Made by a program: the position numbers and the translations under genes. Below the pieces are notes generated by a model that had not been told where the DNA came from, made no database searches, and saw nothing but the letters and a program-made list of their open reading frames with translations. A DNA stretch of 64,000 nt, from the NCBI GenBank assembly GCA_016285085.1, contig JAEEQA010000001.1, positions 23,608 through 87,607 on the forward strand. The letters run 5' to 3'. Source of the DNA: Bacteroidales bacterium (GTDB lineage: Bacteria > Bacteroidota > Bacteroidia > Bacteroidales > WCHB1-69). Position 1 is the first letter of the stretch; every line of letters starts with the position of its first letter. Positions 1-64,000 of the stretch are shown here, piece by piece.

Positions 1-1
1 G

Positions 2-3000
2 CTGATTACTCCGGAGAGTGTGCAAGGGAATTCACCCTGTCCGGATGCCCCGACGGTTACCGACTATGACGGCAATGTTTACAATACCGTCCAGATTGGC
101 AACCAGTGCTGGATGCGCGAGGACCTCCGCTCCACCCACTTTGCCAACGGAACCCGCCTGACCCCCTATGTGGATCCTTTTGTGGGAACCTACCAAGATG
201 GTCAGTATCGTGATTTGAACATTCCGTATTATGTCCATTTCCGTGCCGATTCCAATGCATACGTCATGTACTCCATCGCTGCCGCATTGAACGGATCTTA
301 TGATCACGGCACGACGGCTTTGCGCGGTATCTGTCCTCAGGGTTGGCATCTGCCCTCCTTGGAAGAATGGCAGACACTGACTTCTTCCTATTCTCTGGAT
401 CAGCTGCTTGCTTCCGGCTCCAACACCACCGGTTTCTCCGGCATTGCAATGTCGTTTGAAAACGAGGGCGGCAACCTCCGTTATCTTACCGCTTCCTATG
501 ACCTTAATAATACGGGAATCTATTTGTCAAATGGAGCCCTTTATGGTGAATTAACCCATTCTTACGATAGCCAAACATCATCTTATGCGGATAATTACAA
601 CATTGATTTCCATCTGGTAAGATGTGTCAAGGGTGAAGGTGTACTTACCATACCTACCGTGGAGCTCCTTAAGGAATGCGACACTTGTTTCGAAATTCAC
701 CCCTATGTGGATTCAGCGGCCATCGTCAATTGGAAGTCTTATACTGACGGCGGTAGCATGATTATCGACCAAGGTGTCTGCGTGCACGCTGTCGATCTCA
801 ACGACCCGAACTTTTATCAGTGGGATGAGAATTCCATCACAATGGAAAACAGTATGGTGTTCTCCAGCTATAGTACAAATCTGGGCGAGATGGAGATTGA
901 AGTCACCGGCCTTGCCCCCAACACCACCTACTATGTGCGCGCCTTCGCCACCAACGCCAAAGGCACGGCCTATAGTAACTTAATCCTCCAGATGAACACA
1001 CCGGAGCGTATGGGACAGCCCTGTCCGGATGCCGCCACGGTCACCGACTACGACGGAAATGTCTATGCCACCGTCCAGATCGGCAGCCAGTGCTGGATGA
1101 AGGAAGACCTCCGCACCACCCACTATGCCAACGGTACGCTGATCCAGCGCCTTACCAACTATGCGAATATGCAGGACGGCTACGCCTATTACTATAGTAC
1201 GGCTCCTCTGAGACCCACGTTCGACTATATCCCCGGCAATACTCAATATGCGGGTCTTAATCTGCCGACTGAACAACAGCCCACCCAGATTTTCTACTTC
1301 GCAGATGCAGTGGTCAACGGTTCGCATGACCCCCAATCACCAATGATTCAGGGTGTGTGTCCGCAAGGATGGCATGTGCCGACTTTGGATGAATGGGGAG
1401 AACTTTACGCGTATCTTGGCAATGATTATCTTTCCAAACTTTCGGTTAATGGCTCCAATGTCACAGGTTTTGATGGAAGCGGTGGTTGTGGTAGGTCTGA
1501 ATACAATGGGGAGCTTATCACCAGTGTAGCCAACGATCCTTTTTACTTTTGTTACTTTTCTTCTGATGTAAGATCTTTTGGAGGAGATCTTTATTTGATG
1601 ACGAACAATTCTGAAGTAACTCTTTTCAATCATTATGCTGAGTTGGTGCGCTGCATCAAGGGTGACGGTATTACGACGCTGCCGAGTACAAAGGTCGTGA
1701 CCGCTGCCGACGTCACCTCCACCACAGCCAACCTCTGGGGCGAGAACTGCACGGACGGCGGTTCCAGCCTTACCTCCTACGGTGTGTGCTGGAGCAGCGA
1801 GAACCAGCAGCCCACCACGGCCGACAGCTCCCACAGCTTCAACAGCGATTACATCGGGCGCTACTACTACATGGCAGAAAATCTGCTGGCCAACACGACC
1901 TACTACTTCCGCACCTTCGCCACCAATGCCAACGGCACCGTTTACTCTGATTCGGTGATTTCCTTCACCACCCCGATCATGATGGGTCTTCCCTGCCACG
2001 AAGCCGCCATCGTGACCGACTACGACGGCAATGTCTATAACACCGTGCAGATCGGTAACCAGTGCTGGATGAAGGAAGACCTTCGCACCACCCATTACGC
2101 CAACGGTACAGAAATACACAGTTTCACTTCATTTAGAGAGATGTTGGAGGGTTATCCTTACTATTATAATGAAAATCAAACCTATACATTCCAATCCAAT
2201 GTGCCTACCAACTATACTCCCACCAACAATGTGCCCGGTACCACATACGGTCAGCAGGCTTCTACGGGATATTTCTATTTCGGAGATGCCATCGTCAATG
2301 GCTCGCGCAACCATGGTGTGGAGCAGCTGCAAGGTGTGTGTCCGCAGGGATGGCACGTGCCCACTATGGCGGACTGGCAGGAGATGTTTGATTTGTTGGG
2401 CGAGAATTACCGCGATTTGATTTTAGCCAGCGGCTCCAATGCTTCCGGTTTCAGTGGCAACGAGCAGTATGCCCGTCCTACAAATGGCGGCCTGATGATT
2501 GAACAAACACCGTTCCCCTACTCAAGTTCAGAGGTGTTCTATATGAATGGCATCTGTTATTTGAAGGAATGGAATGGTTCCGGCAACAATTTCATGCAAA
2601 TTGGCAACTTGGTGCGTTGCATCAAGGGTGACGGCATCACGACTCAGCCGCAGACAAAGGTGGTGGCCGCAGCCGACATAACCCCCACCACCGCCAACCT
2701 TTGGGGCGAGACCTGCACCGACGGTGGTGCTAGCCTCACCTCCTATGGCGTGTGCTGGAGCAGCGAGAACCAGCAGCCCACTACAGCCGACAGTTCCCAC
2801 AGCTTCAACAGTGATTATGTAGGACGGTATTACTTCCAAGCAGGAAACCTGCTGGCCAATACCACCTACTACTTCCGCACCTTCGCCACCAATGCCAATG
2901 GCACCGTTTACTCCGATTCGGTGATTTCTTTCACCACCCCGATCATGATGGGTCTGCCCTGTCCTGATGCCGCCATCGTGACCGACTACGACGGCAACGT

Positions 3001-4789
3001 CTATAACACCGTACAGATCGGCAACCAGTGCTGGATGAAGGAAAACCTCCGTACCACGCATTACGCCAACGGAAAAATCATCAACCAGCATTACGCCGCC
3101 CAATATTATCCCCGTTATTACGAACTCCGCAGAACCACCGACGGCTATCTGTATCCTCTTGTTACCGCGCTGAACGGACTGCCCACCAACGAACCCGCAC
3201 AGGGCATCTGCCCTGATGGATGGCACGTTCCCTCTTTTGCGGAATACCAGACGCTCTTCAATACGTTGGGAGGAAACGAAGAGGCGCTTTCACTTCTGAA
3301 AGCCACCAGCCGTTGGACCACTCCCGGCACCAATGCCAGCGGCTTCGACTTGCTGCCCGTCGGTGAGTACTACTATGGCAATTTCTCCAACGAAGGTACG
3401 CTCCTCCAGACCTCTACACTTGCCTACAAATGGATGATTTATGACAATGAGATTCATGAAACGGGAGAAAGCAGCCCAACAGAAGATTTCGGTTCCGTAC
3501 GTTGCATCAAGGGCGATGGTCTGCCCAATGTTCCCACCGCCAGAATCATCTTTGTGGACAGCGTGGCCGCTACAACCGCCCAGGTGAACGGCGAGCTGCA
3601 GTACGATGGTGGTACCAACATCACCAAGTGGGGTGTGGCTCTCGGCGTGGAACCTTTCCCGACCGATGAAGTCACCTTCACCAACGATACCAACATCGGT
3701 GGCAGACAGTTCCATTTGGAGAACCTGACACCGAACACGCACTACTATGTGCGCATCTTCGCCACCAACGCTGCCGGTACCAACTACAGTGAAAACATGG
3801 AGTTCACCACACCGGAGATGCCTACCAGCCCGGTGACAGGCCCCTGCCCCGACGCTCCGATTGTGACCGACATGGACGGCAACGTCTATAACACCGTGCA
3901 GATCGGCAGCCAGTGCTGGATGAAGGAGAATCTCCGCACCACGCTCTTCGCCAATGGTATGGAAATTGATCCTGAAAACGGCAACAATCCGGCCAGATAC
4001 ATGGAACCCGATGCCAACTACCGCTATGGCTACACGGTCGGACGCTACGGATTTTTCTATAACTATGCCGCGGCTACCAACAATGCGCCGCACAACCATA
4101 GCGAAGCGGTACAGGGCGTTTGCCCACAGGGTTGGCATCTGCCGAACCGCAGCGAGTGGCAGACCCTGTATGCTACCGCCGCATCTTACGGAGATGCAGC
4201 CGCCGCGCTGACCGAAAACAGCGCGTTTTGGGCCGACGGACGTGAGCATACCAACATCACTGGCTTCTCCGCACGTCCAGGAAGCTATGCCTACGCCTCC
4301 TACGACACCACCGGCAATGCAGGATTTGGCAAAACTTTCTATTATGCCACAGCTGATTTCGACAGCGAGGCAATGGTGGCGGAAATGTATTACGCAGCCA
4401 CCTGCATTAACGGGCAACTTGACTTCACTTCGATGGCTACCAATATTTACATGCCGGTGCGCTGTATCAAAGGTGAAGGCGTCGCCTCTTTTGCCCCGAC
4501 CCTTGAAATAGAATACCGCGGAATTACCACCTCTGAGGTTTCAATTATGGGAGAATATGCCGACAACGGTCATTACATCACTGATTTTGAACTCTATATG
4601 GGTACCAATCCCAATGATATGGTGCAAGCCACATACGGCACTCCATACTATGGAGGCGGACAGTGGAACTATTTCTGGCTCTATAATTTGACACCGAATA
4701 CAACCTACTATGTGCAGATGTGTTTGATCTATGACAATGCACAACGAGTGTGCGTGGAGGGTTCCTTCACCACTAAGTCGGACGACTAG
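2..4789 (+). CDS. Partial giant surface/secreted repeat protein (5' end outside window). It has five tandem modules, each a FISUMP domain (Fibrobacter succinogenes major paralogous domain, TIGR02145-like) followed by an Fn3/Ig-like module.
   Basis: The frame is open from the window edge. Codons 2-19 (LITPES) match the inter-module linker TPE..PCPDA. There are five copies of TDYDGNVYNTVQIGNQCWMKENLRTTHYANG ... CPxGWHxP..EW ... VRCIKG, each followed by a GVCWS...TTYYFRTFATN module. TAG stop is at 4787-4789. Confidence 0.85.
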   Translation: MITPESVQGNSPCPDAPTVTDYDGNVYNTVQIGNQCWMREDLRSTHFANGTRLTPYVDPFVGTYQDGQYRDLNIPYYVHFRADSNAYVMYSIAAALNGSYDHGTTALRGICPQGWHLPSLEEWQTLTSSYSLDQLLASGSNTTGFSGIAMSFENEGGNLRYLTASYDLNNTGIYLSNGALYGELTHSYDSQTSSYADNYNIDFHLVRCVKGEGVLTIPTVELLKECDTCFEIHPYVDSAAIVNWKSYTDGGSMIIDQGVCVHAVDLNDPNFYQWDENSITMENSMVFSSYSTNLGEMEIEVTGLAPNTTYYVRAFATNAKGTAYSNLILQMNTPERMGQPCPDAATVTDYDGNVYATVQIGSQCWMKEDLRTTHYANGTLIQRLTNYANMQDGYAYYYSTAPLRPTFDYIPGNTQYAGLNLPTEQQPTQIFYFADAVVNGSHDPQSPMIQGVCPQGWHVPTLDEWGELYAYLGNDYLSKLSVNGSNVTGFDGSGGCGRSEYNGELITSVANDPFYFCYFSSDVRSFGGDLYLMTNNSEVTLFNHYAELVRCIKGDGITTLPSTKVVTAADVTSTTANLWGENCTDGGSSLTSYGVCWSSENQQPTTADSSHSFNSDYIGRYYYMAENLLANTTYYFRTFATNANGTVYSDSVISFTTPIMMGLPCHEAAIVTDYDGNVYNTVQIGNQCWMKEDLRTTHYANGTEIHSFTSFREMLEGYPYYYNENQTYTFQSNVPTNYTPTNNVPGTTYGQQASTGYFYFGDAIVNGSRNHGVEQLQGVCPQGWHVPTMADWQEMFDLLGENYRDLILASGSNASGFSGNEQYARPTNGGLMIEQTPFPYSSSEVFYMNGICYLKEWNGSGNNFMQIGNLVRCIKGDGITTQPQTKVVAAADITPTTANLWGETCTDGGASLTSYGVCWSSENQQPTTADSSHSFNSDYVGRYYFQAGNLLANTTYYFRTFATNANGTVYSDSVISFTTPIMMGLPCPDAAIVTDYDGNVYNTVQIGNQCWMKENLRTTHYANGKIINQHYAAQYYPRYYELRRTTDGYLYPLVTALNGLPTNEPAQGICPDGWHVPSFAEYQTLFNTLGGNEEALSLLKATSRWTTPGTNASGFDLLPVGEYYYGNFSNEGTLLQTSTLAYKWMIYDNEIHETGESSPTEDFGSVRCIKGDGLPNVPTARIIFVDSVAATTAQVNGELQYDGGTNITKWGVALGVEPFPTDEVTFTNDTNIGGRQFHLENLTPNTHYYVRIFATNAAGTNYSENMEFTTPEMPTSPVTGPCPDAPIVTDMDGNVYNTVQIGSQCWMKENLRTTLFANGMEIDPENGNNPARYMEPDANYRYGYTVGRYGFFYNYAAATNNAPHNHSEAVQGVCPQGWHLPNRSEWQTLYATAASYGDAAAALTENSAFWADGREHTNITGFSARPGSYAYASYDTTGNAGFGKTFYYATADFDSEAMVAEMYYAATCINGQLDFTSMATNIYMPVRCIKGEGVASFAPTLEIEYRGITTSEVSIMGEYADNGHYITDFELYMGTNPNDMVQATYGTPYYGGGQWNYFWLYNLTPNTTYYVQMCLIYDNAQRVCVEGSFTTKSDD

Positions 4790-4810
4790 CCTTTCAAAAT
4801 TACAATGAGA

Positions 4811-4844
4811 AAAACGGGAGTTGGAAACAGCCCCCGTTTTTTTT
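4811..4844 (+). terminator. Rho-independent terminator candidate downstream of the FISUMP giant.
   Basis: AAAACGGG..(loop)..CCCGTTTT stem followed by a T-run (ccccgtttttttt). Confidence 0.6.
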
Positions 4845-4874
4845 ATTTGTCGTACCTTTGCCGCCCGTTCTATT

Positions 4875-6194
4875 ATGAAAGAATCCTTTTACAACAAGCT
4901 GAAAAATCTGGTCGGGACACCCGAAAGCCGTACATTCCTGCTCGCGGTGAGCGGCGGTGGCGACTCCGTGGTGATGACCCGTCTCTTCCACTCGTGCGGG
5001 CTGAAGTTCGCTATCGCCCACTGCAACTTTCACCTCCGCGGCGATGACTCCGACGAGGATATGCGGTTTGTACAGCAATTGGCTGCCGACTATGGTGTTC
5101 AACTATTTGTAAAAGAGTTTGATACGTTAACCATCCAGAAAAATTCCGGAAAATCGGTGGAGATGGTGGCCCGCGATCTCCGCTACCAATGGTTTGAGGA
5201 GGTGGGGCAGCCGTTCGACTTCATCGTCACGGCCCACCACGCCAACGACAATGCCGAAACACTGCTGCTGAACCTGTGCCGCGGCACCGGCCTCAAGGGA
5301 CTGACCGGCATCCCCGCCCGCAACGGAAAGTACATTCGCCCCTTGCTTCCCTTCACTTCCGACGAACTCCGGCAGTATGCCATCCGCCACAAGCTCGCCT
5401 TCCGCACCGACCAAACCAACTTCTCCGAACAATACCAGCGCAACAAAATCCGGCTGTCGGTCCTTCCCAAACTTGCCGAAATCAATCCCGAGCTCATCCG
5501 TACTTTTAGCCAAAACACTGACCGTTTCCGTCAGCAGTACGACTTCTACCAACGGCAAATCGCTGCCTTCGAGCGGGAAATGGTCGCCAACGATGGCGAA
5601 ACCGTGCGGATTTCCATCCCAAAGCTGTCGGAAAACCCCGATAAGGAACTGCTTTTGTACGAATTTCTGAAAAAATACAACTTCACCGCCGCTGTAATCA
5701 AAACCATTGGACAACGACTGGACGGCGAAGCCGGCAAACTCTTCTTTTCCGACACCCATTGTCTTTTAAAAGACCGTGAATTTCTCGTTGTCAAAAAGAA
5801 AGAAGAAAAAAGCGAGGACGAAATCACCGTTACCTCATGGGAAGGGTTGGAAGAGCTCGGTTTCTCGGTGGAACCGCACGAGGTGAACGGCTCCGTGCCG
5901 TTTGAACGCGACCCCAACATCCTCTATGTGGATGCCGCGAAAATCGCCTTCCCCCTCACGCTGCGGCACTGGCGCACCGGTGATGCATTCCAGCCCTTCG
6001 GAATGTATGGCACGAAAAAGCTCAGCGACCTCTTCAAGGATGCAAAAAGCAGCCGATTTGCTAAACAAAAGACGTGGCTTCTTTGTTGTAAAGAACAAAT
6101 CGTGTGGGTCGTGGGCCTCCGCTCCGACCAGCGCTTCTGTATTGACTTTGACACGAAACAATTTTATAAAATCAAATACCATGGACGAATTTGA
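4875..6194 (+). CDS. tilS: tRNA(Ile)-lysidine synthase.
   Basis: PP-loop motif LLAVSGGGDSVVM. Length and C-terminal domain are typical of TilS. I prefer the ATG at 4875 to the upstream start in the track. TGA stop. Confidence 0.85.
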   Translation: MKESFYNKLKNLVGTPESRTFLLAVSGGGDSVVMTRLFHSCGLKFAIAHCNFHLRGDDSDEDMRFVQQLAADYGVQLFVKEFDTLTIQKNSGKSVEMVARDLRYQWFEEVGQPFDFIVTAHHANDNAETLLLNLCRGTGLKGLTGIPARNGKYIRPLLPFTSDELRQYAIRHKLAFRTDQTNFSEQYQRNKIRLSVLPKLAEINPELIRTFSQNTDRFRQQYDFYQRQIAAFEREMVANDGETVRISIPKLSENPDKELLLYEFLKKYNFTAAVIKTIGQRLDGEAGKLFFSDTHCLLKDREFLVVKKKEEKSEDEITVTSWEGLEELGFSVEPHEVNGSVPFERDPNILYVDAAKIAFPLTLRHWRTGDAFQPFGMYGTKKLSDLFKDAKSSRFAKQKTWLLCCKEQIVWVVGLRSDQRFCIDFDTKQFYKIKYHGRI

Positions 6195-6681
6195 AATGGA
6201 AGAAATGGAACAGCCCGAGTTCATAGAGAATGAAGACAGGCAGCCCAAACGCTCCGCTTTTCTGTTGGCGCTTTGCATCTTGACTTTCATCGGTTCGGGA
6301 TACAGTTTCCTCTACTATTTGTTGCTGCCGCTCGCAAAAGCGCAACTTCCTGAAATGATGGAATTGTATAAAAACTTCTTCAAAGACGAGGCGATACGGA
6401 ACCAAATGAGTGAGATGCTGAACTTTATGGCGACGGTGCCCTCATGGAAATATCTGCTCGTGGCGCTTGCCTTCGTCGGCAGCGTGACAGGCGCAGCCCT
6501 GATGCTGAAACTTCGGAAAGAGGGTTTCCATGTGTATGTCGTCTCGCAGATCCTCATTTTTGCCCTGCTCAGTTTCCTTATCGGAGGAATGTTGAAGCCC
6601 ACCATTAATGATATTCTTTGGACAGTGACTTTTATCTTGTTGTATTACTTGCAGTTGAAAAGGTCAAATGTCAAACTCTGA
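6181..6681 (+). CDS. Hypothetical integral membrane protein (about 4 TM segments).
   Basis: ATG at 6181 overlaps the tilS stop by 14 nt. An acidic N-terminus is followed by hydrophobic helices (FLLALCILTFIGSGYSFLYYLLL...). The longer ORF from 5902 overlaps tilS and is not preferred. Confidence 0.55.
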   Translation: MDEFEMEEMEQPEFIENEDRQPKRSAFLLALCILTFIGSGYSFLYYLLLPLAKAQLPEMMELYKNFFKDEAIRNQMSEMLNFMATVPSWKYLLVALAFVGSVTGAALMLKLRKEGFHVYVVSQILIFALLSFLIGGMLKPTINDILWTVTFILLYYLQLKRSNVKL

Positions 6682-8560
6682 ACGTATCCACCAGATTTTA
6701 AAACAATACTGGGGGTACGACGAGTTCCGGCCCTTGCAGGAGGATATTATCCTGTCGGTGCTGGAAGGCCGCGACACAATGGCGCTGCTGCCCACCGGCG
6801 GCGGGAAGTCCATCTGCTTCCAGGTGCCCGCCCTCGCCTTGGGCGGACTCTGCATCGTCATCTCCCCGCTCATCGCCCTGATGAAAGACCAGGTGGAGAA
6901 CCTGCGGAAACGGCACATCAAGGCGTGCGCCATCTTCTCGGGAATGAACCACGAAAGAATCAGCGATACCATTGACAACTGCCTGTTCGACAAAGAGATG
7001 CGGTTTTTGTACGTTTCTCCCGAACGGCTCAAAACCGACCTCTTCCGCATCAACCTGCAACGGATGCCCGTGAAGATGATTGCCGTGGACGAGGCACACT
7101 GCATCTCCCAATGGGGCTACGACTTCCGTCCACCCTACCTTGAAATCGCCGAGATACGCAAGTATTTTCCCAAAGTGCCGGTTCTGGCCCTCACAGCCAC
7201 CGCCACGCCCGAAGTGGTCAGCGACATCCAGCAGAAGCTGAAATTCCCGAAAGAGAACGTCTTCCAGAAAAGTTTCAAACGCGACAACCTCACCTACTAT
7301 GTAATTGAGGAACAGGACAAACAGGGGCGGATGCTGCGGATCATCAACCGCTACCCAGGCACCGGCATCGTGTATGTGCGCAACCGCCGCAAAACCCGCG
7401 AAACGGCCGAGTTCCTGCAACGGCACGGCATCAGTGCCGACTTCTATCACGCCGGCTTGGACGGTCCCACCCGCGACCGCAAGCAGCAGGAGTGGATGGA
7501 CGGAAAGACCCGTATCATCGTGTCCACCAACGCTTTCGGGATGGGTATCGACAAACCCGATGTCCGTTTCGTCATCCACATCGACATTCCCGACACGCTG
7601 GAAGGCTACTTTCAGGAGGCGGGCCGCGGCGGCCGCGACCTCAAGCCCTCCATCGCGGTGATGCTGTACGATGACAGCGACGTGCGCGAACTGTACCGCA
7701 ACTTCAAAACCGCCTTTCCGCCACTTGAGTTCATCCAACAGGTTTACAAGGATTTATGCAACCATTTCCGCATTGCGATGGGCAGCGGCCGCGATGAAAG
7801 TTATCCTCTCGACATTGCCGAGTTCGCCCTTCAGCGCAACTACAACCCGCTGGAGGTGTATAACGCCATCCGCCTCATCGAAAAGACCGGCGCCATCCAG
7901 TATGACGAGGGAAGTTACACGCCCGCAAAATTGATGTTCACCGCCACCCGCACGGAGCTGGAGGCGTATGAGGCAGAACCTCGGTACGCCCGCGCCGTGC
8001 CGTTCATCCACCTGCTGCTCCGTTCCTACAGCGGCTTATTCAGCGACTACGTCATCATCGACGAGAAGGAGATTGCACGGCGCGCCGAATGTTCCCCGCA
8101 GGTGGCGGTGGACCGCCTCAACTACCTCACCCGCATGGGAATGGTTGATTACCAGCCCGCTACGTCGCTCCCGAAGCTCCTTTTCGTCACCGACCGCGTG
8201 GACGAAAAGCACCTCTTTTACGACCCGTCGATCTATTTCAAACGGAAAGAGGTGGCGGAAAAACGATTGCAGTCGGTGGTGCGGTTTGTCAAAGACGACC
8301 GTGTCTGCCGGAGCCGGCTGCTGCTGGCCTACTTCGGGGAAACCGAGAGCGAGGCGTGCGGCAAGTGCGACAACTGCCTGAAGAGGGAGAATGCCACGGT
8401 GAGCCGCGAAGAGTACCGATGCATCGCCGAAGCCATCCGCAAGGTGCGGCGCGAGTGCAACGGCATCAGGGACATCGTAACCCGGCTGTCGCAATTCAAC
8501 GAGGAAAAGGTGGTGCGTGTGGCGCGGGAAATGAACGACAGAGGGGAAATAGAACTGTAG
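6668..8560 (+). CDS. recQ: ATP-dependent DNA helicase RecQ.
   Basis: Motifs LLPTGGGKSICFQVPAL, VDEAHCISQWGYDFRPPY and a Zn-finger region CRSRLLLAYFGE..CGKCDNC. 630 aa. Confidence 0.9.
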   Translation: MSNSERIHQILKQYWGYDEFRPLQEDIILSVLEGRDTMALLPTGGGKSICFQVPALALGGLCIVISPLIALMKDQVENLRKRHIKACAIFSGMNHERISDTIDNCLFDKEMRFLYVSPERLKTDLFRINLQRMPVKMIAVDEAHCISQWGYDFRPPYLEIAEIRKYFPKVPVLALTATATPEVVSDIQQKLKFPKENVFQKSFKRDNLTYYVIEEQDKQGRMLRIINRYPGTGIVYVRNRRKTRETAEFLQRHGISADFYHAGLDGPTRDRKQQEWMDGKTRIIVSTNAFGMGIDKPDVRFVIHIDIPDTLEGYFQEAGRGGRDLKPSIAVMLYDDSDVRELYRNFKTAFPPLEFIQQVYKDLCNHFRIAMGSGRDESYPLDIAEFALQRNYNPLEVYNAIRLIEKTGAIQYDEGSYTPAKLMFTATRTELEAYEAEPRYARAVPFIHLLLRSYSGLFSDYVIIDEKEIARRAECSPQVAVDRLNYLTRMGMVDYQPATSLPKLLFVTDRVDEKHLFYDPSIYFKRKEVAEKRLQSVVRFVKDDRVCRSRLLLAYFGETESEACGKCDNCLKRENATVSREEYRCIAEAIRKVRRECNGIRDIVTRLSQFNEEKVVRVAREMNDRGEIEL

Positions 8561-8670
8561 TCAATGCACAAATGAATATTTATAAGAATAAAAAATGTTT
8601 GCGATAGCAAACCCAAATGCGAGCATAGCGAGCAAAATTATACTTATCTTTGCGCCCAAATATTGTAATT

Positions 8671-9624
8671 ATGCAACCTCTTGTATGTAACGACTTTAAG
8701 GATACCCGTTCCGGTTTCGGTGCGGGCTTGTTGGAAGCGGGCCGCCGCAACCCCAATGTTTTCGCCCTCTGCGCCGATGTAATCGGAAGCCTCAAGATGG
8801 GTGATTTTATCAAGGAATTTCCCGAACGGTTCATCCAGACCGGCATTGCGGAAGCCAACATGATCGGCATCTCCGCCGGCCTCGCCCTCAGCGGCAAGGT
8901 GCCGTTCGCCGGCGCCTTCGCGGGCTTCATCTCCGGCCGCGTCTATGACCAGATCCGCATGGTGGCCGCCTACTCCAACCTCAACGTGAAAATCGCCGCC
9001 TCCCACGCCGGCATCACCGTGGGCGAGGACGGCGCCACCCACCAGATGATGGAGGACCTCGGCCTGATGAAGATGCTCCCGAACATGGTGGTGATCAACC
9101 CCTGCGACTACAACCAGACCAAGCAGGCCACCCTCGCCGCCGCCGAGTACGTCGGACCCGTCTATCTCCGATTCGGCCGCCCCGCCGTTCCGAACTTCAC
9201 CCCTGCCGACCAGCCGTTCGTCATCGGCAAGGCCCTGATGCTGAACGAAGGCACCGACGTCACCCTCATCGCCACCGGCCACCTCGTATGGCACGCCCTC
9301 GAGGCCGCCTACGAACTCTCCCAAAAGGGTGTCAGCGCAGAAGTTATTGACATACACACTATTAAACCCCTCGACGAAGAGACCATCCTCCGCAGCGTAG
9401 CCAAAACCCGTTGCGTGGTCACGGCCGAAGAGCACTTCCGCAATGGCGGCCTCGGCGACAGCGTCTGCCAGCTGCTGGGTCGCAAACTCCCCTCCCCCGT
9501 CGAGATGGTGGCCGTGGACGACCACTTCGGTGAAAGCGGCAAGCCCGCCGAACTGATGGCCAAGTACGGCCTCGACACCCCGCACATCGTAGAGGCCGCC
9601 CTCAAGGTGATGGCCCGGAAATAA
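8671..9624 (+). CDS. Transketolase family protein, C-terminal (pyrimidine-binding plus C-terminal domain) subunit of a split transketolase.
   Basis: FGAGLLEAGRRNPNVFALCADV..FPERFIQTGIAEANMIGISAGLAL..; about 317 aa from the ATG at 8671. A TAtcTTTG promoter box lies just upstream. Confidence 0.8.
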   Translation: MQPLVCNDFKDTRSGFGAGLLEAGRRNPNVFALCADVIGSLKMGDFIKEFPERFIQTGIAEANMIGISAGLALSGKVPFAGAFAGFISGRVYDQIRMVAAYSNLNVKIAASHAGITVGEDGATHQMMEDLGLMKMLPNMVVINPCDYNQTKQATLAAAEYVGPVYLRFGRPAVPNFTPADQPFVIGKALMLNEGTDVTLIATGHLVWHALEAAYELSQKGVSAEVIDIHTIKPLDEETILRSVAKTRCVVTAEEHFRNGGLGDSVCQLLGRKLPSPVEMVAVDDHFGESGKPAELMAKYGLDTPHIVEAALKVMARK

Positions 9625-9633
9625 CCTTTGGGA

Positions 9634-10209
9634 ATGGACGAACCCTTTGAAGCACGGCCCGCCCCGCAGGATGAAGAGATCCTGTCGCTCTTCAACGACG
9701 AGAAGACGAAAGAGCGGGGGTTCCGTATGCTGATGAACAAGTACAGCCGCTACGTTTACAGCTATACCCGCCGGTTCGTCTATTCGCACGAGGACGCCAA
9801 CGACCTCACACAGGACGTGTTCGTCAAGGTCTGGCGCTTTCTCGGCAGCTTCCGCGGTGATTCCAGCCTCAAGACGTGGATCACCCGCATCTGCATCACC
9901 ACCTGCCTCTCTTTCCTGAAAAAGAAGAAGGAAGCCCTCGCCCTCGGTGACGACAAGTTCACCGACCACCTTTGGAACGTGGCGGCGCAGGAACACTACT
10001 TCTCCGCCGACCGCCTGGAGCAGTGGCTGCAAGAGGCCATCATTAAACTACCTGAAAAGCAACGCATTGTCTTCACCCTCCGCTATTACGACGAGCTCCC
10101 GTACGAGGAGATGTCGAAAGCGCTGGACACCTCCGTCGGTGCCCTGAAGGCCTCCTACCACTTCGCCCGCGAAAAGGTGGAGGATTATTTGAAGAAGAAA
10201 ATCAATTGA
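9634..10209 (+). CDS. RNA polymerase ECF-type sigma-70 factor.
   Basis: Region 2 (HEDANDLTQDVFVKVW) and region 4 (LPEKQRIVFTLRYYDELPYEEMSKALDTSVGALKASYHFAREKV). About 191 aa. Confidence 0.85.
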   Translation: MDEPFEARPAPQDEEILSLFNDEKTKERGFRMLMNKYSRYVYSYTRRFVYSHEDANDLTQDVFVKVWRFLGSFRGDSSLKTWITRICITTCLSFLKKKKEALALGDDKFTDHLWNVAAQEHYFSADRLEQWLQEAIIKLPEKQRIVFTLRYYDELPYEEMSKALDTSVGALKASYHFAREKVEDYLKKKIN

Positions 10210-10226
10210 TTCCAAAAACACCAAAC

Positions 10227-10255
10227 GTAGAGACGCCATATTATGACGTCTCTAC
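10227..10255. repeat. GTAG-capped palindrome, GAGACG family.
   Basis: GTAGAGACGcCATAtTATGaCGTCTCTAC lies between the sigma gene stop and the next gene's promoter. Confidence 0.7.
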
Positions 10256-10346
10256 AAATCGGGATTTTTCCCAAAATATCTTAAATTTCACGGGGCGTTT
10301 TCGTAAAACGACTATTTTTGCAAACGATTTTTACAAAATAAAGAAT

Positions 10347-11708
10347 ATGAACAAGATAATTAAACGCGCATTGGTGGTTTTGTCCGTTGTCCTCCCCATC
10401 GCATTTCTGTCCGTCATCGGGACAGCATTGGCGCAGACGACCCCTCTCACCGTAGAGAACATCGCATGGTGGGATCCCGATTATCCGACCGTCACTTGGA
10501 GCGGAGCCATCCGCGTGGACGGCGACGGACAAAAGGCCGTGGACTATATCGCAGGGCTTCTTCCCAACGCCAAACCTGCTGACAAATCGTACAAGTGGAA
10601 CATTTCCGACAGTTTTATTCTGTTGGGTTCGCGCCTGGTGTCGGTGGATGGCCGCGACATGCGCGGGGCGAGCGTGAACCGTGTCAATGAAATCCTGTCG
10701 GAGCCGGGCAACCACAAGCTCCGCCTGAACCACGCCACCGAAGGCGACTACGAGGCGGTCATCAACACGGAACTGCCGATGTGGATGCAGGCTTACGGCT
10801 TCCATCCCCTCACCTGCACATGGGAAAAGAAGACCTTGACTCCGCCTGAAAACATCGTCATCCGCATGGACCGCGATGTGAAATGGCGCAACTTCAAAAC
10901 TTACGATTTGCTCATTCTCAGCGACGATGTCCTCGCTGACAAGGAGTTGCTGGAGAAAATCGGCGACCAAATGGGCAGCCTCGGCCTCCGGCGCAATACC
11001 GAGAACCCCGATATCCTCATCACCATCACCAAGGATGCCAACAAGAGTGTGGAATATACCTATGTGCCCGAAACCACCGAGCATGTGCAGACCGGCAGCA
11101 ATACATACGCAATGTACGGATACAAAGGGCATTACCTCGGAAATTTCTCGGTTAACAAGTACCAGACGGTGACCTCGGGCGGCTACACCCACAAGAGTGC
11201 CACCACCACCGTTTACCTTGAAGTGTCGATGCTGGAAGCGGCACGCATCGGTGAGAAAGTCCTTCCGATGGTTTACCAGATGAAGTACAATTTCAACCGC
11301 AACAGCGATGAGAATGTGGACAAATTGTACAACAGTGCCGTGGAATGGGTGCAACACCCTCTTTTTGCGGCGATGCCCCGGATGAGTTCCACCACTTGCA
11401 CCCGGTATTTGTATGGCAAAATTCCACTCATCAACTTCGGTATCGTGGTGGATGCCGATGGCGTGGTGCGCGGTATCGACAGCAATTCCGACGTGGTGAA
11501 AAAATCTGGAATCCGCCCTGGCGACCGCATCCTGCGTATCAAGTGTACCCAACGTGGAAGTATGCGTAGTTATCGTGGCAAAGATTCCTATTCAGGCAGC
11601 ATCACGGTGCAACGCGACGGCGCCGAACAAACTCTCTCCTTCGCCAATTGTCACCGCACAAACTCCTATTCCATGACTTTCAGCGGCATTTACAATGTTG
11701 TAAAATAA
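10347..11708 (+). CDS. Hypothetical exported or membrane-anchored protein with PDZ-like segments.
   Basis: N-terminal hydrophobic signal/anchor MNKIIKRALVVLSVVLPIAFLSVIGTALAQ. C-terminal GIRPGDRILRI is PDZ-like. A TAttTTTG box lies upstream at about 10313. Confidence 0.6.
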   Translation: MNKIIKRALVVLSVVLPIAFLSVIGTALAQTTPLTVENIAWWDPDYPTVTWSGAIRVDGDGQKAVDYIAGLLPNAKPADKSYKWNISDSFILLGSRLVSVDGRDMRGASVNRVNEILSEPGNHKLRLNHATEGDYEAVINTELPMWMQAYGFHPLTCTWEKKTLTPPENIVIRMDRDVKWRNFKTYDLLILSDDVLADKELLEKIGDQMGSLGLRRNTENPDILITITKDANKSVEYTYVPETTEHVQTGSNTYAMYGYKGHYLGNFSVNKYQTVTSGGYTHKSATTTVYLEVSMLEAARIGEKVLPMVYQMKYNFNRNSDENVDKLYNSAVEWVQHPLFAAMPRMSSTTCTRYLYGKIPLINFGIVVDADGVVRGIDSNSDVVKKSGIRPGDRILRIKCTQRGSMRSYRGKDSYSGSITVQRDGAEQTLSFANCHRTNSYSMTFSGIYNVVK

Positions 11709-11720
11709 ATTGACGGCAAT

Positions 11721-12530
11721 ATGAAAACAAGACATAATCTTCTCCTGATCGCATTGCTGCTGTTGGTTTCTGTTGCATCCGCACAGGACAACGTTTACCA
11801 GACCTACCGCAGCTACGAAGTTACCAGCAAGCATAACCCTGTGGCCGACATTTTGCACTGCCGCAACTCCATGTACATCCACCTCGGTTACGATATGGCA
11901 CAAATCTACGAAGCCAACTACAAAACCTTCCAAGATGTGAAGCTTCACGGCGGCTTGTTTGACTTTGGCGGCATCGTCCGCTTGTGGGGTCCTCTCGGCC
12001 TTGACCTCGGTTTTGGCTTTAACGCTTGCGGAAGCGACAAGATTCAACCTTTCCGTACGGATGTGATGACGTGGGACGGCTACGAGAAAACGTACCGTTT
12101 TAAAATAGACTACCGCGTTAACCTGATGCTGGTTTTTTGGGCCAACGTCACCGACGACATTGCCGTGCACCTTGCCACAGGACCGCGTTTCTACATCAAT
12201 TTCAGCGATTACGAACGTTCGTATATCAATGGCGAAAGTGATTTCGGCACAGACTACGAATATTTTGATATTACCGGAAACAAGAAGAACAACCGTAACC
12301 GGTATCGTTGCATCGGCACAGCGTGGTCGGTGGGCATCGGGTTCAACTACAAGCACATCGGCGTGCGCGTCAGTTACGAAATGGAACTTTATGGCCGCTA
12401 TCGTGACAGTTGGACAGAACGAGTGGGCGATTATGAGTTCCCCTTTGTTTACGACCGTCTCGCATCGGGCGACCCGCGTTTTCACCACCTCAATGTGTCG
12501 CTGTTCATTCCGCTGGTGCTTTCTCGGTGA
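11721..12530 (+). CDS. Outer-membrane beta-barrel (porin-family-like) protein.
   Basis: Signal peptide MKTRHNLLLIALLLLVSVASAQ, alternating aromatic/glycine beta-strand pattern, and a C-terminal aromatic-rich strand. Confidence 0.55.
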   Translation: MKTRHNLLLIALLLLVSVASAQDNVYQTYRSYEVTSKHNPVADILHCRNSMYIHLGYDMAQIYEANYKTFQDVKLHGGLFDFGGIVRLWGPLGLDLGFGFNACGSDKIQPFRTDVMTWDGYEKTYRFKIDYRVNLMLVFWANVTDDIAVHLATGPRFYINFSDYERSYINGESDFGTDYEYFDITGNKKNNRNRYRCIGTAWSVGIGFNYKHIGVRVSYEMELYGRYRDSWTERVGDYEFPFVYDRLASGDPRFHHLNVSLFIPLVLSR

Positions 12531-12644
12531 ACTAATTTTTTGAAGAAAGAAGAAGGTAACAAGTAGAAGGTTGCCACCGCACAAATCCCCTCTTCAAATA
12601 TCTTACCTTATACCTCATACCTTATACCTTATACCTTTTACTTT

Positions 12645-13136
12645 TTACTTTAAAAAGTTCCCCCACGCCTCTCTTAAGGAAGCGTACGAGTCTTTTAGCA
12701 ATTCCGCCACTTTGTCGCGTTCCACCCACACAGCCTGCGCAATTTGCTCCTCCGTCTGCGGTTTGACGGAACCGGCCACGGCCTCCATCTCGTACCAAAC
12801 GGTCTCTTTCAGCATTTTGGGACCGTATGTGTCGTACGTGTGGAATACGGAAAAAGACCGGGCATTTGCGATACGGGCTTGTATTCCCGTTTCTTCAAGC
12901 ACTTCACGGACAGCCGTTTCCTCAATCGTTTCGCCCTGCTCGGCTTTCCCTTTTGGAAAATCCCAAACTCCTCTCCGGAAAATCATCAGGATCTGTCCTT
13001 CGGCGTTGCGGACAATACCGCCCGCCGCACGCACATAGGTGTATTCCTCGAGCAGAACCGCAAGTTCACGCTCATTTTCAACAATTTGGAAATCGTTTCC
13101 AAAATAAACTTTGATAGGAAAAGAGGCAAGAATCAT
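12645..13136 (-). CDS. NUDIX hydrolase.
   Basis: Nudix box GVWDFPKGKAEQGETIEETAVREVLEETG. Confidence 0.85.
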   Translation of the reverse strand: MILASFPIKVYFGNDFQIVENERELAVLLEEYTYVRAAGGIVRNAEGQILMIFRRGVWDFPKGKAEQGETIEETAVREVLEETGIQARIANARSFSVFHTYDTYGPKMLKETVWYEMEAVAGSVKPQTEEQIAQAVWVERDKVAELLKDSYASLREAWGNFLK

Positions 13137-13145
13137 TGAAACCGA

Positions 13146-14306
13146 TTATCTTTTGGAAAAAAACTCCGCAAGTTTGAAATAGAAGTCAGTGAAAACCAGC
13201 ATGGTATTGGCGTTCCGTTCCAAATGACGGGAGGCTTTGTTACACTCGTTGTAAAGAGGCATCGCATTCTTCAGCGTGAAAAACGGTGCATAGGTTTCCA
13301 GTGTCTTGTACTCCTCGGCAGTAGCTTTCACCAAAAGGTTATCTTTCTGACTGACAAGTAATTCATTACGGAACATCCGGCTGAAATAGTGCATCAGGTT
13401 GCGTTGGAAATCCTTGCTGCTTTTGGAAATCTCCTTGATGATGTCTTGAATCTCAGGATAGTTCATCTCTTCAAGGTTCCCGGAGGTGACATAGGTGGAC
13501 GCACTCTTGACGAAGGCCGCGTAGTATTTCTGAAACTGGTGCAACTCCAAACTTTCATTCTTGAGACTCAACGCTTTGGCATAATTGTTTTCGGAAATCG
13601 CCGCAATGTCGGCGGCCTCCTCCTCACTGAGGCACTCCTCGTCAATGAGGTGCTGTTTGATGACCTCTTCCGGCATGGGCGGGAGTTTTACAAGCTGCGT
13701 GCGCGAAAGGATGGTGGGAAGAATGGCATCCGTGCTTTCCGCCAAAAGGATGAAAAGGGTCTTGTTTTCAGGTTCTTCCAGTGTCTTCAGCAATTTCGGG
13801 GCTGCCGTATGGTGCAACTTTTCAGCCATCCATACAATATATATTTTGTAGCCGTTCTCGTGGGCACGGACGCTGTTTTTGCGGATGATGCTGGCACAGT
13901 CGCGGATGTTGATCGATACCACCTTGTTCTCGCTTTTCAGCTCCTTCACCCAATCGTTGAAGTCAATGTGGTAGTTGTGTTCAAAGACGAAATCCCTGAA
14001 ATCCTGGGCGAAAAGGTCGGATTCAGGATCTTTTTTGACACTTCGGGCGATGCAGTTGGGGAAAATCAGGTGCAGGTCGGGATGTTGGAGCTTCTCGAAC
14101 ATCTTGCAGGAGTGGCACTTGCCGCAGGAGTCGCCGTCGTGTTTGTCCTCGCAGCAGATGTATTGGGCAAAGGCAACAGCCAAGGCGAAGTTGTGCGTGC
14201 CGTTTTTTCCGAGAAACAGCTGTGCGTGGCTGATGCGGTTTTCATCGGCCAGAAGGGCGAGGTGTCTTTTCAGCCCCTCATCCACCATTACGTCCTTGAA
14301 CTGCAT
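13146..14306 (-). CDS. holB: DNA polymerase III subunit delta'.
   Basis: Clamp-loader AAA+ fold with a degenerate P-loop (LGKNGTHNF) and Zn module CGKCHSCKMFEKLQHPDLH. SRT-like TILSRTQ. Confidence 0.75.
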   Translation of the reverse strand: MQFKDVMVDEGLKRHLALLADENRISHAQLFLGKNGTHNFALAVAFAQYICCEDKHDGDSCGKCHSCKMFEKLQHPDLHLIFPNCIARSVKKDPESDLFAQDFRDFVFEHNYHIDFNDWVKELKSENKVVSINIRDCASIIRKNSVRAHENGYKIYIVWMAEKLHHTAAPKLLKTLEEPENKTLFILLAESTDAILPTILSRTQLVKLPPMPEEVIKQHLIDEECLSEEEAADIAAISENNYAKALSLKNESLELHQFQKYYAAFVKSASTYVTSGNLEEMNYPEIQDIIKEISKSSKDFQRNLMHYFSRMFRNELLVSQKDNLLVKATAEEYKTLETYAPFFTLKNAMPLYNECNKASRHLERNANTMLVFTDFYFKLAEFFSKR

Positions 14307-14323
14307 ATCCGAAAGTTTATGGG

Positions 14324-15298
14324 TTAGGCGTGCATCAGTTTGGTGACGATGTCGTCAACAGTAATTCCCTCTGCTTCAGCCTTGTAGTTCTTGATGATAC
14401 GATGCCGCAGGATGTTTTGGGCCACGGCGCGCACATCCTCGATGTCGGGCGAGTACTTGCCGTTGAGGACGGCGTTGGTACGGGCACCGATGATGAGGAA
14501 CTGCGAGGCGCGGGGGCCGGCACCCCAGGCAAGGTAATCATTGGCCCAGGCGTGGGCGCGCTCCGTTCCGGGACGGGTCATTGCGGCGAGATTCACGGCG
14601 TACTGATAGACGTTGTCGGAAATCGGAATTTTCTGCAACAGGTTCTGGTAAAAGATGATTTCGTCCAACGTCAGCACACGGTTGGGCTCCGCCATCTTGC
14701 CGTGGATGGTGGATTTCACCACCTGTACCTCATCGTCGAAACGAGGGTAGTCCAAACGGATGTTAAACATGAAACGGTCCTGCTGGGCTTCGGGAAGAGG
14801 ATAGGTACCTTCCTGTTCCACAGGGTTTTGCGTAGCAAGGACAAAGAACGGATCGGGCAGTTGGTACGTCACACCGTTCATACTCACCGAACGCTCCTGC
14901 ATGGCTTCCAGAAGTGCCGACTGCGTTTTGGGAGGCGTACGGTTGATCTCATCCGCCAACACGATATTGGCGAAGATGGGGCCTTTCACAAATTTGAACT
15001 TGCGGGTTTCATCCAGGATTTCGGTACCCATGATGTCCGACGGCATAAGGTCGGGCGTGAACTGGATACGGTTATAAGTCAGGTCGATAGCTTTTGCTAT
15101 GGTCGTGATCATCAAGGTCTTGGCAAGTCCCGGCACACCTATAAGGAGGGCGTGGCTCCGGCTGAACATCACCATCAGGATGTCGCGTATGACATCTTCT
15201 TGTCCCACAATGACTTTGGCTATTTCCTTGCGTAGTTCGGCGTATTTTCCGACAAACGCCTCAATCGCTTCCACGTCGTTTTTGAAATTCAGTTCCAT
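14324..15298 (-). CDS. MoxR-family AAA+ ATPase.
   Basis: IVGQEDVIRDIL..LLIGVPGLAKT.. and Walker B LADEINRTPPKTQSALLEAMQE. I prefer the ATG at 15298 to the upstream start. Confidence 0.85.
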   Translation of the reverse strand: MELNFKNDVEAIEAFVGKYAELRKEIAKVIVGQEDVIRDILMVMFSRSHALLIGVPGLAKTLMITTIAKAIDLTYNRIQFTPDLMPSDIMGTEILDETRKFKFVKGPIFANIVLADEINRTPPKTQSALLEAMQERSVSMNGVTYQLPDPFFVLATQNPVEQEGTYPLPEAQQDRFMFNIRLDYPRFDDEVQVVKSTIHGKMAEPNRVLTLDEIIFYQNLLQKIPISDNVYQYAVNLAAMTRPGTERAHAWANDYLAWGAGPRASQFLIIGARTNAVLNGKYSPDIEDVRAVAQNILRHRIIKNYKAEAEGITVDDIVTKLMHA

Positions 15299-15308
15299 GT
15301 TAGTTCGT

Positions 15309-16661
15309 TTATTCGGGAATGTTCCATTTTTGCACAAAAGGACAGTTCCGATAGTTTTCGTTTATTTTTATATTTGTGATTTTCACCTTGTTGACAAGCC
15401 ATTTCTCCATCATTCCCTGCTTTTTCTCTTCGAGCGCTGCACCCTTGATGAGATCGTAGTCCTCTTTCAGGTTCGGCTTGTGCGCAGCGACCTTCGATTT
15501 CAGGTAAATGATTCTGTATGACATCTTCCCGTCTTCGTTCACATAGGCAACAGGCTGGGAGTACTCGCCCGGGATGAGTTTGCCGAGAGTGGCGAAGGTG
15601 GATGCATCAATGTAGTCTTTCTCAAACTTATAGGAGTTGTTGTAGGGATTGACACACCAGCCGCCGCTGTTTTTGTTCATATCATCGGAGAACTGCATGG
15701 CGGCCTTGCTGAAATCCATCTTCTGGTCGATGATGACCTGGCGCACACTGTCAAGGTATTCAATGGCTTTCACCTGCTCGTCGGCAGAGGGCTTCGGCTG
15801 GAGCAGGATATGGGCGACATTGACCTTATCTCCCCTTCTTTCAATCATTTGAATGATATGATAACCGGCTTTGGTCTGCACCACTTGGGATATTTCACCC
15901 GATTTCAGGTTGAAGGCGACGGCCTCAAATTCGGGGTAGAGGGCACCGCGTTCCACAAAGCCGAGTTCACCGCCCTTGGAGGCAGAGCCGGGGTCGTCGG
16001 AATAGAGGCGGGCCAGCATGGAGAATTTTTCGCCACGGAGAACGCGCTCGCGATACTCCATCAGCCGGTTCTTGATGGCGGCTATCTCCTCGTCGTTCAC
16101 GGGCGGCATCTTCACGATATGTCCGTACTCGTAAGAGGGTTCCACGGTGGGCAGACTGTCGTAGGGGATGCGGTCGTAAAAGCGCTTCACTTCCGACGGT
16201 GTGATGGTGACGTTGGATGTGATGTCCTGCTGGATTCTTTCCGCAATCATTTGATTGCGAATGATTTCCCGCATGTCTTTCTTGATCTCGTCCATCGTCT
16301 TATGGTAGGCATCCTCAATGATTTTCGTGTTGCCCCCCACCTGTGCGAGCCAATAGTTGATTTGGTACGTCACGCGTGCATCCACCTCCTGATCCGAGAT
16401 GACAATGCTGTCAACATCAGCTTGGTGTTGGTAAAGCTTCTGTTTTAGAAGTTGTTCAAAGATAAGACACCGTGTCTCGTCCTCATTATCCATGGTACTG
16501 TACTGGGCCGCATAGTTCGCATACTCCGCCTCAAGGTCGGAACGCATAATGATTTCCTTTCCCACAATGGCAATGATTTCATCTATGGTGGATTGACCCC
16601 GCAAGCAAGTAAACGGAAAACAGCTGAATAATAGCAATATAGCGGCGATAAAACGTTTCAT
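15309..16661 (-). CDS. Peptidyl-prolyl cis-trans isomerase, SurA/PpiC (parvulin) type periplasmic chaperone.
   Basis: Signal peptide and parvulin domain GGELGFVERGALYPEFEAVAFNLKSGEISQVVQTKAGYHIIQM. Confidence 0.8.
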   Translation of the reverse strand: MKRFIAAILLLFSCFPFTCLRGQSTIDEIIAIVGKEIIMRSDLEAEYANYAAQYSTMDNEDETRCLIFEQLLKQKLYQHQADVDSIVISDQEVDARVTYQINYWLAQVGGNTKIIEDAYHKTMDEIKKDMREIIRNQMIAERIQQDITSNVTITPSEVKRFYDRIPYDSLPTVEPSYEYGHIVKMPPVNDEEIAAIKNRLMEYRERVLRGEKFSMLARLYSDDPGSASKGGELGFVERGALYPEFEAVAFNLKSGEISQVVQTKAGYHIIQMIERRGDKVNVAHILLQPKPSADEQVKAIEYLDSVRQVIIDQKMDFSKAAMQFSDDMNKNSGGWCVNPYNNSYKFEKDYIDASTFATLGKLIPGEYSQPVAYVNEDGKMSYRIIYLKSKVAAHKPNLKEDYDLIKGAALEEKKQGMMEKWLVNKVKITNIKINENYRNCPFVQKWNIPE

Positions 16662-16692
16662 CCAGTTTCAAAATTTGAGGGTGCGAAAATAC

Positions 16693-16722
16693 AAAAAAAA
16701 GAAGACATCGGATGTCTTCTTT
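16693..16722 (-). terminator. Rho-independent terminator after rpmH.
   Basis: The minus strand reads AGAAGACATCcGATGTCTTCT followed by TTTTTTTT. Confidence 0.7.
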
Positions 16723-16746
16723 CGCGAAACACATAGTAAATATGTA

Positions 16747-16905
16747 TTATTTTCTTCCCATAGGTTCGTCGGAAACAGTGAGTTTCTTTCTGCCTTTGGC
16801 GCGACGTGCGGCCAAAACTCTGCGTCCGTTGGCGGTGGCCATTCTTTCTCTGAACCCGTGTTTGTTTTTACGTCTTCTGTTTGACGGTTGAAATGTCCTT
16901 TTCAT
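16747..16905 (-). CDS. rpmH: 50S ribosomal protein L34.
   Basis: Manual reverse-strand translation gives [52 protein letters not shown] (52 aa). It is below the ORF-track length cutoff. Confidence 0.9.
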
Positions 16906-17254
16906 CTTACTATTACCTTGATTATTATTTAATTATTCCTTCCAAAAATTGGGCTGCAAAAATACAACATTTTTTTTATTGTGCAAGAATTGTTCAAAAG
17001 TTTTTTTCAACTCGCTTTTTAGCCACTGCTTTTTGCCTATCAACCGTTCCTTTTTCTCCGAAATTTTTTGCCGGGTATTTTTTGAAAACATTGTTTTATT
17101 ATCTTAATTTAAGAAATTTCTTTTGATACACAATATTTTGTTTAAAATGTTAATAAAGGTTAAAGTTTTGTTTTAATACTTGAAAATAGCGCCTTTCTTG
17201 CAGTATCTTTGCATCGCTTCAATCGGCCATTAAAAAGATTTCAAATTAATTATT

Positions 17255-20200
17255 ATGAAAAATTTTGCTATTTTCTATTTTTTAATATTGTATGTAGGTA
17301 TCCTGTTCTCACAAGGGGATGAACAACAATATGCGAGGAGATTGTCAGACGAGATAGATTCTGTGTTGATTCAACGATACCGACAAGCGGCACCGTTTTT
17401 TACAGAAGCCTATCATCTTTATCCTTCGGTCCCGCGTGGAATGTTGGAGGCAGTGTCTTTCACCTATACGCGGTTTGTCCACATAAAACCTACTGTATAT
17501 CAAGAAGATGAAAACATACACCCTTCTACTTATGGTTTGATGGGGCTCACCCTTGACGGACGGGGCTTTTTTCGCAACAATTTGCACTATGTGTCCGATC
17601 TGTCGGGGTTTTCCGTGGAGGACATTGTCGCCAGGCCACGAGACAACGTGGTGGCGTACGCTGCCGCCTACGCCGCTTTGCAACAAAAGTGGGGTATCCA
17701 CTCTGACAGCTTTGAGGCGCAGATTCCCATACTGAAAGCCTTGTCGGAGTTGCCCCTTTCGGAGGACTCCGTCCTCAACTTTGCCCTCAACAGCAGTCTG
17801 TACGCCATTGCTCAATTCGTGGATGATGACCTCTTCCGTAAGGAAACGTGCGCAACGGTCGGCAAACCGGACTATTTTCGCTGTTTCGGAAAGATGCTGC
17901 CGCTACTGCGGGCAAAGGAGGTTATGCTTCCGGCAGACAGCGTCGGCGATATTCGCTCGGACGGAACTGACTACAGCGGCGCCATCTGGAATCCCGCCGG
18001 AGCGTGCAATTACAGTGTAGGACGCGGCGGGCATTCGGTTTCTGCCGTCACTATCCACTACACACAGGGGACATACGCCGGTTCTATCGCATGGTTCCAA
18101 AATTGTACCTATAACGGGGTGGGCGCCCAAGCCTCGGCACACTATGTCGTCCGCTCCATCGACGGACAGATTACGCAAATGGTGCGTGAAGCTGACAAAG
18201 CATGGCATGTGGGCAACAGCAACCCCTACACCATCGGCATTGAACACGAAGCATACGGCGACATCGCCAGCTTCTTCACGCCGGAGATGTACCAGGCATC
18301 CGCACTTCTCGTCCGCGACATCTGCGACCGCCACGGAATCTCCCCGCTCAGGATGTTCTATCGCGACACCCTCGACGACGGCACCGTCCTCAACGATGGC
18401 CTCCATAGCCTCGGCGGGGAAAGTGCTTGCGTGAAAATCCGGGGACACCAGCACTTCCCGAACCAGAGCCACACCGACCCTGGTCCCTACTGGAATTGGA
18501 ACTACTATTATAAGCTGGTGAATGACGACACCCCCGTCACTCGCCTCGAAAGCCCGTCCGGCATCCTGACCGACTCCGGCGGCCCCGATGGCGACTACGG
18601 GAACGACGAACGACGCCTGTGGCTGATACAAGTGGATGAAGCCGACAGGATAACATTGAATTTCAGTGAGTTCGATTTGGAGGAAAACTATGACTTTCTC
18701 TGGATTTACGATGGAAACACCGTCTATTCTCCGCTGCTAGGACGATGGAATACCCACTCCCCAGGCACCGTCACCTCATCTGGCAACGCCATCCTCGTGG
18801 AATTCCGCTCCGACTGCGCCACTACTGCCGCAGGCTGGATGGCAACGTGGAGATCGGAAATGACCGAAGAGATACCCGAAACAGACATCGTATGGGATGA
18901 AAGCCAATGGATTACGGAGAATTTGCAACTTTCCTTTGAAGATACAGACGAAGGCGAAATACCCTACCGATTCTACCAGATTACAGGCTGCAGTGGAGGA
19001 ACAGGGTGGACCGCTAATGCCAACAGTGGCTTTCTTTATAACGATTTTGATGGTGGAAACCTCCGGGGGTGGTCGGTGCTGCAGGGCCAATGGGAAATTG
19101 CCGACGGACAATTATGCCAACAGGCCATGGGGGTGGGGGGCATACAAACAGACCTTTCCTACAACCAAAGTGATGCGTACCTGTACGAGTTTGACATGAC
19201 CATACGGTCATGTGCGGGCGAGGCAGGAATGGCCGGAATCCAGTTTTTCAGTACAGACAATAGCACCCGCCCCAATGCCTATCGAATCGTTGCGTTACCC
19301 ACCGAAAGGCAGATTCGGATATACCGTGTCACAAGGGGAAATGAGGTCCTGCTCCACACCGTGGACGGCGTGACAATAGAAATCGGGACCGCCTACAAAT
19401 TTCAAATTGTTCATGACGCTCCCTCTGGAAAATTCCTGATTTTCCGCAACGGGACGCTACTCGGTGAGTGGCGAGAAACATCTTCGCTGCTGTTTGTTAC
19501 CGCACCATCCAAGATGTGTTTTCTCACTTCAGGAACGGCAGCATCCTTTGACAACCTTTGTGTGTACCGCTCAAGAGGGTCGTCCGTGAACGTGTCAGTT
19601 GGAAACACCTCCTTTTGTGACCTCCCGTGGCAGGCGGTGAACGGAACAGCCAAAGCCAAAGCAAGGTCCGTAATACTGAATGACCGTCAGAGATTCTCCC
19701 CCGTTGCCGAGAAATACTTCAAGGTGGACTACACCAAGCCGGCGTTTCGCAGCCCTGTCAATGTTGAGGTTTGTAAGAGTGGGGAAACGCCGTCCTCATT
19801 CGGATTGTCGGCCCATTGGAATGTTGTAACAGACTCCCATTCAGGAGTGGTTCTGTACGAATATGGCATTGCAAGCGATATGCGGCCCGATGAAATCAGG
19901 TGGATGGGGGTGGCGCGGCGACCTCAGGCCGTCATTGTGCCTATATTTAGGCTCTCGGATCCATGCTATATTGCAGTAAGGGCGCTGAATGGCGCGGGGT
20001 TATTTTCGAAGCCAGTGTTTTCAAAAATACCGCAGGTGTCAAATGTAAAGTACAAAAGGTGTGAACTTATGGAAGATTTTGCCAAAGAGGGTGTGTCCTC
20101 GTGGAGTTACGATGACGAAGATGATGACTCGGAGAGTGGAATGCAGGGACAACAGCAGAAGAAAAACGGGGATTCTTTGAAAAAAGCCCTTTGTTTGTGG

Positions 20201-20431
20201 CCGAATCCGGTTGGCGCATGTATATGGGTGCGAATGCCTTCGTCCTCCGCCATCGTCCGTGTCTTTGACGCAAGCGGAAGGATTGTTCTTGAGAACCGTA
20301 TCTCCGAAAAGGGCCTGCCACAGGAAAAGGATGTTAAGATTGAAGTGTCCTCGTTCAGACCGGGCGTCTATTTTGTGCAGTCTATTGGACACGATGGCGC
20401 CGTCGGACACGGGACTTTCCTGAAAAGGTAG
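17255..20431 (+). CDS. T9SS-secreted multidomain peptidoglycan hydrolase. It carries an N-acetylmuramoyl-L-alanine amidase (Amidase_2/PGRP) domain, a CUB-like domain, a LamG/jelly-roll-like region and a T9SS C-terminal sorting domain.
   Basis: Amidase motif ASAHYVVRSIDGQITQMVREADKAWHVGNSNPYTIGIEHE..HTDPGPYWNW. CUB-like segment LTDSGGPDGDYGNDERRLWLIQVDEADRITLNFSEFDLEENYDFLWIYDGN. C-terminal sorting domain LWPNPVGACIWVRM...GVYFVQS. Confidence 0.8.
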   Translation: MKNFAIFYFLILYVGILFSQGDEQQYARRLSDEIDSVLIQRYRQAAPFFTEAYHLYPSVPRGMLEAVSFTYTRFVHIKPTVYQEDENIHPSTYGLMGLTLDGRGFFRNNLHYVSDLSGFSVEDIVARPRDNVVAYAAAYAALQQKWGIHSDSFEAQIPILKALSELPLSEDSVLNFALNSSLYAIAQFVDDDLFRKETCATVGKPDYFRCFGKMLPLLRAKEVMLPADSVGDIRSDGTDYSGAIWNPAGACNYSVGRGGHSVSAVTIHYTQGTYAGSIAWFQNCTYNGVGAQASAHYVVRSIDGQITQMVREADKAWHVGNSNPYTIGIEHEAYGDIASFFTPEMYQASALLVRDICDRHGISPLRMFYRDTLDDGTVLNDGLHSLGGESACVKIRGHQHFPNQSHTDPGPYWNWNYYYKLVNDDTPVTRLESPSGILTDSGGPDGDYGNDERRLWLIQVDEADRITLNFSEFDLEENYDFLWIYDGNTVYSPLLGRWNTHSPGTVTSSGNAILVEFRSDCATTAAGWMATWRSEMTEEIPETDIVWDESQWITENLQLSFEDTDEGEIPYRFYQITGCSGGTGWTANANSGFLYNDFDGGNLRGWSVLQGQWEIADGQLCQQAMGVGGIQTDLSYNQSDAYLYEFDMTIRSCAGEAGMAGIQFFSTDNSTRPNAYRIVALPTERQIRIYRVTRGNEVLLHTVDGVTIEIGTAYKFQIVHDAPSGKFLIFRNGTLLGEWRETSSLLFVTAPSKMCFLTSGTAASFDNLCVYRSRGSSVNVSVGNTSFCDLPWQAVNGTAKAKARSVILNDRQRFSPVAEKYFKVDYTKPAFRSPVNVEVCKSGETPSSFGLSAHWNVVTDSHSGVVLYEYGIASDMRPDEIRWMGVARRPQAVIVPIFRLSDPCYIAVRALNGAGLFSKPVFSKIPQVSNVKYKRCELMEDFAKEGVSSWSYDDEDDDSESGMQGQQQKKNGDSLKKALCLWPNPVGACIWVRMPSSSAIVRVFDASGRIVLENRISEKGLPQEKDVKIEVSSFRPGVYFVQSIGHDGAVGHGTFLKR

Positions 20432-20485
20432 CTGGTTTTCCAACTGAAAATTTCAAATGGTTGTCGGGGATATGCAAAAAAGTAG

Positions 20486-20493
20486 TACTTTTG
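20486..20493 (+). promoter_or_regulatory. Bacteroidota sigma-A -7 box (TAnnTTTG) for tRNA-Gly.
   Basis: aaaaagtagTACTTTTGcag lies 32 nt upstream of the tRNA. Confidence 0.5.
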
Positions 20494-20524
20494 CAGCCGC
20501 TTTTGATATTCCTTGAAAGCGACT

Positions 20525-20600
20525 GCGGTAGTAGCTCAGTTGGTAGAGCGGCAGCTTCCCAAGCTGCAGGTCGCGGGTTCGAGACCCGTCTACCGCTCCA
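20525..20600 (+). tRNA. tRNA-Gly (anticodon CCC), CCA encoded.
   Basis: Manual cloverleaf: acceptor GCGGTAG/CTACCGC, D-arm GCTC-AGTTGGTA-GAGC, anticodon arm GCAGC-TTCCCAA-GCTGC, T-arm GCGGG-TTCGAGA-CCCGT, discriminator T, then CCA. 76 nt. Confidence 0.9.
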
Positions 20601-20734
20601 AACATTAATTTGCCGAAAAAATCCTAAATTATGGGTATCGGTTTTTAAAGTTTATTAGATATCTTTGCAGCTGATTTATCGTTAGCTGCTTTTTTGTAAA
20701 ATCACATTCAAAAAGACACATAAACCAGATTGCC

Positions 20735-21202
20735 ATGTATAATGTAGAGCTGAAAAACATTACGCTTGAAACCACACAAACCGATGTGCTTCAAGTAGTT
20801 GAAAATATTTGCGACCAATTCAAGATGGAGAACCATTTCGGCACGATTTCCACGGCCCTCCACGAAATGCTCTCCCTGATGGAACGCTTCAGTGAGGATA
20901 TAGAGGCACCTTTCACCATCAACTTTTTCGTGGAAGAGGAAAAGGTTTCGGTTCAGGTTTTAAACTATCGTCAGTGGGCGGATGTCCAACGCGCCTTTGA
21001 AACCTGTTCCGTAAACGATGCCGACGCGACCGCTTTCACCGCAAAGAGCCTTTTGGATGTGATTGAGTTCCATGACGGCGGAATTTGGATGGAAATTGAG
21101 GCCCATGTTACTGCCGACCAGCCCGACCGAGCGCAAATCCTCCATACGGAAACGGTGAAAACAGCTTTGAAAAATGAAATAAAAAGCGACATAAACCGTT
21201 AA
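20735..21202 (+). CDS. Hypothetical cytoplasmic protein (155 aa).
   Basis: ORF with a TAtcTTTG box upstream (about 20662). It is tightly followed by the OMP gene. No motif recognised. Confidence 0.5.
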   Translation: MYNVELKNITLETTQTDVLQVVENICDQFKMENHFGTISTALHEMLSLMERFSEDIEAPFTINFFVEEEKVSVQVLNYRQWADVQRAFETCSVNDADATAFTAKSLLDVIEFHDGGIWMEIEAHVTADQPDRAQILHTETVKTALKNEIKSDINR

Positions 21203-21221
21203 GAAACACAACAAAAATCCC

Positions 21222-22706
21222 ATGAATATGAAAAAATTATTGCTTTCCGTCTCGTTAACGCTGGCCGTCTTTGCCGGCGTTTTTGCACAGAACGACCTGG
21301 ATGCGTTCCGCTTTTCGCAAACCAACTGGGAAGGCACCGCCCGCTTTATGGGAGCAGGCGGCGCTTTTGGCGCTATAGGCGGCGACTTCTCCTGCCTCAG
21401 CACCAACCCCGCCGGCATCGGCGTTTTCAAGAAAACCGAAATTTCCTTCACCCCGCTGGTCATCACGGCTTACAAGACCAACTCCGACTATTCCGGTGAG
21501 TCTTCTCCCGCCAGCCGTGTTCGCTACAGCGTGACCAATTTCGGCGCCGTGTTCGCCCTTCCCCTCAACAAGGATGTTGAGAATCCTGTTTCCAAGTGGC
21601 GGACGACCCAATTCGGATTCGGCTACAACCGCATCATGGATTTCAACAACCTTACGTACGCCACAGGGAGGAGCAACGGCAATTCCATCGCCACTGGTTT
21701 CGTGAACGCAGCCAACGGCGCCAGTTACGGCAACCTCGAAGGTGACGCCCTCTGTGCATGGAATACGTGGATCATTGACACGGTTCCCGGCGAAACGAGC
21801 CAGTACCGTGAGTTCCTGTCCAGCCACAGTCTCCGCCAGAGCAACTATGTGAGAACCAAGGGAGGCATCGATGAAATGGCCTTCTCTTTTGGCGGCAACT
21901 ACGACGACAAACTGTTCCTCGGACTCACAATCGGCGTACCCGTTCTGGATTATACAAGCGAAACCGAGTACATTGAAGAAGACGAAAACAATGTGGCCGG
22001 AAGTTTTGACAAACTTGATATTTATGACCGATTGCACACTTCAGGCGTTGGCGTGAATGCCAAGTTCGGCGTCATCTACCAGCCTGTTTCATTCCTCCGC
22101 ATCGGTGCCGCTTTCCACACCCCGACCTATTACGGCAATTTGAAGGAAACGTTTGAAAGGGAAATGTCAAGCCGTTTCGTGGAAGAAGACAATATTGATG
22201 AGTATGAGCACTCCTACGACAATATTTCCAAGTATAAACTGAGCACACCGCTCCGTGCCATCGGAAGCGTCGGTTTTGTCATTGCCAAACGTGCCTTTAT
22301 CAGTGCAGAGTATGAGTTCACCGACTATGGAATGGCAACGCTTTATTCTTCTGACAACTTCCGTTATCGCTACAACTTCACGGAGGAGAACCTGGAAATC
22401 TCGAAGAAATACCGTTCCTGCCACTCCATCCGCGTGGGCGGCGAGCTGACCGTCACCAACTTCTTCTTGATCCGCCTCGGCTACGGTTACAGCACTTCCC
22501 CCTTCAAGGACGGTGCCAACGACGGTTCCGCACACACCGCTTCCGGCGGTATCGGCTTCCGCGGCAAGATATTCTTCTGCGATTTCACCTACCAGTTCCG
22601 CCACTACGGCCAGAACTACTGGTTCTATCCCTCCGAAACACTCGAACCGGTTGCCACCACTAACAATTCCCACCGTTTCGTTGCCACATTGGGCGTGAAA
22701 TTCTAA
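21222..22706 (+). CDS. Outer-membrane beta-barrel protein, FadL/OmpP1-like transport family (tentative).
   Basis: Signal peptide ..LAVFAGVFAQ. N-terminal GTARFMGAGGAFGAIGGDFSCLSTNPAGIG motif is typical of FadL-like barrels. C-terminal strand ends in F. Confidence 0.6.
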   Translation: MNMKKLLLSVSLTLAVFAGVFAQNDLDAFRFSQTNWEGTARFMGAGGAFGAIGGDFSCLSTNPAGIGVFKKTEISFTPLVITAYKTNSDYSGESSPASRVRYSVTNFGAVFALPLNKDVENPVSKWRTTQFGFGYNRIMDFNNLTYATGRSNGNSIATGFVNAANGASYGNLEGDALCAWNTWIIDTVPGETSQYREFLSSHSLRQSNYVRTKGGIDEMAFSFGGNYDDKLFLGLTIGVPVLDYTSETEYIEEDENNVAGSFDKLDIYDRLHTSGVGVNAKFGVIYQPVSFLRIGAAFHTPTYYGNLKETFEREMSSRFVEEDNIDEYEHSYDNISKYKLSTPLRAIGSVGFVIAKRAFISAEYEFTDYGMATLYSSDNFRYRYNFTEENLEISKKYRSCHSIRVGGELTVTNFFLIRLGYGYSTSPFKDGANDGSAHTASGGIGFRGKIFFCDFTYQFRHYGQNYWFYPSETLEPVATTNNSHRFVATLGVKF

Positions 22707-22727
22707 CATTCAGTGAATTTGAGCGTT

Positions 22728-23330
22728 ATGCAAGAGCTTCAACGCTATGTTGAAGAACACATCATCCCGTTGTACGACCATTTCGACAAGGCGCACCAAC
22801 GGGATCATGTGTATATGGTAATCCGGCAAAGTTTGGATTTGGCCGCTCACATGGAGGTGGATAGGGATATGGTGTATGCGATTGCGGCCTACCACGACAT
22901 TGGTTTGTGCGAGGGGCGGGAACTTCACCACGAGGTGTCGGCGCGGATGCTGCTGGCGGATACAGAATTGCGGAAGTGGTTTTCGGAAAGTCAGTTACAG
23001 ACGATGGCCGAGGCAGTGGAGGACCACCGGGCCTCTTCCGACCATGCCCCACGGTCGCTTTACGGCCGCATTGTGGCGGAAGCCGACCGTTTCATCGACC
23101 CCGACACCATCATCCGCCGCACGGTGCAGTACGGTTTGGAACACTATCCGGAATTGGACAAGGAGGGACATTACCAACGGACGCTCCAGCATTTGCACGA
23201 AAAGTACGGACGCGGCGGCTACCTTCATCTCTGGTTCGACAACTCACCCAATGCCGAACGCCTTGAAAAACTCCGGCAAATGATGGAGGACGAGGCCCTG
23301 TTGCGGCAAAAGTTCGAGGAATATTTTTAG
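22728..23330 (+). CDS. HD-domain phosphohydrolase.
   Basis: H..HD motif (AHQRDHV, AAYHDIG) and EDHR. Confidence 0.7.
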   Translation: MQELQRYVEEHIIPLYDHFDKAHQRDHVYMVIRQSLDLAAHMEVDRDMVYAIAAYHDIGLCEGRELHHEVSARMLLADTELRKWFSESQLQTMAEAVEDHRASSDHAPRSLYGRIVAEADRFIDPDTIIRRTVQYGLEHYPELDKEGHYQRTLQHLHEKYGRGGYLHLWFDNSPNAERLEKLRQMMEDEALLRQKFEEYF

Positions 23331-24448
23331 GAAAACAATTCCATTGCCACGGCATCAGCGAAAAGACGCCCGGCACGGGTGAGAAAGATTTGATTCTTAT
23401 TTAAAACGAAATAATCCTTTTTAACGGTTTCCAATTGTTTGAGAAACCGTTTTTTATATTCTTCGCCAAACAATGCCATCAGTTCGTCAAGGTTAAGTCC
23501 GGCATTGGTCCGGAGGCGCAGGAGCACCATTTCGTTGTACTGCGTGTCGGTGTCGAGTGTTTCGGACTCCCTCATCGGCTCGCCCCGCAACATCCCGTCA
23601 ATGTACTGGCGCAGATTGGCCACGTTCCACCGGCGGACATTCCCGCGGTAGGAGTGGGCGGACGCCCCCAACCCGAGGTAGGGCGTGCGGGTCCAGTACG
23701 CATAGTTGTGCCGTGAAACCATGCAGCCTTTGGCATAGTTCGAAATCTCGTACTGCTCAAAACCAGCCGCCTCCGTCAGTTCCAACAGCAGGTTGTAGTC
23801 CCGTTCCGTGTCGCACTCGTCCGGCACAAATGGCTTTCCTCCCGCCACCTGCCGCGCCAGGATCGTGTTCTCCTCCACGGTGAGAGAATATGCCGATAAA
23901 TGGCAGATTGGTAATGACAGTGCCGTGCGTAAGTCGCTTTCCCAGATTGCTTTCGTACGGAAGGCGATGTCGTAGATGAGGTCGATCGAGAGGTTCGTAA
24001 AGCCGGCTTCGGCCGCATTTTGCACCGCGGTGACGGCTTCGGCGGCGCTGTGCCGACGATTGAGCAAGCGCAGGATTTCATCGTTGAAGGATTGTACCCC
24101 GATGCTCAACCGGTTAATGCCCAATTCACGGAGACTTCGGAGGTACTCTGGCGTCAGCTGCTCCGGATTGGCCTCCATCGTGAACTCAAAACCATCCTTG
24201 AAATGATAGTATTTTTGAAGTTCTTGGAGGATTCTGTCCAATTCTTCGGGAGTGCAAAGCGAGGGCGTTCCTCCGCCAAAATACAGTGTATCAATATTTT
24301 TTACTGGAAGAAAATCCTGTGTCAATGCCATTTCTTGGCAGAGCGCATCCCAATAAGCCGCTTTCTCCTTTTGGGAGGCCACGGAGTAAAAGCTGCAGTA
24401 GATGCACTTTTGTTTGCAGAAAGGGATATGGACGTAGATTCCAGCCAC
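23327..24448 (-). CDS. hemW: Radical SAM heme chaperone HemW / coproporphyrinogen-III-oxidase-like protein.
   Basis: YVHIPFCKQKCIYCSF (CxxxCxxC), GGGTPS, and a HemN_C-like C-terminus. Confidence 0.85.
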   Translation of the reverse strand: MAGIYVHIPFCKQKCIYCSFYSVASQKEKAAYWDALCQEMALTQDFLPVKNIDTLYFGGGTPSLCTPEELDRILQELQKYYHFKDGFEFTMEANPEQLTPEYLRSLRELGINRLSIGVQSFNDEILRLLNRRHSAAEAVTAVQNAAEAGFTNLSIDLIYDIAFRTKAIWESDLRTALSLPICHLSAYSLTVEENTILARQVAGGKPFVPDECDTERDYNLLLELTEAAGFEQYEISNYAKGCMVSRHNYAYWTRTPYLGLGASAHSYRGNVRRWNVANLRQYIDGMLRGEPMRESETLDTDTQYNEMVLLRLRTNAGLNLDELMALFGEEYKKRFLKQLETVKKDYFVLNKNQIFLTRAGRLFADAVAMELFS

Positions 24449-24454
24449 GGCAGC

Positions 24455-26506
24455 TTACTGGACGGTACTACCGGCATTGATGTTCTTTGCCGGCTGCATC
24501 AGCGAGAGACTGCCGTCGGCGTTGGCGGCCATCAGCACCATGCCGTGCGACTTCACCCCTTTGATCTCCTTGGGCGCGAGGTTGATGAGCATCAGCACCT
24601 GCTTGCCCACGAGGGTTTCGGGTTCGTAGTATTCGGCGATGCCGGACACGATTTCGCGGGTGTCCACGCCTGTGTTGACCTTGAGCTTCAGCAACTTCTT
24701 GGTCTTCGGCACGCGTTCAGCCTCCAAGACGGTGACGACACGGAGGTCCATTTTCTGGAAATCGTCGTAGGTGATGTCCTCCTTGGCGGGTGTGGCAGGC
24801 GCGTTGGCCAGCTGGTTGGCCTTCTTTGCATCCTCCAGTTTCTTCACCTGTGCGGCGATGGCGTCGTCCTCTACCTTCACGAACAGCAGTTCCGCCTCAT
24901 TGACTTTGTCACCGGCTTTGAGCAGGTCGGTGCGACCGCCGTCGTTCCAGTTCTTGTTGTTGAGGTTTAACATTTTCTGCAATTTTTCGGCAGAGAAAGG
25001 AAGGAACGGTTCGCAAAGTACCGACAAGCTGGCGCAAATCTGGAGCGAGAGGTGCAGAATCGTCTTCACATATTCGGGATCCTCCTTCTGCTTCTTCCAC
25101 GGCTCGGTTTCGGTGAGGTACTTGTTGCCGAGGCGGGCGAGGTTCATCAGTTCGGCCTGTGCCTCGCGGAAACGGTATTTTTCGATGCTTTCGCCGATGC
25201 GCTGCGGGAATTCCGCCACCTTCGCCATCACCTCTTTCTCAAGGTCGGTAACCGGTCCCATTTCGGGAATGATGCCGCCGTAGTACTTGTGTGTCAGTAC
25301 AATCGTGCGGTTGACGAGGTTGCCGAAGATGGCCAGCAGCTCGTTGTTGTTCTTGGCCTGGAAATCGCTCCATGTGAAGTCGGAATCCTTGGTTTCCGGC
25401 GCGATGGAGGTGAGCATGTAGCGGAGGGTGTCCTGCTTGCCGGGGAAGTCCTGAAGGTACTCGTGCAGCCAGACGGCCCAGTTGCGTGAAGTGGAAATCT
25501 TGTCCCCTTCAAGGTTCAAGAACTCGTTGGCGGGCACGTTTTCAGGGAGAATGTAACTGCCTTCCGCTTTCAGCATGCAGGGGAAGATGATGCAGTGGAA
25601 CACGATATTATCTTTTCCTATAAAATGAACCAACTGGGTGTCAGGATCTTTCCACCATTTTTCCCAATCGGTGCGGCCCTGTGCGGCGGTCCACTCCTTG
25701 GTGGCGGAGATGTAACCGATGGGTGCGTCGAACCAGACGTACAGCACCTTGCCCTCGGCTTCGGGGAGCGGCACTTTCACGCCCCACGAAAGGTCGCGGG
25801 TGACGGCGCGGGGATGCAGTCCCGCCTCAATCCACGACTTGCACTGACCGTACACATTCACTTTCCAATCGTCCTTGTGCCCGTTCAGAATCCACTCTTT
25901 CAGCCACGGTTCGTACTCATTCAGAGGAAGATACCAGTGTTTTGTCTCCTTCATCACCGGCGGGTTGCCGCTGAGGGTGGATTTCGGGTTGATGAGGTCG
26001 GTGGCGTTCAGGGTGGCGCCGCACGCCTCGCACTGGTCGCCGTACGCCTTCTCGTTGTGGCAGTGGGGGCACTCGCCCGTGATGTAGCGGTCGGCAAGGA
26101 ACTGTTTCGCCTCCTCGTCATAGTATTGCTGGGAGGTCTGTTCCACCAGTTTTCCTTCATTATAGAGCTTGGTGAAGTAGGCGGCGGCCGTTTCGTGGTG
26201 GGTGGGGTTGGAAGTGCGGGAATAGATGTCGAACGAAATTCCCAACTCCTTGAACGACTGCTTGATGATGTTGTGGTAGCGATCCACAATATCCTGCGGG
26301 GTTACGCCTTCCTTGCGGGCTTTGAGGGTGATGGGCACGCCGTGCTCGTCAGAGCCGCCGAGGAACAGCACCTCTTTGCCGTTGTTGCGGAGGTAGCGGG
26401 CGTAGATGTCGGCAGGGATGTAAACGCCGGCAAGGTGGCCGATATGGACGGGGCCGTTGGCATACGGCAGCGCGGATGTGATGGTGTAACGCACAGGATT
26501 TTTCAT
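24455..26506 (-). CDS. metG: Methionine--tRNA ligase with C-terminal tRNA-binding (EMAP/Trbp111-like) domain.
   Basis: [14 protein letters not shown] (HIGH), Zn knuckle [25 protein letters not shown] (KMSKS). I prefer the ATG at 26506. Confidence 0.9.
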
Positions 26507-26525
26507 GTCTGTTTTTATTTTAAAA

Positions 26526-26660
26526 GAGACGCACAAAACGCGCGTCTCGATATGGTTTCATTTGTTGTGGATGCGTAAATATGCAGAGACGCATCTTTAT
26601 TGTAATTTGTAGAGACGAAAAACATCTCATTGTAGAGACGCAAAATTTTGCGTCTCTACA
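26526..26660. repeat. Cluster of GAGACG/CGTCTC motifs, including a perfect 30-bp GTAG-capped palindrome (26631-26660).
   Basis: GAGACGCacaaaacgcGCGTCTC (26526-26548). AGAGACG occurs at 26585, 26611 and 26634. TGTAGAGACGCAAAATTTTGCGTCTCTACA. Confidence 0.8.
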
Positions 26661-26667
26661 GGGTTTC

Positions 26668-27864
26668 TTAATACAAGAAGCTCAGGAGTACACCGGCGGC
26701 GACGGCGCTACCGATAACGCCGGCCACGTTGGGACCCATGGCGTGCATCAGGAGGTAGTTGGTCTTGTCGTATTTCAAACCTTCCACGTTGGAAACACGC
26801 GCGCTGTCGGGCACGGCAGACACGCCGGAGTTACCGATGAGCGGGTTGATCTTGTTGCCTTCCTTGAGGAAAACGTTGAACAGTTTGACGAACAAAACGC
26901 CCGTGGCCGTAGCGATGACGAACGAGACGGCACCGAGGAAGAAAATCAGCACCGACTTGTAGTTCAGGAAGGTGGATGCCTGTGTGGAGCAACCCACGGT
27001 CAAGCCGATGAGGATGGTGACGATGTCGATGAGGGCGTTGGAAGCGGTGTTGGCCAAACGCTTGGTCACGCCGCTTTCTTTCAGCAGGTTACCGAAGAAA
27101 AGCATACCCAGGAGGGGCAGACCCGTCGGAACGATGAAAGCGGTGAGGAGGATACAGAGGATGGGGAAGAGCACCTTCTCTCTGTGGGTGACGACGCGGG
27201 GCGGGCGCATGCGGATGCGGCGTTCCTTGTCGTTGGTGAGCCAGCGCATGATGGGCGGCTGGATCACCGGCACCAGCGCCATGTAGGAGTAAGCCGAGAT
27301 GGCGATGGCACCCATGAGGCTCGGGGCGAGTTTCGAGGAGATGAAGATGGCCGTCGGGCCGTCGGCGCCGCCGATGATACCGATAGCGCCAGCCTCCATC
27401 GGGGTGAAACCGAGGTGCAGAGCGATGATGTAGGCACCGAAGATACCGAACTGCGCCGCCGCACCGATGAGGATCAGCTTCGGGTTGGAAATCAGGGCGG
27501 AGAAGTCGGTCATAGCACCGATACCCAGGAAGATGAGCGGGGGATAGAACCCCTTCAACACGCCGAAATACAGGTAGTTGAGCACGGCGCCGTTCTCATA
27601 GACACCCACCTGCAAACCGTCGGTGAACGGGATGTTACCGACGATGATACCGAAGCCGATAGGGATCAACAGCATCGGTTCGTACTCTTTCAAAATGGCC
27701 AGGGCGATGAAGAACGCACCGATGGCAATCATGATGATGTTGCCCAATTCGGCGTTGGAGAAACCCGTGTAGCTCCAGAACTGCTGGATGCCGCCGATGA
27801 GGCTGTGCATGAATCCACTGCCTGCCTCCAATTTCAGCAAGCCGGACAAGATAAGACTGTTCAT
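26668..27864 (-). CDS. Sodium-ion-translocating decarboxylase beta subunit (OadB/MmdB family).
   Basis: 398-aa polytopic membrane protein. N-terminus and the PIGFGIIVGNIPF.., GIGAMTDFS, GGADGPTAIF blocks are typical of OadB/MmdB. Confidence 0.8.
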   Translation of the reverse strand: MNSLILSGLLKLEAGSGFMHSLIGGIQQFWSYTGFSNAELGNIIMIAIGAFFIALAILKEYEPMLLIPIGFGIIVGNIPFTDGLQVGVYENGAVLNYLYFGVLKGFYPPLIFLGIGAMTDFSALISNPKLILIGAAAQFGIFGAYIIALHLGFTPMEAGAIGIIGGADGPTAIFISSKLAPSLMGAIAISAYSYMALVPVIQPPIMRWLTNDKERRIRMRPPRVVTHREKVLFPILCILLTAFIVPTGLPLLGMLFFGNLLKESGVTKRLANTASNALIDIVTILIGLTVGCSTQASTFLNYKSVLIFFLGAVSFVIATATGVLFVKLFNVFLKEGNKINPLIGNSGVSAVPDSARVSNVEGLKYDKTNYLLMHAMGPNVAGVIGSAVAAGVLLSFLY

Positions 27865-27891
27865 AAAGTATTATACAATTTGATAATTATT

Positions 27892-28302
27892 CTATTTGTT
27901 GGGGTTCTCGCAGAACTCGGTCAGCACGCCGCCGGTGCTTTTCGGGTGGAGGAAGCCGATCATGAGGCCTTCCGCGCCCGGGCGGGGGGTCTTGTCGATG
28001 AGGCGCACGCCCTTCTCTTCCACTTCCTTCAGTGCGTTGGCGGCATTGTCCACGCAGAAAGCCACGTGGTGGATGCCCTCACCGCGCTTCTCGATGAAGG
28101 AGGCGATGGTGCTTTCGGGGCAGGTAGGCTCCAAAAGCTCGATTTTGGTCTGTCCCACCATGAAGAAGGCGGTCTTCACCTTCTGGTCGACGACCTCTTC
28201 CGTAGCGTAGCACTTCACGCCAAGGATGTTTTCGTAATAGGGAATTGCATCCGCCAAACTCTTCACGGCGATGCCAAGGTGTTCAATATGTGATATTTGC
28301 AT
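27892..28302 (-). CDS. mce: Methylmalonyl-CoA epimerase (VOC/glyoxalase fold).
   Basis: MQISHIEHLGIAVKSL..KIELLEP..GEGIHHVAFCVDN.. . I prefer the ATG at 28302. A TActTTTG box lies upstream (minus strand, about 28337-28344). Confidence 0.8.
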   Translation of the reverse strand: MQISHIEHLGIAVKSLADAIPYYENILGVKCYATEEVVDQKVKTAFFMVGQTKIELLEPTCPESTIASFIEKRGEGIHHVAFCVDNAANALKEVEEKGVRLIDKTPRPGAEGLMIGFLHPKSTGGVLTEFCENPNK

Positions 28303-28385
28303 AGTAAAAAGATTTGTCCATTTTAGGCGTGCAAAAGTAAGAAAATTATTGATACTCTTCACGCTTGAAACGTCCATTTTTTACT

Positions 28386-28547
28386 GCAAAAATTGCAAGG
28401 CGATGTGCGACTTCGGAGTCGAGCCGTATTTCTGAAAGTATTGTTTTATTTGCACTCACCTCGGAGAGGTGATATTTTATTAGCCCCAAATAAGGTCGTC
28501 GCACCCGATTTTCTCCGAAAAATACCGACCTCATCACCTTGATTTGG
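28386..28547. repeat. Copy 1 of a hairpin-rich, about 150-160-nt conserved element (candidate structured RNA or recombination site).
   Basis: It shares blocks AATTGCAAGGCG, TGCGACTTCGG and GCACTC with copy 2. Hairpins are GCAA-aaa-TTGC, CACCTC-GGA-GAGGTG and CCAAAT...ATTTGG. Confidence 0.5.
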
Positions 28548-28745
28548 CATAATCACTTCAAATCCCGAAAACCTATTTTTTTACAAATCTTATATTTTTT
28601 TGTCAAAACACTGTTACTTTTTATTGAAACTATGTAATTTTTTATTTTTATGATTTTCAATGAAATATTTTCAAAAACACCTTGACAAAAGGGGTATTGT
28701 TGTTGTATCTTTGCAAACAAGAAAATTTCATTAAAATTTGCAATT

Positions 28746-29306
28746 ATGGAAAACGATTTAATTCTTAGAGTTGAAGAAAAAATGATCACCCTGCGTAACC
28801 AGCAGGTGATTCTGGACTGCGATGTCGCTGAATTGTACGGTGTAGAAACCAAGGAAATTAATCAAGCTGTTCGAAACAATCCGAAAAAGTTCCCTGAAGG
28901 TTACATTTGGACATTGGATGAGCAGGAGAGAGGTGAACTGGTCAAAAATTTTGACCGGTTCGAAAAACAAAAGCACTCTTCTGTTCTTCCACGCGCTTTC
29001 ACCGAAAGAGGGCTCTATATGTTGGCGACGATTCTGAAAAGTTCGAAGGCTGTGGATACTACCATTGCCATTGTGGAGGTATATGCCAAATTGAGGGAAT
29101 TGTCACGGGTGATGGTGGAACTTCCTCAGCAAGAGGAAGGTACCGTTATACAAAAAGAGCTGCTGCATCGTGGCGGCCAGCTGATAGAGGATCTTGTCAC
29201 TGACGTGCTACCGAAACAGAGCACTGAGACATCTTTTGAACTAAACCTTGCCATGTTCAAATTTCGCCATTCGGTACGGAGGGGGAAAGACGGGGGAAAG
29301 GATTGA
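28746..29306 (+). CDS. ORF6N (KilA-N-like DNA-binding) domain protein.
   Basis: ITLRNQQVILDCDVAELYGVETKEINQAVRNNPKKFPEGYIWTLD. AT-rich relative to neighbours. Own TAtcTTTG box at about 28717. Confidence 0.8.
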   Translation: MENDLILRVEEKMITLRNQQVILDCDVAELYGVETKEINQAVRNNPKKFPEGYIWTLDEQERGELVKNFDRFEKQKHSSVLPRAFTERGLYMLATILKSSKAVDTTIAIVEVYAKLRELSRVMVELPQQEEGTVIQKELLHRGGQLIEDLVTDVLPKQSTETSFELNLAMFKFRHSVRRGKDGGKD

Positions 29307-29311
29307 TCCAG

Positions 29312-29459
29312 GCAATTGTTTAACAACCGACAATTGCAAGGCGGCTTGCGACTTCGGCACTACACCATATTTCCGAGAATGTTGATTTTCAGCACTCGTC
29401 CCGAAGGGACGACATCTTATTAACCCCAGATAAGTCCGCGCAGCGGATGCAATCTGGGG
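29312..29459. repeat. Copy 2 of the hairpin-rich conserved element.
   Basis: Same order of conserved blocks as copy 1. Hairpins are GCAATTGT..ACAATTGC, CGTCCC-GAA-GGGACG and CCCCAGAT..ATCTGGGG. Confidence 0.5.
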
Positions 29460-29684
29460 TAGGCGATGGCCTGTGCGCCCGCCCGCGGCACGGGCGGCGG
29501 GTACGGAAACAAACCACAGATGATGCCGCGGAAGGGAGGATGGTATAGTCGAAGGCAGAACCATAAAATGGAGAAGATTCCGCTGCCCTGACGGACAGCG
29601 GAATGGTGCGGAATCCCGGTGGGAGAAATGAGGGAAAGGACTCATACATGGTGCTATGGCTCGGGAGCGTCCCTTGACAATCTG

Positions 29685-31520
29685 CTACCTTGTCACCACT
29701 ACCTTCCGTGGGGCGCGCTTACCGACCTTTACCATATAAACGCCCTCCGACAATGCCTTGTTGGGAACGTTGTGCCCCGTCATGTCATATACGGATACCG
29801 CTTCCCCTTCAGCACCTTCAACAATGATGCAACCGTCATGCGAATAGACAGTTATATCATCAATGGCACTCTCGTCGATACCGGAATTCGGGGCAAAATA
29901 GCCAGTCAACGTGTAGCTGGAACTCAAACCAGGATATATGGTGATGTAGAATGGATTATCCTGAAAATCATATTCATCGACACCATCGTATTTCCAATAC
30001 AGAAAGTGATAACCATTGTTTGGTGTGGCTCTCAGTTCGGCAGTTTCACCAGTCCAATAGGTGCCGCTGCCACTGACCGTGCCCCATGCATTGTTGTTGG
30101 AACGCACCGTCAGTTGGGTGGCAGTGCTATTGGCTTCGAAGTATGCAGTATATATAACATCACTTTCAACCGTGAAAGTAAGGGGATTTTCGGTGGCCTG
30201 GTACACGGCAGATGGGTTACATTTGTAATACCATTCCCAATGGGTGAAGTAGCATCCGCTGGCCGGTTCGGCGGTGATGGTTACCTCACTGCCCACAGTG
30301 GCGAAGTAAGCACCATGTACGGAACCATAACCGTCGGGGTAGCTATTATACTGAAAATACGCCTGGTCGGAAAAGTTGGCGACATAATAGACATTGCTGT
30401 TGGCCGTGAACGTCACAGGATTTTCATAAGCCCGATAGTGGTTGTCTGGGTCGTCAAGTGTGTTCCATTCCCAGTACGAGAAGCAATGGCCGCTGTCGGG
30501 CACGGCAGTAAGCGTAACGTCAGTACCCACCTCATAGACCCCTCCACCGATGACATGGTCGTTTCCGAGAGGAAGGGCATCAATGCCATGTACTCCAGTT
30601 TGAACGTTGCGTCCCGTGGGTATGGCGGTGTAGGCCCGGATGGCCCACGAAATGTTGTGGTAATCGGAATTCGGAGCGTACCATGGGTGAAATGTGTTGA
30701 AGTGTGTCCACCCTGTCTCCGGAGTCCAGATGTAATTGCTGTTGGGGTTGCCGCAATAACCTGTTCCACAAATCGACAAAGTCTGATACGATAGGGTCAT
30801 CGTGCAACTCAAGATTACCCATAGGGGTTGTGTGCTGTCGATGGGTACAGGATTATTGAAACGGATAAGTCTCCATTGGGCACTTTCGCCGGGTACGATA
30901 TAGTTCTGCGTATGGATCCTATTCTGTGGACTTTCGTCTCCGCCTTGCCACAATTCGATGGTATATGTACAGGGGATGCTAACTGTACCGTCGAAGTCAG
31001 GTTCCAGACAGGCTTCCACTTGCGGTATTTCTGTCACGCCATTCAATACGCTGGGGTCGAACTTCGCACCCCAACGGTAGAAAGTGGCCGTGTCAGAGGT
31101 GTTGTCCCATATTCGGGAAATTTGTGTCCCGCTAACATATTGCAGTGTGTCGCCGTCGCGCACGGGTGCGAACACTGCATCTATGGACAGCGTATCGCAC
31201 GTGGGCACGTGTCCTTCATAGTCCAGCCCAATGTAAGTGTGATGAAGCAAATCAGTTATGACTCCCGTTGAGTCACCATAGTAGTTCCAATTCACAAATC
31301 GTGCGTTGGGATAGGGGTGTGCTGCTATATAACGTTCTTGAAAATAACCGATATACACATCCCCAATTCCAAAATTGCTGGCAGAATGCCATCCACTGAG
31401 GTCGGGTAAATACCCCAGTGTGGAGTCGTTAACGCTAAGGTTGAGGTAAAATCAGGGCGTCTGTGCCATAGCATTTCCCGCCATCAGCAGCCATACTGCA
31501 AGGAATAATTTTTTTATCAT
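29685..31520 (-). pseudogene. T9SS cargo protein with Listeria-Bacteroides (InlB B-repeat-like) repeats and a C-terminal sorting domain, interrupted by one in-frame TGA after the signal peptide.
   Basis: ATG at 31520 gives MIKKLFLAVWLLMAGNAMAQTP, then TGA (31452-31454), then the same frame continues into the 557-aa ORF. Repeats such as GYHFLYWKYDG / CYFTHWEW / HCFSYWEW. C-terminal sorting domain ..GVYMVKVGKRAPRKVVVTR. Confidence 0.7.
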
Positions 31521-31586
31521 AGGGTTTTAATTAGATTTGCAAAAGTAGGACAAAAAGCCTTACGGTAATGAAACAATTTTCTTCTT

Positions 31587-32057
31587 TTACACATGGTGGT
31601 ACGGCTCGCCTTTCAGGATGGTCATCGCGCGGTAGAGCTGCTCGCTGAAGATGAGGCGGGTGAGGATGTGGGGAAACGTCATCTGCGACAGTGATATTTT
31701 GTAATTTCCACGTTCATAAACACTTTCGGAGAACCCGTACGCACCGCCGATCAGGAAAACCAGCCGCTTCGTGCCCCGCACCATCTGCTGCTGCAAAAAC
31801 TGCGAAAACGCCACCGACGTCATCTCCTTGCCGTGCTCGTCCAACAAAACCACGAAGTCGCTGCCTTCAATCTTTTTCAGAAAGAGAAGCCCCTCCTGTT
31901 TCTTCTGCTCCTCCACAGCCAACTTGGTGTTCTTCAGGTACGGAATCGCCTCCACCTCAAACGGAACGTAAAACTTAATCTTGTTCACATAGTTCTGCAC
32001 CGCCGGACTCAACTCCGCAGAATCTTCCTTTCCGATATATAAAAGCTTGATTTTCAT
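31587..32057 (-). CDS. rlmH: 23S rRNA (pseudouridine1915-N3)-methyltransferase.
   Basis: 156-aa SPOUT protein with LDEHGKEMTSVAFSQFL..FLIGGAYGFS..SLSQMTFPH. Confidence 0.85.
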   Translation of the reverse strand: MKIKLLYIGKEDSAELSPAVQNYVNKIKFYVPFEVEAIPYLKNTKLAVEEQKKQEGLLFLKKIEGSDFVVLLDEHGKEMTSVAFSQFLQQQMVRGTKRLVFLIGGAYGFSESVYERGNYKISLSQMTFPHILTRLIFSEQLYRAMTILKGEPYHHV

Positions 32058-32061
32058 AGGA

Positions 32062-32808
32062 TTATTTGACTTTCAACCAATTTCCCCTTCCCAAGTGCCA
32101 CTTCTGAAACCGGTAGCTGAGGGAGGTGCGGATAACCCCCATCCCGTATTTCACACTGCGGCGGAAGTTGATGGAGGAGGCTTCCGGAAAATACTTCGTG
32201 GGACAGGTGATTTCAGCCACCTCGAAGCCGGCATAGAAAATCTGCGCCAGCATCTGGTTGTCAAAAACAAAATCATCGGAGTTGGCGTGGTAGTCAATCG
32301 CCTCCAAAACCTCCCGTGAAAAGGCACGGTATCCCGTGTGGTACTCTGCCAATTTTTGGTTCATTACAAAGTTTTGGAAAGCAGTCAAAAATCTGTTAAA
32401 GAAGTATTTGTATTTCGGCATACCGCCTTTCAATGCTCCTTTTCCCAGGATTCGGGAGCCGAGTACCACGGGATAGACCCCGTTGGCAATCAGGTAGCAC
32501 ATCGACTCAATGAGGCGCGGGTCGTACTGGTAGTCGGGGTGCAGCATCACCACAATGTCGGCACCCAACGATAGCGCCTTGTCGTAGCAACTTTTCTGGT
32601 TTCCGCCGTAGCCACGGTTCTCCTCATGACGGATAACATGCTGGATGCCAAGTTTCTTCGCAATTTCAATCGTGCCGTCGGGAGAACAGTCGTCCACCAA
32701 GACCACCTCATCCACAATGCCGAAAGGAATCTCCCGATAGGTGGCCTCAAGTGTGCCCTCCGCCTTGTAAGCGGGCAGGACAACACAGATTCTCTTTCCC
32801 TTCAGCAT
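32062..32808 (-). CDS. Family 2 glycosyltransferase (polyprenol-phosphate sugar transferase-like).
   Basis: VVLPAYKAEGTLEATYREIP..VVLVDDCSPDGT..; DxD-like context. Confidence 0.75.
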   Translation of the reverse strand: MLKGKRICVVLPAYKAEGTLEATYREIPFGIVDEVVLVDDCSPDGTIEIAKKLGIQHVIRHEENRGYGGNQKSCYDKALSLGADIVVMLHPDYQYDPRLIESMCYLIANGVYPVVLGSRILGKGALKGGMPKYKYFFNRFLTAFQNFVMNQKLAEYHTGYRAFSREVLEAIDYHANSDDFVFDNQMLAQIFYAGFEVAEITCPTKYFPEASSINFRRSVKYGMGVIRTSLSYRFQKWHLGRGNWLKVK

Positions 32809-32810
32809 GA

Positions 32811-34634
32811 TTATCTTACGTTAAAAAGAATGTTGTTCTCTTTCCGATAGCAGTCGGGACGGTACTGCACGTGCCCGTTTTCCCCGAGGAAACAGGTGTA
32901 ATATTCAATGTAAACCGGCATTTTCGTCTTCAACATCAGTGTGGTAGGACGTATCGGACGGTAGAAAACGGTGTCTTCCGGCTTCAGTTTGCTGAAATAT
33001 TCCGCCTCTTTTTCCTGCATCTTTTCCAGATACTCCTCCCCTTCCTCCGTGGTGGGTTCGAAACCGAGGGTGATCATCACCTGCTCCATGCGGGTGGAGT
33101 CGTACCCGTTGATGGTAAGCAGCTGCGTGGCAAGTTCAATGGGCTTCTCCACGCGGACGCAGCCGTGGCTCAAAGTCCGCACCCGGCGCTTGAATGCGCT
33201 CTTGTTGTTGGTGTCGTGCAGATAAACCGACTCGGTGTTCGGGAAATTGAACTTCACCAGGCCGAGGGCGTTGAATTTCCCGGATTCCTGAAATACCTGA
33301 TATGGAATGTTTCTTCGGTTAACCTTCTTCCAATCAATGCTTTCCGGTGCAACCTCTTTCTTTGTCCGCAAATCAATAATGTGCAGTTTTTCTTTTTTGA
33401 CAACGGCGGTATTGCTCTTCACAAACTTGTAATAGTACTCGTCCTTGAGGATGCTGGCGGGGATGCTCCATATCGGGTTGAGAACGATAAAGTTGATTTC
33501 GCTCCGTAGCATCGGCGACTCGGTTTTCTGGCTTCGGAGTACGCCATGGACGCGGGTGGTATCCTTCGGCGGCAGCGATTTTCCGCAGCAGACGCGCATC
33601 CGCACGATGGAGTCGCCGTGGTGTACTTGCAGGGTGAAGTCCGCCGTGTTTACGGCAATGAAGGAGTTCCCTTTGTTCTGCGTCGCACGCCACCGATATC
33701 GTTCAAGATTGGCCGACAGTTTATTGATGTAGTAGCTCGGTTGCCGGTTCAGCTCCTTGATGGTCTCCTCATCCAGCTTTTTGCTGCGGGGGATGGCGTG
33801 GTTCTCACGGAACAGGTTGATAGCCGGCATCAGCTCCTTCCCCAGCGTGTCGGAAGCGACGTAGCTTTCCGGCAGCTCGCCCGTCATCCGCAGCCGCTCC
33901 CCGATGAGGTGGACATTTTTCACCACTCGCCCCGAGTCGGCCTCGATTACGGGGATGGTCGGGAAAACGGTGTCTTTCAGTGCCAAATATTTGCAGAGTT
34001 CCCGCTGTAAAGCCACATAGTCGGAATCGCAAGGAACTAATCCACTGAGGAATGTGCTTGCATCACCGCAGGAGCGAAGTGCCGTAAGGGCGAAATCGTC
34101 GGGTATGGAGTCGGGTTTGAAGAGCCACTTGCCTCCGTTGACCACCACGGGGTCGGTGGCTCCGTAGGCCATCGATTTGGCGTAGGTCAGGTACGAGTGG
34201 GTGAGCAACAACTCGAACCGGCTGAGCGAGTCATAAAGCGCTTCTGCACCGTCAATCTCCAACGATTTGACATTCTGTATTTTATCTGAAAGAATTTCGT
34301 AAGAGAAGAAGGAGGGCTGGATGCCTTGCTGCTCCGCATGGGCAAAGATTTCCATCACGGAATCGATCAGGTTTTCCTGCCAGCCGTTGGCTGTCCAGAT
34401 GGGCTCGCCTGTTTCCTTATAATACTGAAGGACAGCATCATAAAAAATCACATCGTTACTATCCAAGGACGTGATTTTCTCTTGCAGATAGTTGTAATAA
34501 TCTTTTTGTTCAAAATCCTTGTAGGAGGAGAACCAGTGAGGGGCGTTTTCGAGGTTGCGCGCGTTGTTTCTTCCGCATCCCGCAAAAACGGTAAATGCAA
34601 GAACAACAACAAATAGCAACCACAAATTCCTCAT
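32811..34634 (-). CDS. L,D-transpeptidase family protein (YcbB-like, with PG-binding region).
   Basis: YkuD catalytic motif LHDTNNKSAFKRRVRTLSHGCVRVEKP. Lipoprotein-like N-terminus ..VFAGC. Confidence 0.8.
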   Translation of the reverse strand: MRNLWLLFVVVLAFTVFAGCGRNNARNLENAPHWFSSYKDFEQKDYYNYLQEKITSLDSNDVIFYDAVLQYYKETGEPIWTANGWQENLIDSVMEIFAHAEQQGIQPSFFSYEILSDKIQNVKSLEIDGAEALYDSLSRFELLLTHSYLTYAKSMAYGATDPVVVNGGKWLFKPDSIPDDFALTALRSCGDASTFLSGLVPCDSDYVALQRELCKYLALKDTVFPTIPVIEADSGRVVKNVHLIGERLRMTGELPESYVASDTLGKELMPAINLFRENHAIPRSKKLDEETIKELNRQPSYYINKLSANLERYRWRATQNKGNSFIAVNTADFTLQVHHGDSIVRMRVCCGKSLPPKDTTRVHGVLRSQKTESPMLRSEINFIVLNPIWSIPASILKDEYYYKFVKSNTAVVKKEKLHIIDLRTKKEVAPESIDWKKVNRRNIPYQVFQESGKFNALGLVKFNFPNTESVYLHDTNNKSAFKRRVRTLSHGCVRVEKPIELATQLLTINGYDSTRMEQVMITLGFEPTTEEGEEYLEKMQEKEAEYFSKLKPEDTVFYRPIRPTTLMLKTKMPVYIEYYTCFLGENGHVQYRPDCYRKENNILFNVR

Positions 34635-34673
34635 ACCTAATACATTATACCTTCTACCTTTTACCTTCTACAA

Positions 34674-35987
34674 TTATTTATGGTTCTCGTAGAAACATTT
34701 GGCGCGTTCCTCGAGGTCGGGGAACTGGCTGCGGTTGACGAGGGAGACGCAGGCGCGGAGACCTTCGGTGCGGGTGCTGTTGCAGGAGGCCAGCGAGATG
34801 GCGCTGATGCCGTAGTTCAGCAGTTCGTGCAACAGTTCTTCGCCGCTGAGTCCCGGGTAAGCGAGGGTGAAGTAGAAACCGTCGGCCAGCTCCTCTTCGC
34901 CGTCGTGGTCGTAAACGATCTTGAATCCGTTGTCGGTGAAGATTTTCTTCATGATGTGGGCCTTCTCGGCATACTCGCGCACATCGTCCAAGTAGTTGTA
35001 AGTGCCGTCGTTGCAGGCTTTGAAGATGGCGGCGAGGGCGTACTGTGCGGAGTGGGAGGTGCCGGAGCTGACGGCATAGACGGCGCCGTTGATCATGGCG
35101 CGGCGCAGGCACGGATTGCCGAAGTAGGGGATGAGGTCCGGGAACTCGCGGGCGCCGAACTTGTCGGAGATGGCGAGCACGGCGATACGCTCACCGGCGT
35201 AGCTGAACGCTTTGGAACCGGAGATCATCAATGCGTAGTTGTCGGTGTATTTACCAACGGTGGGCTGGAACGGCGGCACGCCGGGTTTGGAGATGTCGCG
35301 GCGGAAGTCCATGCCGAAATAGGCGAGGTCTTCAATCACGCAAACATCGTATTTGGTGGCCAGTTCGCCGATGGTGCGCAGTTCCTCGTCGGTGAAGCAG
35401 ATCCATGACGGGTTGTTCGGGTTCGAGTAGATGATGGAGTGGATGTTGCCCTTGGAGAGGTAGCTTTCAAGTTTTTCGCGCAGTTTGTCACCGCGGAAGT
35501 CGTAAACGTCGAAGGTTTCGTACTTGAGTCCGAGGATTTTATGCTGGTTCTTCTGGACGGGGAAGCCCGGGTCGATGAAGAGGGTGGTGTCCTTCTGTTT
35601 CTCGCGGCGGGCGAGGGTCATGAAGCTGATCAAGCCGGCCATCATGGAACCGACGGTCGGGAAGCAGGACTCGGGCGAGATGTCCAAATCAATGAAATTC
35701 TTGATGAAGCGGGAGGACTCCTTTTTCAGTTCCGGAGTGCCGTCGAGGTCGGGGTAGATGGTGGCGATGCCGTCCTGCAGGGCTTTGATTTGCGCTTCCA
35801 CGCCCACTTTGCAGGCGGGAATGCCGGGGATGCCCATCTCCATACGGACGAACTTGATGCCCGATGCGTTTTCGATGTCGTTGATGAGTCGCTTGATTTC
35901 TCTGATGGAGGCCTTGCCTACCTCCTTGATGCCGTTGTCGGCTAAAACTTTGTTGACAAGTTCCGGATCAATGGGAGTCTTTTTCAC
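34674..35987 (-). CDS. PLP-dependent aminotransferase, class I/II.
   Basis: 437 aa. SNPNNPSW and SGSKAFSYAGERI (Lys-containing PLP site) blocks. Confidence 0.75.
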   Translation of the reverse strand: MKKTPIDPELVNKVLADNGIKEVGKASIREIKRLINDIENASGIKFVRMEMGIPGIPACKVGVEAQIKALQDGIATIYPDLDGTPELKKESSRFIKNFIDLDISPESCFPTVGSMMAGLISFMTLARREKQKDTTLFIDPGFPVQKNQHKILGLKYETFDVYDFRGDKLREKLESYLSKGNIHSIIYSNPNNPSWICFTDEELRTIGELATKYDVCVIEDLAYFGMDFRRDISKPGVPPFQPTVGKYTDNYALMISGSKAFSYAGERIAVLAISDKFGAREFPDLIPYFGNPCLRRAMINGAVYAVSSGTSHSAQYALAAIFKACNDGTYNYLDDVREYAEKAHIMKKIFTDNGFKIVYDHDGEEELADGFYFTLAYPGLSGEELLHELLNYGISAISLASCNSTRTEGLRACVSLVNRSQFPDLEERAKCFYENHK

Positions 35988-36079
35988 AATATATGGTTTT
36001 TAGTTATTATAATTCGCTGAAAATGGAGTGGTTAAGATTTGCGCCAAACGGGGACAAAGGTAGTTATTTTTTCGATATG

Positions 36080-36784
36080 TTACATCTCGTTCATTGCGGC
36101 GACGGCCACGCAACCGTATAATGCCGCTGTTTCCGTTCTTAAACGACGGTTTCCCAATTTTATTTCTTTGAAATTTAAAGATTTACAAACAGCGATTTCA
36201 TTCTCGCTGAAGTCGCCCTCCGGACCGATGAGCAGAAGGATTTCGCCCACACGGACAGGCTCGTTGACAAACTGCGCCGTGTTTTCGTCATCGCACCACG
36301 CAATATACTTTGTGGCGGGACTATCTTTTTGCTTTTCAATAAATTCCGAAAAAGAAAGCAGTTTCATTTCGGGGATGAGGGTGGTTTGCGACTGCTTGAG
36401 GGCGGCGATAGCGATGCGGTGAAGCCGGTCCAGGTCGATTTTGGGGCGTTCGGAATGGTCGCAGATGATGAAGGAGATGCGCTCGATACCGATTTCCACC
36501 GACTTTTCGACGAACCACTCGATGCGGTCACTGTTTTTGGTGGGGGCGACGGCGATGTGCAGTTTCAGCCGGCGCGGTTCCGTCTCTTTCACCTCCAAGA
36601 TGTTCACCAGACAGTCGGACGGCGACGCGACGGCGATTTCCCCTTTTGCCATCCGACCCGTGCCGTCGGTGATTTCCACGATGTCGCCCTCTCGGTGGCG
36701 CAGGGCCTTCACACAATGGCGCGACTCCTCCGCGCTGAGTTTGATGACGGAATCGGAAAGGTCGGGATGATAGAAGACAACCAT
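36080..36784 (-). CDS. rsmE: 16S rRNA (uracil1498-N3)-methyltransferase.
   Basis: MVVFYHPDL..EESRHCVKALRHREGD.. and LLIGPEGDFSENEI. I prefer the ATG at 36784. A TAccTTTG box lies upstream (minus strand, about 36820). Confidence 0.8.
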   Translation of the reverse strand: MVVFYHPDLSDSVIKLSAEESRHCVKALRHREGDIVEITDGTGRMAKGEIAVASPSDCLVNILEVKETEPRRLKLHIAVAPTKNSDRIEWFVEKSVEIGIERISFIICDHSERPKIDLDRLHRIAIAALKQSQTTLIPEMKLLSFSEFIEKQKDSPATKYIAWCDDENTAQFVNEPVRVGEILLLIGPEGDFSENEIAVCKSLNFKEIKLGNRRLRTETAALYGCVAVAAMNEM

Positions 36785-36877
36785 AGCGATGGAATTTGAA
36801 AATGCGATTGGGCGGCAAAGGTAGTAAAAACTTTCGAGATGCAGTGAAACGCGCCTCCATGAACCGTCATCATGCAA

Positions 36878-36917
36878 CCTGTAGTAGAGACGCAAAATTT
36901 TGCGTCTCTACTACAGG
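36878..36917. repeat. Perfect 40-bp palindrome of the GAGACG family.
   Basis: CCTGTAGTAGAGACGCAAAATTTTGCGTCTCTACTACAGG. Confidence 0.85.
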
Positions 36918-37096
36918 ATAATGCACCCTAGCCAGAAAAACCGAGAGACATCGCCCACCTAATATTATTTTTCACGTTATTACCCAGTCACACAAGAATC
37001 GCATCCGCAGTGCATACGTCAAGATTTTTCGCATATCAGTTTGGTTTATTCGTCAAGAAAAATGGCAGTATATTGTGCTATTTCATAAAAAAATAG

Positions 37097-37104
37097 TACG
37101 TTTG
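37097..37104 (+). promoter_or_regulatory. -7 box TAcgTTTG for the FISUMP giant.
   Basis: aaaaaatagTACGTTTGcaac lies 27 nt upstream of the ATG at 37131. Confidence 0.5.
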
Positions 37105-37130
37105 CAACGTTTATTTTCAACGGAATTATT

Positions 37131-40100
37131 ATGAAAAAAATCCTTTCATTTATTTTGTCGGTCGTTATTGCCACCATGGGATTTTCACAAACTGTAGAAT
37201 TGACTTTTGTAGGACGAGATGCTGTAAATCAATATGTTAAATTAGATAGTATCAAAGTGGTTGACCATACTCAGGGTTGGAATGAAACATTATACTATCC
37301 GGATACGGTTCTGCGGATTCAAGATGATATTGGAATAGAAAATTTTACGGAGGAAAAACAGTTTGTTTTGTTACAGAATGTACCGAATCCTTTTGATGGC
37401 AGGACACAAATTTCACTCTCCTTGTCTGAAACCGAACAGGTTAATCTACAGATATTTGATGTTGGAGGAAAGTTGGTTTCTTCGTTAAGCATTAATTTGT
37501 CTCCGGGAACCCATTTGTTCAAGGTGTCGTTAACAAAGGCACAACCCTATTTTCTTACTGCACACACAAATAAGAATTCGGCAACGATCAAAATGTTGAA
37601 CAGTGGAAATGGGAATGGCAATTCCATTTCTTACATTGGAAGCGTGGAAAAAGGCCGTTTTCATTTGAAAAGCGACATCGCACGTCCGGTGAGCATTGGA
37701 GATCAGATGGAATATGTGGGGTTTTCCACGCTCAACGACACTATGCGAGAGAGCGCTCATCAGACACGGGAATTGCAGGGAGTGGAGACAATCGTTCTCC
37801 ATTTTGATGCGGTTTCTATTCAATGTCAGACACTTTTCGACTATGACGGAAATGCCTATTCGACAGTGGTGATGGGTAACCAATGTTGGATGAGGGAGAA
37901 TCTCCGCACCACGCATACTTCAATGGGCGTGCTCATTGACGACTATGCATATCCCGATCACCCGTATAGCAATCCTGGTACAACAAATGATATGTCACTC
38001 GTTGCCTCGTATGGATTGCTTTATAACTGGAACGCGATGATGAATGGGGCGGCCAGTTCCAATGCGGTTCCTTCAGGTGTGCAAGGAATATGCCCCGATG
38101 GCTGGCACTTGCCAAGCGATAGGGAGTGGAAGCAGTTGGAGGTCTTTGCCGGAATGGATCCCGTTGAAGTCAATGACAGTGGTTTTCGTTCCAATATGGC
38201 AATCACATTGTGTGACACATTGGGGTGGCTTCCTTCCGATGTCTTGTATGCACCGGGTAATATGGGTGCCCCCTACCGAAATGTGACGGGTTTTAGTGCC
38301 CGGCCAGCGGGAGTTTCAGACGATCAAATGGCATCCTGGTTTGGCGAATGCACCTTCTTTTGGACAGCATCCACCATCACCGTCGGGGGTACAACAGGAT
38401 ATTGGTACCGTTCCATTTGGAATAATGCCCATACGATAGTAAGGGACATTTCGTGGCCGCATATGAGGTTTTCGGTGCGATGCGTCCGGGATGAAGAGAC
38501 CTATCCTGCGGAACCCATATCGGTGGACATCATTATTCCCACCATTCCCACCCTCGGTGCCGTTGTTACAGACTCCGCGGCAACTCAAATCACTTCCACT
38601 ACAGCCGTTTGCGGAGGAAATGTGATAGAAGATGGACATTCGGAAATCACAGCCCGAGGGGTGTGCTGGACGGCCGGTTCTGTCCCGACACTGAATACCG
38701 CGCACACTACGGATGGCAGCGGCTTGGGCGCGTTCTCATCCAACCTGACGGGGCTCAACCCCAACACAACCTATTATGTGCGGGCTTATGTCACCAATAA
38801 TGTGGGTACGGCGTATGGACAAATGATTGCTTTCAGAACACGGAGTGACGTGCCGTATGTGAATACCGCTCAGTCCACGAATGTGGAGCAAACCTCATTT
38901 ACTTCCGGTGGAAATGTTCTGGCGGCCAATTGTGCTGGTACCGTTTCACGCGGCATATGCTGGAATGCCACGGGGAATCCAACCCTTGCTGACAATTGCA
39001 TTGCTGCTGGAACGGGAACCGGAAGTTTTGTGTGCAATGTAACGGGGTTGGACTGTAGTACAACTTATTATGTGCGGGCCTATGCCACCAATAATGTGGG
39101 TACGGCGTACGGGGAAGAATATGCTGTGACGACTTTGGCGGAGCCACTTCCGGCTGTTACCACTTTGTCAGTTGAAAATTGCGCCGGAGTTGGGATGATG
39201 GTCAGAGGCGAAGTGCAGCATGGGATTTGTGAAGAGGTCAGTGTGCGGGGTATTTGCTATGGCACTTCCCCGAATCCTACTGTCCTTGACGGGCATACAG
39301 AGAATGGAAACGGATATGGTGTCTTTACAGATACTGTTGTGGGCCTTGAATCGGGTCGTACATATTATGTACGGACCTACGCTACCAATAGTTCGGGAAC
39401 GGCATACGGAGAGGAGTTGAGTGTGTTGGTCTATGTCATACCCACCATAATGACGGATTCCGTCACAGAGATTGTATTCAATTCGGCCACTTGTGGAGGA
39501 CGTGTGTCTGCCGAGGGCGATTCTGCGGTGACGGCGCGTGGCGTGTGCTGGAGCACATCGCAATATCCTACTATTGCTGACAACCATACTGTTGATGGCG
39601 CCGGGCTTGGAGATTTTACGAGTCACCTTACGGGATTGTTAAGCAGCACCACCTATTATGTCCGCGCATACGCTACCAACAGCTTGGGTACGGTTTATGG
39701 GGAACAACGGGTCTTTTCAACTCCCTTTAACTGTGGGACTTCCGTTATTTCCGATATCGATGAAAATAGCTATAACACCGTCCAGATTGGCACGCAGTGC
39801 TGGACAAAAGAAAACATGAAGACCACCAAGTTCGCAAACGGCACTGATCTTTCACAGGGACAGACCACCCATTGGCAATATCCTAATAACAATGCTGCGA
39901 ACAAAGAAACGTACGGACTTTTGTACAGCAGTGCCGCCGTGACACGCACCACCTCAGACACGTCAAATCGTATTCAGGGAATTTGTCCCATGGGCTGGCA
40001 TGTTCCAAATGATGGAGAATGGAAACAGATGGAGAGGGTTGTCGGCCTAAGCCAGGACGAGGCGGACAGTGTTGGATTGCGAGGAAGTGTTGCCGCGCAA

Positions 40101-41363
40101 CTTTCGGATAATGCCGGCTGGATATCGTCCTCGGTTGCCAATGCAGCAGGTGACTTGTCGGCCAGCGAACGCAATGCTTCTGGGTTTAGTGCACTTCCGG
40201 CAGGCAAGGCGGCTAGCAACACTTTATTCGGCTATGAGGCTCATTTTTGGAGCGCGGTCGAAAATGGAAACAGTGCCGTTTACAACAGATACCTGATTTA
40301 CAATTATGATGGTGTCGGACGCTCCGACGATGGCGTAAACAACTTCTATTCCGTCCGATGTGTGCGCGACATCATTGACAGTGCAACAGCAGTTGCTCCT
40401 ACGGTCATCACTTCCGATGTTTCCGATATGTTTCAAGTGTCTCAATTTGATTCCATATTCGAAGCCACCGGTGGCGGAGAGGTAACAGCATACGGCGGCG
40501 CAGTTGTCACAGCCCGCGGAATTTGTTGGAGCACTTCTCCGAATCCAACGGTTGGCGATAGACATACTGTTGACGGTGTTGGCACGGGACCCTTTAGCTC
40601 CACTTTGACGGAATTGGGTCACAACACCACCTATTATGTGCGTGCGTATGCTACCAACCGGGTAGGTACGGCATACGGGAATCAGATCATTTTTACGACA
40701 CCCGAAGCATTTATTTGTGGACACTCTACAGTTTCTGATGTGGAAGGGAATGTTTATAACACGGTGCAGATTGGTGCGCAGTGCTGGATGAAGGAGAATA
40801 TGCGTGCCACCAGATATGCAGACAACACGCCGATTCCATATAATGGTGGGCAAAGTTTGACGGAACCCTACTATTACTACCCGAACGGTGATGTCAATAA
40901 TGTTGCCCAACTTGGTCTTTTATACAATTGGCCGGCAACGATGCATGGTGCCGCTTCAAGTTTTCAAAATCCGAGTGGAGTCCAGGGCATTTGTCCCACG
41001 GGCTGGCATGTGCCGAGCAGTGCCGAATGGTGGCAGCTTACGGATTATGTAAGCAGTCAAAGTGAGTATGTGTGTGGTGAAAATGCTGATAATATTGCTA
41101 AATCATTGGCAGATTCTGTGTGCTGGGGAAGTGTCGCTTCGGGTGATTGTTGTCCGGGATATAACCCATCCAGCAACAACGCCACTGGCTTCAGTGCATT
41201 GCCCAACACCACCTGTGGCGGACCAAGAGCCAGATATTGGAGTACATATGAAGCTACTAGCACTATGGTGTATTACCTTGCAATACAAAAGGACAGGGTA
41301 GCTGTGATTAGAGATAGACACGCTAAAAGCACTGGTAATTCTGTGCGTTGTCTCCGAGATTAG
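37131..41363 (+). CDS. Giant secreted repeat protein. Order: signal peptide, N-proximal T9SS-sorting-domain-like module, three FISUMP domains and about eight Fn3/Ig-like (GVCW..TYYVRAYATN..GTAYG) modules.
   Basis: MKKILSFILSVVIATMGFSQ; LLQNVPNPFDGRTQISLSL..VNLQIFDVGGKLV..GTHLFKV. FISUMP cores are FDYDGNAYSTVVMGNQCWMRENL, SDIDENSYNTVQIGTQCWTKENM and SDVEGNVYNTVQIGAQCWMKENM. The protein ends ..VRCLRD. Confidence 0.85.
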   Translation: MKKILSFILSVVIATMGFSQTVELTFVGRDAVNQYVKLDSIKVVDHTQGWNETLYYPDTVLRIQDDIGIENFTEEKQFVLLQNVPNPFDGRTQISLSLSETEQVNLQIFDVGGKLVSSLSINLSPGTHLFKVSLTKAQPYFLTAHTNKNSATIKMLNSGNGNGNSISYIGSVEKGRFHLKSDIARPVSIGDQMEYVGFSTLNDTMRESAHQTRELQGVETIVLHFDAVSIQCQTLFDYDGNAYSTVVMGNQCWMRENLRTTHTSMGVLIDDYAYPDHPYSNPGTTNDMSLVASYGLLYNWNAMMNGAASSNAVPSGVQGICPDGWHLPSDREWKQLEVFAGMDPVEVNDSGFRSNMAITLCDTLGWLPSDVLYAPGNMGAPYRNVTGFSARPAGVSDDQMASWFGECTFFWTASTITVGGTTGYWYRSIWNNAHTIVRDISWPHMRFSVRCVRDEETYPAEPISVDIIIPTIPTLGAVVTDSAATQITSTTAVCGGNVIEDGHSEITARGVCWTAGSVPTLNTAHTTDGSGLGAFSSNLTGLNPNTTYYVRAYVTNNVGTAYGQMIAFRTRSDVPYVNTAQSTNVEQTSFTSGGNVLAANCAGTVSRGICWNATGNPTLADNCIAAGTGTGSFVCNVTGLDCSTTYYVRAYATNNVGTAYGEEYAVTTLAEPLPAVTTLSVENCAGVGMMVRGEVQHGICEEVSVRGICYGTSPNPTVLDGHTENGNGYGVFTDTVVGLESGRTYYVRTYATNSSGTAYGEELSVLVYVIPTIMTDSVTEIVFNSATCGGRVSAEGDSAVTARGVCWSTSQYPTIADNHTVDGAGLGDFTSHLTGLLSSTTYYVRAYATNSLGTVYGEQRVFSTPFNCGTSVISDIDENSYNTVQIGTQCWTKENMKTTKFANGTDLSQGQTTHWQYPNNNAANKETYGLLYSSAAVTRTTSDTSNRIQGICPMGWHVPNDGEWKQMERVVGLSQDEADSVGLRGSVAAQLSDNAGWISSSVANAAGDLSASERNASGFSALPAGKAASNTLFGYEAHFWSAVENGNSAVYNRYLIYNYDGVGRSDDGVNNFYSVRCVRDIIDSATAVAPTVITSDVSDMFQVSQFDSIFEATGGGEVTAYGGAVVTARGICWSTSPNPTVGDRHTVDGVGTGPFSSTLTELGHNTTYYVRAYATNRVGTAYGNQIIFTTPEAFICGHSTVSDVEGNVYNTVQIGAQCWMKENMRATRYADNTPIPYNGGQSLTEPYYYYPNGDVNNVAQLGLLYNWPATMHGAASSFQNPSGVQGICPTGWHVPSSAEWWQLTDYVSSQSEYVCGENADNIAKSLADSVCWGSVASGDCCPGYNPSSNNATGFSALPNTTCGGPRARYWSTYEATSTMVYYLAIQKDRVAVIRDRHAKSTGNSVRCLRD

Positions 41364-41545
41364 ATTGTGTGTACTGTTATCCCCTGCCTACCGTCACAAC
41401 GGCGGCAGTCCGTTAGGCCTGCAGGCCTCGTTAGGGCAGGATTTGTGCGGTAGGAAAATCGCAGACCTTTAGGTTGGCGCCCCCTCCTGCCCCCTGATTT
41501 GTATGCCCCCATATGGTACTGCATTAAAGGGAACGTCCAACGTAG

Positions 41546-41576
41546 ATGTAGGGCTGTCATAGTATGGCAGCCCTAC
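41546..41576. repeat. GTAG-capped palindrome variant.
   Basis: TGTAGGGCTGtCATAGTATGgCAGCCCTACA (one mismatch) lies in a convergent intergenic region. Confidence 0.7.
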
Positions 41577-41739
41577 AGTGTCATGATTTTATCGCGGGTT
41601 TTGTGCCCATAATTAAAAAAATTTATAAAGTTGCAAGTTTATAAGGTACAAGGTAGGAAGTAGGAGATCGTACCGGTTAAAATTCGGTGGCAAATATACC
41701 ATAAAAACTGAAAATTGAAAACGGAAAAGTACTTCCTTC

Positions 41740-42990
41740 TTAGTTATCATCCAGCTTGATGAAGATGAACAGCAGCGTAGTGAAGCCCCACAGCGAAGAG
41801 CCACCGTAGCTGATGAACGGCAAGGGTATGCCAATAATTGGCACTAACCCGATGGTCATGCCGACGTTGATGGCCAAATGGAAAAAGATGATGGAGGCCA
41901 CACAGTAGCCGTAAATCCGAGAGAAGGGATTCCGCTGTTTCTCCGACAATAGAATCAGTCGTATGATGAGGGCAAGATACAGCGCGATAAGGAAGGTGCA
42001 ACCGACAAAGCCCCACTCCTCGCCGATGCCGCAGAAGATGAAGTCGGTGCTCTGCTCCGGCACAAAGTTCAGCTTGGTCTGCGTTCCATGCAGGTACCCT
42101 TTGCCAAAGAACCCGCCCGACCCGATGGCGATCTTCGACTGGTTCAGGTTGAAGTCGGCCCCCTTGGGATCCACACTCTTGCCCAAAATGGTGTCGATAC
42201 GCTGCCGCTGGTGCGACTGAAGCACTTCGTTGTAGGCGAAATTGACGGCAAAAACGAACAACACAAATCCAGCATATATGCCAATATTTCGCAGAGTCTT
42301 CATCTTGTCACCTTTGGAGAAATATAGTGCAACTACCAATATAACAGTGAGAAACGCTACCGAATATAATTCGTTGGTGACAATGGTGAGGACGAAAAGG
42401 ATAATCGCAAAAATACCTGCAAGGAGAACCCAGCCGTTGAAACCTTCCCGGTAGAAAAGGATGATGAAGGAGGTAAAAACGAGGGCGGAACCGGTATCCT
42501 TCTGCAACAAAGCGATGACAGCCGGGATGCCGATCAGGATAAAGGCGGTGATCCACTGAGTCTTTCGCTCCTTGTCGGTTTTGGCGCTGCTGAAAAACTT
42601 GGCGATGGCCAACGCCGTCGCAAATTTCGCAAACTCAATGGGTTGAATGCTGAAACTGCCGATCTTGATCCAGGCCTTGGCACCGTTGATGTCGGTGCCG
42701 ATGAATACAACGGACAGTATCAGCAGCATAAACACCGCATACACAAGATAGGCGTAGGTCTGTATCAGTTTGGTGTCAATGGCGAGGACAATGAAAGCGA
42801 GCACAGCGGCGGCGATGATCCAGATCAGCTGGCGGCCGTACGGCTGGGCGAGGTCGAAGAGGTGGAACGGCTGCGTCGAGTCGTAGGCCGACGAATAGAT
42901 GGTGAGCCAACCGATGACCACTAATGCAACATAGTAGATAATCAGTTGGGTATCAACGCCTTTGAATTTTGTCGGCTGGTTATTGTTCAT
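41740..42990 (-). CDS. rodA: Rod shape-determining protein RodA (SEDS family peptidoglycan polymerase).
   Basis: FtsW/RodA/SpoVE polytopic protein. Blocks QPIEFAKF and EQSTDFIF..GEEWGFVG. Translationally coupled to mrdA. Confidence 0.85.
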   Translation of the reverse strand: MNNNQPTKFKGVDTQLIIYYVALVVIGWLTIYSSAYDSTQPFHLFDLAQPYGRQLIWIIAAAVLAFIVLAIDTKLIQTYAYLVYAVFMLLILSVVFIGTDINGAKAWIKIGSFSIQPIEFAKFATALAIAKFFSSAKTDKERKTQWITAFILIGIPAVIALLQKDTGSALVFTSFIILFYREGFNGWVLLAGIFAIILFVLTIVTNELYSVAFLTVILVVALYFSKGDKMKTLRNIGIYAGFVLFVFAVNFAYNEVLQSHQRQRIDTILGKSVDPKGADFNLNQSKIAIGSGGFFGKGYLHGTQTKLNFVPEQSTDFIFCGIGEEWGFVGCTFLIALYLALIIRLILLSEKQRNPFSRIYGYCVASIIFFHLAINVGMTIGLVPIIGIPLPFISYGGSSLWGFTTLLFIFIKLDDN

Positions 42991-42993
42991 CGT

Positions 42994-44799
42994 TCATCGG
43001 GTGTTGAGTTCCATCATCCGTTTTTCAAGGTCGGTGCGTTTGACCTCCCTGCGGATGTAATATTCGGCAATCAGGGTGGCGATGGGAGCGGCCACGGACG
43101 CGCCCCACCCGCCGTTTTCAACGAGCACGAAGACAGCGATTTGCGGGTCGTCCACCGGTCCGAAGCAGGCAAAAACGGAATGGTCGCGGCCGTGCGGGTT
43201 CTGGGCCGTGCCGGTCTTTCCCGCCATTACAATGCTGTCCACCTGCGCGAACCGGCCCGTACCCGAGGTCATCACCAACTTCATCCCGTCGATGATGGGC
43301 TCGAAATATTGGGGCTCGATGCCGCTGTTGATCCGTTGGCTGTAGCGTGTGTTGGGATTGTCTTTCGAACCGATCGCCTTGACAACGTGAGGTTTGTAAT
43401 AGTAACCTTTATTGGCGATGATGGCGATGAGATTGGCCATCTGGAGAGGCGTGCAGGCCACCTGCCCTTGTCCGATACCCATCGAAACGATGGAGTTGCC
43501 GTGCCAGTGCCCGCGGTACTCACGGTCGAGGTCCTCCACCGTGGGAATCACCCCTTTCGACTCGTACGGCAGGTCGGTGTTGAACTTCTGGCCGATGCCG
43601 AGCTGGTTGATGTGGTTCTTCCAAGCCTGGTAGCCGTCGCGCACCGACTTGTACTTTGAATTGGAAACGGTGTTATAGAAAGCGCGGCAGAAGTACGCGT
43701 TGCAGGAACAGCGCACGGCGTCCACGAGGTCGGAGCCGGCGTGCGCATGGCACTTCACGACGTGGTTGCCGATGCTGTAACCGCCGCCGCAGCTATAGTA
43801 GGTGTAGCGGTTGATCACCCCCTCCTGCTGGGCAATCAAGCCGTTGGCCAGCTTGAAGGTGGAGCCGGGCGGATAGATGGCCTTCAGGGCGCGGTTGTAT
43901 AGCGGCACATTCACGGTGTCCATCAGCAACTTGGCATAGTTGCGGCTGCGGTTCTTCCCCACCAAGAGGTTGGGGTCGTAGGTAGGGGTGGACACGATGC
44001 ACAGGATTTCGCCCGTGGACGGCTCAATGGCGACGATGCTGCCCTTTTTGTTGGCCATCAGCTGTTCGCCGTAGCGTTGCAGCTGCATGTCGATGGTGCA
44101 CCAGAGGTTGCTGCCGGGCACCGCGGCCACGTCGAACTCACCATTGCGGTAGGAACCGTGCTCGCGGTTGTGGACGTCCACCAGCACCATCTTCTTGCCC
44201 TTCACACCGCGAAGCTCCTCTTCGTAAGCCTTTTCAATGCCGCTGATACCGATATAGTCCCCCATCTGATAGTAACTGTCCTCCTTCAGCTGGTTTTCGC
44301 CCACCTCGCCAATGTACCCCAGGATATGGGCGGCAATGGGTTCCGGGTAGGCCCGGAGCGTGCGGGGCTGCACATAAAAACCCGGAAACTTGTACAGTTT
44401 CTCCTGCAAATAGCCATAGTCCTCTTTCCCAATTTGTTGCGCAAAGATATTTGGAAGAAGCTGGGAGTATTTCCGTGCTTTTTCCAATCTTTGAATCAAG
44501 TCTTCCTTCGTGATTTCCAAAATGTTACAAAGATCCGCCGTGTCAAAATCCCGCACATTGCGGGGAATCACCATCAGGTCATAGGCAGCCTCGTTATAGA
44601 CCAGCAGGGAGACGTTGCGATCATAACTAAGGCCACGCGGAGGTTGCTGCACCACCTCGCGAATGGCGTTGTTTCGGGCCAAATCCTTGTACTTTTGGTC
44701 CATCATCTGCATGGAAAAAAGCCGCACCAGATAAACACCCATCAGGACAACCATCAGAGCGATGATGATAATGCGACGCTGTTCTTTCAATGGGTTCAT
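42994..44799 (-). CDS. mrdA: Penicillin-binding protein 2 (transpeptidase).
   Basis: PPGSTFK (SxxK), SxN region and KTGTAQ (KTG). N-terminal TM anchor. Confidence 0.9.
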   Translation of the reverse strand: MNPLKEQRRIIIIALMVVLMGVYLVRLFSMQMMDQKYKDLARNNAIREVVQQPPRGLSYDRNVSLLVYNEAAYDLMVIPRNVRDFDTADLCNILEITKEDLIQRLEKARKYSQLLPNIFAQQIGKEDYGYLQEKLYKFPGFYVQPRTLRAYPEPIAAHILGYIGEVGENQLKEDSYYQMGDYIGISGIEKAYEEELRGVKGKKMVLVDVHNREHGSYRNGEFDVAAVPGSNLWCTIDMQLQRYGEQLMANKKGSIVAIEPSTGEILCIVSTPTYDPNLLVGKNRSRNYAKLLMDTVNVPLYNRALKAIYPPGSTFKLANGLIAQQEGVINRYTYYSCGGGYSIGNHVVKCHAHAGSDLVDAVRCSCNAYFCRAFYNTVSNSKYKSVRDGYQAWKNHINQLGIGQKFNTDLPYESKGVIPTVEDLDREYRGHWHGNSIVSMGIGQGQVACTPLQMANLIAIIANKGYYYKPHVVKAIGSKDNPNTRYSQRINSGIEPQYFEPIIDGMKLVMTSGTGRFAQVDSIVMAGKTGTAQNPHGRDHSVFACFGPVDDPQIAVFVLVENGGWGASVAAPIATLIAEYYIRREVKRTDLEKRMMELNTR

Positions 44800-44826
44800 G
44801 GCGCTTTGGTGGGCTATTTTTTGTGG

Positions 44827-45789
44827 TTATTTTATGCGTTTGCTCAATTCGTTGGCAAGATTGGCGAATTCCTGCCGTCCCGCTTCCGACCCTGCCGAAA
44901 TTTTGCCGAGTTCTGCCAAAGCGAGGTGGGCATACTCCTCTATCTTTTCTTCCGTTTTCTTTTGAATATCAAGTTTTTGATAGATTTTTGTCACGGCTTC
45001 AAATTTCTCTTTATCCTCAAAATTGGTAGAAGAAAAGTAGTGAAGGAGCTGTTTCCTGTCGTCTTCGCCCGCATCCTGGAGGGCACGGAGGTAAAGATAG
45101 GTTTTCTTGTTTTCGCGGATGTCGCCGCCGATGGGTTTGCCGAAGACGGCAGTGTCGCCATAGACGTCGAGGAGGTCGTCTTTCAGCTGGAAGGCGAGGC
45201 CGAGATAGATGCCGTACTGGTAAATGGCCTCGCAGTCGGCTTCGGAGGCGTGCGACAGGAGGGCGCCGGCTTTGAGGCACCCGGCCAGCATCACGGCAGT
45301 CTTGTACTGTATCATCTGGATGAAGTCGTCGATGCTGACATCGTCGGCCGTCTCGAAGTCGAGGTCTTTCTGCTGGCCCTCGCAGATCTCGATGGAGGTT
45401 TGCGACAGCAGGTCGGTGAGGGCGATGACGGTTTCGGGGCGGGTGGGGGTGTAGAGCATCTCCTTGAGGGCGAGCGTGGCGAGGGCGTCGCCGGACAGGA
45501 TGGCGATGTTGCTGTTCCAGTGCTTGTACACCGTCGGCTGTCCCCGGCGAATCGGCGCGTTGTCCATGATGTCGTCGTGGATAAGGGTGAAGTTGTGCAG
45601 CATCTCGAAGGCCGCGGCCGGATGGATGGCAGCCGCCTCGTCACCGCCGAAAAAACGGGTGGACATCATCACCAAACGGGGACGCAAACGCTTCCCTCCC
45701 TGCGACAAAGTATAATAGATGGGATTATACAGATTTGCAGGCTCCCTGTTCAGGGATATCTTCTTGAAATATTCCTCTAACTCTTTCAA
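44827..45789 (-). CDS. Polyprenyl diphosphate synthase (trans-isoprenyl, GGPP/octaprenyl class).
   Basis: FARM LIHDDIMDNAPIRRG and SARM FQLKDDLLDVYG. Confidence 0.85.
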   Translation of the reverse strand: MKELEEYFKKISLNREPANLYNPIYYTLSQGGKRLRPRLVMMSTRFFGGDEAAAIHPAAAFEMLHNFTLIHDDIMDNAPIRRGQPTVYKHWNSNIAILSGDALATLALKEMLYTPTRPETVIALTDLLSQTSIEICEGQQKDLDFETADDVSIDDFIQMIQYKTAVMLAGCLKAGALLSHASEADCEAIYQYGIYLGLAFQLKDDLLDVYGDTAVFGKPIGGDIRENKKTYLYLRALQDAGEDDRKQLLHYFSSTNFEDKEKFEAVTKIYQKLDIQKKTEEKIEEYAHLALAELGKISAGSEAGRQEFANLANELSKRIK

Positions 45790-45876
45790 AATAAAATATT
45801 TACAGTTAAAAATTAAAAAGTGCTGGATTGAAAAATCAAGTTGGCAAAGGTACTACTTTTTTGTTGTTTCCGGACA

Positions 45877-45913
45877 ACAAAAAAGGCGGCCTAATGAAAG
45901 CCGCCTTTTTTTT
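45877..45913 (-). terminator. Hairpin terminator (bidirectional-looking) after the SIMPL-domain gene.
   Basis: AAAAGGCGGCctaatgaaaGCCGCCTTTTTTTT. A/T runs on both sides. Confidence 0.65.
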
Positions 45914-45925
45914 GGAAAAATGGGT

Positions 45926-46669
45926 TTATTTCACATAGTAAGTGAGTCGCATGTTGATACTGGCGCGTTTGTTCTTGGAAGAAGTGTTGAAGGCGCCGCC
46001 CCATGAGTAGTCCTCGTCGCTGGAGTTGGGTGCGGTGATCTGGAACACGCCCATGTTGGCCACTTTCAAACCTGCCAGATGGGAGCCGGCATTCTTGGTG
46101 ATGGTTTCGGCGCGGTTGCGGGCGTCCTTCGTGGCATCTGCCAACATCTCGATTTTCAGGTCGGCCAACTTGGTGTAGTAGTAGTTCGGTCCCCATGTGT
46201 TCACATTGATGCCCTCGTCAAGGAGTTCGGCAATGTCATTGTAGAGATTCTCCACTTTTTCCACATCTTTGGACTCGATGCGCACGCTCTGGGTCATCTC
46301 GTAGCCCTGGAAGACATCGAAGCTGCGGTGGGCCTGCTGGTCATACTCATAGCGGAACGATTCTTCGCACTGGGTGCGCTTGAACTGAATCTCATTTTCC
46401 GGAATGCCTTTGGAAATAAGGTACGCCTTCACCGTTTCGTTCATTTTCTTGATCTGGTCGTAAGCGGCCTTTTGGTTCATGTCTTTGGTCTTGTAGTTGA
46501 AATCCCATACGATGAGGTCGGAGACGAAGTCACGCTCGGCGAGACCGACGACGGAAACGGTTTTGGTCGGGGCTTTCGCCTGATAGAAAGCGATGCCGCA
46601 AGCGATGGCGCCCAGCACAAAGCAGACACCGAGGATGACGCTGATGACGATTTTGGTTTTGTCTTGCAT
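45926..46669 (-). CDS. SIMPL (DUF541) domain periplasmic protein.
   Basis: Signal/anchor ..VISVILGVCFVLGAIACGIAF. SIMPL-like repeats (VSVVGLAERDF.., NAGSHLAGLKVANMG). I prefer the ATG at 46669. Confidence 0.6.
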   Translation of the reverse strand: MQDKTKIVISVILGVCFVLGAIACGIAFYQAKAPTKTVSVVGLAERDFVSDLIVWDFNYKTKDMNQKAAYDQIKKMNETVKAYLISKGIPENEIQFKRTQCEESFRYEYDQQAHRSFDVFQGYEMTQSVRIESKDVEKVENLYNDIAELLDEGINVNTWGPNYYYTKLADLKIEMLADATKDARNRAETITKNAGSHLAGLKVANMGVFQITAPNSSDEDYSWGGAFNTSSKNKRASINMRLTYYVK

Positions 46670-46787
46670 AACGATAAAATTTAAGGGGTTAATACTTATT
46701 ATAGTGGTTGAATAACGTAGGTTTGTTTCTAAAATTGCAATCGTCTGCAAAAAAAAAATCCCGATGAAAATCACCGGGATTTTTGGA

Positions 46788-46958
46788 TTAGATGTTCCGC
46801 ATGTTTTGGTCCACGTGGATGTCCTCCTCCAGCTGCCATAGCATGAAGCCCGACTGCTGTTGCATGTAGGTTAAAATATCCACTCGTTGGTTGAGGTCGT
46901 TGATCTGGGAAATCGCCTGCAGGACCTCGTCGATTTTGATTTTAATATTGTTGTCCAT
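46788..46958 (-). CDS. Possible small protein (56 aa), coiled-coil-like.
   Basis: Manual translation gives MDNNIKIKIDEVLQAISQINDLNQRVDILTYMQQQSGFMLWQLEEDIHVDQNMRNI. No motif recognised. It is below the ORF-track cutoff. Confidence 0.3.
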   Translation of the reverse strand: MDNNIKIKIDEVLQAISQINDLNQRVDILTYMQQQSGFMLWQLEEDIHVDQNMRNI

Positions 46959-46962
46959 TTTT

Positions 46963-47066
46963 TAGGGTATAGTAAATAGGGGTTAGGGGTTAGTAATTAG
47001 GGGTTAGTAATTAGGGGTTAGTAATTAGGGTATAGTAATTAGGGGTTAGTAATTAGTAGGGGGTGG
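46963..47066. repeat. Tandem array (about 7 units) of the 14-nt unit AGGGGTTAGTAATT, immediately 3' of the four-helix-bundle gene.
   Basis: TAGGGTATAGTAAATAGGGGTTAGGGGTTAGTAATTAGGGGTTAGTAATTAGGGGTTAGTAATTAGGGTATAGTAATTAGGGGTTAGTAATTAGTAGGGGG. Confidence 0.9.
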
Positions 47067-47432
47067 TTAGGCGGCGGTGTTTTTTATCTTTTTCATAATA
47101 GACATAAGCATTTTACCTATTTCTGTCAGTAAATCTAGAATAGGCTGAATTTCCTGCTCTGTCATGTAGTTAATGTGGACACATAAAAGAAACTGTGTTT
47201 CTAATTCACAAAGAGAACCTTTGGCTATTGCAAGAAATTGAAGATACTCTTTTGCGGAGTTTCTTCCGTAGCCTTCTGCAATATTTGATGGAATAGATAC
47301 AGCGGCTCTTCTCATTTGGTTGGTGAGAGAGAATAATTCCTCCTTAGGCAGATTTTTAGTTAGTGAATAGGTCATTGAAGCCATTTCCATTGCTTTCTGC
47401 CAAACAATCAAATCCTTAAAACTCCGTATCAT
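47067..47432 (-). CDS. Four-helix-bundle protein (TIGR02436 family; '23S rRNA intervening-sequence protein').
   Basis: FKDLIVWQKAMEMA..LPKEELFSLTNQMRRAAVSIPSNIAEGYGRNSAKEYLQFLAIAKGSLCELETQ. AT-rich. Confidence 0.85.
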   Translation of the reverse strand: MIRSFKDLIVWQKAMEMASMTYSLTKNLPKEELFSLTNQMRRAAVSIPSNIAEGYGRNSAKEYLQFLAIAKGSLCELETQFLLCVHINYMTEQEIQPILDLLTEIGKMLMSIMKKIKNTAA

Positions 47433-47444
47433 AACTCCAATTCT

Positions 47445-47484
47445 AAAAACTAAACCCTATCCCCTATTCACTAACAACTATCCC
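47445..47484. repeat. Inverted partner of the 46963-47066 array (CCCCTAT-type units) on the 5' side of the four-helix-bundle gene.
   Basis: The reverse complement reads AAATAGGGGATAGTTGTTAGTGAATAGGGGATAGGGTTTAG. Compare AAATAGGGGTTAGGGGTTAGTAATTAGGGG on the other flank. Confidence 0.7.
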
Positions 47485-49887
47485 CTATTTCTTGATTCTC
47501 ATTCCATAGAACGATCTGTACACGAACAGCAGGCCGATGATGAGGAAGAAGAGGCCGATGTACGGAGTGTAGTCGTTGTCGGACATCTTCATGGCGACGG
47601 CGATTTCGACGGCCAGCATTCCGAACAGCGTGGAGAACTTGATGATGGGGTTCATGGCCACGGAGGAGGTGTCCTTGTACGGGTCGCCGACGGTGTCGCC
47701 GATGACCGTAGCTGCGTGCAGGTCGGTGTTCTTCTCCTGAAGGTCAACCTCCACCACTTTCTTGGCATTGTCCCACGCACCGCCGGCGTTGGCCATGTAG
47801 ATGGCTTGGAACAATCCGAAGATGGCGATGGAAATCAGGTAGGCCACGAAGAAGTTGGGGTTGAAGAACGCGAAGGCCAGTGTGAGGCAGAAGATAACGG
47901 CGAAGATGTTCCACATACCCTGCTGTGCATAGCGGGTGCAGATCTTCACCACGGTCTTGGAGTCGTTGATGTCGGCTTCGGTCTTGTCGAGGTTGAGGTT
48001 CTTCTTGATGAACTCCACGGCGCGATAGGCACCCGTGGTGACGGCCTGCATGGAGGCGCCGCTGAACCAGAAGATGACTGCACCGCCGGTGATGAGACCG
48101 AGAATGACGGGGGCATCAGTGAGGCTCAGCTGGAGGAGTCCGAGGTTGTTGAGCAACAGGATGATGGCGAAAATCATCGTGGTGGCGCCCACCACTGCCG
48201 TACCGATCAGCACCGGCTTGGCCGTGGCCTTGAAGGTATTGCCCGCACCGTCGTTGGCTTCAAGGAAGTACTTGCCTTTCTCGAAATCCGGAACGAAGCC
48301 GTACTCTTTCTCGATGTCGGACTTGATGGCGGGGATGCGCTCGATCTGCGACAGTTCGAAGACGGACTGGGCGTTGTCGGTTACCGGTCCGTAGCTGTCC
48401 ACGGCGATGGTGACGGGACCCATGCCCAAGAAACCGAAGGCCACGAGGCCGAAGGCGAAGATAGCGTAGTAGGTACCGAAGATGTCGAGACCGCTGGCGG
48501 AGAAGAAGAAGGCAGCGAGCATCAGGCCGACCATCACGATGCCTTTCCAGAAAGCGCTGAAGTTGCCGGCCACCATGCCGGAGAGGATGGTGAGGGAGGC
48601 GCCGCCTTCGCGGGAGGCCGTCACCACCTCCTGCACATGGCGGGAGTTGGAACTGGTGAACGCTTTGGTGAGCTCGGGGATGATGGCAGCGGCCAGCGTG
48701 CCCAAGCTGATGATGGAGGCCAGACGCCACCACATGTCACCGGAGATGCTGGCGGAAACAGAACCTTCCGCGGCAAAACCGTAGTTGTTGAGCAGCAGGT
48801 AGCTGATGGCAAAGGTCACTGCAATGGAAACGAGGGAGGTAATCCAAACGAGGGAGGTCAGCGGGCTCTCGAAGTTGAAGTTGCTGGCTTCTTTGAATTT
48901 GATTTTGGAAACGAGGTCGTTGATGCCGTAAGAAATCAAAGAGGTGAAGACCATGAGGATACGCATGGCGAAGATCCATACAATGAGGAGGGCTTGCAGT
49001 TCGACGGAGGGAACGGCGAGGATGATGAAGGAGATGAGGGCGACGCCGGTCACGCCGTAGGTTTCGAAACCGTCGGCGGTGGGTCCGACGCTGTCGCCGG
49101 CATTGTCACCGGTGCAGTCGGCGATGACACCGGGGTTGCGCGGGTCGTCTTCCCCGATCTTGAAGATAACTTTCATGAGGTCGGAACCGATGTCGGCAAT
49201 CTTGGTGAAGATACCGCCGGCGATACGCAAGGCACTGGCACCCAGCGACTCACCGATGGCGAAGCCGATCAAGCAGGCACCGGCACTTTCGGCAGGCACA
49301 AACAGCAGAATCACCAGCATGAGAATCAGCTCGATGGTGATGAGCAGCAGACCCACGCTCATACCCGACTGCAACGGGAGGGAGACCACCGGCCACGGCT
49401 TGCCCTGCAAGGAGGCGAAGGAGGTGCGGCTGTTGGCGAAGGTGTTGATGCGGATACCGAACCATGCCACGACATAGGAACCGCCGATACCAAGCACCGT
49501 CCACAGCAGGATGGTGAGCACCTGCGGCAGCGACTTCCCGTTGAGGAAGCCAAAGTAGAAGCAGATGGCCGTTCCGATGATGGCGAACAGAATCAGCAGG
49601 AACTTACCTTGCTGAAGCAAGTAAGTCTTGCAGGTTTCGTAAATGGTTTCGGAAACTTTCTTCATGGATTCATGGACGGGTTTGCGGCGGATGCGCAGGG
49701 CTTGTATCAAGCCAAACACCAGTCCGATGATGACGATGATGGCACCCCAGAGGAGGAGGGCCTTTCCGGTGAGAGCACCGTTGAAGAAGTTCACTTGCGT
49801 GAAGTTCGGCAGGGTGAGGTCAGCCTCACTGGCGTGCAAAAAGAAAGGGCACAGCATCATTGCTGCCAAAAATAATTTTTTCTTCAT
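47485..49887 (-). CDS. hppA: Membrane-bound ion-translocating pyrophosphatase.
   Basis: GDTVGDPYKDTSSVAMNPIIKF, DCTGDNAGDSVGPTADGFETY and DNAKK blocks. 800 aa with an N-terminal signal-like extension. Confidence 0.9.
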   Translation of the reverse strand: MKKKLFLAAMMLCPFFLHASEADLTLPNFTQVNFFNGALTGKALLLWGAIIVIIGLVFGLIQALRIRRKPVHESMKKVSETIYETCKTYLLQQGKFLLILFAIIGTAICFYFGFLNGKSLPQVLTILLWTVLGIGGSYVVAWFGIRINTFANSRTSFASLQGKPWPVVSLPLQSGMSVGLLLITIELILMLVILLFVPAESAGACLIGFAIGESLGASALRIAGGIFTKIADIGSDLMKVIFKIGEDDPRNPGVIADCTGDNAGDSVGPTADGFETYGVTGVALISFIILAVPSVELQALLIVWIFAMRILMVFTSLISYGINDLVSKIKFKEASNFNFESPLTSLVWITSLVSIAVTFAISYLLLNNYGFAAEGSVSASISGDMWWRLASIISLGTLAAAIIPELTKAFTSSNSRHVQEVVTASREGGASLTILSGMVAGNFSAFWKGIVMVGLMLAAFFFSASGLDIFGTYYAIFAFGLVAFGFLGMGPVTIAVDSYGPVTDNAQSVFELSQIERIPAIKSDIEKEYGFVPDFEKGKYFLEANDGAGNTFKATAKPVLIGTAVVGATTMIFAIILLLNNLGLLQLSLTDAPVILGLITGGAVIFWFSGASMQAVTTGAYRAVEFIKKNLNLDKTEADINDSKTVVKICTRYAQQGMWNIFAVIFCLTLAFAFFNPNFFVAYLISIAIFGLFQAIYMANAGGAWDNAKKVVEVDLQEKNTDLHAATVIGDTVGDPYKDTSSVAMNPIIKFSTLFGMLAVEIAVAMKMSDNDYTPYIGLFFLIIGLLFVYRSFYGMRIKK

Positions 49888-50048
49888 AATTTAATATTTT
49901 GATTGATAATTATTTACAATATTTAGGTTTTTTTAAAGTCGAACCTGCAAAAGTAAATAATTTTCAGAATTAAGGAACATTAATAATTGTATTCGTTACG
50001 CAAAAATTTGTGGATTTCACGTTTGGGGAAAATGTGTAATTTTGCAAA

Positions 50049-52145
50049 ATGAAAAAGTGCTTCTTGCTTCTTGCGACGATTTTTGTCTGTTTCAACTTTT
50101 GTACAAAAGTTTGCGGACAAACAGCAGACACGCTGCCCCTTTCCGAAAGGGTGGAGTATTTGATTTCGCAACTGACTTTGGACGAGAAACTGTCGCTGAT
50201 GGAGCACCACAACCCCGCCATCGAGCGGCTCGGGCTGCAAGAGTACAGCTGGTGGAACGAGGCGCTGCACGGCGTGGGCCGCAACGGCACCGCCACCGTC
50301 TGGCCAATGCCCATCGCCCTCGCCGCCACCTTCACTCCTTTCCTGGTACGGCAAGTCTTTTCTCATACAGCGTTTGAGGCACGGCAGAAGTACCACGAGG
50401 CGCAGGCCGCCGGCAATTACGGCGACTATGCGGGCCTCACCTTTTTCACCCCCAACATCAACATCTTCCGTGACCCGCGCTGGGGCCGCGGCATGGAAAC
50501 CTACGGCGAGGACCCGTTTCTCACCGCACAGATGGGGCTGGCTTGCGTTTACGGACTGCAATACAGCTACTCGCTTAAGTGGGGTTTGTGGAATTCCGAC
50601 AGGATTGATACCGTTCACCTTACCGCCGCCGCCTGCCTCAAGCACCTCGCCGTTCACAGCGGCCCCGAAGGCACACGGCACCAGTTCAATGCCACCGTCT
50701 CGCCCCGCGACCTATGGACCACCTACCTGCCCGCCTTCGAGTACATCATCAAAAATGGCGACGTGCAACAGGTGATGTGCGCCTACAACCGCCTCAACGG
50801 AGAACCTTGTTGCACCAATAAAGAACTGTTGGTAAATATTTTACGGAATAAGTGGCACTACAACGGACTGCTGGTCACCGACTGCTGGGCGCTGAACGAC
50901 TGCTGGGAGCACGACACCGTAATACCCCGTCACGAAACCCACGCCACCGCCGCTCGCACCGCTGCCGACGCCTTTGGCAGCGAAGTGGACCTCGAGTGCG
51001 GCAGCGGTCTCGCCGCCCTCCGCACCGCCGTGGACTCCGGTTGGATCTCCGAAAGCAAGATCAACGAGCACGTGCGCCGCATCCTCACCACCCGTCTGCG
51101 TGTCACCGAGGAAAACGAGACTGGCGAATGTGGGAGGCCTCGCTACACACCGAAGGAGATATATGCCGAGTCGTTGGTGTTGCTCAAAAACAAAAGAGTG
51201 TTGCCCCTTCCCACAACGACCAAAATTCATTTGACAGGCCCCAATGCCGCTGACTCACTCATGCCCCTCGGCAACTACAACGGCACACCGGAACATACCG
51301 TCACCATTGAGGAGGGGCTGCGGGAGAAATTCCAGCTTGCCGACATTCAAAATGCGAATGTTATTGTGTACGCCGGCGGCCTCAACCCGCAGTTGGAAGG
51401 GGAGGAGTTGAAAGTGGACATCCCCGGTTTTTACAAAGGCGACCGCACATGGATAGAACTTCCTGAAAATCAGATACAAGATTTGAAAAGGCTGAAAGCA
51501 ACGGGAAAACCTGTCGTGCTACTGCTTTGCACGGGCAGCGCCATTGCCTTAGAGGAGGTGGAGCCGCTGGTGGATGCCATTATGGTGTGCTGGTACGGAG
51601 GGCAGGAAATGGGCACGGCAGTGGCAGAGGCATTGTCTGGAAAAAACACCAGTTTTGGACGGTTGCCTGTCACTTTCTACCGTTCCACGAAGCAACTGCC
51701 CGACTTCGACAGCTACGATATGCGCGGCCGCACTTACCGCTATATGGAAGAAAAACCGCTCTATCCTTTCGGTTTCGGACTCACCTACTCCGAATTCAAA
51801 CTTTCCGATGTTTCTTTTGACTCCAAAACTCTCACTGTCAGAGGTAAAGTAAAAAATCGTAAAAATAAGGAAGGGGTACGTTTGAGTAAAGCGGTGGTGC
51901 AAGTCTATGCCTCTACACCTGATATAAAGGGGAGTCCGAAGAAGTCGTTGGTAGGCATCGATTTTATTTTTCTACCTGAGAACAAAACAGGTGAGGTTGA
52001 GATTGCCCTTGATCCTTTCTGGTTGCGGGTGTATGACGAGGAGCGTCAGGAGATGGTGGAGCCGCCCGCCGGCACCCGCTTCGTGTTGGAGGTGGGCTTC
52101 AGCAGCGCCGACCCCAACGCAGTGAAACTGGAATGGACCTGGTGA
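50049..52145 (+). CDS. Glycoside hydrolase family 3 (beta-glucosidase/beta-xylosidase-like), exported.
   Basis: Signal peptide ..FCTKVCGQ. Blocks RDPRWGRGMETYGEDP, KHLAVHSGPE and GLLVTDCWAL. C-terminal Fn3-like domain. Confidence 0.8.
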   Translation: MKKCFLLLATIFVCFNFCTKVCGQTADTLPLSERVEYLISQLTLDEKLSLMEHHNPAIERLGLQEYSWWNEALHGVGRNGTATVWPMPIALAATFTPFLVRQVFSHTAFEARQKYHEAQAAGNYGDYAGLTFFTPNINIFRDPRWGRGMETYGEDPFLTAQMGLACVYGLQYSYSLKWGLWNSDRIDTVHLTAAACLKHLAVHSGPEGTRHQFNATVSPRDLWTTYLPAFEYIIKNGDVQQVMCAYNRLNGEPCCTNKELLVNILRNKWHYNGLLVTDCWALNDCWEHDTVIPRHETHATAARTAADAFGSEVDLECGSGLAALRTAVDSGWISESKINEHVRRILTTRLRVTEENETGECGRPRYTPKEIYAESLVLLKNKRVLPLPTTTKIHLTGPNAADSLMPLGNYNGTPEHTVTIEEGLREKFQLADIQNANVIVYAGGLNPQLEGEELKVDIPGFYKGDRTWIELPENQIQDLKRLKATGKPVVLLLCTGSAIALEEVEPLVDAIMVCWYGGQEMGTAVAEALSGKNTSFGRLPVTFYRSTKQLPDFDSYDMRGRTYRYMEEKPLYPFGFGLTYSEFKLSDVSFDSKTLTVRGKVKNRKNKEGVRLSKAVVQVYASTPDIKGSPKKSLVGIDFIFLPENKTGEVEIALDPFWLRVYDEERQEMVEPPAGTRFVLEVGFSSADPNAVKLEWTW

Positions 52146-52210
52146 TTCCACGCTCACTACCGCGTACCGGGCCGCTGGGGTGGAAAAGAAGTCGCTTTCT
52201 TTGAACTATT

Positions 52211-52663
52211 TTACTCTTCCTCTTTTTCTCCTGCTTTTTTCGCCCCTTCGTAGATGATAAAACAACCCGGGTACAGGAATCCCCACAAGAGAAACACACC
52301 GTCTAAGTATGACTTAAACGTATACGGCCCATCATCTCCATACTGCACAATAACACCAAGGCAGAATGACATAAACAGACTGCAAATCATGAAAAAGAGA
52401 TATTGGTGCTTTTCAAGCCAAGATAAAAAGATATCCTTTTCAGACTCTTTCCTGTTCGCTTTTTCGGCAGCTTTATATGTGACAAAACCGACGGGGTACA
52501 GGAATCCCCACATGAAAAAAATGTCGTGGCAGAAATCCTGTACTGAAAAGGCGTCACTGAATAACTGCACAAAAAAATTGACAAAAACAGAACCGCAAAA
52601 ACTCACAAGCATGAACCAAAGGTATTTGTGCTTGTTGAGCCAGGAAAAGGGAATGGTTTTCAT
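52211..52663 (-). CDS. Hypothetical membrane protein made of two tandem homologous halves.
   Basis: FSWLNKHKYLWFMLVSF..WGFLYPVGFVTYKAAEKANRKE versus LSWLEKHQYLFFMICSL..WGFLYPGCFIIYEGAKKAGEKE. Confidence 0.5.
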   Translation of the reverse strand: MKTIPFSWLNKHKYLWFMLVSFCGSVFVNFFVQLFSDAFSVQDFCHDIFFMWGFLYPVGFVTYKAAEKANRKESEKDIFLSWLEKHQYLFFMICSLFMSFCLGVIVQYGDDGPYTFKSYLDGVFLLWGFLYPGCFIIYEGAKKAGEKEEE

Positions 52664-52746
52664 ATATTTAAAGGCAAATTTTATTTATCAATACCTGGTT
52701 TGATTATTGAGGTGGCAAAAATACATATAATTGATGAGATTTTAAT

Positions 52747-52830
52747 CCTTCACAGCAGAAATGTGAACTGTACATTGAAAAACAACAACAAAAGCAACGA
52801 ATTATTTTTATCCCTTCACAGCAGAAATGT
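52747..52830. repeat. Two direct copies of CCTTCACAGCAGAAATGT (extended about 26 nt) spaced 66 bp apart.
   Basis: Copies at 52747-52764 and 52813-52830. The flanks also match (TTtAATCCTTCACAGCAGAAATGTgAAC and TTtATCCCTTCACAGCAGAAATGTtAAAC). Confidence 0.8.
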
Positions 52831-52973
52831 TAAACCCTCGCATCATTTTTAGAGAGTGCAAGGTTGCAATTTTCTACTTTAACTGAAGATATTTTGCAAA
52901 AATCTGTGATGTTGTTAGAAAAAGAATAGCCTCGGAGAGGCTGTAGGCATGAAATGCAAATAACGCCATACAA

Positions 52974-53035
52974 GCCGTCAGGCGCAATAACACCACACTG
53001 CGCTTCGCTTGTGCGGTGTTATTGCGCCTGACGGC
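52974..53035. repeat. Long hairpin (25-bp stem, one mismatch, 12-nt loop).
   Basis: GCCGTCAGGCGCAATAACACCACAC-tgcgcttcgctt-GTGCGGTGTTATTGCGCCTGACGGC. Confidence 0.85.
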
Positions 53036-53432
53036 GCGTCTCATGCCTTCGGCATGACTTTCAGCATGAGACGTTTCCTTGTTGCACTAATTTCTATAAC
53101 AATTACAAGTCTGCTACCGTGGAATGGGATTGCGCAACCGACAAAGTTAAAACATCTTAAACCCGTTGAGATCACAGAACTGGGACCCGGCAAAGACAAT
53201 GCAAGTGGAATGGAGTGTACAACCTCAATGGTCCGGATATCATTATGGCGCGAGGGCGCGCATGGAATCGGAAGATGTTAAGGCAAAGAAAGCATGTTCA
53301 AGATGCAGAGTGAATTTTGCTGCTTTTGACTTTCATTTTCTACAGATGTTACTTAAAAAAAGTCGTATTTTTGCCGATTCTTATTTTGGAATACGAATAT
53401 ACTACTTATAAATCATAACAATCTGAAAATCA

Positions 53433-55154
53433 GTGAAATTATTTGACAAATCGAATTTGAAAGGGGATATTTTCGGCGGGTTGACCGCGGGAATCGTTGC
53501 CTTGCCGTTGGCCTTGGCTTTCGGTATCCAGGCGTTTGGTGTGATCAGTGTGGAAGAGGTCGGCAATATCGGCGCGGTCGGTGCCCTGGCCGGTCTGACG
53601 GGCGCGATGATGCTCGGCTTTTTCGCCTCGCTGTTCGGCGGCACCCCCTCCCAAATCAGCGGCCCCACCGGCCCGATGACGGTCATCTCGGCAACCCTCA
53701 TCTCCACCGTCTGGGCCACCAGCCAACCCCACAGCATCGAAACCGTCATCGTGAGCATGGCCCTCGCCGCCATCCTCTGCGGCCTGTTCCAGATTCTGTT
53801 CGGCATCCTCAAAATCGGCAAGTACATCCGCTACATCCCCTACCCCGTGCTGTCGGGATTTATGAGCGGTATCGGCATCATCATCATCGTGCAGCAGATC
53901 TACCCGCTGCTCGGCATGAAGTCGCCGGTGCTGATTGTGGATATGATCACCCAGCTGCCCGACAAGATCGGCGGCTTGGACGTGACGGCGCTGCTGCTCG
54001 GCTTGGGCACTGTCGCCATCATCTATCTTTTCCCACTTATTACCAAGAAGATACCCGCCACACTGGTCGCCCTCATCGTGATGACCGTCGTGGCCGTCCT
54101 CATCCATTTCGACCCGAAACTCACCATCGGCGAGATTCCGTCGGGCTTCCCGCTGCCCTTCTTCGTCGGGCACGAAGTCGGCGGCATCGACTGGCTGGCG
54201 GTGGCGAAGATGGCCGTGATTCCGGCCCTCACGTTGGCGGGCCTCGGTTCCATCGACACACTGCTCACCTCCGTGGTGGCCGACAACACCACCAAGACGA
54301 AACACAATAGCAATCAAGAACTTATCGGGCAAGGTATTGGCAACATCGCCGTCGGACTATTCGGCGGACTTCCGGGTGCCGGTGCCACGATGCGTACGGT
54401 GGTCAACATCAACAGCGGCGGGCGTACGCGGCTGTCGGGCATGGTCCACGGCCTCTTCCTGCTGGCCGTGCTGCTCGGTCTCGGCAGCTTGGTGAAGTTC
54501 GTCCCCCTCTCCGTCCTCGCCGGCATTTTGATTACGGTGGGTGTTGGAATCATTGATTTCAAAGGACTTAAAGACCTGCTTAAAATCCCGAAGGCCGATG
54601 CCGTGGTGCTCCTCACCGTATTGTTCCTCACCGTTTTTGTGGATCTGCTGATTGCCGTCGGCATCGGTATGGTCATCGCCTGCGTGCTGTTCATGAAACG
54701 CGCCAGCGACCTCGTGGAGGGCAGCTACCATCTCGACAAAATCTCCACTTTCGACAAGGAAATCCCATGGGAAGATGAAAAGGTGCTGACCGACGAAATC
54801 CGCAGCAAGATTTACATCCAGCGTCTGAACGGCCCCATCTTCTTCGGCTCCATCACCAAGTTCCAGGAGGTGATGAACTCCATCCCGGAGGACGCCAAGG
54901 TGGTGATTATCCGTATGCGCCTCGTCTCCTTCATGGACCAGTCGGGGCTGTACGCAATGGAAACGGCCATCAAGGACCTGCAGGCGCGCGGCGTGACGGT
55001 GCTGATGACCATCATCCAGCCGCAGCCGATGTACATGCTCACCAAGATGAACGTGATTCCCAACGTGGTGCCGCAGGGACACACCTTCGCCACCTTCGAG
55101 GATTGCGGACATTTTTTGAGCAAAGAGATTGATAATTTGACCATTAGCAAATAA
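53433..55154 (+). CDS. SulP-family anion transporter with C-terminal STAS domain.
   Basis: GDIFGGLTAGIVALPLALAFG.., polytopic core, and a STAS region (IYIQRLNGPIFFGS..VIIRMRLVSFMDQSGLYAME). GTG start at 53433. A TAttTTTG box lies at about 53366. Confidence 0.85.
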   Translation: MKLFDKSNLKGDIFGGLTAGIVALPLALAFGIQAFGVISVEEVGNIGAVGALAGLTGAMMLGFFASLFGGTPSQISGPTGPMTVISATLISTVWATSQPHSIETVIVSMALAAILCGLFQILFGILKIGKYIRYIPYPVLSGFMSGIGIIIIVQQIYPLLGMKSPVLIVDMITQLPDKIGGLDVTALLLGLGTVAIIYLFPLITKKIPATLVALIVMTVVAVLIHFDPKLTIGEIPSGFPLPFFVGHEVGGIDWLAVAKMAVIPALTLAGLGSIDTLLTSVVADNTTKTKHNSNQELIGQGIGNIAVGLFGGLPGAGATMRTVVNINSGGRTRLSGMVHGLFLLAVLLGLGSLVKFVPLSVLAGILITVGVGIIDFKGLKDLLKIPKADAVVLLTVLFLTVFVDLLIAVGIGMVIACVLFMKRASDLVEGSYHLDKISTFDKEIPWEDEKVLTDEIRSKIYIQRLNGPIFFGSITKFQEVMNSIPEDAKVVIIRMRLVSFMDQSGLYAMETAIKDLQARGVTVLMTIIQPQPMYMLTKMNVIPNVVPQGHTFATFEDCGHFLSKEIDNLTISK

Positions 55155-55158
55155 CACA

Positions 55159-56178
55159 ATGAACGACGACCATACGGAACCCATCCAAAAGACGACCCCT
55201 GACAACGGGGTGACGTCGGTTATTGCGAAGGCGGTTCCGGCAAAACCCAAAAGGAGCAAGCGTTTCTGGCAGTGGCTGAAAAAAGAGCTGAAGCCCGACT
55301 TCACCACTTCAGGCATTGTATCCAGCCTAATCACCATCATCGCCACGGCATTGGTGGTGATGCCCATCTTCATCTTCCTGCACCGTATCATCCCCTTCCC
55401 CGGCTGGGCGCTCGGCATTGACCGTATTGTCCTGTTTGTCACATTGTTCCTTTTCTTTTTTGTCATTTTCAAAATAATAAAGAAATTCGTCTGGGTGATT
55501 CTCGGACTGATGTTCACGGGGCTGTTTGTAGGTACGATGACCGACCACTATGGCTTCGAGGACGTTTACTGGGACTACCGCGGCTTTGTCTCCAATTTGG
55601 GAAACAATGCGAAGTCGCTGAAGGACTTTGAGTCGTCGGTGACGTTTCCGAGGCGGCAGACCATCATCAATGCGGTGGAGTTCACCAACAAGGACGTGCG
55701 GGCGTTTTCCCACGCGGCCGTTAAGAAGAACTTCGTCAAATACCAGGAGGGGCAGAACAAGCTGTACATCCAGTGCATTGCGGTTTGGAAGGCCATCAAC
55801 GACCAGTGGGTCTATATCAAGGATCCCACTGACCGTGAGTATATTGCGAAGGCCAGCGAGTCGGTGGTGCTGCTGTCGGGCGACTGCGACGACTACAGTG
55901 TGCTGATGGCGGCATGCCTCAAGTCCATCGGCGGCACGGTGCGGCTGGTGCGGACCCCCACCCACATCTATCCGGAGCTCCGCTTTGAGTCGAAAGCCGA
56001 CTTGGACAACGTCATCTACCTCGTCCGCAACAAGCTGTTCCGTAAGAAAGCCCGCAACCAGACCATCCACTTCCACACCGACAACAACGGCGTGCTCTGG
56101 CTCAACATGGATTACACGGCACCCTACCCGGGCGGCAAGTTCCTGTCGGACGAAACCATCGCCGTGCTGGAGCTGTAA
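55159..56178 (+). CDS. Membrane-anchored transglutaminase-like (papain-fold Cys-His-Asp) protein.
   Basis: About 3 TM helices, then GDCDDYSVLMAACL (Cys), THIYPEL (His) and LNMDYT (Asp). It starts 4 nt after the sulP-family stop. Confidence 0.7.
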   Translation: MNDDHTEPIQKTTPDNGVTSVIAKAVPAKPKRSKRFWQWLKKELKPDFTTSGIVSSLITIIATALVVMPIFIFLHRIIPFPGWALGIDRIVLFVTLFLFFFVIFKIIKKFVWVILGLMFTGLFVGTMTDHYGFEDVYWDYRGFVSNLGNNAKSLKDFESSVTFPRRQTIINAVEFTNKDVRAFSHAAVKKNFVKYQEGQNKLYIQCIAVWKAINDQWVYIKDPTDREYIAKASESVVLLSGDCDDYSVLMAACLKSIGGTVRLVRTPTHIYPELRFESKADLDNVIYLVRNKLFRKKARNQTIHFHTDNNGVLWLNMDYTAPYPGGKFLSDETIAVLEL

Positions 56179-56226
56179 CGGGAGAGAAGAAATTTTGTCC
56201 TAGACTAGATATTTGTCGAAAAATAG

Positions 56227-56234
56227 TACCTTTG
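56227..56234 (+). promoter_or_regulatory. -7 box TAccTTTG for the R-M operon.
   Basis: gaaaaatagTACCTTTGcacc lies 19 nt upstream of the ATG at 56253. Confidence 0.5.
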
Positions 56235-56252
56235 CACCCGACTTCAACAGCT

Positions 56253-57713
56253 ATGCTACAATCCGTAATAAAACGCACAAAAGACTTTATTTCGTCCATA
56301 TCCAAGACGGAGAGAAAGCGTTATGGGCAGTTTTTCACATCTGAAAAAACAGCCCAGTACATGGCTCAAATGTTTAAATTTGACTTATCAAAACCCGAAA
56401 TATCACTTTTGGATACGGGAGCCGGTACAGGCATATTGTCAGCGGCAGTTGTTTGGCATCTTTCGCAGCTTGGATATCAAGGCAAGATCATACTTGGGTG
56501 TTATGAAAATGATCCACAAGTCATTCCAGTCCTAATTGAAAATTTGAACTATTTGCAAAAGCACGCAAATCTCACATATAAAGTTTACACTGAAAATTAT
56601 ATCACATCACAGCCTTTTGGCGATGTACTCAGTTTATTTGACGAACCTACAAAATACAAATACAATTACATTATAGGCAATCCCCCTTATATGAAAGTGC
56701 CTAAAGATGCACCGGAAGCGTTACACATGAATCAAGTATGCTATGGTGCCCCCAATCTTTACTTCCTCTTTTGGGCAATGTCGATAGACAATCTCGAAGA
56801 GGATGGCGAACTGGTCTATATTGTGCCTCGTTCGTGGACTTCCGGAGCCTATTTTGAGCATTTTCGTCAGTATCTTTTCAAAAATGCCACCCTTCAGGCG
56901 GTGCATCTCTTTGTGAGCCGCGATAAAGTTTTCAGCGACGAATCGGTTCTGCAAGAAACGATGATTGTTAAAATCAAAAAGACTGACCGAAAGCCAAAAA
57001 CAATTGATATCTCTTCATGCTCAACAGCTGTTTTCAATGACTTGACCTGTTTTCAGGTTCCCTATGGTACCGTTGTTGCACATAATCAATATGTATTCCT
57101 GCCCACGAACGAAGAAGAGGCAGCCATTTTAGCACGTATAAATGGGTTCCCCGACACCTTGAAATCTTTACAAATTCCCATGCATACTGGTTTGGTAGTG
57201 GATTTTCGGGAACGTGAAGCGCTTAAAGACGATGATGAACCTGAAACATATCCATTGTTTTATTCATCCCATATCAGCAAGGATGGACAAATTGTATGGC
57301 CTGTGGGCAAAGCAGGGGAATATATCCAGACAGACCGTTCGGGGTTATTGCAAGCCAATTCCAATTATGTTTTCGTAAAACGCTTTACATCCAAGGAGGA
57401 ACCCCGCCGCTTACAATGTGGCTTATATCTTTCCAATCGTTATCCAAAGTACAAATACATCAGTACACAAAATAAGATCAACTTCATTGAATGCCCGTCA
57501 TTGGACCTATTGTATGGTGTTTATGCCTTGCTTAACTCTACGATTTATGACCAATACTATCGTATTTTGAATGGTTCTACACAGGTTAATTCCACCGAAG
57601 TAAATGCAATGCCGATTCCCTCTGCAAGTACCATCAGCAAGATTGGAGCAGAATTGACAGGTCAACCTCTTACCACTGCATATTGTGACAAAATAGTTGA
57701 AAAATGGATATAA
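56253..57713 (+). CDS. N6-adenine DNA methyltransferase, Eco57I/M.PstI-like gamma class.
   Basis: Motif I LLDTGAGTGIL and motif IV IIGNPPYMKV. AT-rich. It overlaps the downstream endonuclease gene by 10 nt. Confidence 0.85.
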   Translation: MLQSVIKRTKDFISSISKTERKRYGQFFTSEKTAQYMAQMFKFDLSKPEISLLDTGAGTGILSAAVVWHLSQLGYQGKIILGCYENDPQVIPVLIENLNYLQKHANLTYKVYTENYITSQPFGDVLSLFDEPTKYKYNYIIGNPPYMKVPKDAPEALHMNQVCYGAPNLYFLFWAMSIDNLEEDGELVYIVPRSWTSGAYFEHFRQYLFKNATLQAVHLFVSRDKVFSDESVLQETMIVKIKKTDRKPKTIDISSCSTAVFNDLTCFQVPYGTVVAHNQYVFLPTNEEEAAILARINGFPDTLKSLQIPMHTGLVVDFREREALKDDDEPETYPLFYSSHISKDGQIVWPVGKAGEYIQTDRSGLLQANSNYVFVKRFTSKEEPRRLQCGLYLSNRYPKYKYISTQNKINFIECPSLDLLYGVYALLNSTIYDQYYRILNGSTQVNSTEVNAMPIPSASTISKIGAELTGQPLTTAYCDKIVEKWI

Positions 57714-58630
57714 AAATTTCCATCATCAAATCTGTATTGGCGCAAATCGGTATGCCAAAGGCACAGCAAGCTGACCTTTGTGCCCTTACTATTTTAAGCA
57801 TGGCCAACATTAAACCAAAGGGGCGGTGGAGTAGTGCGCAAGCTAATTGGATTCGCATTCACGATATTATCGCTTTTTCCAATTCAAATTACGGAACCAC
57901 TTACGCTGAAAATTCTCGCGAAACGTTCCGCAAGCAAGCCTTACACCATTTTCGCACAGCAGCCATTGTAGAAGATAACGGCAAGGCCACGAATAGTCCT
58001 AATTATCGCTATCGGCTAACTGCAGAGTTCTTGGCAGTTATTCGTGACATTAAGCCCAAAGATATAACAAAAAGTACTGCTTTACAAAGTTTTTGTGAAC
58101 GGCACACCAGTCTTACAGAACTTTATGCTTCCAAAAAGCAAATGCAGAAAATGCCTGTAAACATCAATGGGATTCCTTTTTCCTTGAGTGCGGGCAAGCA
58201 CAATCAACTGCAAAAGGCTATTATTGAAGAGTTTGCTCCTCGCTTTGCGCCACATTCACAATGTCTTTATTTAGGAGATACAACAGAAAAAGACCTTGTG
58301 AAAAATACGGATCTATTGAACAAGTTGGGATTTACAATCACCTTACACGATAAAATGCCCGATGTCGTTTTGTATAGGGAAGATAATAATTGGCTTTATT
58401 TTATAGAAGCTGTTACCTCCGTGGGACCGATGTCGCCTGCACGTATAAAAGAAATTCAAGAACTCACAAAAGATGTTGTTGCAGGTAAGATATTTGTTAC
58501 TGCTTTTCTTGATTTTGACACCTACAAAAGATTCTCTAAATCACTTGCGTGGGAAACCGAAGTGTGGATTGCAGACCTACCCGACCACATGATCCATCTC
58601 AATGGTGACAAATTCCTCGGTCCACGATAA
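57704..58630 (+). CDS. Type II restriction endonuclease, BsuBI/PstI family (tentative).
   Basis: Operon partner of the methyltransferase. The block PDVVLYREDNNWLYFIEAVTSVGPMSPARIKEI resembles the BsuBI/PstI C-terminal catalytic domain as I recall it. Confidence 0.65.
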   Translation: MDIKISIIKSVLAQIGMPKAQQADLCALTILSMANIKPKGRWSSAQANWIRIHDIIAFSNSNYGTTYAENSRETFRKQALHHFRTAAIVEDNGKATNSPNYRYRLTAEFLAVIRDIKPKDITKSTALQSFCERHTSLTELYASKKQMQKMPVNINGIPFSLSAGKHNQLQKAIIEEFAPRFAPHSQCLYLGDTTEKDLVKNTDLLNKLGFTITLHDKMPDVVLYREDNNWLYFIEAVTSVGPMSPARIKEIQELTKDVVAGKIFVTAFLDFDTYKRFSKSLAWETEVWIADLPDHMIHLNGDKFLGPR

Positions 58631-58658
58631 AGAGTCCTCCTACAAAGATAAAACCACC

Positions 58659-59222
58659 ATGGACGAAAATCAGGCAAACGAATACCCGAACTACGTCAGG
58701 ACCATCCGGAGAAGCAAGCGCAAGCATTCGATTGTGGCCAGTTTTTACATCCGCTTTCTATGGATTATCGCCATTGGTTTTGGGGGTATAGGGGGAATTT
58801 CCATTATTTGTGGAATTATTGATGAGGGACTTCCAAACTTTTTCAGTTACTGGAATTGGTTAAGATTTTTTTGGTTGATATTCTTGATAAGTGTTCTGCT
58901 GTCCGCCTGGTACTCCATCCTAAACAAAGGAAGTTTGGTGGATACCATAAAAATTGATTATAACAAACAGGAAATCAGAATTCTATATTATTCATTATTC
59001 AACCGAAAACGCCAAGTGACCCTTCCCTTTGAAGGAATGAAGTGGAATGTCTTGCCAGGGGGATACAGCACTAATCGCATTCGTATTTTTCCAAAAGAAG
59101 GAAAGAGAATTGTTGTCTGCGAAGGCACGTTAGGCTGGACTTATGAAGACTATAACCAATTACGCTCCGCCCTTTCAAAAATCACCGAAGAAGGGCACTG
59201 GACCGAAACCATTTTAAAATAA
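58659..59222 (+). CDS. Hypothetical 2-TM membrane protein with a beta-rich C-terminal domain, AT-rich like the R-M genes.
   Basis: ATG at 58659. TM helices FYIRFLWIIAIGFGGIGGISIICGII and LRFFWLIFLISVLLSAWYSIL. No motif recognised. Confidence 0.5.
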   Translation: MDENQANEYPNYVRTIRRSKRKHSIVASFYIRFLWIIAIGFGGIGGISIICGIIDEGLPNFFSYWNWLRFFWLIFLISVLLSAWYSILNKGSLVDTIKIDYNKQEIRILYYSLFNRKRQVTLPFEGMKWNVLPGGYSTNRIRIFPKEGKRIVVCEGTLGWTYEDYNQLRSALSKITEEGHWTETILK

Positions 59223-59284
59223 CAATCACACATAACTTTTTACCTCTTACCTGATACCTTTTACCTTTTACAAAAATCGCAACT

Positions 59285-59752
59285 ATGAAGATACTATTCG
59301 TCTGTTTGGGAAACATCTGCCGCAGTCCGATGGCGGAATTTGTCATGAAAAAAATGGTGGCGGACGCCGGGCTGTCGGAACAGTTTGAAATCGCCTCCGC
59401 CGCGACCTCCACGTGGGAGATTGGCAACCCCGTCTATCCGCCGGCGCGACGGAAGCTGGCGGAACACGGCATCGGCTGCAAGGGCAAGACCGCCCGCCAG
59501 ATGACCCGCGGCGATTACGACTACTACGACCTCATCATCGGGATGGAGCAGAAGAACCTGCGCGACATACTCGCCATCACCGGCGAGGACCGGCTGGGCA
59601 AAGTCGCCCTGATGATGGACTTCACCGACACGCCGCACGACATTGCCGACCCGTGGTACACCGGCGACTTCGACGCCACCTGGAACGACGTTTCCAAAGG
59701 TTGCGCCGCCCTCATCGCCAAATACGGACAGACCAAAACGGAGAACCAATAA
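59285..59752 (+). CDS. Low-molecular-weight protein-tyrosine phosphatase.
   Basis: MKILFVCLGNICRSPMAE (CX5R-S P-loop) and the DPWY/DP motif near the C-terminus. Confidence 0.9.
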   Translation: MKILFVCLGNICRSPMAEFVMKKMVADAGLSEQFEIASAATSTWEIGNPVYPPARRKLAEHGIGCKGKTARQMTRGDYDYYDLIIGMEQKNLRDILAITGEDRLGKVALMMDFTDTPHDIADPWYTGDFDATWNDVSKGCAALIAKYGQTKTENQ

Positions 59753-59876
59753 AAACCAGCTGTTTTTTAGTATTTTTTTGCAATAAAAGGGGTATAAAAT
59801 GCATCTTTCTCATTGAAAAAGTTGTATTTTTGCCCCCTTGTTTTTTTATATTGAGAATAATCTAATATTGCAAAAT

Positions 59877-62800
59877 ATGATACGAAAACTTTTCATTTTT
59901 ATCACATTGACAATCAGTGTGATATTTGTTTCTGCGCAAACTTTTTCCCAGCAACGCGAAGGAAACCGTCCCTACACGGTTTCGTACACGCAGCCGCAAC
60001 CGGGCGTTCACCAAATCACTTTTGAAATCCTGAACGTTTCCGTGGATGACGTCACCCTTGGTGGAACGACCTACAGCCGTATTCACCTCGGCAACGTGCC
60101 CGTCATCGAGAAGAAGGGTTGGGCCGAACTCCCGTTCGTCAGCGCCAGCATCCAGCTGCCCAACAACCGCGACGTGGAGATGGAGGTTTCTTCACCCAAC
60201 GCCGTCAGCATCCAGTTACAGAATCCGATGGTTCCGTCAAGAGGTGTCATCTACCGTAACCAGGATCCCAACAGCATCCCATACGAAATTGCGCCGGAGT
60301 CCCGAACCTCCGAGCTCTATCCCGCCGACATCGCCACGATGGAGTCCCCGTTCATCGTCCGCGACGTGCGCGGCACCACCGTCCGCGTGTTGCCCTTCCG
60401 CTACAACGGCGCGACCCAAACCCTTGAGTACTACCGCACCATCACGGTGACACTCCGCGAGACCAACCATCCAGCCACCAACCCGCTCACCCGCACCGAC
60501 CTCCGCACCAACCGCGAAGCCGTCGGCATGTACCGGAGCCTCTTCCTCAACTACGAACCCACCCGTCAAGACCTTGCCCAAGGCGAGAAAGGCGACATCC
60601 TCGTCCTTACCCCCTCTGCCTATGAGGGAGCCGCCGACCTCTACATCCAGTGGAAGAAGGAGATGGGCTACAACGTAACCAAGCAGGTGGTGAACAGCGG
60701 TGCCAACGTCGCCACTACGATTCAAAACGAATACAACAGCAATGGCAACCTGATGTATGTGCAGCTGTTCGGCGACTGGGCCGACATCAAGTCCAACACC
60801 ATCACCGTTGACTACGCATCTGCCCCCACAGATCCGCGTATGGGCTGTGTAGCAGGCAACGACAACTATCCCGACATCGCCATCGGCCGTTTCTCCTGCT
60901 CCACCAATGCACAGGCCCTCGTGCAGGTGAACAAGGCCATCAACTATGAGAAGAACCCGAACATGGAAGCCGGATGGCGTGAAACCTTCATCGGCATCGG
61001 TTCCAACGAGGGAAGCGGACAAGGGGATGACAATGAAATTGACTACGTTCATGTCCAGCGTATCTTCAGTGAGAGATTGCAGCCATTCACTTACATTACA
61101 GAAAGGGCGAATTATCACATAAACAGTTCACCCAGTGCCAGCACCCTTGCCGGTCACGTCAATGCCGGTGCCTCCACCATTGCCTATTGCGGCCATGGTG
61201 CCGAGACGCAGTTTGTGACCACCGGCTTCAACAACAACAACGTGAATGCCACCACCAATGGCGACAAGCTGCCTTTCATCGTGTCGGTGGCCTGTGTAAA
61301 CGGCGAATTCACCCAAAGTGGCGACTGCTTCGCTGAGGCGTGGCTGAAAAAGGAGAACGGCGGTGCCGTCGTGACCCTGATGTCCACCATCAACCAGCCG
61401 TGGACGCCCCCGCAGCGCGGACAGGACTACTTCTACGACATCCTCGTCGGCGGCTTCGACTACAACCAGTACAGCGGACAGAACGGCATCAACACCAACG
61501 AGCAGCGCACCCACTGGGGTTCCATCGTGGTCAATGCTTTCACCCTCGCCCTTTCCGAGAGTTCCCAGTCCGATGATTTGGAGACATTCCGCACCTGGAC
61601 TACCTTCGGTGACGCTTCGTTGCAGCTCCGCACCAAGCAGCCCGACGTCCTCGCACTGTCGAGCCGCAACCTGATGTCGGGCGTTCCGTTCACCACGACG
61701 GTAACGGTCAACAACGAGCCCGTGGCCGACGCCCTCGTCTGCATCTCACAGAATGACAACTACTACAGTGCCTATACCGATGCCAACGGCTCCGTCAGCA
61801 TCCCGCAGGATTTCTCCGTGGGTGATGTCCTGTTAGTTGTCACGGCCTTCAATACCACCACCATTTACGAAACCATCAACTGCACCGCCAGCGATGTCCC
61901 GTACCTGACCCTCACCGACTACACACCGGAAATCGTCAGCGCCGGCGAGACACCATTCCTCTCGCTCTCGATGAGCAACCTCGGCGGTATTGCCACCGAC
62001 GACTATGCCACCGTGACACTCACCTGCAACGATCCGCTGCTCTCCGTCACCGACGGAACGGGCTACGCCGAACCGATGGCCGCCCTTACCGGCACCTGCA
62101 CGATGACCAACGAGTTCCAAGTCTCCATCGACGAGAGTACCGAAACCGGCCACATCTTCACATTGAACTGGACCGCCGCCTTTGAAAACTACAGCTGGGA
62201 CGGCACCATCACCCTCACCGCCATCGGCAGCAACTGTGTGGCTCCTGAAGGACTTGCCGTCACCGACAACGGAAACAATGCCGTCCTGACATGGAACGAC
62301 GAATCCACAGAGGAGCAGATTTCCCTCACCGATGACGTGGAAGGCCACACCTACGGCACCATCAACTCACCCGGAGCCATAGGCTGGACCTACATCGACG
62401 GCGACGGCGCCAACACCGGCTCGTTCCAAAACATCGAATACACCAACGAAGGTTCGCCGATGGCCTATATTGTTCTTGACCAGTCGCAAATGAGCGGAAA
62501 CGCGAACACCGTCCAGGGCCACTCCGGCAATAAGTTCTTCGGCAGCGCCTACGCCAAAAGCAGCGGCTGGGGCGGAAGCACCGTCCAGAACGACGACTGG
62601 ATGATCAGTCCGGAACTGAACTTCACCGAACCGTTCACTTTCTCCTTCTGGGCCCGTTCCTATTCAAGCAGCTATTCTTCCGAACAGTTCTATGCCGCCT
62701 ACTCCACCACAGGAACCGCAGCCAGCGACTTCACCAATTTGAACAGCAGCGCCACAACAACCACCGTGACCTGGACGGAATACACCTACACCGTGCCGGC

Positions 62801-63569
62801 CAACGCCAAATATGTGGCCATCCACTGCGTTTCCAACGACCAATATATCTTCTGCGTGGATGACATCACCATTTCCGGAAGAGTCATCAACGGACCTTCC
62901 TGCAACATTTACCGCAACGGCGAACTCATTGCCGAGCATGTGGCGGGCGGCACCTTCACCGACAGCAACCTGCCGGAGGGAACCTACTGCTACACCCTCA
63001 CCCGCGACTGCGGAAGCGGCTTTGAATCATCCATGTCCGAATCGGTCTGCGTCACCATCGGCAATCCTGTGTCCGAACCTTGCGACGCGCCCACCGGCCT
63101 GACCGCCGCCACTTCCAGCAGCCAGATCGGACTTTCATGGAACGCGGTTGAAAACGCCATCGCATACAAGGTGTATCGCAACGGTAACGTCATCGCCACC
63201 ACCCAGACCAACTCCTACACCGATGCCAATGTGACCGACGGCACCACCTATGCCTACGCCGTGAAGACGGTGTGCACCGGAGGCGAGTCGGGACTTTCCA
63301 ACACGGTGAACGGGATGACGGGCATCAACAGCTACGACGGCAGCGAAATCCGCATCTACCCGAATCCTGCCCATAACGTGCTGAACATCGAAGGCGACAA
63401 CCTGAAGGAGGCCTCCCTCTACTCCGCCATCGGAACGCTGGTACAAAAAACCGAAGTGAACGGAAAAACCGTCACCCTCAACGTCAGCAACCTCACCAAG
63501 GGCATCTACTTCGTGAGAATCATGACCAACGAAGGAAACATCAGCACCCGCAAAGTGGTGGTTGAATAA
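59877..63569 (+). CDS. Gingipain-like cysteine peptidase (family C25) with propeptide, cleaved-adhesin/MAM-like domain, Fn3 module and T9SS C-terminal sorting domain.
   Basis: Signal peptide MIRKLFIFITLTISVIFVSAQ. Catalytic His YCGHGAETQF and Cys VSVACVNGEF. DDWMISPELNF..YVAIHCVS..FCVDDITI. C-terminal sorting domain IRIYPNPAHNVLNIEG..GIYFVRIMT. Confidence 0.85.
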   Translation: MIRKLFIFITLTISVIFVSAQTFSQQREGNRPYTVSYTQPQPGVHQITFEILNVSVDDVTLGGTTYSRIHLGNVPVIEKKGWAELPFVSASIQLPNNRDVEMEVSSPNAVSIQLQNPMVPSRGVIYRNQDPNSIPYEIAPESRTSELYPADIATMESPFIVRDVRGTTVRVLPFRYNGATQTLEYYRTITVTLRETNHPATNPLTRTDLRTNREAVGMYRSLFLNYEPTRQDLAQGEKGDILVLTPSAYEGAADLYIQWKKEMGYNVTKQVVNSGANVATTIQNEYNSNGNLMYVQLFGDWADIKSNTITVDYASAPTDPRMGCVAGNDNYPDIAIGRFSCSTNAQALVQVNKAINYEKNPNMEAGWRETFIGIGSNEGSGQGDDNEIDYVHVQRIFSERLQPFTYITERANYHINSSPSASTLAGHVNAGASTIAYCGHGAETQFVTTGFNNNNVNATTNGDKLPFIVSVACVNGEFTQSGDCFAEAWLKKENGGAVVTLMSTINQPWTPPQRGQDYFYDILVGGFDYNQYSGQNGINTNEQRTHWGSIVVNAFTLALSESSQSDDLETFRTWTTFGDASLQLRTKQPDVLALSSRNLMSGVPFTTTVTVNNEPVADALVCISQNDNYYSAYTDANGSVSIPQDFSVGDVLLVVTAFNTTTIYETINCTASDVPYLTLTDYTPEIVSAGETPFLSLSMSNLGGIATDDYATVTLTCNDPLLSVTDGTGYAEPMAALTGTCTMTNEFQVSIDESTETGHIFTLNWTAAFENYSWDGTITLTAIGSNCVAPEGLAVTDNGNNAVLTWNDESTEEQISLTDDVEGHTYGTINSPGAIGWTYIDGDGANTGSFQNIEYTNEGSPMAYIVLDQSQMSGNANTVQGHSGNKFFGSAYAKSSGWGGSTVQNDDWMISPELNFTEPFTFSFWARSYSSSYSSEQFYAAYSTTGTAASDFTNLNSSATTTTVTWTEYTYTVPANAKYVAIHCVSNDQYIFCVDDITISGRVINGPSCNIYRNGELIAEHVAGGTFTDSNLPEGTYCYTLTRDCGSGFESSMSESVCVTIGNPVSEPCDAPTGLTAATSSSQIGLSWNAVENAIAYKVYRNGNVIATTQTNSYTDANVTDGTTYAYAVKTVCTGGESGLSNTVNGMTGINSYDGSEIRIYPNPAHNVLNIEGDNLKEASLYSAIGTLVQKTEVNGKTVTLNVSNLTKGIYFVRIMTNEGNISTRKVVVE

Positions 63570-63588
63570 ACATCCCTTTGAAAACCAT

Positions 63589-63624
63589 AAAGACGGGACG
63601 ATGCGAATTGCCCCGTCTTTTTTT
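63589..63624 (+). terminator. Rho-independent terminator after the C25 peptidase gene.
   Basis: AAAGACGGGacgatgcgaattgCCCCGTCTTTTTTT. Confidence 0.7.
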
Positions 63625-63668
63625 GCAGAAAATGAAATAAGATACGGAATATCACGTTATTAGAAATT

Positions 63669-64000
63669 ATGGATACCATTCGACAACAAAAAACATCCGC
63701 CCTTATCAAACGGGAACTGGCGGAAATATTCCTGAACGACGGACCCTACGTTTACGACTGCATGATTACCGTCACCAAAACCACGGTGACGAAAGACCTG
63801 TCGATTGCACGGTCGTACCTCAGCATTTTCAATGCCGAGGACAGCGAAGAGGTCATCAAGGCGGTGCGGGCCAACACCAAGGACATCCGTTTCCGACTCG
63901 GGCAGAAGATACGCCAGCAGGTGCGGGTGATTCCGCAGCTGGAGTTCTTCATCGACGACTCTTTGGACTACATTGAAAACATTGAGAAACTTCTGAAACA
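63669..64000 (+). CDS. rbfA: Ribosome-binding factor A (3' end outside window).
   Basis: Manual translation gives MDTIRQQKTSALIKRELAEIFLNDG..ITVTKTTVTKDLSIARSYLSIF..IRFRLGQKIRQQVRVIPQLEFFIDDS. It is open to the window end. Confidence 0.8.
   Translation, partial: MDTIRQQKTSALIKRELAEIFLNDGPYVYDCMITVTKTTVTKDLSIARSYLSIFNAEDSEEVIKAVRANTKDIRFRLGQKIRQQVRVIPQLEFFIDDSLDYIENIEKLLK

Follow-up and report, generated by a model that had tools for sequence, protein, structure and literature searches.

Positions 28355–29540 of the window (the whole 64-kb stretch of DNA analysed here) form one composite non-coding/coding unit, in which a hairpin-rich element of ~250 nt, hereafter element E, is interrupted by an 808-bp cassette carrying an ORF6N gene. 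The initial annotation had reported homologous segments on the same strand either side of this gene, and the bracketing is real: 28391–28509 and 29332–29448 were 72.5% identical over 120 nt (blastn within the window, E = 6e-9, ~1e-8), and a 26-nt block common to both, AATTGCAAGGCGNNNTGCGACTTCGG, is present twice, compared with 0 in 100 shuffles. The segments had been described as two copies of a ~150-nt element, but proved to be overlapping halves of one ~250-nt element, neither of them complete, and the extent first given was too small, with the left piece starting at 28355 and the right piece reaching about 29540. An nhmmer profile built from intact single-copy relatives of element E matched the window at 28352–28504 with profile positions 2–157 (E = 2e-38) and at 29313–29534 with positions 26–245 (E = 4.5e-44), identifying a single interrupted element in which positions 26–157 are duplicated. 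Covariance model R1 scored 220.9 bits at 29333–29540. The left boundary was set at 28354/28355 by comparison with loci L252, L246 and L247, and the left piece is cut off where the ORF6N cassette starts. Intact single-copy elements of ~250 nt without ORF6N were found at loci L145, L238 and L247. Neither a third copy of the repeat nor a second ORF6N gene was found in the 64-kb window, and the identical segment–ORF6N–segment arrangement in five independent contigs rules out an assembly artefact. The features of the unit are as follows.

28355..28504, + strand: left piece of element E, profile positions about 2–157 (nhmmer, locus comparison), holding the conserved unstructured 5′ part (28355–28390), the GCAAGGCG..TGCGACTTCGG block, the P3 hairpin and the 5′ arm of P4
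28375..28504, + strand: duplicated segment, copy 1, element positions about 26–157 (nhmmer overlap, blastn)
28456..28472, + strand: P3 hairpin of copy 1, TCACCTC-GGA-GAGGTGA then TATTTTATTA, terminator-like
28500..29307, + strand: ORF6N cassette, 808 bp; homology to related cassettes elsewhere spans exactly these limits
28682 and 28706, + strand: promoter (TTGACA and TATCTTTG, respectively) in the AT-rich cassette leader of about 245 nt
28746–29306, + strand: ORF6N coding sequence
29313..29540, + strand: right piece of element E, profile positions 26–245 (nhmmer, covariance model R1), comprising duplicated segment copy 2 (29313–29448) and a 3′ domain absent from copy 1
29396..29412, + strand: P3 hairpin of copy 2, TCGTCCC-GAA-GGGACGA, with three compensatory pairs relative to copy 1
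29423..29460, + strand: P4 helix, ACCCCAGAT / ATCTGGGGT, supported by double changes and pairing and enclosing a small hairpin
29435–29447, + strand: small hairpin inside P4, TCCGC-GCA-GCGGA
29483..29531, + strand: invariant complementary octamers CCGCGGCA (29483–29490) and TGCCGCGG (29524–29531), candidate helix P6
29577..29604, strand not assigned: REP-like hairpin ATTCCGCTGCCC-TGAC-GGACAGCGGAAT, in the spacer separating the element from the stop codon of Flg_new_2

Element E is accessory. At L252, synteny is kept and the sequence is 99% identical up to 28354 on the epimerase side, followed by a 66-nt spacer with neither E nor ORF6N; E is also missing from L246, and L247 carries an intact E at the same locus as the window without ORF6N. 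The search for an empty site proposed in the initial annotation thus recovered both an empty locus and an intact target. Near-identical strains were empty at the same site, or carried intact E alone or E with other candidate defence genes; a SoFic gene (3e-48) adjoins E in L110, as does a PDC-S26-like gene in L247. At a second locus (L145), E alternates with a DUF559 gene, which L267 has instead of E. Degenerate or deleted versions of E occur in L112 and L113, and ORF6N cassettes without E in L116, L117, L123, L125 and L255. All recovered copies of E came from uncultured rumen Bacteroidales.

No known family accounted for the element. Searching 28200–29700 against Rfam at E ≤ 10 returned short chance matches only, Rfam 15 at the gathering threshold recovered only a tRNA at 20525–20597 in the window, and the intact copies in L145 and L238 gave nothing over the element at E ≤ 1. 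ARAGORN found no genes in 28200–29800, L145, L238 or L247, in agreement with the original view that the motif is neither tRNA nor tmRNA. That it is non-coding was likewise upheld: the frame of the minus-strand ORF at 28346–28537 differs between L145, L238 and L247, with indels of 1 nt and 5–7 nt that are not multiples of 3, and no frame is conserved. The intact element had no BLAST match among plasmids and phages, and an exact 23-base pattern had none in 185,579 reference genomes. Syntenic loci of 80 species, fetched with the epimerase protein, held no copy other than a distant partial one in L017, and pattern scans of IMG/VR and a scan with the ORF6N protein gave chance matches or none. A metagenome scan with a highly degenerate pattern yielded, among the 120 matches listed, two real copies (L145 and L238) and 118 chance matches from soil and other sources. 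Reading the 5′ part of E as a sigma-54 or ECF-type promoter, or GUGAUGCCGCGGAAA as a hammerhead-like motif, was rejected for inconsistent spacing or want of a model match. A 5′UTR or riboswitch for the epimerase operon was also rejected, as the epimerase −7 box, TACTTTTG (28339–28332), separates the gene from the element, which is missing in close relatives.

Structure was compared across five to six independent E sequences. The first of three helices put forward in the initial annotation, now P3, was confirmed with its three double substitutions (CACCTC-GGA-GAGGTG versus CGTCCC-GAA-GGGACG), and independent relatives also carry CACCCC-GTA-GGGGTG and CACCTC-GAA-GAGGTG. The second, now P4, held for copy 2 (ACCCCAGAT, 29423–29431, with ATCTGGGGT, 29452–29460) and takes the forms CCCCACGT/ACGTGGGG, ACACCGTAC/GTGCGGTGT and ACCCCACAT/ATGTGGGGT in relatives, with double changes in five of nine pairs and 100% of cells paired across six sequences. 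It did not hold for copy 1, which lacks the true 3′ arm because it ends at about 28504; ATTTGG (28542–28547) belongs to the cassette leader and is not found in the related cassettes of L255 and L115, and its pairing with CCAAAT is not a homologous helix. The third fell in both copies, as GCAATTGT...ACAATTGC (29312–29337) corresponds in the alignment to the element's unstructured 5′ part, and the GCAA-aaa-TTGC pairing is lost in relatives (GGCAAAAATCGC). What survives of the original observation is therefore the repeat, the first helix and the copy-2 form of the second, and not the third helix, the copy-1 form of the second or the extent.

In P3 and P4, nine pairs showed double changes, compared with 3.0 ± 1.2 in shuffles (0/500), and 95% of cells were paired, compared with ≤52% when the pairing was slid. 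The RNAalifold covariation term was −4.62 on the + strand and −0.43 on the − strand. One-sided changes were C to U (or the reverse) opposite G, or G to A (or the reverse) opposite U, so pairing is retained on the + strand only; the fold z-scores of L145 hardly separate the strands (−3.4 versus −3.25). Compensatory changes above background support selection on pairing in P3 and P4, and the broader proposal of selection on nucleic-acid structure applies to these two hairpins but not to the long-range helices P1 (29341–29357/29514–29529) and P2 (29365–29374/29496–29506), which had zero double substitutions and several broken pairs. Changes in P1, P2 and P5 (29469–29478/29485–29495) were one-sided and of G.U type only. 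The octamers CCGCGGCA and TGCCGCGG were found in all copies at 33-nt spacing, with U–A replacing the terminal C–G pair in the distant L017 copy; as candidate helix P6 they compete with P1 and P5, long-range helices predicted by RNAalifold, and P2 would then be possible only as a pseudoknot. A helix closing the extreme ends (CTCTTC / GAAGAG) was rejected because it is lost in L247. P3 with its tail (TATTTTATTA / CATCTTATTA) was flagged as terminator-like in both copies, with a weak tail in copy 2; the T-rich tail is not conserved in L238, and L115, L255 and L269 have a clean terminator in the homologous 5′ hairpin.

The inserted cassette, which carries a promoter of its own and no terminator, finishes with the stop codon of ORF6N. 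It recurs at 89–90% nucleotide identity in L255–L259 and L268–L273, next to genes for an S9 peptidase, OEP, a 687-aa product or Phd/YoeB. ORF6N is its only ORF, and no recombinase or transposase was found in or beside the unit. The protein matched Pfam ORF6N (PF10543) at 98.9 bits against a cut-off of 27.8 (2e-28) and had 7959 homologues at E ≤ 1e-10; searching NCBIfam and PDB by sequence returned nothing useful. Residues 6–181 aligned with positions 7–181 of the 183-position PADLOC model PDLC04849 (4.6e-74), so that by sequence it is a full-length member of the candidate defence family PDC-S05, a class of ORF6N/RhuM-type single-gene systems. This family is abundant in rumen MAGs, where it ranks among the most frequent candidates (PMC13356809), and one of its members gave protection in E. 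coli (bioRxiv 10.1101/2024.09.26.614923), although that member has a RhuM domain and comes from another environment. The likeness concerns the inserted gene and not the repeated element, and PDC-S05 is not known to have a non-coding partner.

Taken together, sequence comparisons make it probable that E is a structured non-coding module, accessory in nature, at a small hotspot of defence genes, and that it was split by or recombined with the ORF6N cassette. The duplication would then stem from recombination and not from transposase-type target duplication, most likely through Campbell-type integration or unequal exchange between molecules with a common repeated hairpin element. Other ORF6N cassettes are bracketed, at the same offsets, by a duplicated local hairpin or terminator element (38, 92 and about 130 nt). 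Flanking duplications of 119 nt at 95% identity (L110), 38 nt at 97% (L115) and 92 nt at 87% (L123) all end 237–264 nt before the ATG and restart 0–30 nt after the stop codon, and the duplicated sequence varies by locus, from a REP cluster in L123 to a plain terminator in L115. Flanking copies, 95% identical in L110 and 72% in the window, may be subject to gene conversion. A simple one-crossover (Campbell) history with L247 as the ancestral allele does not fit, because the intact E of L247 resembles copy 1 over its 5′ half but in P4 and the 3′ domain is unlike either of the window copies. Nor is the right-hand junction a clean insertion relative to L252; the Flg_new_2 gene is only 65% identical, and E and the cassette may therefore have come on a larger exchanged segment.

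The hairpins of E are probably kept by selection for pairing on the + strand, which is the sense strand of ORF6N, and at the window locus they probably serve as transcript-level structures, since P3 and its T-rich tail lie upstream and ~90 nt downstream of a cassette without a terminator. The conserved sequence of E, in turn, may serve as portable homology for swapping cargo genes. Cassettes in L269–L273 have ORF6N between E-like 5′ (TTTTACGGCAAAGATCGCAAGGCGG) and 3′ (TGATGCCGCGGAAG) motifs and no internal E, which suggests that E and the ORF6N unit may represent one element family with two versions of its cargo. There is a weak likeness between the 5′ part of E and the beginning of the cassette leader (score 33 versus 19.6 ± 3.4 in shuffles). 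Much more tentatively, E is a candidate for a hitherto undescribed structured ncRNA of about 210–250 nt, possibly travelling with single-gene anti-phage cassettes (ORF6N/PDC-S05, SoFic, PDC-S26-like and HicAB) in rumen Bacteroidales and acting either as a landing pad or homology anchor for recombinase-less exchange, or as an insulating or regulating RNA component.

The initial annotation had also offered the segments as attL/attR-like hybrid copies, and the topology fits, with profile positions 2–157 on the left, 26–245 on the right, intact single copies and an empty site. Direct repeats of the same target and an empty site were found, but no recombinase; the repeats around other cassettes are unrelated in sequence, and E is itself accessory, so that an RNA gene as the target and site-specific integration are both putative. 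In its fullest form, this explanation makes E an sRNA gene of ~210 nt with a promoter in its conserved 45-nt 5′ part, used as an attachment site in the manner of tRNA/tmRNA genes, into which a site-specific recombinase acting in trans integrated the cassette, the crossover falling within the near-identical block AATTGCAAGGCG..TGCGACTTCGG. In agreement with it, a structured body comes after a conserved 5′ stretch that lacks structure, the minimum-free-energy fold of L145 closes the 5′ and 3′ ends, G.U-type changes are specific to the + strand, the longest identity between copies lies in the 26-nt block, and the right copy (26–245) retains nearly the whole structured part. Nevertheless, we judge it unlikely: E is dispensable and changes locus (absent from L252 and L246, replaced by DUF559 in L267), tolerates degeneration or deletion in L112 and L113, shows no recognisable Bacteroidetes −33/−7 promoter in its 5′ part and has no integrase nearby, and the different sequences duplicated around other cassettes (L123, L115) argue against a fixed att core. 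It is a little easier to envisage, although we would still not favour it, that E is selfish low-copy DNA of MITE/PATE/REP type, whose hairpins serve ssDNA transposition or recombination and in which the ORF6N cassette landed or of which it is a gene-carrying version. Variable presence at intergenic sites of closely related strains, a size of ~250 nt with several compensated hairpins, the E-like motifs of L269–L273, the leader resemblance and the many other REP-like families at these loci are what such an origin would predict. Against it, terminal inverted repeats were absent, a scan of the three intact copies showing internal helices only, and no target-site duplication was visible at 28354/28355 relative to L252 or L246, nor in L145 relative to L267, a test weakened by right-hand junctions that are not clean; moreover, E occupies one locus only within 64 kb, no transposase is linked to it, and MITEs seldom have long invariant unpaired blocks.

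Two further proposals of the initial annotation fared worse. That the repeats are binding sites of the ORF6N protein (operators or partition-like sites) would explain why they bracket a gene for a predicted DNA-binding domain, but E occurs without ORF6N (L145, L238, L247), closely related cassettes occur without E (L255, L123, L125, L116, L117), which speaks against an obligate link, and compensatory changes indicate intrastrand pairing instead of a duplex recognition sequence; we regard this as very improbable. Scarcely credible is the notion of two paralogous, independently functional sRNA genes: although the copies share an orientation and both keep P3 by compensatory changes, neither is complete, copy 1 lacking the last ~90 nt including the P4 3′ arm and copy 2 the initial ~25 nt, the breaks fall at the ends of the cassette, a single intact copy is what relatives carry, and copy 1 alone folds no better than shuffles (z −1.2).

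The recombined accessory module favoured here resembles genomic islands in tRNA/tmRNA genes in that the insert lies between incomplete copies of a structured non-coding target, both in the same orientation, with a near-complete copy on one side and empty and occupied alleles coexisting. It differs in that the insert is only 808 bp and lacks an integrase, the duplication spans about 130 nt at only about 72% identity, E, itself accessory, is not a known RNA gene or a core one, and other ORF6N cassettes duplicate different local sequences. With REP/BIME, ERIC, Correia and MITE-like repeats, E shares the character of short, hairpin-rich, strain-variable intergenic DNA with compensated stems that can furnish terminator-like structures and is often where rearrangements occur, but it is low-copy (one locus in 64 kb), without terminal inverted repeats or target-site duplication, and has several ordered hairpins and long invariant unpaired blocks. 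Integron cassettes, too, are single-gene units between structured recombination-site-like sequences conserved in structure over sequence, often with defence or toxin–antitoxin cargo. Their cassettes are promoterless, and attC is one imperfect hairpin of 57–141 nt with R″/L″ and L′/R′ boxes (R′ = GTTRRRY), whereas the ORF6N cassette has its own promoter, E consists of several separate hairpins, neither an integrase nor attI is present, and the next gene in L110 (SoFic) has no E after it.

Here, a candidate structured element absent from Rfam, with covariation in two helices, is found beside a gene of PDC-S05 type, among the commonest candidate defence genes of the rumen. Empty, element-only, element-plus-cassette and element-plus-other-cargo alleles occur side by side at this locus, making the role of hairpin elements in cassette movement testable, and raising the question of whether hairpin-rich intergenic elements provide homology and transcriptional insulation for recombinase-less defence cassettes. 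The family of the REP-like hairpin at 29577–29604 also adjoins ORF6N cassettes elsewhere, and other REP-like families are plentiful at these loci.

In this uncultured rumen Bacteroidales, a 1.38-kb spacer separates a methylmalonyl-CoA-epimerase-like gene from a Flg_new_2 surface-protein gene and contains ORF6N as its single ORF. The features of the locus are:

27892-28302, minus strand: methylmalonyl-CoA-epimerase-like gene, 85-88% protein identity to rumen and horse-gut MAGs
28500-28745: cassette leader, ~245 nt, AT-rich
28682 and 28706: cassette promoter, with TTGACA at 28682 and Bacteroidetes-type TATCTTTG at 28706
28746-29306, plus strand: ORF6N protein, 186 aa (Pfam 2e-28)
29685-31358, minus strand: Flg_new_2 surface-protein gene, convergent

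The initial annotation had noticed diverged copies of a hairpin-rich element on either side of ORF6N, and blastn within the window recovered two such same-strand segments, 28391-28509 and 29332-29448 (72.5% identity over 120 nt, E 6e-9), sharing a 26-nt block that is present twice, vs 0/100 shuffles. The arrangement was the same across five independently assembled contigs, with no third copy of the element (hereafter E) and no second ORF6N in the 64-kb window. Among the matches listed in a metagenome pattern scan, the majority of them chance matches, were two true relatives without ORF6N nearby (contigs L145 and L238), and a look-up with the window's own epimerase protein found a strain (L247), 96% identical on the epimerase side, with one uninterrupted E at exactly this site. 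These three sequences define E as ~250 nt long, and their profile matched the window twice, at 28352-28504 (positions 2-157) and 29313-29534 (positions 26-245). The left copy thus retains the 5' end of E but is missing its final ~90 nt, the right copy has the whole 3' domain without the first ~25 nt, and positions 26-157 occur twice. The copies are a single interrupted element, its two pieces overlapping by ~130 nt, rather than two genes.

The interrupting unit is an ORF6N cassette. ORF6N genes with 96-97% amino acid identity were found in other neighbourhoods (S9 peptidase/687-aa gene, OEP efflux/687-aa gene and OEP/Phd-YoeB), where nucleotide homology covers exactly window positions 28500-29307 at 89-90%; the cassette therefore comprises leader, promoter and CDS, and ends at the ORF6N stop codon without a terminator of its own. 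The leader is unusually long, is kept across cassette lineages and, immediately ahead of the promoter, carries near-palindromes of the TTTCAATGAAA type; it may serve as an operator. Along its entire length the protein fits PADLOC model PDC-S05 (4.6e-74), which represents a candidate family of single-gene defence systems. PDC-S05 has been reported to be among the most frequent candidate families in bovine rumen MAGs (PMC13356809), and one member lowered T7, T5 and T4 plating in E. coli (bioRxiv 10.1101/2024.09.26.614923). The family is very large (7959 matches at E<=1e-10 among candidates scored), and no close relative was found in IMG/VR.

E matched no Rfam family, intact copies included, and is not a tRNA or tmRNA; a tRNA gene at 20525-20597 (69.9 bits), unrelated to E, was the sole Rfam match in the window at gathering threshold. 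Nor is any reading frame conserved, the indels having lengths that three does not divide. E has no terminal inverted repeats, had no match in plasmid and phage collections and, across syntenic loci of 80 other species, occurred only as a partial copy in L017.

RNAalifold predicted six helices on the plus strand from five sequences with the structured body, of the five or six independent E sequences recovered. Standard pairs reached 95.4%, vs <=52% with slid partners, and double changes fell in nine pairs, vs 3.0 +/- 1.2 in shuffles (0/500), confined to helix P3, helix P4 of the right copy and a small hairpin inside P4. Of three helices originally thought to be preserved by paired changes, the first (P3) and, in the right copy, the second (P4) thus withstood comparison; in the left copy the supposed partner of the second, ATTTGG at 28542-28547, sits in the cassette leader and is absent from other cassette copies, and the third is not conserved in relatives. 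When the distant partial copy from L017 is included, pairing in P4 is 100% across six sequences, among which the arms take four different forms. The invariant octamers CCGCGGCA and TGCCGCGG are complementary in every copy, and in L017 one C-G pair is replaced by U-A; the candidate helix they make competes with the predicted P1 and P5, and would allow P2 only as a pseudoknot. In P1, P2 and P5 all changes are one-sided, and P1 and P2 have some breaks as well, so that the global fold of E is tentative. These one-sided changes, C/U facing G or G/A facing U, pair on the plus strand only and the covariation term is stronger there (-4.62 vs -0.43 on the minus strand), modestly favouring folding as the plus, ORF6N sense, strand. 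Fold z-scores (plus vs minus) were -3.4 vs -3.25 in L145 and -3.85 vs -2.6 for the right piece in the window; the left copy alone folded no better than shuffles (z -1.2).

P3 and its T-rich tail were flagged as terminator-like both upstream of ORF6N (28456-28482) and ~90 nt downstream (29396-29422), and in L115, L255 and L269 the homologous 5' hairpin has the form of a textbook terminator. As the cassette itself has no terminator, the E pieces plausibly insulate and terminate it. Conserved E sequence would also provide homology for cargo exchange.

Direct repeats abut the ends of other ORF6N cassettes too, ending 237-264 nt before the ATG and resuming 0-30 nt downstream of the stop codon. What is repeated depends on the local hairpin element: in L115 it is a plain terminator (38 nt, 97%), in L123 a REP cluster of the GTAGAGACG type (92 nt, 87%), and in the window E. 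Flanking E copies are 95% identical in L110 vs 72% in the window, and gene conversion between them seems evident from this comparison. With repeats of variable length and target-derived sequence, no recombinase gene found with the cassette, and apparent gene conversion, recombination between repeated hairpin elements fits better than a target duplication of the transposase type. It may have been unequal exchange, or a circle with one repeat may have entered in Campbell fashion. The OEP locus exists in both forms, with the downstream repeat in L115 and without it in L269, L270 and L273; in these three TGATGCCGCGGAAG, the 3' end motif of E, encloses the stop codon of ORF6N, and in the upstream flank a terminator is joined to the GCAAGGCGG block of E. 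E and the ORF6N unit thus seem to have end motifs in common and could be a single family with two versions of cargo; similarity between the 5' part of E and the cassette leader is marginal (33 vs 19.6 +/- 3.4 in shuffles). An 8-nt repeat, TGATGCCG, marks both the ORF6N stop codon and the 3' end of the element (L115 3566-3654 vs L255/L269), and the allele without the ~88 nt between the repeats looks like a deletion between them or, in reverse, an insertion.

REP-like GTAGAGACG...CGTCTCTAC palindromes also lie in intergenic spacers of the window (10227-10255, 26609-26659 and 36884-36911), such as the one separating the metRS and OAD-beta genes, and this family forms the direct repeats around the cassettes of L123 and L125, in which TTGTAGAGACG contains the TAG that ends ORF6N. 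Between E and the Flg_new_2 stop codon lies a hairpin (29577-29604) belonging to the GATTCCG...CGGAATGGTG family, which also adjoins ORF6N cassettes elsewhere (L115, L117 and L255, on both flanks in the last).

Contig L252 shares the window's gene order (YkuD, GT2, SPOUT, Flg_new_2, epimerase), with 99% identity as far as 28354; its next 66 nt are a spacer that lacks both E and ORF6N. In L246 the break falls at this position too, with other (queD/queE-like) genes beyond it. The Flg_new_2 gene (29685-31358) is only 65% identical to that of L252 despite the 99% epimerase side, making 28354/28355 a sharp recombination boundary and showing that the right-hand junction is not a clean insertion point; the gene itself is a hypervariable allele. 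In other alleles of this site, E stands alone before a PDDEXK_4 gene with a weak PDC-S26 match (L247, 2011-3213), is split by ORF6N with a SoFic gene 3' of it (L110 and L111; PADLOC 3e-48; L110 2140-3126), or is shortened on the right-hand side and accompanied by other cargo (HepT, sigma-70; L112 and L113). At the orthologous site of the L145 locus, a DUF559 gene takes the place of E in L267, and L260-L266 are empty. As E is absent, alone, split or replaced among related strains, it is accessory, and its site is a small hotspot exchanging candidate defence and toxin-antitoxin genes.

Cargo directly 3' of the element varied by strain across the loci compared (L110 2140-3126, L247 2011-3213, L112, L113, L145 1926-2589 and L269), comprising SoFic, PDC-S26-like PDDEXK_4, HepT, sigma-70, HicA/HicB and Phd/YoeB. 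The right-hand E of L112 (1038-1451) is without the P3-P5 hairpins, CCGTATTTCTGAAAGT being joined directly to TACGG, and has extra REP-like inserts (CCCCTTCT..AGAAGGGG and GGCCGAAGGCCGGGGTAG); a second fragment of the E 3' end comes after this altered copy.
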